From Methanococcus maripaludis (GTDB lineage Archaea > AGJL01 > Methanococci > Methanococcales > Methanococcaceae): a stretch of DNA of 32,000 nt. The stretch is from assembly GCF_002945325.1 (NCBI RefSeq), contig NZ_CP026606.1:180001-212000 (forward strand), in the 5' to 3' direction. The notes under the pieces were generated by a model that searched no databases, was not told the DNA's origin, and saw only the letters and a list, made by a program, of their open reading frames with translations. Position 1 is the first letter of the stretch; each line of letters begins with the position of its first letter. The position numbers were made by a program, and so were the translations under genes. This document shows, piece after piece, positions 1 to 32,000 of this stretch.

Positions 1-360
1 GATGATTTTCAGGAATTTAAAATTTACACGGAAAATTTAAGCGAAAAAATTCAGTTTATACTTAAGAAGGCCGATGGATTTGTAACTGATGGATATGATG
101 CATTACAATACGTGACTTTTGAAAATTTAAAAAATAAAAAACCTAAGAATAGTAAAAAATCGAAAAAAATACTGGTTAAAATGCCATTATGGCTTGCAAA
201 CAATAATGAAATCCATTTTGGAGAAGTTATCGAAAAGTTTCGATATATTAATTTTGAATTCGTCGGAGAATCTAAAAAGGGTATCTGTGTGTATTCAAAA
301 GAATTAAATAAAAAGTTATGGCTCCCAAAAAGCATTATCCAGTATGAAAATCAAGAATAA
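1..360 (+). CDS. hypothetical protein, 3' end (open from window edge)
   Basis: Frame 1 is open from nt 1 to the TAA at 358-360; the ORF track only shows it from the internal Met at 112. Lys-rich linker followed by a ...LWLPKSIIQYE tail. No family recognised. Confidence 0.4.
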   Translation, partial: DDFQEFKIYTENLSEKIQFILKKADGFVTDGYDALQYVTFENLKNKKPKNSKKSKKILVKMPLWLANNNEIHFGEVIEKFRYINFEFVGESKKGICVYSKELNKKLWLPKSIIQYENQE

Positions 361-446
361 AATCGCTGGAATTATCCAAAACATTATTATATTTTCAGTG
401 TCTTTTTTAGTAAATTAATTGTTATTTTAGGTATCTAGGTGAAATT

Positions 447-1055
447 TTGAATAAATCAAAAAAATTGGAAATTTTAAAAGCATTATTTTACACGTGCATG
501 ATACTCGCAAACGTCATAGCTGTTAAAATCGGCAGTTTTTGGGGTTATGTTATGACTGTAGGAATTTTAACGTACCCAATCACGTATTTAATGACTGATA
601 TAATAAGTGAATGCTGGTCAAAAGAGGAAGCAAGAAACACAGTCATTTTTGGATTTGTTTTAAGCATTATTTCTGTCATTGTTACCCAATCAGCAGTTTT
701 GGTTCCAAATGCACCATTTTACGATGGTTCATCATTTGAAGCCGTGTTTAATTTTGTTCCAAGGGTAGTTTTAGCATCATTAATGGCATATTTTGTATCC
801 CAAAACATTGACGTTTCGCTATTCCACAAAATTAAATCATATACTGGAAAAAAACATTTATGGATTAGAAACAATATCTCTACAATGGTAAGCCAGTTAT
901 TTGATAGTTTTTTATTCATTTCAATTGCTTTTTACGGCATATTGCCAGTTGATGCGATAATAACAATGATTGGGGTGCAGTACGGATTTAAATTTATTAT
1001 AGCAATAATGGATACTCCGTTTATATACCTTGGAAGGCATTGGATTGAAAAATAA
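447..1055 (+). CDS. VUT/YhhQ (DUF165) family queuosine/archaeosine-precursor transporter
   Basis: 202-aa polytopic membrane protein. YPITYLMTDIISE..EARNTV and the C-terminal DTPFIY are typical of the YhhQ/DUF165 family. AGGTGA RBS precedes a TTG start. Confidence 0.75.
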   Translation: MNKSKKLEILKALFYTCMILANVIAVKIGSFWGYVMTVGILTYPITYLMTDIISECWSKEEARNTVIFGFVLSIISVIVTQSAVLVPNAPFYDGSSFEAVFNFVPRVVLASLMAYFVSQNIDVSLFHKIKSYTGKKHLWIRNNISTMVSQLFDSFLFISIAFYGILPVDAIITMIGVQYGFKFIIAIMDTPFIYLGRHWIEK

Positions 1056-1101
1056 AAAATAGTTAAATTTTAAGATTTATTTTAAGATTTAAGATTCTTA
1101 A

Positions 1102-1887
1102 TTATTTTTTAAACGTATTAGTTCTTGCCCCAGCAACTTGGTTCGCAATCCTTGCGGCAAATGCACCTGCAACAAATCCTGCATCGATATTTACAACAGA
1201 TACTACCGAACAGGACTGAAGCATTGATAAAAGTGCAGCTTCACCCTTTGCACCAGCACCGTAACCAGTAGATACTGGAAGACCGACAACTGGGACATCA
1301 ACAAGTGCAGAAACCACTGTTGGAAGAGTTCCTTCCCTTCCAGCAGCAACTACAATTGAATCAGGTTTTTTATTCTTTAGTATCTCCATTTCATTAACAA
1401 GCCTGTGAAGTCCCGCAACTCCAACATCATATATTGCAATTGTTTCACAGCCCATTTCTGAAGCGGTCATTTTCGCTTCTTCTGCTACATCAATATCTGC
1501 AGTACCTGCAGTAATTACTGCAACTACACCGCCAGTTTTTTTAATTGGCGTACCATTATGAACTACTGCTGTAGTTGAATGAATGCCCCATTCAATCTCA
1601 CCAGATTTAAAATTTGATTGCAGTGCAGTTCTATGGGTTTCACTAATACGTGTGATTAAAACACGACCACTGGCATCCCTTTGAGCTTTTGCAATTTTTA
1701 CTACGTCTTCAGGGGTTTTTCCTTCAGCAAGCAATGCTTCAATAATTCCTGTTCGATGTTTTCGAAAAGTATCTATTTTAGCAATATCGGTTACTGATAC
1801 GTATCCCATTGAACGAATAGCTGCTTCAGCAGTTTCAATATCTGTTTCACTGTTTTTTACGTTATTCAATATACTTTTGAGGTCCAT
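1102..1887 (-). CDS. larB: LarB-type pyridinium-3,5-biscarboxylic acid mononucleotide synthase (PurE-like, COG1691)
   Basis: 261 aa. PurE-like core VVAVITAGTADIDVAEEA...VVAAGREGTLPTVVSALVDVPVVGLPVSTGYG is typical of LarB. Starts 12 nt after the stop of the upstream AKR. Confidence 0.8.
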   Translation of the reverse strand: MDLKSILNNVKNSETDIETAEAAIRSMGYVSVTDIAKIDTFRKHRTGIIEALLAEGKTPEDVVKIAKAQRDASGRVLITRISETHRTALQSNFKSGEIEWGIHSTTAVVHNGTPIKKTGGVVAVITAGTADIDVAEEAKMTASEMGCETIAIYDVGVAGLHRLVNEMEILKNKKPDSIVVAAGREGTLPTVVSALVDVPVVGLPVSTGYGAGAKGEAALLSMLQSCSVVSVVNIDAGFVAGAFAARIANQVAGARTNTFKK

Positions 1888-1898
1888 TTGGTACTCAC

Positions 1899-3092
1899 CT
1901 ACATTTTAAAAACACTCTTTACCATAGCCATTTTTTCATCATTATCAAGACCTTCAAATTCAGCTACAACTTTTTCGAGCATTTCAGGTATCTGGATATT
2001 TTGCGGACAGCGTTCTATACAAATACCGCAATCGGTACATTGTGATGCAAAATGCGGTTCATTAGTCCAGAATATATCACTAAGTGTTGCAAAATACTGG
2101 AATCTTTGAGATTCATCATGGAACATGTGTAAATTGTTGTATATTCCAAAACATGTCGGGATATCCACGTTTGCAGGACAAGGCATACAGTAACCGCAAC
2201 CAGTACAGTTAATCTTTAACAATTCACCATATTTTAAAGCAGCCTGTTCTATAAGACCCAGCTCTTTTTGGGTTAATGAGTTTTGATAACCTTCTTCTGC
2301 GATTCTTATGTTTTCTTCAACCTGTTCTGGTTCAGTCATTCCCGATAATACTGAAATAACTTCTGGATGATTCCATACCCAGCGAAGTGCCCATTCTACA
2401 GTTGTTCGTTTTGTATCTGCCTTGTTCCATATTTCCATAACTTCATCAGGTGTTTTGCCTGCCAAATTGCCCCCACGAAGCGGTTCCATTACAAAAACCC
2501 CGAGACCCTTTGAAGATGCGTATTTAAGTCCTTCTGTTCCAGCCTGAACGTTTTCATCTAAATAATTATACTGTATAAGGCAGAAATCCCAATCATACTC
2601 ATCCACTATCGATGCAAAATCTTCCTGCATTCCATGGTACGAAAAACCTGCATTTTTTATTCTACCGTCTGCTTTTGCACTGTTTAAAAAATCAATTACG
2701 CCAAGTTCTTTTATTTTAGCCCAGCTCGCTTTGGTAAGTGTGTGAAGTAAATAGTAATCGATACAGTTAGTATTCAGTTTTTCAAGTTGGGCATTGAGGA
2801 ATTTATCCATATCTTCTCTGGTGTTTACTGCCCACGTTGGTAGTTTTGTTGAAAGTTTAACTTTTTCTCTGTATCCGTCTGAAAGCGCACGAGCTAAAAA
2901 CGGTTCACATTCACCCATATGGTATGGCCAAGCTGTATCTACGAAATTTACGCCGTTATCTATCGCATAACGAACCATTTCTGTAGCTTTTTCTTCATCT
3001 ATGCTACCATCTTCTTTTGTAGGTAGCCTCATAGCACCAAAACCCAATATTGAAAGTTTGTCGCCATTTTTTGGATTTGTTCTGTATAACAT
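1899..3092 (-). CDS. aldo/keto reductase with C-terminal 2x[4Fe-4S] ferredoxin-like domain (COG1453 type)
   Basis: AKR N-terminus (LSILGFGAMRLP, DTAWPYH) plus two Cys clusters, CTGCGYCMPCPANVDIP and CTDCGICIERCPQNIQIP. Confidence 0.85.
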   Translation of the reverse strand: MLYRTNPKNGDKLSILGFGAMRLPTKEDGSIDEEKATEMVRYAIDNGVNFVDTAWPYHMGECEPFLARALSDGYREKVKLSTKLPTWAVNTREDMDKFLNAQLEKLNTNCIDYYLLHTLTKASWAKIKELGVIDFLNSAKADGRIKNAGFSYHGMQEDFASIVDEYDWDFCLIQYNYLDENVQAGTEGLKYASSKGLGVFVMEPLRGGNLAGKTPDEVMEIWNKADTKRTTVEWALRWVWNHPEVISVLSGMTEPEQVEENIRIAEEGYQNSLTQKELGLIEQAALKYGELLKINCTGCGYCMPCPANVDIPTCFGIYNNLHMFHDESQRFQYFATLSDIFWTNEPHFASQCTDCGICIERCPQNIQIPEMLEKVVAEFEGLDNDEKMAMVKSVFKM

Positions 3093-3231
3093 GTTTTATT
3101 CACCCGATGTATAAGATCTGCAGTTTAATGGTAAATTTACGGATATTTTACCCAATTGTTAAACGTATTGTATTTTGGATAAATTCAAAATATTATTCTT
3201 ATGTTTATTATTCTATTTTCATTCTTCAAAT

Positions 3232-3975
3232 TTATTCAGGCATTATTTCATTTAAACATGCAATCGCATTCAATGTTCTTGGATATCCAACATAAGGCAG
3301 TGCTTGCGTAACTGCATCAAGTAGTACTTTTTTATCGTTTCCTACTTTCAAATTGCCGACAATATGTCCTTTTAATTGCGGTTCACATCCTCCAAGAGCC
3401 AATAATATACAAAAAGTCAAAAGTTCTCTGGTTTTCACATCAAGTCCTGTTCGAGTGTAGTAATCACCAAAACAATTTGCAGATAGGTACTTTTGAATGT
3501 GTATTTGATTTTCTGGAGATGATTCATACATTTTATCAATAATTTCTCCAAAAATTGATTTTTGCACTTCAAGCCCCTTTTCATGTCTATTTTCAGGCGT
3601 AGTCGTGGATTGGCCTTCTAAAGGTAGTTTTACCCCCCTGCTTTCCAAAATTTCATTTGTTGCAAGGATAAAGTCATATGCTTTTGCAATTCCCACATAA
3701 GGTACAGATTGATATACTATTTCCTTAACTTCAATAGGTGTTACTCCAACACTGAGTGCACCTTCGAGCATTACTTTATACTCGCTTAATGTCTGGCTTC
3801 CAATTAGTGCTCCCAAAATCACCGTTGATCTTGTTTTGGCATCCAAATCACCATGTTTAATAACTTCATCAAAAATAAAGTTATCAAAAATTTCGACAAG
3901 TTCGGGATCTGTTACGTTAAGTGTTGATTTGTAATTTTTGTTTGTGGTTTCACTGATTTTCATACTTTTACACAC
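3232..3975 (-). CDS. carboxymuconolactone decarboxylase (CMD/AhpD-like) family protein, two CMD repeats
   Basis: Two LD.KTR...L(G/A)AL.G blocks: LDAKTRSTVILGALIGSQ and LDVKTRELLTFCILLALGGCEPQLKGHI. The track start is GTG at 3975; the ATG at 3963 is an alternative. Confidence 0.75.
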   Translation of the reverse strand: MCKSMKISETTNKNYKSTLNVTDPELVEIFDNFIFDEVIKHGDLDAKTRSTVILGALIGSQTLSEYKVMLEGALSVGVTPIEVKEIVYQSVPYVGIAKAYDFILATNEILESRGVKLPLEGQSTTTPENRHEKGLEVQKSIFGEIIDKMYESSPENQIHIQKYLSANCFGDYYTRTGLDVKTRELLTFCILLALGGCEPQLKGHIVGNLKVGNDKKVLLDAVTQALPYVGYPRTLNAIACLNEIMPE

Positions 3976-4067
3976 ATCCTTAATTTTTTCTTGACAATAC
4001 GGGCCATAATTCGCTATTTTCAGTTATTATATTAATTAACTGACTATGATTTAGTATTCTTTTTAAT

Positions 4068-4796
4068 TTAATCCGTTTCAGACAATAATCCCTGAAGTAC
4101 ATTTGGACCACCAAGATCTGCATCCCCTGCACCGTATCCTATTGAACTAACAGTGCATTTTGGAAAGACTTTTATCGGTTTTGCGAAATGGGATAGAATC
4201 GCTGCACCAGTAGGCGTTAGCAGTTCTTTTTCATCTGTTCCGCCTTTAAAGTAGAGTTTTCCCTTTTTTAAGAGTTCAAGCGTAGCTGGGGCAGGTACTG
4301 ACATGATCCCATGCGCACATTTTACGGTTCCGTTTCCAACGTTGATAGGCATGCAGTAAACAGAATCGCATTTGAGTGCATGAATGGCTGTTGATGAGCC
4401 GATGACGTCTGCAAGTGCATCATTTTGCCCAACTTCATGAAAATGTAATTTTTCAAGATCTTTTTTACCATGAACATGCGCTTCAGCTTCGGCCATCTTT
4501 GAAAAAATGTCAAGTGCACTTTTTTCTACATCATTTGAAAGTTTTGCATCTTTTATAATATCTACAAGTTCGAAATAAGTTCGTGAATGTTCGTGTTCAG
4601 GAACATTAATTTTAACGTCCAAAGCTCGAATACCTCTTTTCACAACTTCCTCCATGCTTACCGATACAGGTACTGCTGATTCAATGATTTCTTTTACGTA
4701 AAATTTGTCATCCAAAAGGTCCAAAGTACATCCAAGAATCATATCTCCTGCAGCTCCTGAAAACGGGTTGAATATAAGCGATTTCATGATTATCAC
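4068..4796 (-). CDS. larC: LarC/DUF111 nickel-insertion protein, N-terminal (LarC1-like) half only
   Basis: Motifs FSGAAGDMILG, HFHEVGQNDALADVIG, PAPATLELL...ELLTPTGAAIL and GYGAGDADLGGPNVLQ. The protein ends at 242 aa, whereas full-length family members are about 400 aa. Likely true start is ATG 4787, preceded by a GTGAT RBS. Confidence 0.7.
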   Translation of the reverse strand: MIIMKSLIFNPFSGAAGDMILGCTLDLLDDKFYVKEIIESAVPVSVSMEEVVKRGIRALDVKINVPEHEHSRTYFELVDIIKDAKLSNDVEKSALDIFSKMAEAEAHVHGKKDLEKLHFHEVGQNDALADVIGSSTAIHALKCDSVYCMPINVGNGTVKCAHGIMSVPAPATLELLKKGKLYFKGGTDEKELLTPTGAAILSHFAKPIKVFPKCTVSSIGYGAGDADLGGPNVLQGLLSETD

Positions 4797-4817
4797 GCTA
4801 TTTATTGAATTAGAATT

Positions 4818-5353
4818 TTAGAGCATTCCTAAGTTATCCAGCCACTTTTTAATATCCTTTTTCGAAGACGTCACCTGAGATCCCAAAATTGAAAATCCGT
4901 TTAGGATTTTTGCATCAGGACAGTTTTTTGCAATATCACTTTCACTGTGCCCCATACCGCTTCCTTCATGCGTACAGAATGGAATAAGGGTTTTTCCAGA
5001 GAAATCGTATTCTTCAAGAAATGTAAGAACTGCCATTGGGACTGTTCCCAACCAGTTTGGATATCCTAAGAATATGGTGTCGTAAGAATCCATATTAGTC
5101 ACGTGGCTGGTTAGTTTTGGTCGTGCATTTTCATTTATTCTTTTTTTGCCACATTTGTAGTTGCGGAATAGTCTTTAGGATACGGTGTTACAGTATCAAT
5201 CTGAAAAAGATCGCCCCCGATTATTTCTTGAATCGTTTCAGCTGTTATTTTTGTGTTACCTACTTGCAAATTCAAAATTTTTCCGTCAACGTAGTTATTA
5301 CCTGCACGTGAAAAATATGCCATAAGACATTTCTTTTCTTTTAAATCAGGCAT
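4818..5353 (-). pseudogene. flavodoxin family protein split by a frameshift at an A7 run (5141-5147)
   Basis: ORF 5135-5353 (..AYFSRAGNN..YPKDYSATTNVAKKE*) and ORF 4818-5102 (..YDTIFLGYPNWLGTVP..PFCTHEGSGMG) are the two halves of one flavodoxin. Reading the second frame upstream of the Met gives KKRINENARPKLTSHVTNMDSYD, which bridges the gap. Confidence 0.75.
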
Positions 5354-5410
5354 ATTATTCCTCGTTTTAACTTTAATCGGTAGATTCTAAATTGTTAATT
5401 GAATGATAAT

Positions 5411-6046
5411 TTAGTCTCGAATGAAATTTGTTGAGATTCTCTCTTCATGCAGGGGAAACTCTACACCTGCCTTAATGCCTGCTTCTTTACACTTCAAGAA
5501 CCATGCCATATTCTTTGCAAGTACTCGCATTGTCTGTAATCCTTCCAGATCTTTTTCTACATCTTCTGGTTTTGCACCATGAACCATGTTCCAGTACCTA
5601 GATGAAATTATGGGCATTTCTGAATGGGTAAAATATTTATTGAGTTGATCAAATGCAGCTGTTGTTCCCGCCCTTCTTGCAGAAACTACTGCTGCAGCAG
5701 GTTTTAGGTAAAAAGATTTCCCACCACTTAGTAAATCCGTATAAAATGCACAATCCATGAATGATTTAATAGAACCGCTTGTGGATGCATAGTGAACTGG
5801 AGAACCAAAGATAAATCCATCTGAATCTTTAGCAATATCTAAAAAATCGTTTACAATATTGTTAACTGCACAACGTCCTGTCTTAGCACAGGCTTTACAT
5901 GCAGTACATCCACTAATAGGTTTTAATCCAATCCAATAAAGTTCTGTGTCGATATTTTCCCCCTTTAATGTCTTTTCGATTTCTTTGAGGGCAGTATAAG
6001 TACAGCCTTTCTTATTTGGACTTCCATTTACTAGCAGCACCTTCAT
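5411..6046 (-). CDS. iron-sulfur flavoprotein (Isf-like, NADPH-dependent FMN reductase fold)
   Basis: MKVLLVNGSPNKKG flavodoxin-like N-terminus and a compact Cys motif CTACKACAKTGRC (CX2CX2CX5C). AAGGTGG RBS. Confidence 0.75.
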   Translation of the reverse strand: MKVLLVNGSPNKKGCTYTALKEIEKTLKGENIDTELYWIGLKPISGCTACKACAKTGRCAVNNIVNDFLDIAKDSDGFIFGSPVHYASTSGSIKSFMDCAFYTDLLSGGKSFYLKPAAAVVSARRAGTTAAFDQLNKYFTHSEMPIISSRYWNMVHGAKPEDVEKDLEGLQTMRVLAKNMAWFLKCKEAGIKAGVEFPLHEERISTNFIRD

Positions 6047-6364
6047 ATTTCCACCTTAAATCTCAGTAATCCGTTTTAATCCGATTTATTCGGTTTCAAG
6101 CAATTTTATTTCTGACAATGTTTCGTTTAATAGGAATATTTCATCTTTATCTAATTTTACTTCTATAATTTAATTTATCTTCGTAAGTTATCATATCCTT
6201 TATCACCCACAGGTTCCAACCATTCAAAAATTTCTTTGAAAAGATTATGTTTTTTTTAAAAATTGAATAAAATACCCCAAACTTAAAAATAGAAAAAAAG
6301 TTTGAAAATTAATTTTGAAATCATGATTTGATGAAATCTATAATATTGGCATGCTTTTTTCCAT

Positions 6365-6880
6365 TTAATCGGCTAGTTCAATCAATATATCGAAGCTACC
6401 ATTTATTTCTGTAATAATTGAAGGGTCACAATCAATAACCCCTAAATTCACAAATTCGCCATAACAATTTTCTTCATTATCATACAAAATGGTGAAATAA
6501 TTTCCTTGAGTAGTAAAATCTATATCTCCATTCTTCCAGCCTGGAACTAAATCTTCATCATTAAAGGATAATGGTTTATCCATTACACCGCAGATGTCAA
6601 AATCGTATTTACTGGCATGGATCGTGTACGGTAGCCTATCAATAAGTTCTTTAGCAGGTTTACCGTCATTTAATATTCCTGGAATGGTTTTATTATTGAT
6701 ATGCATATTAATTCTTGTTCCATTCTTAATTTCACGGATTGAATTTTCTTTATCCATAACTTCCTCACCAATATGTTCTTCATTAATTAATTCAATACTT
6801 GAATAGTTCTCTGCAAATATCGCCACTAAAAGAACACTGAATAATACCAATAAACTCTGTTTATTTGATACTGTCGCCAT
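6365..6880 (-). CDS. cyclophilin-like-fold protein with N-terminal signal/anchor helix
   Basis: N-terminal hydrophobic helix LLVLFSVLLVAIFA. ..LPYTIHASKYDFDICGVM..GDIDFTTQGNYFTILYD.. resembles the cyclophilin-like domain proteins often found next to flavodoxins and AKRs. Confidence 0.55.
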   Translation of the reverse strand: MATVSNKQSLLVLFSVLLVAIFAENYSSIELINEEHIGEEVMDKENSIREIKNGTRINMHINNKTIPGILNDGKPAKELIDRLPYTIHASKYDFDICGVMDKPLSFNDEDLVPGWKNGDIDFTTQGNYFTILYDNEENCYGEFVNLGVIDCDPSIITEINGSFDILIELAD

Positions 6881-6969
6881 TTTCTTTACCTGTTCTTGCC
6901 ATATTTTTTTCAGTTACCACAAAAATACTGATTCTATGAGTCCTTTTGCTTCTCAAAAATATTTTGATT

Positions 6970-8082
6970 TCATTTTTTTACAGAATTTGTTTTATCAAAA
7001 TAGTTTTTTGCTTTTAGCAGTCTACCGCGGATATCTACATGGAATGGACAGTTCTTTTCACAAACACCGCAATTAGTGCAGTCATTTGCGTTTTTGCTTA
7101 ATTTCAAGTAGTGATCTTTTGCAAGCTCGTCACCTGCTTTTGCAAGATCAAGATATTTGTTTACAATACCAATATCGATTCCAGAAGGGCATGGTTGGCA
7201 GTGGTTACAGTAAATGCAGGTACCCATGATGTCTCGGTGCGGCAGGCTTGCTATAAACGAGTAATCTCGATCTTTTTCAGAAGTAGAATAATATTTAAGG
7301 GCTTCATCCAGATCTGCTCTTGAACTTACTCCTGAAATACATGAAACTACCCCTGGACGATCCAGTGCATACTGTATACACTGGGGAACCGTCATGGCAT
7401 GATTAAATGGTGATGTTTTTTCGTTTAAGAGCTGTCCACCACCATAAGCCTTCATAACCGTGAGTGCCACACCTTGTTTTTCACATTCTTGATAAAGCTC
7501 CATACGTTCATTTTTTAAGTTTAATTTACCCCATGAGGGTTTAAAATCATATGCAGCGTTTGTACTGAACATTATAACATCAATTTCGCCAGTTTCGATA
7601 AATAATTTACATATCTCTTCAGAATGTGACGAAATCCCCAGATATCGAATAGTTCCGTCCTGCTTTAGCTTTTTAGCATAATCAAAAATGCCGTTTGACA
7701 TGATTTTTTCAAAGTCTCTTACCAGATCAACATAGCTGATGAGGCCAATATCGGCATAATTAGTACTGTATTTTTTTAATTCCTGCTCAAAACCCTTTTT
7801 AACGTTCCTTGGAACTCTTGTCCTTGAATATGTTCCTTTAGGATACCAGACACCAAGATGTATCTGCATGAGCATATCTTCCCGATGTCCTTTCAATGCA
7901 TTATTAATTGGTTCTGCTGCAGTGGTATCATACATGACCGTATCGATCAGATTTACGCCTTTTTCCATGCCGTAAGTGACGATATCTTCAATTTCTTTTG
8001 ACGTTGTTTCTTTCAAGCTTCCTGATCCAATGCCGATAGTACTGACCTTTTCATTGCCATGCGGTAATTTTCTGTAGTCCAT
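6970..8082 (-). CDS. aldo/keto reductase with C-terminal Fe-S cluster domain
   Basis: AKR core plus CIYCNHCQPCPSGIDI and CTNCGVCEKNCPF. I prefer ATG 8082 (MDYRKLPHG, AGGGG RBS) over the track start 8127, which overlaps the ADH gene. Confidence 0.85.
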   Translation of the reverse strand: MDYRKLPHGNEKVSTIGIGSGSLKETTSKEIEDIVTYGMEKGVNLIDTVMYDTTAAEPINNALKGHREDMLMQIHLGVWYPKGTYSRTRVPRNVKKGFEQELKKYSTNYADIGLISYVDLVRDFEKIMSNGIFDYAKKLKQDGTIRYLGISSHSEEICKLFIETGEIDVIMFSTNAAYDFKPSWGKLNLKNERMELYQECEKQGVALTVMKAYGGGQLLNEKTSPFNHAMTVPQCIQYALDRPGVVSCISGVSSRADLDEALKYYSTSEKDRDYSFIASLPHRDIMGTCIYCNHCQPCPSGIDIGIVNKYLDLAKAGDELAKDHYLKLSKNANDCTNCGVCEKNCPFHVDIRGRLLKAKNYFDKTNSVKK

Positions 8083-8093
8083 GTATTCGCCCC

Positions 8094-9264
8094 TTATTTG
8101 TAAGATGCACTGTAAATTGAAACGCAATCTTCGATACTTAACTGAGATCTGTCACAGGTAAACAACATTCCCATTGTATCCATTGCATTTTTCGCCATTT
8201 TTTCAAATTCTTCAGGAGTAATGCCATAATCAGACATTTTAAGATCTGAAACTCCACATTCTTCCTGTAATTTTACGAGCATTTTGATGAAATCCATAGG
8301 TTCTGTTGCATCTTCCATACCCATTACTTTAGCCATTTTTACAAACCTGTCATCACATACATGTTTTTCGATAAAATGAGTAAAGTATGCTTTACTGATC
8401 ATTATAAGCCCTGCACCATGAGGAAGATCTTGGTGATAAGCAGACATTGCGTGTTCTAATGCGTGCTGGCTTGTACAAAGTCCAACAGTTTCAACTACTC
8501 CTGATAACGTATTTCCAAAAGCAACCTTTTCACGTGCGTACATGTCATTTCCATCTTCAACAGCTTTTGAGAGATTTTTTGAAACATTTTCTATTGCCGT
8601 GATTGCATACATGTCGCTCATTAGATTTGCGCCGATAGATACGTAACCTTCCACGCTGTGGAATAATGCATCAAATCCCTGATATGCGGTGTATTTTGGA
8701 GGTACTGATTTCATAAGTTCAGGATCAACTACTGCTAAAACTGGAAACGTATCTTCGTTACCAAATCCGATTTTTTCACGATTTATTTCATGCGTTACAA
8801 CTGCCCAAGGATCGGTTTCAGAACCTGTTCCTGCTGTTGTTGTAATTGCTACAACAGGGATTGGTTTAGCTTTTAAAGGCATTCCTTTTCCAGTTCCACC
8901 AAAAATGTAATCCCAGTAATCTCCATCATTTGTAGCCATTATGGACATTGCTTTTGATGCATCGATACAGCTTCCGCCACCTAATGCAACAATAAAATCG
9001 CAGTCATTTTCTTTTGCAAAAGCACCGCCAGCCATAACGGTTGATCTTAATGGGTTTGGTTCAACTTTATCAAATACTGCAGTTTCTACACCTGCTAATT
9101 TTAACTGTTCTTCAGTTCTTGCAAGGTAACCGTATTCCCTTGTAGATTTTCCATTTGAAATAACAATCATAGCTTTTTTGCCAGGCATTTTTTTGTTCGT
9201 GTAGATTATTTAGTTGTCCTGCTCCAAACAAGACTTTTGTTGGCACATACATATTAAAACTCAT
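8094..9264 (-). CDS. iron-containing (group III) alcohol dehydrogenase; N-terminal 25 codons are out of frame at an A7 run
   Basis: GGGSCIDASKAM, TTAGTGSE and HALEHAMSAYH motifs. The track ORF starts at 9188. ATG 9264 encodes MSFNMYVPTKVLFGAGQLNNLHEQK, the canonical Fe-ADH N-terminus, in the +1 frame. The two join if the T7 run at 9188-9194 were T6. Confidence 0.85.
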
Positions 9265-9318
9265 AATTTTCACCATTATCCGAAATTTTTTTGAATATAA
9301 TAATTGAATTTTTAAGAT

Positions 9319-9332
9319 TGACTACTCAGTCA
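9319..9332. promoter_or_regulatory. TetR-type operator TGACTACTCAGTCA next to a TATA box (9351-9360), upstream of the ADH-AKR genes
   Basis: TGACT-N4-AGTCA palindrome. It lies between the TATATATA element and the ADH start when read on the minus strand. Confidence 0.6.
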
Positions 9333-9408
9333 AATACTAATTTGTTTTTGTGATATATATAGATTAGGTAATAACTTCTTTTTAAAAAATTAAAAAATAA
9401 CTCTAAAT

Positions 9409-9960
9409 TTATTCAGTTAATTTTTTTCCAATATTAAATGCCTGTTCTAATGTATTTTCGTGGTTTAAAACGTCTCCTGGAGCTCCAACACCGCCTTTTA
9501 CAATAGATTTAACAACATTTAATCCAAGGAAATTTAACATGGAATTTGTGTTTTCAATGTACGGTGCAAATGCACTTTCGTCAGGGTTTGCCTGAACGTA
9601 AACTGTAGCAGTTTTAATATTGCTTAATCTCGGGCTGAAATCAGCATTAACTACAGGGTAGAGCCTGTCGAGGAATATTTTTGCCTGTCCAGTAACCTGC
9701 CACATGTAAATTGGAGATCCAATAACTAAAACATCTGCTTCTTTTAAGTTTTCTAAAATTTCTGCCATATCATCTTTTTGAGCACATTTAAACTCGGATC
9801 TGCAGTGCATACATCCTTTACATCCATTGACATTCATTTTATCAATATCGTATTGAATTACTTCTGCACCGTTTGATTTTGCACCATCTAAAATTTTGTT
9901 TATCAATAATGCAGTATTTCCCTGTTTTTTTGGGCTCCCGTTTATTGCAACAACTTTCAT
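9409..9960 (-). CDS. iron-sulfur flavoprotein (Isf-like, NADPH-dependent FMN reductase fold)
   Basis: MKVVAINGSPKKQGNT and CKGCMHCRSEFKC (CX2CX2CX5C). ATG 9960 is preferred over the track start 9996. Confidence 0.75.
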   Translation of the reverse strand: MKVVAINGSPKKQGNTALLINKILDGAKSNGAEVIQYDIDKMNVNGCKGCMHCRSEFKCAQKDDMAEILENLKEADVLVIGSPIYMWQVTGQAKIFLDRLYPVVNADFSPRLSNIKTATVYVQANPDESAFAPYIENTNSMLNFLGLNVVKSIVKGGVGAPGDVLNHENTLEQAFNIGKKLTE

Positions 9961-10002
9961 AATATCACTTTGTATTATTTTGAATTTGATTTTCATGAGT
10001 AT

Positions 10003-10046
10003 TTTTCAAAATAATTGATTTAACTCGATATGGATTTTATTTAATT
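10003..10046. repeat. 44-bp perfect direct repeat, copy 1
   Basis: TTTTCAAAATAATTGATTTAACTCGATATGGATTTTATTTAATT is identical at 10457-10500. Confidence 0.9.
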
Positions 10047-10117
10047 CACACACTTTTTTAAATAAATATTTTCGTTATTTAAGTTTTCTTTTAAAATAAA
10101 AAGAAAAAAAGAATAAA

Positions 10118-10273
10118 TTACTTATCTTCAGGTTTACATTGTCCTTTTTTCATACATTTAACTTCAATGCAGTCCATGCATTTCTTGGTTGCCCAAAATA
10201 TAATTGAAAAAATAAAGCTGAATAATATTACTAGTGAAGCCATTAAAAGGCCGCAATTATACGGGTCATACAT
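10118..10273 (-). CDS. small (51 aa) membrane protein with Cys-rich C-terminal tail, not in the ORF track
   Basis: ATG 10273 is preceded by AAAGGTGAG. Translation: MYDPYNCGLLMASLVILFSFIFSIIFWATKKCMDCIEVKCMKKGQCKPEDK, with one TM helix. A TetR-type operator and TATA module lie directly upstream. Confidence 0.4.
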   Translation of the reverse strand: MYDPYNCGLLMASLVILFSFIFSIIFWATKKCMDCIEVKCMKKGQCKPEDK

Positions 10274-10364
10274 GCTACTCACCTTTAAAGAAAGATTTTA
10301 GTTTTCGAATGAAATATTCCCTCATTATTGGATTTTTTAGTATATCGAATAGGGGATTTAAGAT

Positions 10365-10378
10365 TGACTAATCAGTCT
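10365..10378. promoter_or_regulatory. TetR-type operator TGACTAATCAGTCT with adjacent TATA box (10400-10407)
   Basis: Part of a ~50-bp module (10357-10407) that is about 80% identical to 9311-9360. Confidence 0.55.
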
Positions 10379-10456
10379 AATATTACTTTGTTTTTTTAGT
10401 ATATATAATTAAGGTATTTAAAAAAATGAGAAAAATTATTTTGCTTTTAAAGCTTA

Positions 10457-10500
10457 TTTTCAAAATAATTGATTTAACTCGATATGGATTTTATTTAATT
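10457..10500. repeat. 44-bp perfect direct repeat, copy 2
   Basis: Identical to 10003-10046. Confidence 0.9.
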
Positions 10501-10529
10501 TATACAAAACTTATGAAGCATTTCGGCAA

Positions 10530-11024
10530 TTACACGAATAGATTTACAACAACGCCAGCAATAATTGCCGATATAATTGTAAATGCTACGTATGATGTAA
10601 AGTGTTTAGCTCCAAGAACTATTTTAACGGCACCAAGATTCGTAATTTTTGTTGCAGGGCCAGTTATCATGAAAGCTGCAGCGGCCCCCATACTCATTCC
10701 AGAATCTAACCATGCCATAAGTAATGGAATCGTACCACCTCCACAAACATATAATGGCACCCCAATTGTTGCTGCCATCAAAACACCAAATCCTCTTTGA
10801 CTGCCAAAAAGGTTTGCGAATGCATCAGGGGATACATAATGCTGAAATAATGCTGAAAGCAGGATTCCAATAAGAAAATAGGGCCCTGTTGCTTTGGTAT
10901 TTCTCCATATGTTTTTTGGTAATCTCAACAACACATTTGGGTCAGCATCTCTGTTTGTAGGTTCTGAAAAGCCGGAAAAATTAAAAAATTTCCGATCCCC
11001 AAATAAAAACTGGAGTAATTTCAT
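10530..11024 (-). CDS. COG0701/ArsP-like predicted permease, half-size (C-terminal-half-like)
   Basis: GVPLYVCGGGTIPLLMAWLDSGMSMGAAAAFMITGPATK matches the conserved second half of two-repeat YraQ/ArsP-type permeases. Only 164 aa. Confidence 0.55.
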   Translation of the reverse strand: MKLLQFLFGDRKFFNFSGFSEPTNRDADPNVLLRLPKNIWRNTKATGPYFLIGILLSALFQHYVSPDAFANLFGSQRGFGVLMAATIGVPLYVCGGGTIPLLMAWLDSGMSMGAAAAFMITGPATKITNLGAVKIVLGAKHFTSYVAFTIISAIIAGVVVNLFV

Positions 11025-11247
11025 AGGTCATATATATTTTAGGAGGTTTGGTAACTGTTTTTTGAGTGTTATTAGTATCTGCTTCAGGGAGTTTGGAAGT
11101 TTCAATTGTTGTATCATATATAGAACTTTCAATAACTGCGTTACTGGTTGCATTTGTTTGAGTACTGTCTTCGTCAATACATCCAGCAATTAAAGAAAAT
11201 ATTAGTAAGGACCCAAATATGGCAATAATTTGTCGTTTTAGTTTCAT
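10981..11247 (-). CDS. possible lipoprotein-type leader ORF (lipobox LIAGC, Thr/Ser-rich); may be fused to the permease by a frameshift
   Basis: MKLKRQIIAIFGSLLIFSLIAGC signal followed by low-complexity sequence. Overlaps the permease ORF by 44 nt in another frame, across T-runs. Confidence 0.3.
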   Translation of the reverse strand: MKLKRQIIAIFGSLLIFSLIAGCIDEDSTQTNATSNAVIESSIYDTTIETSKLPEADTNNTQKTVTKPPKIYMTYEITPVFIWGSEIF

Positions 11248-11354
11248 GATTTTTTTCCAACACCAATTTTTTCAAGGTATAAAATATTTTCACAAGCCTA
11301 AATGTACTTTAATTTCTAATTTTTGACATAATTAAATCAGTAATTTAGTAAGAG

Positions 11355-11368
11355 TGACTAATCAATCA
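11355..11368. promoter_or_regulatory. TetR-type operator variant TGACTAATCAATCA
   Basis: One mismatch to the palindrome. Located between the TetR stop and the lipoprotein/permease start. Confidence 0.4.
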
Positions 11369-11386
11369 TATTTTAGCTAAAAAAAA

Positions 11387-11965
11387 TTAGTTTTTGACTA
11401 GTCCGTTCCAGACTATCTCAAATCCGTCGTCAATAAATTTATTTTTATCTTTAGATAAACCATAGCTTGAAATTACTTGCACTACTGTCCTGCTGTTTTG
11501 GTAAAACATTGCAATGACCAGTTCCAAAGGTAATTTTTTGACAGCCCCAGCGGTTACTCCGTCTTCAATGAGTTTATGAATAGTAAAGTACTCCTTCATA
11601 ACTTCTTCACGCGTAAAATTCGATATGTAAGGCGAATTGCAAAACTGTCCGACAAAAAGAAACTCGTTATAATTATCTAAGCCCCATCTAACTAAATTAT
11701 CCCATATTTTTTTCAACCTGTCTTTAAAGTTAACCTGTGGTTCGAGGTCTTTGACCATTGTCCGGCTTAAATCCGCTTTTACTTCAAAATACAGGTTGTT
11801 TATCAGGTCTTCTTTTGTTGGGAAATAATGGAAGAGTGTACCCGTAGCTACACCTGCTTCTTTTGAAATTTGGGCTGTAGATGTGCCGTGAAACCCACGT
11901 TCAGTAAAAAGTTTCAAAGCGGCGTCCATAATCGCTTTTCTTTTGTCTTCAATATTTGCTTTCAT
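11387..11965 (-). CDS. TetR/AcrR family transcriptional repressor
   Basis: N-terminal HTH AALKLFTERGFHGTSTAQISKEAGVATGTLFHYFPTKEDL. AGGATGA RBS. Confidence 0.9.
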   Translation of the reverse strand: MKANIEDKRKAIMDAALKLFTERGFHGTSTAQISKEAGVATGTLFHYFPTKEDLINNLYFEVKADLSRTMVKDLEPQVNFKDRLKKIWDNLVRWGLDNYNEFLFVGQFCNSPYISNFTREEVMKEYFTIHKLIEDGVTAGAVKKLPLELVIAMFYQNSRTVVQVISSYGLSKDKNKFIDDGFEIVWNGLVKN

Positions 11966-11978
11966 ATATATCTCATCC

Positions 11979-12038
11979 TGACTGATTAGTCAATTAAATA
12001 TACGGTTGTTTTGCTATATAAACTTGACTGATTAGTCA
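11979..12038. promoter_or_regulatory. TetR autoregulatory promoter: two perfect operators TGACTGATTAGTCA (11979-11992, 12025-12038) bracketing a TATA box (12013-12020)
   Basis: Two identical 14-bp palindromic sites 46 bp apart centre to centre, with TTTATATA (minus-strand sense) between them, just upstream of the TetR start. Confidence 0.75.
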
Positions 12039-12196
12039 GTGATACATTTTGATGATTTAAGGGTTAGATTAAAATAAAACTTAAATTTATGATTAATCCA
12101 AAATTTCGAAAAAAGAAGTTATGGCTTCCAAAATTTTTTTATTTTTTAAATAAATCAAAAAAGGCCAAAAGAAATTAAATAAATTAGAAGTTATTT

Positions 12197-12799
12197 TTAA
12201 TATACAATAAAATGAATTGCACCACACTGTCCAGGATAGCTCATAAGTTGGATTATTGAGCTGTACGTGACAGTAGAATTTATTTTAACGTTATTAAGGT
12301 CTCCAGAAACTAGTGTATCATTAGTAACTGATACATAGCACAGGCTGTTTTCCCCTTCAACTAAAAATCTATTGTAGTCATTTACAAAATCAATTTCAGT
12401 AACTATTCCTGAAGTTACAAATTCTGGAGGGTAGTAAAGTACAGATGATGCGGTCAAAATTGGCGGAAAAGATCGTGTCATAATTCCTGAGTAGTTAATT
12501 TCTACCAATCCCCCAACAGAGATATTATCACCTTCATAAATTTCAGGGAATTTAATATCAATACTTTCAGGCACATTTACAACATATTCGCCGTTGCTAT
12601 TGTTTACCAATAACTTGTAATTTCCATCCGCAACTTCAATGGAGTTTATAACTCCAAAAATTATTTCCGACCCATAATTAGAATCGTTTGTTGAGTTATT
12701 GCCAGGTTCTGCATTTTTCTGAAAAATTACAAAACTTCCAGCAATTATGCATAAAAAAACTGCTAAAATTGCAATCATGCTACTTGTTTTAAATTTCAT
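12197..12799 (-). CDS. secreted/anchored protein with two tandem DUF3221-like small beta-barrel domains
   Basis: N-terminal TM/signal MIAILAVFLCIIAGSFVIF. Each half ends in a ..SFPP.. / ..SYPGQ.. motif reminiscent of the DUF3221 (YobA-like) ESYP.Q ending. GAGGTGA RBS. Confidence 0.45.
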   Translation of the reverse strand: MKFKTSSMIAILAVFLCIIAGSFVIFQKNAEPGNNSTNDSNYGSEIIFGVINSIEVADGNYKLLVNNSNGEYVVNVPESIDIKFPEIYEGDNISVGGLVEINYSGIMTRSFPPILTASSVLYYPPEFVTSGIVTEIDFVNDYNRFLVEGENSLCYVSVTNDTLVSGDLNNVKINSTVTYSSIIQLMSYPGQCGAIHFIVY

Positions 12800-13171
12800 A
12801 GTTCACCTCAGAAAGCATAAGTCTGCTTCTTAAATTAGCTTGAATTTCAAAACATATAAAAACGTGGATTTTGTTCGCATTTGGCCGAACAATGATCTAA
12901 CGTTTAAAACTCGTAAAAATAATGCTATTTATTAATTAAATGTCTTTAATTTAAAGTTACATTTAAATTTTAGATTTTTTTACGTTATTCAATCAATATG
13001 ACCTATGACATGCATATATTACGTGTAGATTCATTGGATAACTTATCTAAAGTTTAAACGTGATTTTCATTTCAAAAGTGATATATAACGGTAATTAAAA
13101 ATAAAATTGCAAAAATTCGTTTTAATTTAAAAAGTAAACAGAAGAATCCAAATTAGGAGACTGATATATTA

Positions 13172-14407
13172 ATGTACCGACAAAAACATGCTGATCAAGA
13201 TTATGCACTGGAAACAGTCCCTTCAGAAAGTAAAAAAGGATTTTTACCAATGTTTGCAATAATGCTTGGATTTACCTTTTTTTCAGCAAGCATGTGGGCA
13301 GGCGGAACGATTGGGACAGGTTTGAAATTCCAAACATTTCTTCTAATTGTTTTAATGGGCAATTTATTGCTTGGATTATATACTGGAGCTCTTGCATATA
13401 TTGGATCAAGTACTGGTCTTTCTACGCACCTTCTCGCAAGATACTCCTTTGGAGAAAAAGGATCTTATCTCGCATCATTTATTTTAGCAATTACTCAAGT
13501 CGGCTGGTTTGGTGTTGGTGTTGCAATGTTTTCACTTCCTGTCCACTATGCAACAGGGATTGATTTAAACATTCTACTTTTACTTTCCGGAATTTTAATG
13601 ACCACAACCGCATATTTTGGAATAAAGTCGCTTACAGTATTAAGTATGATTTCTGTTCCTGCAATAACTCTTCTAGGCATTTACTCAGTAACTGGAGCAG
13701 TTAATTCAATTGGAGGAATTTCTGAACTTTTTGCAATTGAACCCGCAAATAACATGGGGCTTGCAGTTGGACTGAGCCTTTGTATTGGTTCATTTATCAG
13801 TGGAGGTACACTAACGCCTGATTTTGCAAGATTTTCAAAAAGTAAGTCTATTGGCGTAATTTCAACATTTATTGCTTTTTTTATTGGAAATTCGTTAATG
13901 TTTATATTTGGTGCAGTTGGTGCTTCTACATTAGGTCATTCAGATATTTCCGAAGTAATGCTTAAACAAGGGTTAATAATTCCTGCAATTATAATTTTAG
14001 GAGTTAATATATGGACTACGAATGATAACGCCCTTTATGCATCAGGCCTTGGTTTCTCAAATATTACAAAAATACCAAAAAAACATGTTGTGATTTTTAA
14101 CGGGTTAATTGGAACACTTGGGGCATTAATCCTGTACAATAACTTTGTAGGTTGGTTAACCTTGCTTAGCTCCATTATTCCATCCATTGGCGGGATTATC
14201 ATATCGGATTATTTCATAAATAAACGTCAAAAGTACGCGTCACTTGAAAACATTAAAGTTAAAAAAGTACATTGGAATGCAGTTATTGCGTGGGTATTGG
14301 GCATTTTTGCATCGCAATTTTTACCAGGAATTTCGCCAATAAATGCCGTTTTTGGTTCAGCAATTATCTACGTTGTACTTGAAACATTGAGCAAAAATAA
14401 TATTTAA
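13172..14407 (+). CDS. codB: cytosine permease (NCS1 family)
   Basis: Collinear with E. coli CodB motifs recalled from memory: MLGFTFFSASMWAGGTIGTGL, GLSTHLLARYSFGEKGS, TQVGWFGVGVAMF. TAGGAG RBS. Confidence 0.9.
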   Translation: MYRQKHADQDYALETVPSESKKGFLPMFAIMLGFTFFSASMWAGGTIGTGLKFQTFLLIVLMGNLLLGLYTGALAYIGSSTGLSTHLLARYSFGEKGSYLASFILAITQVGWFGVGVAMFSLPVHYATGIDLNILLLLSGILMTTTAYFGIKSLTVLSMISVPAITLLGIYSVTGAVNSIGGISELFAIEPANNMGLAVGLSLCIGSFISGGTLTPDFARFSKSKSIGVISTFIAFFIGNSLMFIFGAVGASTLGHSDISEVMLKQGLIIPAIIILGVNIWTTNDNALYASGLGFSNITKIPKKHVVIFNGLIGTLGALILYNNFVGWLTLLSSIIPSIGGIIISDYFINKRQKYASLENIKVKKVHWNAVIAWVLGIFASQFLPGISPINAVFGSAIIYVVLETLSKNNI

Positions 14408-14873
14408 AAAGTATATTAATCAGTTACTTTCAGATGTTATATATTATCCCAGGTAATCCTATTATTTTTTAGTAATTCTTGATTTTTTAAGACATTTAAT
14501 AAGTTTTATGGGTTAAGCTTAAAGAATTAATTTCTAAAAAAGTGTTTTTATGCCCCAAATTTAAATTTGATACGGAATTTTAATTTCACTTGGGGGGTGA
14601 AAAAATGTCACATTTTAAATTTTAAAATATATTTAAAATTCACTATCGTTAGATTAATCGGGTACATAAAAACATTATTATCATTGATTTATATTATATA
14701 TAAATAATAGTAATTTAATTGAGAACATAATACATAAATATTATTTTTTACATTATGTCGGGAATGATATAGCAATATCGGAAATATTGATAAATCAGAG
14801 GAGTCATTCCGAATCTAATTTTTTTAATTTTACAAAAAAGTCAAAAAAGAAAAATTTTATTTTTTTAATTAAA

Positions 14874-17800
14874 TTATTCAACAACTTTAGGTCCATTTTC
14901 TGTCCATTCGACCATGATTGGTCCTTCTGGCAACTCATCCAAAGTTTTAAAGTATTCTAATGCAGCTTGTGTTCCAAGTCTATCAGAACCTGCAATATAT
15001 ACAATAGTATAGCTTTGAACAATTTTTCCAGTGTTGTCTTGAACTTTTAATACCTGAATTATTCCTTTGTTTTCTCCAGGGTAGTCGTTTGAAATTGGCA
15101 TTTCAAACTGATCGTTGTATTCTTTTGCAAAGCCATTTGCGTTTGGCCCACCAACGATTACTGCATTTCCAGAAATTTTGTAACCGTTTGCATTTTGTAT
15201 TCTTTCTCTTAATTCTTCAGCAAACTTTTGATCGATTTCGTTTCCATATATAACTGCCGCACTTGAAACGAAGTTTTTAATTACTTTTGATTCGATTTCA
15301 TCTGAAATATCTGAATCGTAGCTTCTTCCACCACTACTGCTGTGCGAAGAGCTTGGTGTAGTTGGTGCAACGTAGTTTCCAATTTCGTTTCCGTTCCACA
15401 TGTCGATTAATGGGGCAGTATCGTTTTCTAAATACTCGATATCGTAGTATTCTTCACCGTAAGTTCTTTCATAGTCACATCCATAAAGGTAAGGAGTGTC
15501 ACCAATTCCGTTTGAATCTGCGTCTGTTCCACTGTAGTCAGACCAGTAGTTTCCAAGGATGTTACTGTAATTATTTCCATTGTATTTATATTCAATTTCA
15601 AAAGGACTTACTAAACTGTTGTTTACAGTTGTGTTTGGCATTATTTCAGAAATATTTGACGAATTTCCTGTGTAAATAAAGTTATTTAAGTAAATATTAC
15701 AGCCTGTGATGTTATCTCCAATAATAATTGGATAATCGTCTGCATAAATCGTATTTTGTGTAATATTTGAGTAATCTTCACAACAATTATCAAGCAAGAT
15801 TCCAATAGTGCTTGCACGAATTGTATTGTTAAATATTGTTGCATATGCATTTATTCCAAGATCAGGATATCCGTTAGGGTCAATTGCGTAATCCCTGCTT
15901 GCATTTATCACAGTGTTTGAGGATATTAGCGTGTACTGTCCACAGGTCCAAATATGGTCATCCACAGTGTTTGAGGAAATTGTATTATTGTTTCCGTAAA
16001 CTCCCATGTGCGCATCGCCATACTTGTCATTATGTAAAACGTTTGAAGAGATTGTGGCATTGTTTCCTTCCAAATAGATAGAGTAATCTACCGTGTTTGA
16101 GGATATTGTGTTATTGTTTCCGTAAACATCAATGTGACCATATGCCCAAGCATCATGTAAAACATTTGATGAAATTATGTTGTAGTCCCCTTTAACACAT
16201 ACACTAGAATAAAGATAAGGCATGGAATAGAATTCTTCCTCATCGTTCGTGTTATTGAAGATTTTGTTATTGAAGATTTTGTTATAATTTCCGTAAATAC
16301 CTAAGGAAGTGTAGTATTCACCCGTTAAAGTGTTTTCGAAGACTGTCGTGTTTAGTACATCGTAAAGATCCATACCATAAGTATCGTTGTATGCTTTGAC
16401 AGTAATGGTATTTATTGAAATTGTTGAGTTTTCAATATAATCCAGATCCATACCATAAGTATCGTTTTCATTAGATTCAGCTGTTATGTTATTTCCCAAA
16501 ATCGCTGAGTTTTCGATATTATTCTCTGCAAAAATACCGTAAGCGTTTGGATAATATCCATCATAAGAATACGCATAAAGGTCGATTATATTGTTTTCTA
16601 TTGTTATATTGACCATATCATATTGACATGCGTAGATACCGAGAGCTTCGCCGTAAGAGTCTGCTGTTATGTTATTTCCTGAAATTGTAGAATTTTCCAT
16701 GTATTTATATGCGAAGATACCATAAGCGCAATTATCACTGGAATTGAGTATGATGTTATTTCCTAAAATCTTAGTATTTACCATATCTTCGTCTTCAGCG
16801 TAGATACCGTAAGCATCTTCGCATGCATCTACTGTGATATTGTTTTCTGAAATTGTGGAATTTTCCAAATTATCACAGGCATAAATACAGTAAGAGTAAT
16901 ACCCATTACTTTCTGAAATGAATGTATTTCCTGAAATTATTGTATTTACTATATTGTAATCGGTGTAAATACATTCAGAATCCTCAGTATTGGATGAAAT
17001 ATTAAATAAATTAGATTCTATGGTCGAATTTACTAAATCTGCACCACACGCGTAGATACCACAAGCACAATCTTCCCCATATGCAGTAATTGTATTTCCA
17101 GATATTACTGAGCTTATAATGGCAAATGGGTAAATACAGTAAGCATCCCCCTCTTTTGAAATAATCGTAATTTCGTTGTTTTTAATTTTTGAACCGATTA
17201 AATCTTCATTGTCCGTGTAAATAACGTAAGAACCGTCATAACCGTTTGCTGTGATGTTATTCTCGGCCATGGATGTGTTGTATATATAATCGCCAGCATA
17301 AATACAGTAAGTTTCGGAATCAGAAGATAAATCGAATACGTTATCCTCAATTGTCACATTTGTAATATCTTCATTGTATGAACAAATACCGTATGCATCT
17401 TCTGTCGCATTTGCTGTTATGTTATTTCCAGATATTACGTTGTTGGTAATATTATATACTGAATAAATACCATAAGCATTATTATCAGCAGAATAAAGAT
17501 CGATTACATTATTTTCAATCGTTGAATTTGTTATATTGTCCCAGCATGCCCTGATACCGTAAGCAGTGCCCACGGTGGAATTAATGCTAATTTCGTTATC
17601 TTCGATCGTCGAGTTTATAATAGCCTCGTCAGCATAGATACCGTTGGCAACAGTAACAGTGCTAACCATATTGATCGTATTTCCAGAAATTGTGCTGTTT
17701 TCAATAGTATCATCAAACACAATACTGCCGTCGTACGTCATAGTATTAAACGTATTTTCCAAAATTTTGGTACCATAAGACTCTTGTAATTCGATAGAAT

Positions 17801-18212
17801 AGCCTTCAGAAATTATTTCTGAATTTTCAAGTGTAAACTCATTAACATCTTTAACGAAAATTGTATCAGATGACCAGTTAGCATTCAAGTTTTTAACAGT
17901 AATATTGCTTGAATTGTAGGCGTATATGATATATGGACTGTTTGTAGTATTGGTACTGAAAAACATGTTGTTACAGTCAAGTACAACGTTTTCAGTGTCT
18001 TTAATTATTAATACACTATCATTGCTTGATAATGTGTTATTCTCAAAATCTACAGTTACCTTGTAATCCCCAGATTCATTGATCAATGCAAATACGTGGT
18101 AATCAGTACCATCAATATTTACATCCGTTGGATTTGAATAATCAATATCTACCGCATTAACGCTTCCTAGCGCAAAAAGCAGCAACAAAAATAATAAACA
18201 TTTTTTTATCAT
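14874..18212 (-). CDS. large secreted surface protein with right-handed parallel beta-helix (PbH1/NosD-like) repeats and a C-terminal globular domain after a Ser-rich linker
   Basis: Signal peptide KKCLLFLLLLFALGSVNA. Tens of ~22-25-aa coils of type ENSTISGNNIT....AYGIYA. Linker PTTPSSSHSSSGGRS. C-terminal ~160 aa (..VIVGGPNANGFA..YIAGSDRLGTQAALEYF..) resembles a cell-surface attachment domain. GGGGTGA RBS. Confidence 0.8.
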   Translation of the reverse strand: MIKKCLLFLLLLFALGSVNAVDIDYSNPTDVNIDGTDYHVFALINESGDYKVTVDFENNTLSSNDSVLIIKDTENVVLDCNNMFFSTNTTNSPYIIYAYNSSNITVKNLNANWSSDTIFVKDVNEFTLENSEIISEGYSIELQESYGTKILENTFNTMTYDGSIVFDDTIENSTISGNTINMVSTVTVANGIYADEAIINSTIEDNEISINSTVGTAYGIRACWDNITNSTIENNVIDLYSADNNAYGIYSVYNITNNVISGNNITANATEDAYGICSYNEDITNVTIEDNVFDLSSDSETYCIYAGDYIYNTSMAENNITANGYDGSYVIYTDNEDLIGSKIKNNEITIISKEGDAYCIYPFAIISSVISGNTITAYGEDCACGIYACGADLVNSTIESNLFNISSNTEDSECIYTDYNIVNTIISGNTFISESNGYYSYCIYACDNLENSTISENNITVDACEDAYGIYAEDEDMVNTKILGNNIILNSSDNCAYGIFAYKYMENSTISGNNITADSYGEALGIYACQYDMVNITIENNIIDLYAYSYDGYYPNAYGIFAENNIENSAILGNNITAESNENDTYGMDLDYIENSTISINTITVKAYNDTYGMDLYDVLNTTVFENTLTGEYYTSLGIYGNYNKIFNNKIFNNTNDEEEFYSMPYLYSSVCVKGDYNIISSNVLHDAWAYGHIDVYGNNNTISSNTVDYSIYLEGNNATISSNVLHNDKYGDAHMGVYGNNNTISSNTVDDHIWTCGQYTLISSNTVINASRDYAIDPNGYPDLGINAYATIFNNTIRASTIGILLDNCCEDYSNITQNTIYADDYPIIIGDNITGCNIYLNNFIYTGNSSNISEIMPNTTVNNSLVSPFEIEYKYNGNNYSNILGNYWSDYSGTDADSNGIGDTPYLYGCDYERTYGEEYYDIEYLENDTAPLIDMWNGNEIGNYVAPTTPSSSHSSSGGRSYDSDISDEIESKVIKNFVSSAAVIYGNEIDQKFAEELRERIQNANGYKISGNAVIVGGPNANGFAKEYNDQFEMPISNDYPGENKGIIQVLKVQDNTGKIVQSYTIVYIAGSDRLGTQAALEYFKTLDELPEGPIMVEWTENGPKVVE

Positions 18213-19330
18213 TGTTCACCCCGAATTGGTATAATGTAATTAAGTTGTAAGTATAGTCAAAAAGTTATATTGCGCAGGGTATATATTTTTATCGGGGGCT
18301 AGATTACAAATAAACTCAGATTAAAGATATATCTTCAAAAAAGTCAGATTTAAACCAGCGTATCTCGTATTAAAATCTTAAAAAAAGACTGACTAAAAAA
18401 TAGACTATTCATTAACTACAAAAACAGAACAATTATAATATTTTTTTAATGTCTTTTAACATCTTATTTTTTAAGATAGTTTAACGGATTTCCAAACATT
18501 TTAAAGGTTTATTTAGTCTTAATTTTTAATAATTTTAAATATTATTAAGTTATGGTGTTATTCAGGGTAAATTCGGATCATAATTGTACAAACTTATCGA
18601 TTTTGAATTTTTACCTTCTGATCCCAATTATTATTTTTTCAAGCGTTCAAATCAGCCATTATGTAAATTTTGAAAGTTTTTGTTCGTTTTTTGACTGCAT
18701 TCATGTAGATTTTTCTTTTGATTTTCAAAAAATCAAAGCGTTTTAATACATTTAAATTGTATTTTTCATCGTTTAATAGTTCTGTAACATTATTTAATCA
18801 GTTTTTACCGTTTTTTACACAGTATATTTTATAAACGCTGTATTTTTGAATAATATAGTGAAATTTTATCATATTTACCAGATCACATTTATACACTTTT
18901 TGTCGAATATACTGCTTTAAATCCTATGCAGTCCAATTTAGTACATGGATAAAATCCTGAATAAGGGCGGAGTAATGAAAAGCTGGCACGGTTTTTTCAT
19001 TCCTTTAAAACCCTCGAATTTTCATTTGCTAATAAAATCACCTGAATTTGTGTTTTACTTTTTTTAAATTTCAATTTAAATAAAAAAATATAAGTTTTCT
19101 CAAATTTTACCTTTTAAACCATCCTCTGCTTTTTTTAACAAATCTTTCAACTGATAAAACTGCTTTTTTTAAAATTGTAGCTTTTGTCAGGTTCTTTACA
19201 ATCCCCGTCATTGTAAATATCCTTAAAAGCTGATTAAAATATTAATTTTTGTTTAAAGTTAAAACAATTAAAAATTTCAAAAAAAATGAACGAATTTAAA
19301 TTTTTAAAAGTAATTTTTTAAATTTTTAAT

Positions 19331-20107
19331 TTATTCTTCAATTGGAATATCCAAAGACATTAAAAATCCAATAATATCTTTATTATTAAAGCTTGATACG
19401 ACCCCGTAAAGGCTTGGAATCATTATCGGTAGAGGGTTGCCATTATTATCTTTAATATGCTGCTGTGGAACAACCAAAGGCTGGAATCTGGAACATATTG
19501 CATGGGCATGACCAGTTTCTGTTGCAATAATTGGCCCACCACTATTTCCATAATTTAGTGCTTTATCAAGTACATAATTTTTCGGCCCTGCTGCACCCAT
19601 ATTTGTATCAAAATTCGATGAAATTATTGCAGATGTAACCCGCGGACTCAATTTTGTATATCCAATCTCACCAGATTTTATTATTCCATAGCTTGACAGA
19701 GGATATCCAAAAGAATACACCTCATCACCCATTTCAAGACGTCCTGTTGAAACTTTTATAAATGGAAATTCAGTTTTTTTGTCAAGCCATTCTTTATCAG
19801 AATTTTTTTCAAAATCTACTTTTAATAAAGCAATATCCAATCCTGGAAAAATGGGCCCAGGGGATACATACTGACAGATTTTTTTAGGATCCTTTGCATT
19901 TTGTTCTTTTATCAAAAATGCTCTATCCAAATCTTTTCTTAAATATCCCTTTTTATCCATAACCACGTGTGCGGCAGTTACAAACCAGCCCTCTGGAGAT
20001 ATAAAAAAGCCAGTTCCTGCAGGAGTGGGCATCCCCCCTGCTTTTCCATTAGGCAATTCAATACAAAAAGTAGCAGCCATGACGTTTGAAAGTGTATTTT
20101 TTATCAC
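19331..20107 (-). CDS. trypsin-like (S1, Trypsin_2/DegP-core-like) serine protease, no signal peptide, no PDZ
   Basis: Catalytic triad in context: TAAHVV (His), DIALLKV (Asp), GNSGGPI (Ser). GTG start with a GGGGGAG RBS. N-terminus is not hydrophobic. Confidence 0.8.
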   Translation of the reverse strand: MIKNTLSNVMAATFCIELPNGKAGGMPTPAGTGFFISPEGWFVTAAHVVMDKKGYLRKDLDRAFLIKEQNAKDPKKICQYVSPGPIFPGLDIALLKVDFEKNSDKEWLDKKTEFPFIKVSTGRLEMGDEVYSFGYPLSSYGIIKSGEIGYTKLSPRVTSAIISSNFDTNMGAAGPKNYVLDKALNYGNSGGPIIATETGHAHAICSRFQPLVVPQQHIKDNNGNPLPIMIPSLYGVVSSFNNKDIIGFLMSLDIPIEE

Positions 20108-20210
20108 AATTACTCCCCCGATTATTCATAATATTAATTATTTCAATAGAAATTTAAAAACCTTTTTTAATTATGGATATAGGCAAAATTAAAATTTCAA
20201 AAAACGTAAT

Positions 20211-20569
20211 TTAAATCTTAAATAATATTTCTTCCTCAAAATTCTGAGATATGTAACAAAAAGACTGCGGAGCCCTAAAATCAGGATTTATATCTTTAGG
20301 ATTAACCGGATTTTCAAATTCATTTAATTTGTTTATTTGAATTGCGTATCCCTTATCTTTTTCTTTGAAATATTTGAAAAATTCTGATTCTTTTATCCCT
20401 GAAACATTTTTAAATTCGTTCCAGAGGATTTTTGGGCAGTTTTCAATTATATCTCCAACAATGAATGTTCCAACAATTCGTTTTTATCATAGTTTTTAAA
20501 GATTGATTTTTTAGAGCCTTTTAATATTTCTTTAACATATTTTGGCTTAATGGATAGTAAGATTGTCAT
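20211..20569 (-). pseudogene. small ASCH-domain protein (COG4933-like), frame broken at an A5 run; overlaps the end of the upstream gene by 23 nt
   Basis: ATG 20569 gives MTILLSIKPKYVKEILKGSKKSIFKNYDKNE.., with a stop at 20447. The next frame (20483-20211) gives ..IVGTFIVGDIIENCPKILWNEFKNVSGIKESEFFKYFKEKDKGYAIQINKLNEFENPVNPKD..FRAPQSFCYIS... Together these form a typical ASCH protein. One extra A in GATAAAAAC restores the frame. Confidence 0.6.
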
Positions 20570-22064
20570 TAATTCCGCCCAAGTCCCTTATTTTTTCGTA
20601 AGCGCCATGCGTTATTTCTGTAATTGTTTGAGGCGGTCCTTTTAATATATTGTTCTCTTTTAAAACATTTAATGATATCGGAGACTTTAAGTGCAGGTGC
20701 ATAGTAAATATCATAACGTTTGCAGGTTTTTTGACCATTTCTTCAATTTCCCTTGAAGAATAAACTGTTCTCTTACCTACCAGGTTCATAATCTCTTCAG
20801 GGCTTGTTAAATTTGTTTTAAATTCTTCCAATACTCCCAACGAAGTAATTTCCTTATGGTCTTCTGATCTATAAAATAATAAAATATCCCCCTTTTTTAG
20901 ATTTTTTATCGGGCTGTGCGAGATATATGCTTTTTTTATAGTATTTCCTTCAATTATAAAATCCCCAAAATACTCGTTTAATGATATAGAAGTTCTTTTT
21001 ACATAATCAGTAAACAGTTTTTCGTGGTATTGGGGCCTTATTGGAACAACAAGCTTTTTGACTCGATTTCCATCGTAAAAAAGAGGATAGTATTTTTTGA
21101 AAATGTCTTTGTAATCGCAAAACATTAATTGATTGGGTGTCGGATTAAGATCCTTAAAAAATACATTTTCACCATTTTCATTGGTTCCTATGTCAATAAA
21201 CCCATATTCAGTTATTAAATTAACAATATAATCAAACTCTGATTTCGCAAAATGCGTTAAATACGTTTCAGTCATGGAATTATCAATGCAGTAATCAAAA
21301 GCTTTTTTAAGTAACAATTCTCCCAGTTTATATCCAACTTGATCAACTTTGAAGGTACATATCTTAAAACGCCTTTTTTCAGGTAAAATGGGGTCTTTTT
21401 TAATAACGTTAAAATCTTCACCATTAAATATCAGAACAGCTCCAAGTTTGCCAGATTCTTTGAAGTAGCACCAGCATTCCCTACCAAGACGTGCTTTTTC
21501 ATTGTACCAGTCGTTAAATTCAGGATATTCTTCACGCAATGAATCAAATATCGGGTCATCTACATTTACCTTGATTATAGGGCGCTGTTTAATTTGTGGC
21601 AAGATCTGCCTTTTTTGAATAGAATAAAACTCTTTAAAAAAATCTAAAGCTTCATTTAAATATAAAATACGGTCTTTTAATCCGAGTTTTGTTGATTTCT
21701 GGTGTATCATCCTGTTTTCAGTTATGAGGTATGTTACGTAATTCGTATAAACTGCATACAGGAGGTGGTTTTCAAGGTCGTTATTCGTTCCTTTAAGGTA
21801 TCCAACATTAGTATTAAATTCTAAATCATTCATTGGTAATGGATAATCATTTAAAAGAGCGCAAAAAGCCAGTTTTGAGAGTAAAATCCGTTTGGTATCT
21901 TCGTCTAACGTGTTTAAGTATTCGATAGATTTAGGATGTTTCAAAAGAATCGATTTTGGATTAAGTCTTCGCGATAATTCATTTAATTTTCTGGAAATAT
22001 CCGAATAATCTTCAAAACTGGAAAAAATGTTTGTATCTAACAGCACTCTCAAATTATCCCCCAT
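20547..22064 (-). CDS. 505-aa multidomain protein: N-terminal PIN-like nuclease domain, central GNAT-like acetyltransferase domain, C-terminal ASCH/PUA-like domain
   Basis: aa ~5-150: VLLDTNIF ... YLITENR (PIN-type acidic residues). aa ~165-300: ..GAVLIF..FKICTFKVDQVGYKLGELLLKKAFDYC.. (GNAT motif A-like Q-x-G-x-x-x-G). aa ~330-490: VVPIRPQYHEKLF..KKGDILLFYRS..ITSLGV..GPPQTITEI (ASCH-like, parallels the SIKP.Y..I and PPQSF motifs of the neighbouring ASCH gene). Confidence 0.6.
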   Translation of the reverse strand: MGDNLRVLLDTNIFSSFEDYSDISRKLNELSRRLNPKSILLKHPKSIEYLNTLDEDTKRILLSKLAFCALLNDYPLPMNDLEFNTNVGYLKGTNNDLENHLLYAVYTNYVTYLITENRMIHQKSTKLGLKDRILYLNEALDFFKEFYSIQKRQILPQIKQRPIIKVNVDDPIFDSLREEYPEFNDWYNEKARLGRECWCYFKESGKLGAVLIFNGEDFNVIKKDPILPEKRRFKICTFKVDQVGYKLGELLLKKAFDYCIDNSMTETYLTHFAKSEFDYIVNLITEYGFIDIGTNENGENVFFKDLNPTPNQLMFCDYKDIFKKYYPLFYDGNRVKKLVVPIRPQYHEKLFTDYVKRTSISLNEYFGDFIIEGNTIKKAYISHSPIKNLKKGDILLFYRSEDHKEITSLGVLEEFKTNLTSPEEIMNLVGKRTVYSSREIEEMVKKPANVMIFTMHLHLKSPISLNVLKENNILKGPPQTITEITHGAYEKIRDLGGINDNLTIH

Positions 22065-22135
22065 ATAATAAGATTATAGTATATTATGTTCCCAAAATAT
22101 TAATTTTTTTCGATAAGGGATAAGGGTTAATTGAA

Positions 22136-22227
22136 GTTAAATTTCAAGTCCAATGGCTTAAAATTGAGCTACGCGAAAAAGAGGTATATTTTACCATTTG
22201 GTCTTTTTGAGGTATGCTTTAAAATCG
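22136..22227. repeat. ~92-bp imperfect direct repeat, copy 1 (partner at 30465-30556)
   Basis: By-eye alignment shows ~8 substitutions and 2 single-nt indels over 92 nt. The identical left end is GTTAAATTTCAAGTCCAAT and the identical right end is ATGCTTTAAAATCG. Confidence 0.85.
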
Positions 22228-22494
22228 GCAATAAAATGTAAAAAAACAGTTACTTTTAAGTACGAGGGTCTGCCAAGAGTAGTTGAACCGCATATGATTG
22301 CAATAACCGATACTGGAAAATGGATTTTAAAAGCATTTCAAACATGGACCTTTGATTCAAGAAATCGGCCTGATTGGAAGTTTTTTTCAATTCCAAATAT
22401 CAAAGATATAATTGTGATGAACAAATCTTTTGAATCTAAAAGAGATTTTGAAAAAAACCAGTTTTACATTGATAAAATAATAATGCAAGTTTAA
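22198..22494 (+). CDS. small stand-alone WYL-like domain protein (no HTH)
   Basis: TVTFKYEGLPRVVEPHMIAITDTGKWILKAFQ....PDWKFFSIPNIKDIIVMNKSF follows the WYL pattern (Y.g..R.v.P..l....g.W.l.a......W+.F.+..I). The only available start is TTG (22198 or 22207), inside repeat copy 1. Confidence 0.45.
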   Translation: MVFLRYALKSAIKCKKTVTFKYEGLPRVVEPHMIAITDTGKWILKAFQTWTFDSRNRPDWKFFSIPNIKDIIVMNKSFESKRDFEKNQFYIDKIIMQV

Positions 22495-22789
22495 AATGCA
22501 TTATTTCTTTTTTTCCAATTTAACCCAATATATTGGTTTTGATTACCCTAAACGTTTAAGTAATCCCGATTTCAAAAAGTATATTTGCCCAAGGTGGGAA
22601 AGATCTTGGGAAATGGGATGTATATTGCATCTGTTGATAAAATCGTTCCATACACCATTAAAGCAGTTCAATATTGGGGAGTTTTGAACTGTTCCGATCT
22701 TTTTTTAAATTTTTTCAAAAAATTTTTCAAAAACTACATTTTTGGACTATTTAAATTTTAAAATGTAAATGCAATATCTTCCATTTTCG

Positions 22790-23695
22790 TTATTTTGTTA
22801 ATACGTCGTTTCGACCTGTTGAAATATTGTAATATATCCCAATACCTCTTGAAAGCCATAAAAAAATTGTAAAACATACAAACGAATTTACGTAAAGCGC
22901 AGGAATCCAAAATATCTGCCAACTCAAAAAATTCGGGTCAGTTATTAAATTTGGGTTTGCTACAACTTTATCAATAACTAATTCGATGAGATAACCTATC
23001 AATAATTCAAATATACTGTATATACATATTAAAAGAAATGATGCAGCTAAATAATTGATATATTCTTTAGAATAGAGTTTAAAAGACTTTTTAACGTTAA
23101 AAAGCGCTAAAAATTTATTTTTTTCAATGTAATTCAATGTCCCAAGGGGTATATACATCCACGAGAGAAACGAGCAAATATATGGTAAATTCGAAAGAAT
23201 GCCCAAATCAGGTAAATTTAGAACGATTTGCGCAAGTAATATCATGTAAAAAGGACTTTGAAAAATTATTCCAATTATAAACAGTCCAATCGTGTAAATA
23301 ACGCCGTATTTTAGTAACTCTAAAACACCCGTCCAGTCAGGTATATTTTGACTATTTATCGTATATTTTATGGTTTTAAGCCAGTAGCCGTTAATCAAAA
23401 ATGTCAATAAAATGCTAAAAATAAAGAAAAATCCAAAAACTGCCCCAGATATAATTAAAAGTACATCAGTTGTTATATTTAAGTTATTTTTAAAAATATC
23501 AATTAAAAAGTTTGATTCAGAGGTTATTGTGCTTCCGAGGATAACAAAAAACACAAACAAACTAAGAAAGCTGAATAATATAAAAATAGAACTTAAAAAA
23601 TGCACCGTACTTCCAAAAATCAAATTTTTTGGATTTGAAAAAACATCCAAGGCTGGGCCTTTTATATAGTTTGTATAAATTTCGTTTACGCTCAT
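22790..23695 (-). CDS. polytopic membrane protein, DUF4013-like
   Basis: 301 aa, at least 6 TM helices. The loop GYWLKTIKYTINSQNIPDW resembles the DUF4013 signature. Confidence 0.5.
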   Translation of the reverse strand: MSVNEIYTNYIKGPALDVFSNPKNLIFGSTVHFLSSIFILFSFLSLFVFFVILGSTITSESNFLIDIFKNNLNITTDVLLIISGAVFGFFFIFSILLTFLINGYWLKTIKYTINSQNIPDWTGVLELLKYGVIYTIGLFIIGIIFQSPFYMILLAQIVLNLPDLGILSNLPYICSFLSWMYIPLGTLNYIEKNKFLALFNVKKSFKLYSKEYINYLAASFLLICIYSIFELLIGYLIELVIDKVVANPNLITDPNFLSWQIFWIPALYVNSFVCFTIFLWLSRGIGIYYNISTGRNDVLTK

Positions 23696-23791
23696 TTTAA
23701 AACCAAAAAACGGAAATGAAAGGATTTTAAATATTTTAACGGTACTTTCATCTTTTTGCTTAATTACTTTTTCATGATTTATTATTAATAT

Positions 23792-25015
23792 TTATTCACT
23801 TCTAAGCGCATCAACAGGTTTTAATTTTGACGCGTTGTATGCAGGAACTGCACCTGCTAAAATGCCCGCACCTATTGAAACGACCAATGCAACGACAACT
23901 GATTTTATGCTCACATAAAATTCAAAAGGTGTTCCAAACTTCAATGCTATTACATAGGTAATAACCTGTGTAATTAAAACCCCTATTAAAAGGCCTAAAA
24001 ATCCTCCTGCAAGGCCAATAAGACCAGAATTAAACAGGAACAGTAATAATATATCCTCGTTTTTTGCCCCGATTGCTTTCATGATGCCTATTTCTTTTGT
24101 TTTTTCTAAAACTGCTGTGAACATGGTATTTGAAATTCCAAATGCCCCAACTATCAGGGATATTCCAGCAATAAAGGATAGGAACAGGGTTATTCCACCA
24201 ATAATAGATTGGGAACTTTCAATAAATGATTTTGCAGAAGATATGTAGAAATCTTGATTTTTTTCAGTAACGTGTCTTGAAGTTCTCAGTTTCTGTTCAA
24301 TGTCCTGAACTGCTGCATCGGTATCTACATTTTCTTTTAATTTAATTTCCAAGCTGTCATACGTCCCACGTTCTTTAGGCACGCTGTAGTCTGAATCCTG
24401 CTCAATGTCGTAGACAGAGTCTAACGGGGCGTAAATTCCTCCCGAAAATAAACTCGCAAGTCCACTTGAATCATTATCAAGTATTCCAATAACCCTGAAT
24501 GATTTATTTCCAATTTTTATAATCTGGTTAATATTTATTTTACGGTTAAATTCTTCATTTGCAAGGTAATTATTGATTACAACAACGTTTTTATCGCCAG
24601 GCTGGAGCATTCTTCCAGTTTCAACCTTTTCTTGTGTTATTTTTGGCCAGACTGCTGGATCAACTCCTGTTATCTGCGAATACAATTCTTTATCTCCATA
24701 AGAAATCTTTGAATAAGAAGTTACTCGTTTGTCAACGTATTTAACCGAAGGTATCCCTTTGATTACAAGTACATCCGTTTTTGTTAGTTCCGGTGTTTTG
24801 CTGCTTGTTTCAGTCGTTATCGCATATACAGAAATTACATCTCCACCAAGTTTTTCAAGTTCATGTGTCACTTGCTTTTCCATTAATTCTCCTGCTGAGA
24901 TTATTGTAATTACCGATGCAACCGCAACCACTACGCCAATAATAGTAATCCAGCTCCTTAATTTACTCCCCTTTACCATATTAAAGGCAAGTTTAAAAAT
25001 TTTTGAGGGTTTCAT
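23792..25015 (-). CDS. ABC transporter permease, MacB/FtsX type (N-terminal TM, large extracytoplasmic domain, C-terminal FtsX 3-TM bundle)
   Basis: SWITIIGVVVAVASVI.., ..EKTKEIGIMKAIGAKNEDILLLFL.., ..AYNASKLKPVDALRSE. AGGGGGA RBS. Confidence 0.85.
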   Translation of the reverse strand: MKPSKIFKLAFNMVKGSKLRSWITIIGVVVAVASVITIISAGELMEKQVTHELEKLGGDVISVYAITTETSSKTPELTKTDVLVIKGIPSVKYVDKRVTSYSKISYGDKELYSQITGVDPAVWPKITQEKVETGRMLQPGDKNVVVINNYLANEEFNRKININQIIKIGNKSFRVIGILDNDSSGLASLFSGGIYAPLDSVYDIEQDSDYSVPKERGTYDSLEIKLKENVDTDAAVQDIEQKLRTSRHVTEKNQDFYISSAKSFIESSQSIIGGITLFLSFIAGISLIVGAFGISNTMFTAVLEKTKEIGIMKAIGAKNEDILLLFLFNSGLIGLAGGFLGLLIGVLITQVITYVIALKFGTPFEFYVSIKSVVVALVVSIGAGILAGAVPAYNASKLKPVDALRSE

Positions 25016-25027
25016 AACTCAGTCCCC

Positions 25028-26287
25028 CTATTCTTTTTTAGCAGATTTGATTTTTTTGAGAATTTTACGGATTATGAAGATGCCCAAAATTAATATTGCA
25101 ATTATAACGATTCCTGCCATTATTAAATATCCTGTAAATCCGCCTTTTCCCGAATCAGCTTGATTAATGTATGTAAGTGCTGCATTTGAGTTTGAAACAA
25201 GGATTTCTTTTTCTACTACTTTTCTATTTCCTTCGTTTGACGTGTAGTATGCTTCAACTTTAATTGGGATTTCGGACTGGTTTGAACTGTCAGCCAAGAG
25301 GTTAAAACTTGCATAAGTATAATCTCCCGCATCCAAATTCCCAATTATTGCATTATTTGACCCAATTATGGTCCAGCCGTCCTGTTTTGGAATATACATC
25401 GATACAGATTTTGTATCACTGTTTCCAACGTTCATTATTGAAAACGTATATGAATCGTCTAAATTTTCTGAAAATGCTATTTCAAAATCAGCCTTTTCTA
25501 AAATGTGAATACCTGCATCCTGAATAATATTTTTTTCAGAGCTGTTGATTGTATCTTCGTAGTTTAAGTACATATTTATCTTGTATAATCCAGGTTCTAT
25601 GTCAGAACCTGCCATAACATCGTAATCTAAATTTACGGCCTGATTTACACCAATATATTTTACAAATCTTGTATTTCCAGAACCAAGTGGCAGTATTTTA
25701 TTTTCTGGCGTATCCCATGAAAATGTTAAATCTTTTAATGGCGCAGAACCTGCATTTTTTATGGTAAATGTGAGTTTGGAGTTTTCTCCAGGGTTTAATT
25801 CTGAGGTGCTGAGCATAACTTCTGCATTTTCTTTATTTCCAACATCTACAGTTAATTCGGTTTTATAACCCGTTTTAGTTAAATCTCCTTTTTTATAAAG
25901 TAATACTTTTAAAGGATAGTTTCCAGAGGTTACTTCTTCATTTACACGTAATTTAAATGCTGTAATAATTATTTCTTTGTCATCGTCTTGGTATTTATCT
26001 AAAAAGCCAATTTCTTTGGATAATTCCTCACCCGCGACTTTTTGGAATGGGTATGAAGGATCAAGTTCTAATATGTAGTCTCCAGCAGATTTTCCGCCTT
26101 CATTTTTAACGCCGATTCTAACTTCAAAAATGTCTCCACCAACTGCAGGAGTCGGGTCCTGATTTACAAGATTAATAGAAACTAACGAAATGTCTGAAAT
26201 TGATGTTTCTGCGTAAACCGGTGCCATTGCTACTGAAAGCAACATTAAAAGTGTTATAGAGGATATTATTATTTTTTTAAAGCTCAT
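25028..26287 (-). CDS. COG1361/CARDB-like surface protein with signal peptide and C-terminal TM anchor
   Basis: Signal ITLLMLLSVAMAPVYA. Repeated Ig-like segments (..VKNEGGKSAGDYILEL.., ..IKNAGSAPLKDLTFSW.., ..MNVGNSDTKSVSMYI..). C-terminal helix GYLIMAGIVIIAILILGIFII followed by a basic tail. Confidence 0.6.
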   Translation of the reverse strand: MSFKKIIISSITLLMLLSVAMAPVYAETSISDISLVSINLVNQDPTPAVGGDIFEVRIGVKNEGGKSAGDYILELDPSYPFQKVAGEELSKEIGFLDKYQDDDKEIIITAFKLRVNEEVTSGNYPLKVLLYKKGDLTKTGYKTELTVDVGNKENAEVMLSTSELNPGENSKLTFTIKNAGSAPLKDLTFSWDTPENKILPLGSGNTRFVKYIGVNQAVNLDYDVMAGSDIEPGLYKINMYLNYEDTINSSEKNIIQDAGIHILEKADFEIAFSENLDDSYTFSIMNVGNSDTKSVSMYIPKQDGWTIIGSNNAIIGNLDAGDYTYASFNLLADSSNQSEIPIKVEAYYTSNEGNRKVVEKEILVSNSNAALTYINQADSGKGGFTGYLIMAGIVIIAILILGIFIIRKILKKIKSAKKE

Positions 26288-26297
26288 TTACTCACCA

Positions 26298-26780
26298 TTA
26301 GAATTTAAACAGTTTTTTATTTTTTTCAAAGTAGAATATTACGCAAATATTAAAAATCAGGAGAAATACGTATTTTAAAAAGGTTATTGCATAAAGTAAT
26401 TCTGCAGAGCTGTTTAAGCCATACAATATGTGATAATTCTCAATTAAACTGTGAATTACTTCATTTAACGGGTATTTCATTTCATAAACCATCTGAATAA
26501 TTATCGAAAAGTTCAGTAACCCCTGAAAAAACATCCAACTTACAACCAATTCGAGTGCGTACAACTTTCTGTCACTAATTCCAAGTAAAATTACTGCCCA
26601 AAGAATACATAACAATCCTCCAACAATTTTTGAAAAGATTCCCTGGAGTATCAATGTTCCAAACAGTAATTTACCATCAAAAATCGAATAAACTGCTAGC
26701 AAAAGGTTGATGATAAATATTATGTAGATAAATCTCATCAAATAGGGTAGTTTGGTTCGATCAATGATTTTAATATGCAT
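26298..26780 (-). CDS. hypothetical 4-5 TM membrane protein
   Basis: 160 aa and hydrophobic. AGGGGA RBS. Tightly packed between the ATPase and the COG1361 gene (gaps of 7 and 10 nt). Confidence 0.5.
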   Translation of the reverse strand: MHIKIIDRTKLPYLMRFIYIIFIINLLLAVYSIFDGKLLFGTLILQGIFSKIVGGLLCILWAVILLGISDRKLYALELVVSWMFFQGLLNFSIIIQMVYEMKYPLNEVIHSLIENYHILYGLNSSAELLYAITFLKYVFLLIFNICVIFYFEKNKKLFKF

Positions 26781-26787
26781 AATTCCC

Positions 26788-27492
26788 CTAATACTCCACT
26801 ATTTCTTTATTTTTTTCGATATTTACGATATTCCCGTCTTTTAATTCTACAACCGTGTTTGCAGCTTTTGCAAGATTCATGTCGTGTGTAATCATGATGA
26901 TGGTATTTTTGTTTTTTTTCCAGAGTTTTTGAAGGATTGCAATGACTTCCTTTCCAGTTTTACTATCAAGAGCTCCTGTTGGTTCATCGGCCAAAATAAT
27001 CTCCGGCTTGCATGCAAGAGCTCTTGCGATAGAAACTCTTTGTTGCTGACCTCCAGAAAGCTGTGATGGCCTGTTATTTACTCGGTCTGACAATCCAACA
27101 AGTTTTAAAACAGCTTCGGCTCTTTTTTCGGCCTCACTATCATTAACTTCTTGAAATTGTAGTGGCAGCATTACATTTTCGAGTGCAGTCATGCTTGGAA
27201 TCAGATTATACTGTTGAAATATAAATCCAATCGATTCACCACGCAGTTTGGATAGTTTAGATTCACTGAGTTTTGAAATATCGTTTGATTTTAATATGAC
27301 CGTTCCTTTTGTTGGAATATCAAGACAACCGACCATATTCATCATTGTTGACTTTCCAGAACCTGAAGCACCGACAATTGCAACGAAATCACCTTTTTCA
27401 ATATCTAATGAAACATTTTTCAGCGCCTGAACTTCAAAGTCGCCCATTGGGTAGATTTTCCAGACGTTTTTAAGTGATATTATTGTTTCCAT
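26788..27492 (-). CDS. ABC transporter ATP-binding protein (MacB/LolD-like)
   Basis: Walker A GASGSGKST, Q-loop, signature LSGGQQQRV, Walker B ILADEPTGALD, H-loop ITHD. ATG 27492 is preferred; the track uses GTG 27501. Confidence 0.9.
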   Translation of the reverse strand: METIISLKNVWKIYPMGDFEVQALKNVSLDIEKGDFVAIVGASGSGKSTMMNMVGCLDIPTKGTVILKSNDISKLSESKLSKLRGESIGFIFQQYNLIPSMTALENVMLPLQFQEVNDSEAEKRAEAVLKLVGLSDRVNNRPSQLSGGQQQRVSIARALACKPEIILADEPTGALDSKTGKEVIAILQKLWKKNKNTIIMITHDMNLAKAANTVVELKDGNIVNIEKNKEIVEY

Positions 27493-27520
27493 GGTTTTCA
27501 CAAAAATTATTAATTAGTAA

Positions 27521-27552
27521 ACAGTACTGTGTATTAAACAGTATTATATATA
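27521..27552. promoter_or_regulatory. promoter/operator module of the ABC operon (TATA box plus ACTGT-N9-ACAGT inverted repeat)
   Basis: ACAGTACTGTGTATTAAACAGTATTATATATA closely resembles 28568-28599 upstream of padR. Confidence 0.55.
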
Positions 27553-27646
27553 ATTAACTACCGACAAAATTTAAAAAAATAAAAAAATAAAAAAGTTAAA
27601 TCACTAAAAAATAATTAAAAAAGTTTTAAGAGGTATTTTGAGTTAA

Positions 27647-28231
27647 TTATCCATTTAAAATATCTAAATTTAATTTTAAATACCAAAGTACCCCATTATG
27701 GAATAATTTTGCAAAGTATGCTGATAATATCATAGTAGCGATACCTGATGCGGCAGTTATGATTCCAACAAGTGCGTAAACAATGCCTGATGCGGGAATT
27801 ACTTCAAACTGTGGAATTAGTAGTTTTACAAATGGTTCAAAGATAAAGTAATGAGGGATTACCAATTGAAATACTGGTTCAAGAACCATCATGGAACCGG
27901 CGACTGTAACTGCAACGCTTCCTGTAAACAGGATTAATAGAAACAGCAACACGCAGGCCAGCGGCCCAATAATAAATAATATATTGAACATTACAAGTGC
28001 ACTGCATGCTACGAGTTTTTTTGAAAATACATTTTTAGGTTTTTCAAAATCAAAAGATTCTAAAACCTGTTCGGGATTGCCTAATGATTTAGATATTTCT
28101 TCCTCGCTTCTTCCTTCAAGAGCCCCATTTTCGAAATATTCATTATAATCATATAGGATGTCCTGTTTTTCCGATTCTGGAATGCTTTTTAATGTTTCAG
28201 ACAGTTTATATAAATATTCTTCTTTATTCAT
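27647..28231 (-). CDS. DUF1700-type membrane protein (PadR-associated sensor/anti-repressor-like)
   Basis: N-terminal cytoplasmic [53 protein letters not shown] followed by 3-4 TM helices. The ATG overlaps the PadR stop (ATGAATAA). Confidence 0.65.
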
Positions 28232-28547
28232 CTTTAACACCGGAATTAATCAGCTCATTTACTTTTTTTGAAAATTCTATCCATTCTTCAGCCTGACTTT
28301 CTCTAACTTCCTTGCCCTTTTCAGTAAGTTTATAATATTTTCGTGGTGGCCCACTGCTCGATTCCATTAAATACGTGGTTAAAAGCCCGTCTGCCTTTAA
28401 ACGCCTTAATAATGGATATATGGTACCTTCAGATATCGAGATACTTTTTGAAATTTCATTTATTAGCTCGTACCCGTAATAATCCCGTTTATTAAGCAGG
28501 GTGAGTACACAGAGCTCTAAAACTCCTTTTTTAAATTGGACATCCAT
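28224..28547 (-). CDS. PadR family transcriptional regulator
   Basis: [28 protein letters not shown]...[16 protein letters not shown]...[15 protein letters not shown] 28547 is preferred over GTG 28556. Confidence 0.9.
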
Positions 28548-28567
28548 CGGTACCACAAAATTGTTTT

Positions 28568-28599
28568 AAGTACTGTATATTACCAGATACTATATATTA
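28568..28599. promoter_or_regulatory. padR promoter/operator module
   Basis: AAGTACTGTATATTACCAGATACTATATATTA shares AGTACTGT.TATTA....AG.A.T.ATATAT with 27521-27552. Confidence 0.5.
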
Positions 28600-28760
28600 T
28601 TATTGATAATACGGGAATTTTTTAAAAGTGTTGTTGAATTTACTTTAAAAATTGAGAAATTAATCTAAAAAAGAAGAAAGAATAAGTTATTTTACCGGAT
28701 TTTGTTGAAATATTCTAAATTATACTCCCCTCCAGAATATACACATGATTAGCTTGAACT

Positions 28761-29234
28761 ATGAATTATGTAAGAGTAGTTCTCTCTCCAAATGCTGCTT
28801 AAATATATAATAAATTAAAAGAAAGCGATGAAAAACTTGATAAATCGATACTTAACTCATTAGATCTGCAGGATAGTAAATATCCTTCAAAAATTTCCGA
28901 ATTAAAAAGATATGGTGAATGGGAAATTATACTTTGATATAAACTCCCAAACTTGGAAATTATTTGTGATAACTACGAAAAACAAGGAAATAATATTATT
29001 TTAACATGTTTTGGAGATATTAACTTTATCGATTACGATCCAAGGCCCAATGAAATTGAAAGATTTCCCATAAGACATATCCATGCGGGCATGTTAGTTT
29101 TTGAGTTTGATTCCGAAGAAGATATTTCTGAAAAATTGAAACGCATTGAAACACTATCTAATTCATCATACAATAAAATAGACGAATTTAATAAAAAATT
29201 AGGGACTTACATATTAAAAACATTTAATGAATAA
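28761..29234 (+). pseudogene. decayed ORF: one frame from ATG 28761 to 29234, interrupted by TAA (28800) and TGA (28935)
   Basis: MNYVRVVLSPNAA*IYNKLKESDEKLDKSILNSLDLQ..ELKRYGEWEIIL*YKLPNLEIICDNYEKQGNNIILTCFG... The track ORF 28953-29234 is in the same frame. The N-terminal part is loosely RelE/ParE-like. Confidence 0.3.
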
Positions 29235-29243
29235 CTAAATAAT

Positions 29244-30127
29244 TTATTTATCATATCCAATATCAACATAAGTACCCCCGTGAAGTAGTAAGTTTATAGT
29301 TTGATTTTCAAATTTAAGTCTCCCACGAGGATTTTCTTTTTCTTCAATCGCTTTTTTCAATTCCATTATTTTAATAACATCAAGTCCGCCAACATACTCC
29401 AATACACCAGATATAAAATCATTTCCTGCCACTAATGGGTTTATTACGATAAAATTGTTATAAATGAATTTTAAAATATAATAAAGGGGATCATCGTCAT
29501 TATTATCAAAAATCTTTGAATTTTTCAAAATTGAATCCGCTTCCCCAGAATATATGCAAAATTCATACATTAAATACTCCCATGCTTTTTTAGTCTTTAT
29601 TTTTTCATTGGAGATAAGCCGAATAATTTCATTTACGATTAATTCCCGCGAACCCTCATAAAATATGTCAGTTTTTGATCTAAATATAATATATGTTACC
29701 AGACCTAATTCTGTGTAATTTGACTCCAAATGTTGAAACGTACAGAATTTTAAGACCTCACCGATTACAATATCTTTGTAGTTATCCCCTGTTTTAATGT
29801 ATACTTCCCCACCAAAACGGTGTTTAATGCACACTGCAAGATAACATAATCTTTTAAATGGTTTTTATCTCGTTTCAACTTGATAATTGAATTAAAAAAG
29901 TCTTTCTTTTGAATTTCAGATAAATTCAAATCTTTAGCAATTTTTCCTGCATTCATTTTTAGACTCTGAATGTTTGAGCACTTCGCCTGATCTTTTACAA
30001 AACTGGTCTGTAAAACACTGCAATTTTTGTTACTTGTGTGAACATTGACAGCTTTGACTTCTGATTTATGATAATCCTTTTCAAAATGTTCAACAGGCTT
30101 TAAACAATACGGACAGATTTTAATCAA
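29244..30127 (-). CDS. hypothetical protein with N-terminal Cys-pair (CPYC) motif; two overlapping ORFs probably joined at an A5 run
   Basis: TTG 30127 with a GAGGTG RBS. ORFs 29765-30127 and 29244-29834 overlap by 70 nt in different frames. One extra A in GATAAAAAC (about 29862-29870) gives ..KLKRDKKPFKRLCYLAVCIKHRFGGEVYIK... No family recognised. Confidence 0.45.
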
Positions 30128-30464
30128 AATAACACCTCAAAAAGAGGGGGAAATAGGAGTATTTAAAAAAAATCGATAGAGTTATCACGGGGGCGTATCT
30201 TATTTTTCAACGATTGATAAATCTCAAAATAAGAATTAAAAAAATTTACTCTACCTGATTAAATAAAAGAGCTTATATTATTTATAATTTATTGAAATAA
30301 CTATTTAAATTCGTTTTTGAAAGAATTGAAAGCTAAATTGTTTAAAAAAATATGCTGTATGAACCGGACTAAAAAACCGATGAAAACGCACAACCGGATT
30401 ATTGAGTATATAAATAAAAAACGGAGTTACTGTTAACAATGCAAAATACCGGTTGCGGTATACT

Positions 30465-30556
30465 GTTAAATTTCAAGTCCAATAGCCTTAAAATTGAGCT
30501 ATGAGAAAAAGAGCTATACTTTACCAATTGGTCTTTTGAGATATGCTTTAAAATCG
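30465..30556. repeat. ~92-bp imperfect direct repeat, copy 2 (partner at 22136-22227)
   Basis: See copy 1. This copy lies immediately 3' of the tRNA-Ser fragment and its oligo-T tract. Confidence 0.85.
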
Positions 30557-30570
30557 TTTTAAAAAGAAAG

Positions 30571-30623
30571 CGCAGAGGGAGGGATTTGAACCCCCGCTCC
30601 CCAGTGGAGAACCGGATTTCAAG
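30571..30623 (-). tRNA. 3'-partial tRNA-Ser(UGA): anticodon loop through discriminator; the 5' half is absent (att-type remnant)
   Basis: Minus strand reads CTTGAAA (loop, anticodon TGA), TCCGG (3' anticodon stem), TTCTCCACTGGGGAGC (long variable arm, 5-bp stem), GGGGG-TTCAAAT-CCCTC (T arm), CCTCTGC-G (acceptor 3' strand plus G73), then CTTTCTTTTT. The expected 5' stem CCGGA is replaced by unrelated GACCGTATTA. Confidence 0.8.
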
Positions 30624-30787
30624 TAATACGGTCAAAAAACGAGAAAACGCAGACGTTACATCGTAATTTAACGATTTTTCTGAAAAGAAGGATTTTCCTT
30701 CGAGAAAGATGGTGAAAAGTAGTGAAGTGAAAACCGGATTTTATCCGGTGTTCAAAAACATAGTCCGGTATCCAATATCGCAAAATT

Positions 30788-31474
30788 TTAAAATTTTTTC
30801 CCATTACTTTCCAATTTAACCATATGATCATATAGTTTTTTTGGAAGTATTGTAATTACTGACTTCGATAACCTTATTTCAACTTCATCTTCCGGTAAAA
30901 CCAACAATCGTTTAAAAAATGACGATAAATTAATTTGTTTTGATTTTCCTACTTTTTTTACCGATTTATTTTTTAACATCGAGTCGGGTGTATCATCTGG
31001 GAGTTTCACGATTTGAAATCCACAGGGAAATTTACTTTCTTCATTTAAAAAAAATGGTTTTATCCACACGAAATCTCCTTCATCAATTCCAACCTTATCC
31101 AATAATGAGGAAGTAGAAAAATCAAGTGAATAACCTAACTTTTTGGAAATGATGTTTTCTTCATCCTTACTAATGGAAATTTCGCATAATTTATCTTTAA
31201 AATCAATAACCAAGTAATCCCCTTCAACCGCCCCCATATATTCCAACAATGCAGTCATGCTAATATCAAGACTTTTACCCATATTCACTTTTTTAGTAAA
31301 TGAAGGTCTTGATAAATAATAACCCCTTCCTTCTTCATCTGTTTTAAAAATATGAAATTTTCCATCATGATTTTCGGTAATCATTACTAAATCTCCTTCA
31401 TTTATGTTTAAATAATTCATTACCGACTTCATCGATGGATTAAGGGATTTTCCGAGTTTTACTGTTTTTATCAT
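30788..31474 (-). CDS. protein with four tandem AbrB/SpoVT-like (swapped-hairpin) repeats
   Basis: Four copies of K(L/V/M)GKS(L)..S(M/T)..(L)...(I/V).EGD.(V/L).I: KLGKSLNPSMKSVMNYLNINEGDLVMI, NMGKSLDISMTALLEYMGAVEGDYLVI, KLGYSLDFSTSSLLDKVGIDEGDFVWI, KVGKSKQINLSSFFKRLLVLPEDEVEI. Confidence 0.5.
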   Translation of the reverse strand: MIKTVKLGKSLNPSMKSVMNYLNINEGDLVMITENHDGKFHIFKTDEEGRGYYLSRPSFTKKVNMGKSLDISMTALLEYMGAVEGDYLVIDFKDKLCEISISKDEENIISKKLGYSLDFSTSSLLDKVGIDEGDFVWIKPFFLNEESKFPCGFQIVKLPDDTPDSMLKNKSVKKVGKSKQINLSSFFKRLLVLPEDEVEIRLSKSVITILPKKLYDHMVKLESNGKKF

Positions 31475-31519
31475 AATTTTATCTTTTTTTTTAATTAATA
31501 TATAAATATAATTGATTTT

Positions 31520-31576
31520 GATTAGATTACACGAAAAACTTATATATAATTATGACTATGATTAATTTACACGAAA
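31520..31576. promoter_or_regulatory. two 17-bp direct repeats (GATTAGATTACACGAAA / GATTAATTTACACGAAA) flanking a TATA box in the divergent AbrB-like/integrase intergenic region
   Basis: Repeats at 31520-31536 and 31560-31576, 15/17 identical, 40 bp apart, with TATATATA at 31541-31548 between them. Confidence 0.5.
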
Positions 31577-31604
31577 TTAGAAAAAACAATTGGAGTTGAT
31601 TATT

Positions 31605-32000
31605 ATGGACGATTTTGATCTCGATGAACTGAACAACTTAAAGGACTCGAAAAAATTAAAAAAAGTAAACAATGAAGAAGATTTTAAAAAACAAATGGAT
31701 TTTTATAAAAATGAACGGATAAGAATGGGTATTAAGGAATATACAATCAAACAAGACTGTTACCGAGTTAATTTTTTCTTCAAATGGTTAAAAGAAATGG
31801 GTTTTACTCAAAATAACCTTAACATAACGACTTTTGAATTATTTTTCGATTATATGAGGAAGAAAAGAAAAATCTCAAACAATACACAAAATAAAATCAT
31901 GATTTCCTTAAAAAAATATTTCGAAATAATTAACAATCCTTGTATGGACGAGTTTTTGAAAAAATATGAGAGGTCATTTTACAAAGCTGTTGAGAAAAAA
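31605..32000 (+). CDS. tyrosine recombinase/integrase, N-terminal SAM-like domain (partial, runs off the window)
   Basis: ATG 31605 after a TGGAG RBS. Open for 132 codons to the window end, and absent from the track because it has no stop. ..YTIKQDCYRVNFFFKWLKEMGF..NITTFELFFDYMRKKRKISNNTQNKIMISLKKYF.. fits the N-terminal core-binding domain pattern. The catalytic domain is not in the window. Confidence 0.55.
   Translation, partial: MDDFDLDELNNLKDSKKLKKVNNEEDFKKQMDFYKNERIRMGIKEYTIKQDCYRVNFFFKWLKEMGFTQNNLNITTFELFFDYMRKKRKISNNTQNKIMISLKKYFEIINNPCMDEFLKKYERSFYKAVEKK

Follow-up and report, generated by a model that had tools for sequence, protein, structure and literature searches.

A partly degenerate PIN-GNAT-EVE family protein in Methanococcus maripaludis and its decayed ASCH partner gene

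A 505-codon open reading frame in a 32,000-nucleotide stretch of Methanococcus maripaludis DNA (the whole stretch is hereafter called the window) had been interpreted, from the sequence alone, as an unusual single-chain fusion of a PIN nuclease, a GNAT acyltransferase, and an ASCH domain, with a separate ASCH gene beside it. This raises the questions of whether the gene and its domains are as proposed, whether the architecture is new, and what such a protein might do. In this study, we found that the protein adds a partly degenerate new member to the PIN-GNAT-EVE family, which is already known and for which we infer a mechanism below.

The gene and its start site

The relevant features at the 5′ side of the gene are as follows.

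20547..22064, minus strand: coding sequence of the PIN-GNAT-EVE (PDC-M11A-type) protein, taken from the list of open reading frames, with 505 codons counted from the ATG
22056..22062, minus strand: GGGGGAT, a Shine-Dalgarno-like element 3 nt (AAT) upstream of the TTG start
22073..22114, minus strand: AT-rich conserved upstream block ATCGAAAAAAATTAATATTTTGGGAACATAATATACTATAAT, near-identical in orthologues

The strand had been left unstated in the sequence-only reading. The longest stop-free stretch in 20 mononucleotide shuffles of the window was at most 134 codons, so the reading frame is far beyond chance, and the proposed gene is real. Purifying selection still acts on it (dN/dS 0.12): comparison with a 93%-identical orthologue gave a dN/dS of 0.115 at a dS of 0.30, with values of 0.18, 0.10, and 0.07 for the PIN, GNAT, and EVE parts, respectively.

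The likely true start is a TTG at 22050–22052, which gives a protein of 501 amino acids; the start region is ATGGGGGATAATTTG. Four relatives begin the gene at TTG with a conserved GGGGGATAAT ahead of it, and L091, L089, L002, and L092 share the arrangement GGGGGATA(A/T)T-TTG. L089 has a TAA at the position of the window's ATG, and the alignments of almost all homologues begin at query residue 5. The conserved Shine-Dalgarno element and the TTG at codon 5, where the relatives start, contradict the earlier suggestion that the ATG lacks an obvious ribosome-binding site and that the transcript may be leaderless. The block at 22073..22114 is near-identical in orthologues of approximately 60% protein identity from different genomic contexts and is probably a promoter or operator, judging from this conservation. 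The upstream neighbor in the window is a divergent WYL-like ORF, which was tested as a companion of the gene and does not travel with it.

Domain composition of the protein

Searches of the single window sequence against Pfam and NCBIfam gave almost nothing, and Pfam domain calls were therefore taken from 55 homologues. A single-sequence PDB search returned a match to sortase, which was spurious. The full-length AF2 model had a pLDDT of 88.1 and a pTM of 0.86, and a fold search against viral structures in BFVD gave generic GNAT and ASCH matches only. The motifs quoted in the sequence-only reading were all found in the large protein.

21615..22052, minus strand: PIN domain, aa 5 to ~150 (Foldseek of the N-terminal model, Pfam PIN_3 in relatives, residue counts in 195 sequences)
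21135..21602, minus strand: GNAT-fold domain, aa ~155–310 (Foldseek, Naa50 alignment, Pfam in relatives, conservation counts)
20550..21062, minus strand: C-terminal PUA-like barrel, aa ~335–505, EVE-type by sequence and ASCH-like by structure
VLLDTNIF: aa 7–14 of the large protein
YLITENR: aa 112–118
FKVDQVGYKLGELLLKKAFDYC: aa 238–259
PIRPQYHEKLF: aa 341–351
GPPQTITEI: aa 476–484

The proposed check, structure prediction with Foldseek for each domain, recovered PIN, GNAT, and PUA-like folds, and the models thus confirm a protein predicted to consist of these three domains.

An AF2 model of aa 1–152 (pLDDT 88.5) supports the N-terminal PIN fold, as claimed: its top Foldseek matches were all PIN domains, including VapC4, VapC15, Utp24/Fcf1, Nmd4, HARP, SMG6, and Nob1 (E ~2e-3, TM 0.5–0.6), and Pfam PIN_3 was found in 29 of the 55 relatives. 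The active site is incomplete. D10 and E18 are kept, but the remaining members of the acidic set, D98 and D117 (present in 183 and 187 of the 195 sequences, respectively), are Glu and Asn in the window protein; the fourth acidic residue is thus Asn. The clade of the window protein carries both N117 and E98. In total, the PIN domain of the window protein shows four deviations from residues conserved at 93% or more in the family, whereas all GNAT and EVE residues conserved to this extent are kept, apart from a conservative L280I.

The GNAT fold of the middle part was likewise borne out. Foldseek matched many GNAT structures, among them 2oh1, NatD, PaiA, and GCN5 (E 1e-5 to 1e-4), a profile search aligned aa 228–290 with Naa50 (E 0.007), and Pfam Acetyltransf_1 was detected in 14 of the 55 relatives. 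The segment that had been named motif A is non-canonical, reading x-G-x-K-x-G-E: the acetyl-CoA pyrophosphate-binding motif R/Q-x-x-G-x-G/A is absent, its central Gly being Lys in 185 of 195 sequences, and a conserved loop, G244-x-K246-x-G248-E249 (V-G244-Y-K246-L-G248-E in the window protein), stands in its place. Motif B is LxxLIxEYGF (aa 280–289). A non-canonical motif A in this GNAT domain was described by Matelska et al. in 2017, who considered acetyltransferase activity to be probably missing (PMC5499597).

The C-terminal domain contains the conserved motifs EGNTIKKAY, GDxLLFYRS, and GxPQ. Its parallel with the adjacent ASCH sequence is genuine; hhalign of the C-terminal profile against the ASCH-partner profile gave E 1e-4 over 132 columns and aligned exactly the two motif pairs that had been quoted. 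Its assignment to ASCH did not hold at the sequence level, because Pfam models detected EVE in 32 of the 55 relatives (E 0.053 for the window protein alone) and ASCH in none, and because GxKxxExR is missing, with an insertion of ~20 residues at the motif region in the hhalign alignment. By structure, the best solved match is ZmASCH: Foldseek gave 5guq/5gus at E 1e-7, followed by 2gbs at E 9e-5.

The ASCH partner gene

20211..20569, minus strand: ASCH-partner pseudogene of the PDC-M11B/GevA/ZmASCH type (three-frame translation, alignments, HMM fragments)

The sequence-only reading had treated this neighbor as a gene. Both of its quoted motifs, SIKPKYVKEIL and RAPQSFCYI, are present, but they lie in two different reading frames, and the gene is frameshifted rather than intact. 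Its start ATG overlaps the upstream large gene by 23 nt. Two lesions were identified. Near 20506/20507, the 15 nt coding for YEFRK have been lost in frame, and near 20484/20485, a deletion of 37 bp shifts the reading frame. Alignments to L001 and to intact partners show that the GxKxxExR motif has been deleted, and the ASCH HMM matched the window copy as two fragments, with positions 30–47 missing. When repaired, the sequence matched PDC-M11B with E 5e-34. L001, the 93%-identical relative, carries different lesions in its own ASCH copy, and by sequence comparison the two sets of lesions are independent. An HMM search found no second ASCH copy in the 32-kb window.

Elsewhere, the partner is near-universal and translationally coupled. 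In 72 of 76 related loci, the large gene is followed immediately by an ASCH ORF, usually with an overlap of 17–29 nt, and the overlap is an identical 23 nt in M. maripaludis, the archaeal virus psiM100, and an E. coli phage. Pfam ASCH was detected in 28 of 34 members of the partner family, which has the GxKxxExR motif and whose closest solved relative is ZmASCH (E 1.4e-27). Long ASCH fusions of 565–681 aa were also seen among related loci. Within the clade of the window protein, six lineages have an intact large gene without an intact adjoining ASCH gene: the window lineage with L001, and P0002, P0003, P0005, P0006, and P0007. The idea that ASCH loss goes together with the PIN substitution D117N was considered and abandoned, as there were too few independent events and counter-examples in both directions.

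Family, distribution, and genomic context

PIN-GNAT-PUA/EVE proteins were reportedly described by Iyer et al. in 2013. They were later classified as families PIN_15 and PIN_17 (Matelska et al. [quoted passage not shown] PDC-M11 is a guilt-by-embedding candidate drawn from genes embedded in RM, BREX, or DISARM systems (10.1101/2024.01.29.577857). The window protein matched the PADLOC candidate PDC-M11A (PDLC04422) from end to end (E 1.1e-156; aa 6–504 against profile positions 2–500 of 501). More than 1,500 relatives are distributed across archaea, bacteria, plasmids, and viruses, patchily among taxa; a word-index search gave at least 1,633 matches, with more than 1,600 full-length homologues and identities of 42–93%, and 515 matches at E ≤ 1e-30 were found among 50%-identity cluster representatives. 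The architecture is therefore not unusual, belonging to a large family already in the literature as a candidate for defense or toxin functions. The literature searched contained no published biochemical or phage-challenge work on any member.

A GenBank entry for a phage (PV340567.1) contains a PIN-less form with its ASCH partner, labelled GevT toxin and GevA antitoxin; these labels are the depositor's annotation only, and no publication behind the names was found in the literature searched. The family HMM matched GevT at 3e-60, and the ASCH HMM matched GevA at 4e-51.

HsdM-like genes occurred near the family at 15 of 80 loci, HsdR-like genes at 8, and HsdS-like genes at 4. The window contains ordinary housekeeping and transport genes around the large gene, and no RM or other defense system, tRNA, or Rfam element was found in it. 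Orthologues reside in different genomic contexts, one of them adjoining a resolvase and a DNA methylase. We regard the window locus as an incomplete (orphan) system because the B gene is a pseudogene, the fourth PIN Asp is Asn, and RM or defense neighbors are absent.

Possible function of the module

The account that we favor, whose chances of being right and wrong we consider about equal, is that the large gene encodes the A subunit of a PIN-GNAT-EVE plus ASCH module (PDC-M11, with GevT/GevA as the PIN-less phage form) acting in biological conflicts. The GNAT-PUA module would use its PUA-like cleft to bind nucleic acid, with RNA or tRNA as the most likely target, and would acylate a base (N4 of cytosine) or an aminoacyl group, poisoning translation during conflict with a virus or other mobile element; the PIN domain may contribute RNA cleavage. 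The ASCH partner, which is related to the RNA-binding N4-acetylcytidine amidohydrolases of the ZmASCH type, would reverse or restrain this activity as an antidote or eraser. In the present lineage, this presumed antidote has decayed and the PIN site is one canonical Asp short, so the window protein would now act alone and is probably attenuated or re-purposed. In favor of this account are the family identity, the three folds, the conserved and coupled ASCH partner with its kinship to ZmASCH and the activities of ZmASCH on RNA, the GevT/GevA labels, the occurrence on plasmids, in viruses, and near HsdM-like genes, and the selection on A in the orphan state. The missing canonical motif A speaks against it, as do ZmASCH, which did not lower ac4C in vivo and has no GNAT-EVE neighbor in Z. 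mobilis, and the lack of any RM or other defense system in the window. That A is a strong toxin is also doubtful, because loss of ASCH should then be lethal, yet six lineages of the clade keep A without it.

A more elaborate form, which we consider quite unlikely, is a writer-reader-eraser system of nucleic-acid acylation: an N4-acyl mark would be placed on cytosine in RNA or DNA by the non-canonical GNAT, recognized by the EVE-like barrel, and removed by the partner of the ZmASCH type. In that case, the orphans of Methanococcales-like archaea would carry a writer freed from its eraser and co-opted for a constitutive cellular role, and their repeated loss of ASCH under continued selection on A would constitute a natural experiment.

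A conventional toxin–antitoxin pair would explain the GevT/GevA annotation and the 23-nt coupling, which is typical of such pairs, and is in line with reported HTH-ASCH fusions (PMC7641849, PMC5499597). In such a pair, GNAT-EVE, with or without PIN, would be the toxin, and ASCH would serve not as an enzyme but as an antitoxin that acts by binding or as an autoregulator that binds DNA; the copy in the window would be an orphan toxin tolerated through its crippled PIN domain (D117N, D98E) or through an ASCH copy acting in trans from elsewhere in the genome. The N117 and E98 of the clade and the four PIN-domain deviations agree with the first of these. However, P0005 retains D98 and D117 and yet has no ASCH, L017, L041, and L044 carry N117 but retain ASCH, and the window offers no second copy. 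Moreover, the GxKxxExR motif, which is of a catalytic type, and the Y/K/QS cleft residues of ZmASCH are preserved in the partner; this speaks for a role in catalysis or in binding nucleic acid and against mere sequestration. We consider a conventional pair rather unlikely.

The family is also said to have been read, by Iyer et al. in 2013, as a DNA-modification accessory of restriction systems, in which GNAT would acylate a DNA base to mark self or disable foreign DNA, EVE and ASCH would read the mark, and PIN would use RNA as guide or target. The type I RM genes near some loci, the derivation of PDC-M11 from embedded genes, the long ASCH fusions seen here, and reported ASCH-HsdS fusions (PMC7641849) are consistent with such a role. 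It is nevertheless distinctly improbable, since most loci, the window included, lack an RM neighbor, PIN domains and ZmASCH act on RNA, and motif A is non-canonical.

Purifying selection in the absence of the partner, repeated ASCH loss in the clade, the upstream block that travels with the gene, and the housekeeping and transport neighborhood would all fit a domesticated RNA-processing or -modification factor of Methanococcales-like archaea, outside any conflict system. The differing contexts of the orthologues, the resolvase and DNA methylase beside one of them, and the patchy spread over taxa, plasmids, and viruses make this highly improbable. A functionless decaying relic, as the pseudogene and the substituted PIN active-site residues might suggest, is scarcely credible given the intact 505-codon frame, the low dN/dS, and the retention of the conserved GNAT and EVE residues except L280I.

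The family is abundant, and comparative genomics has singled it out four times. If its mechanism were demonstrated, it would represent a new type of modification-based immunity or toxin–antitoxin biology and might connect GNAT writers to the ASCH erasers of ac4C that have recently been proposed. The point made by the window locus is modest: selection can maintain the large subunit even when its ASCH partner has decayed, which constrains simple toxin–antidote models. With D98E and D117N, the window protein is also a candidate naturally attenuated variant for comparison.

Comparison with known systems

The aminoacyl-tRNA-acetylating toxins TacT, AtaT, ItaT, and KacT share with the large protein the GNAT fold and a proposed toxin role. 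They are, however, single-domain proteins of ~170 aa that have a canonical motif A and are paired with RHH antitoxins, and none was among the top 50 fold matches of the window protein. VapC toxins and the Fcf1/Utp24 nucleases share the PIN fold and the positions of the family's D10...E18...D98...T115-x-D117 motif, whereas the PIN domain of the window protein is fused to GNAT-EVE, has E98 and N117, and has no VapB antitoxin. A VapBC system was rejected as an identity for the locus, there being no small VapB-type gene upstream and the PIN domain not being stand-alone.

ZmASCH (ZMO0922; 5guq/5gus), taken with YqfB-type ASCH amidohydrolases as a class, is clearly homologous to the partner family (PDC-M11B, E 3e-29). 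The Tyr (FYRS/IYAT) and PQS cleft motifs also occur in both ZmASCH and the C-terminal domain of the large protein; the latter domain differs in lacking GxKxxExR, in its ~20-residue insertion, and in scoring as EVE in Pfam. ZmASCH binds and cleaves single-stranded RNA (PMC5615036) and removes ac4C from tRNA in vitro, but ac4C was not lowered in vivo (preprint 10.64898/2026.02.27.708502). It was considered as part of a GNAT-EVE operon, but the 375-aa upstream gene in Z. mobilis is unrelated and ZmASCH is stand-alone.

GevT of lambdoid E. coli phages (PV340567.1) is homologous over the GNAT-EVE part (family HMM positions 155–500), and GevA comes from the ASCH family that also includes the dead partner in the window, with the same 23-nt overlap between the genes. 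Unlike the window protein, GevT lacks a PIN domain and is viral, encoded downstream of cI, between cI and kil. Other prophage GNAT-EVE and ASCH pairs also exist.

The closest system is PDC-M11 A plus B, which has the same domain order, a full-length HMM match, a downstream ASCH sequence with a 23-nt overlap, and a patchy phyletic spread that crosses the domains of life. The window locus differs from it in having a pseudogene where the two-gene system has an intact B gene directly downstream, Asn in place of the fourth PIN Asp, and a neighborhood free of RM and defense genes.

Gene structure and start codon

The following features of the window are referred to below.

14874-18212, minus strand: NosD/beta-helix-repeat secreted protein of 1,112 aa with a weak S-layer C-terminal match
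19331-20107, minus strand: Trypsin_2 protease, downstream of the A gene
20211-20569, minus strand: ASCH partner gene (pseudogene)
20547-22064, minus strand: PIN-GNAT-EVE coding sequence (hereafter the A gene)
22073-22114, minus strand: 42-nt AT-rich block ATCGAAAAAAATTAATATTTTGGGAACATAATATACTATAAT, upstream of the A gene
22198-22494, plus strand: WYL-like ORF of 98 aa, upstream of and divergent from the A gene, matching PADLOC WYL models (E 5e-6)

The A gene is a 505-codon ORF in the ORF list of the window, which has a GC content of 32%, whereas the longest stop-free stretch in shuffled windows was 134 codons. All the motifs quoted in the sequence-only reading were found in its product (aa 7-14, 112-118, 238-259, 341-351, and 476-484). 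That reading saw no ribosome-binding site before the ATG and proposed a leaderless transcript, which needs correcting. The start region reads ATGGGGGATAATTTG; four relatives start with TTG, each after a conserved GGGGGATA(A/T)T, one relative has TAA where the window has ATG, and homologues align from query residue 5. Judged from these alignments, a Shine-Dalgarno-led TTG is therefore a more likely start than a leaderless ATG. The AT-rich block upstream is almost identical in four related loci (L001, L002, L089, and L092), whose orthologues range down to approximately 60% protein identity and lie in differing genomic contexts; it could represent a promoter or operator traveling with the A gene.

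Domain architecture

Pfam detected only a weak EVE match in the window protein alone (E 0.053), and over 55 relatives it assigned EVE to 32, PIN_3 to 29, Acetyltransf_1 to 14, and ASCH to none. A full-length AF2 model built from 117 sequences (pLDDT 88.1, pTM 0.86) was compared with the PDB using Foldseek; the top match was the Zymomonas mobilis ASCH protein, ZmASCH (5guq/5gus/5y6b, E 1e-7, target TM 0.72-0.81), followed by dozens of GNATs (2oh1, NatD, PaiA, and GCN5; E 1e-5 to 1e-4), and the PUA-like structure 2gbs was also matched. When aa 1-152 were modeled on their own (pLDDT 88.5), the top matches were PIN nucleases only, namely, VapC4, VapC15, Utp24/Fcf1, Nmd4, HARP RNase P, SMG6, and Nob1 (E ~2e-3, TM 0.5-0.6). 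In a profile search of PDB sequences, aa 228-290 matched Naa50 (E 0.007), and there was a weak match to the hypothetical protein 2ar1, in which GDxxLFYHS aligns with the family motif GDxLLFYRS. Together, Pfam over the relatives, the predicted models, and the profile search confirm the order PIN - GNAT - PUA-like barrel, in agreement with the three domains recognized from the sequence.

The C-terminal domain had been called ASCH because of its parallels with the neighboring gene. The parallels hold: hhalign of the two family profiles gave E 1e-4 over 132 columns, pairing PIRPQYHEKLF with SIKPKYVEEI, FYRS with IYST, and GPPQTI with PPQSF. The label does not, since the GxKxxExR of ASCH is absent from the A-gene domain, with an insertion at that place, and Pfam ASCH is not found in the relatives.

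Distribution and earlier descriptions

The window protein is securely a member of the PIN-GNAT-EVE (PDC-M11A) family: PADLOC assigned it to PDC-M11A with E 1.1e-156, and its neighbor, once repaired, to PDC-M11B with E 5e-34. PDCs, including PDC-M11, are candidate systems obtained by guilt-by-embedding (10.1101/2024.01.29.577857). The architecture had been regarded as unusual, but it is widespread and already described. At least 1,633 homologues were obtained by a word-index search. The best 120 are all full-length proteins of approximately 500 aa with 42-93% identity; they belong to Methanococcus, Methanosarcinales, ANME-1, and Asgard archaea and carry scattered precomputed Pfam labels (PIN_3, EVE, and Acetyltransf_1). 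When 1.84 billion cluster representatives (50% identity) were searched exhaustively with phmmer, 1,588 matched at E<=1e-3, and 515 of these did so at E<=1e-30. One genome per species was also scanned, which yielded 80 loci, in archaea (methanogens, Thermoplasmatota, Bathyarchaeia, DPANN, Asgard, and Nitrososphaerales) and in bacteria (Bacteroidales, Betaproteobacteria, Nitrospirota, Cyanobacteria, Verrucomicrobia, and others). Members were also found on 33 plasmids, haloarchaeal and rhizobial replicons among them. In viruses, the archaeal prophage psiM100 encodes the full three-domain form (ORFD), and a PIN-less form is present in several phages of E. coli, Salmonella, and Lactobacillus. In many members, of 330-450 aa, the PIN domain is incomplete or missing altogether (P0149, P0169, P0171, and others), and at the loci L041 and L044 the match begins at query residues 106 and 112.

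(PIN)-GNAT-EVE proteins were described by Bell, Wolf & Koonin 2020 (PMC7641849), who attribute the first description to Iyer et al. 2013, found an ASCH gene to be almost obligatory in the operon, and predicted a toxin-antitoxin or defense role. Matelska et al. 2017 classified the PIN domains of "PIN-GNAT-PUA" proteins as PIN_15/PIN_17 (PMC5499597). In the GenBank record of the lambdoid phage PhiR47_2 (PV340567.1), a GNAT-EVE/ASCH pair at 2947-4375, downstream of cI and between cI and kil, is labeled GevT toxin and GevA antitoxin; a literature search for these names found no paper.

Active-site residues

Among 195 family sequences, the PIN residues D10, E18, D98, T115, and D117 occur in 191, 176, 183, 189, and 187, respectively, but the window protein has E98 and N117. 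Both are shared with its closest relatives P0001, P0002, and P0006, and N117 also with P0003. Its departures from residues conserved in >=93% of members (R58K, Y68C, D98E, and D117N) all fall in PIN, and elsewhere there is only the conservative L280I. In the GNAT domain, the β4-α3 loop is nearly invariant (G244-x-K246-x-G248-E249) and motif B (LxxLIxEYGF) is conserved, but the loop differs from the canonical motif A, R/Q-x-x-G-x-G/A; the same deviation led Matelska et al. 2017 to suggest that acetyltransferase activity was lost (PMC5499597). The EVE-like motifs EGNTIKKAY and GDxLLFYRS are conserved, as are R432 and F453.

The ASCH partner and its decay

In 72 of the 76 loci with enough downstream sequence, an ASCH-like ORF begins no more than a few bases from the stop codon of the A gene, usually with an overlap of 17-29 nt, and two further loci have ASCH nearby. 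An overlap of exactly 23 nt is common to the window (20547-20569), M. maripaludis L092 (2745-4638), psiM100 (L098, 3510-5355), and the E. coli phage PhiR47_2 (L097, 2947-4375). Pfam recognized ASCH in 28 of 34 partners. The partner family shows no variation at G21, K23, P121, Q122, and S123 and almost none at E26, R28, and Y44. At some loci (L019, L026, L053, L054, L060, and L072), the partner forms the N-terminal part of a considerably longer protein: 565 aa, 300 aa, 681 aa in Methanosarcina, and ~331 aa in Betaproteobacteria. Bell et al. mention fusions to HsdS and HTH, to which these presumably correspond.

The closest solved relative of the partners, and the only close one studied biochemically, is ZmASCH (E 1.4e-27), which itself matches PDC-M11B (E 3e-29). 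It binds both ssRNA and ssDNA, and its cleavage of ssRNA depends on Mg; Tyr47, Lys53, and Ser128 lie in its cleft (PMC5615036). In a 2026 preprint, 19 ASCH proteins including ZmASCH stripped N4-acetylcytidine from tRNA in vitro, and the ZmASCH effect in vivo was not significant (10.64898/2026.02.27.708502). ZmASCH is an orphan in its genome (5guq; L093 6001-6447): the 375-aa gene upstream showed no GNAT-EVE similarity and no PADLOC or Pfam match.

The adjacent ASCH gene reported from the sequence proved to be a pseudogene; both quoted strings exist, but in two different reading frames. Its ATG lies at 20569, 23 nt inside the A gene. Compared with the intact M. maripaludis partner, it has lost YEFRK, and with it the signature-motif residues E and R, and a 37-bp deletion shifts its frame. 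The 93%-identical relative L001 has the same YEFRK loss, whereas the lesions that followed are different ones, comprising a stop codon and two small indels; by this comparison, decay began in a common ancestor and then continued independently. Among other members of the Methanococcales-like clade, P0002, P0003, P0005, P0006, and P0007 have no ASCH at all, and only P0004, neighbored by a DNA methylase and a resolvase, keeps it. In the ASCH-less loci L002 and L096, the ATG and first few ASCH codons remain within the A-gene 3' end. Between the window and L001, dN/dS of the A gene is 0.115 at a dS of 0.30 (PIN 0.18, GNAT 0.10, and EVE 0.07); the A gene is under purifying selection despite the decay of its partner.

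Trypsin_2 proteases also occur near A orthologues at L001 (2762-3538, 98% identity), L091 (838-1620, 89%), and L089 (8874-9657, 62%, split over two frames), which could reflect shared synteny or a functional link; the protease weakly matches the PADLOC protease effectors RT-Protease_XI, PDC-M35A, and LmuA. The WYL-like ORF has no Pfam match and is missing from all related loci, L001 included. The remaining window genes encode transporters, regulators, redox enzymes, and the NosD-like surface protein, which is Asn-rich with repetitive NSTI(E/S)xN units.

Possible function

In the mechanism that we infer, the GNAT-PUA module would bind and probably acylate RNA, the PIN domain would add RNA cleavage, and the ASCH partner would act as eraser or antidote, the whole forming a mobile conflict module. 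This favored RNA-acylation/eraser model is weakened by the non-canonical motif A and by the fact that A genes without ASCH have survived under selection; the latter also speaks against A being an unconditional lethal toxin and suggests that this lineage carries an attenuated or re-purposed form. One rival is a toxin-antitoxin pair of the binding type. Another is a DNA-marking accessory of restriction-modification systems: type I systems are reported to be frequent neighbors of the family (PMC7641849), and the window contains no restriction-modification or known defense system. The A gene could also be a domesticated housekeeping factor, kept under selection after ASCH was lost. A decaying relic would fit the partner but not the constraint on the A gene. 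Compared with known systems, the locus is a partly degenerate case of an already known, uncharacterized kind of protein and is of modest interest.
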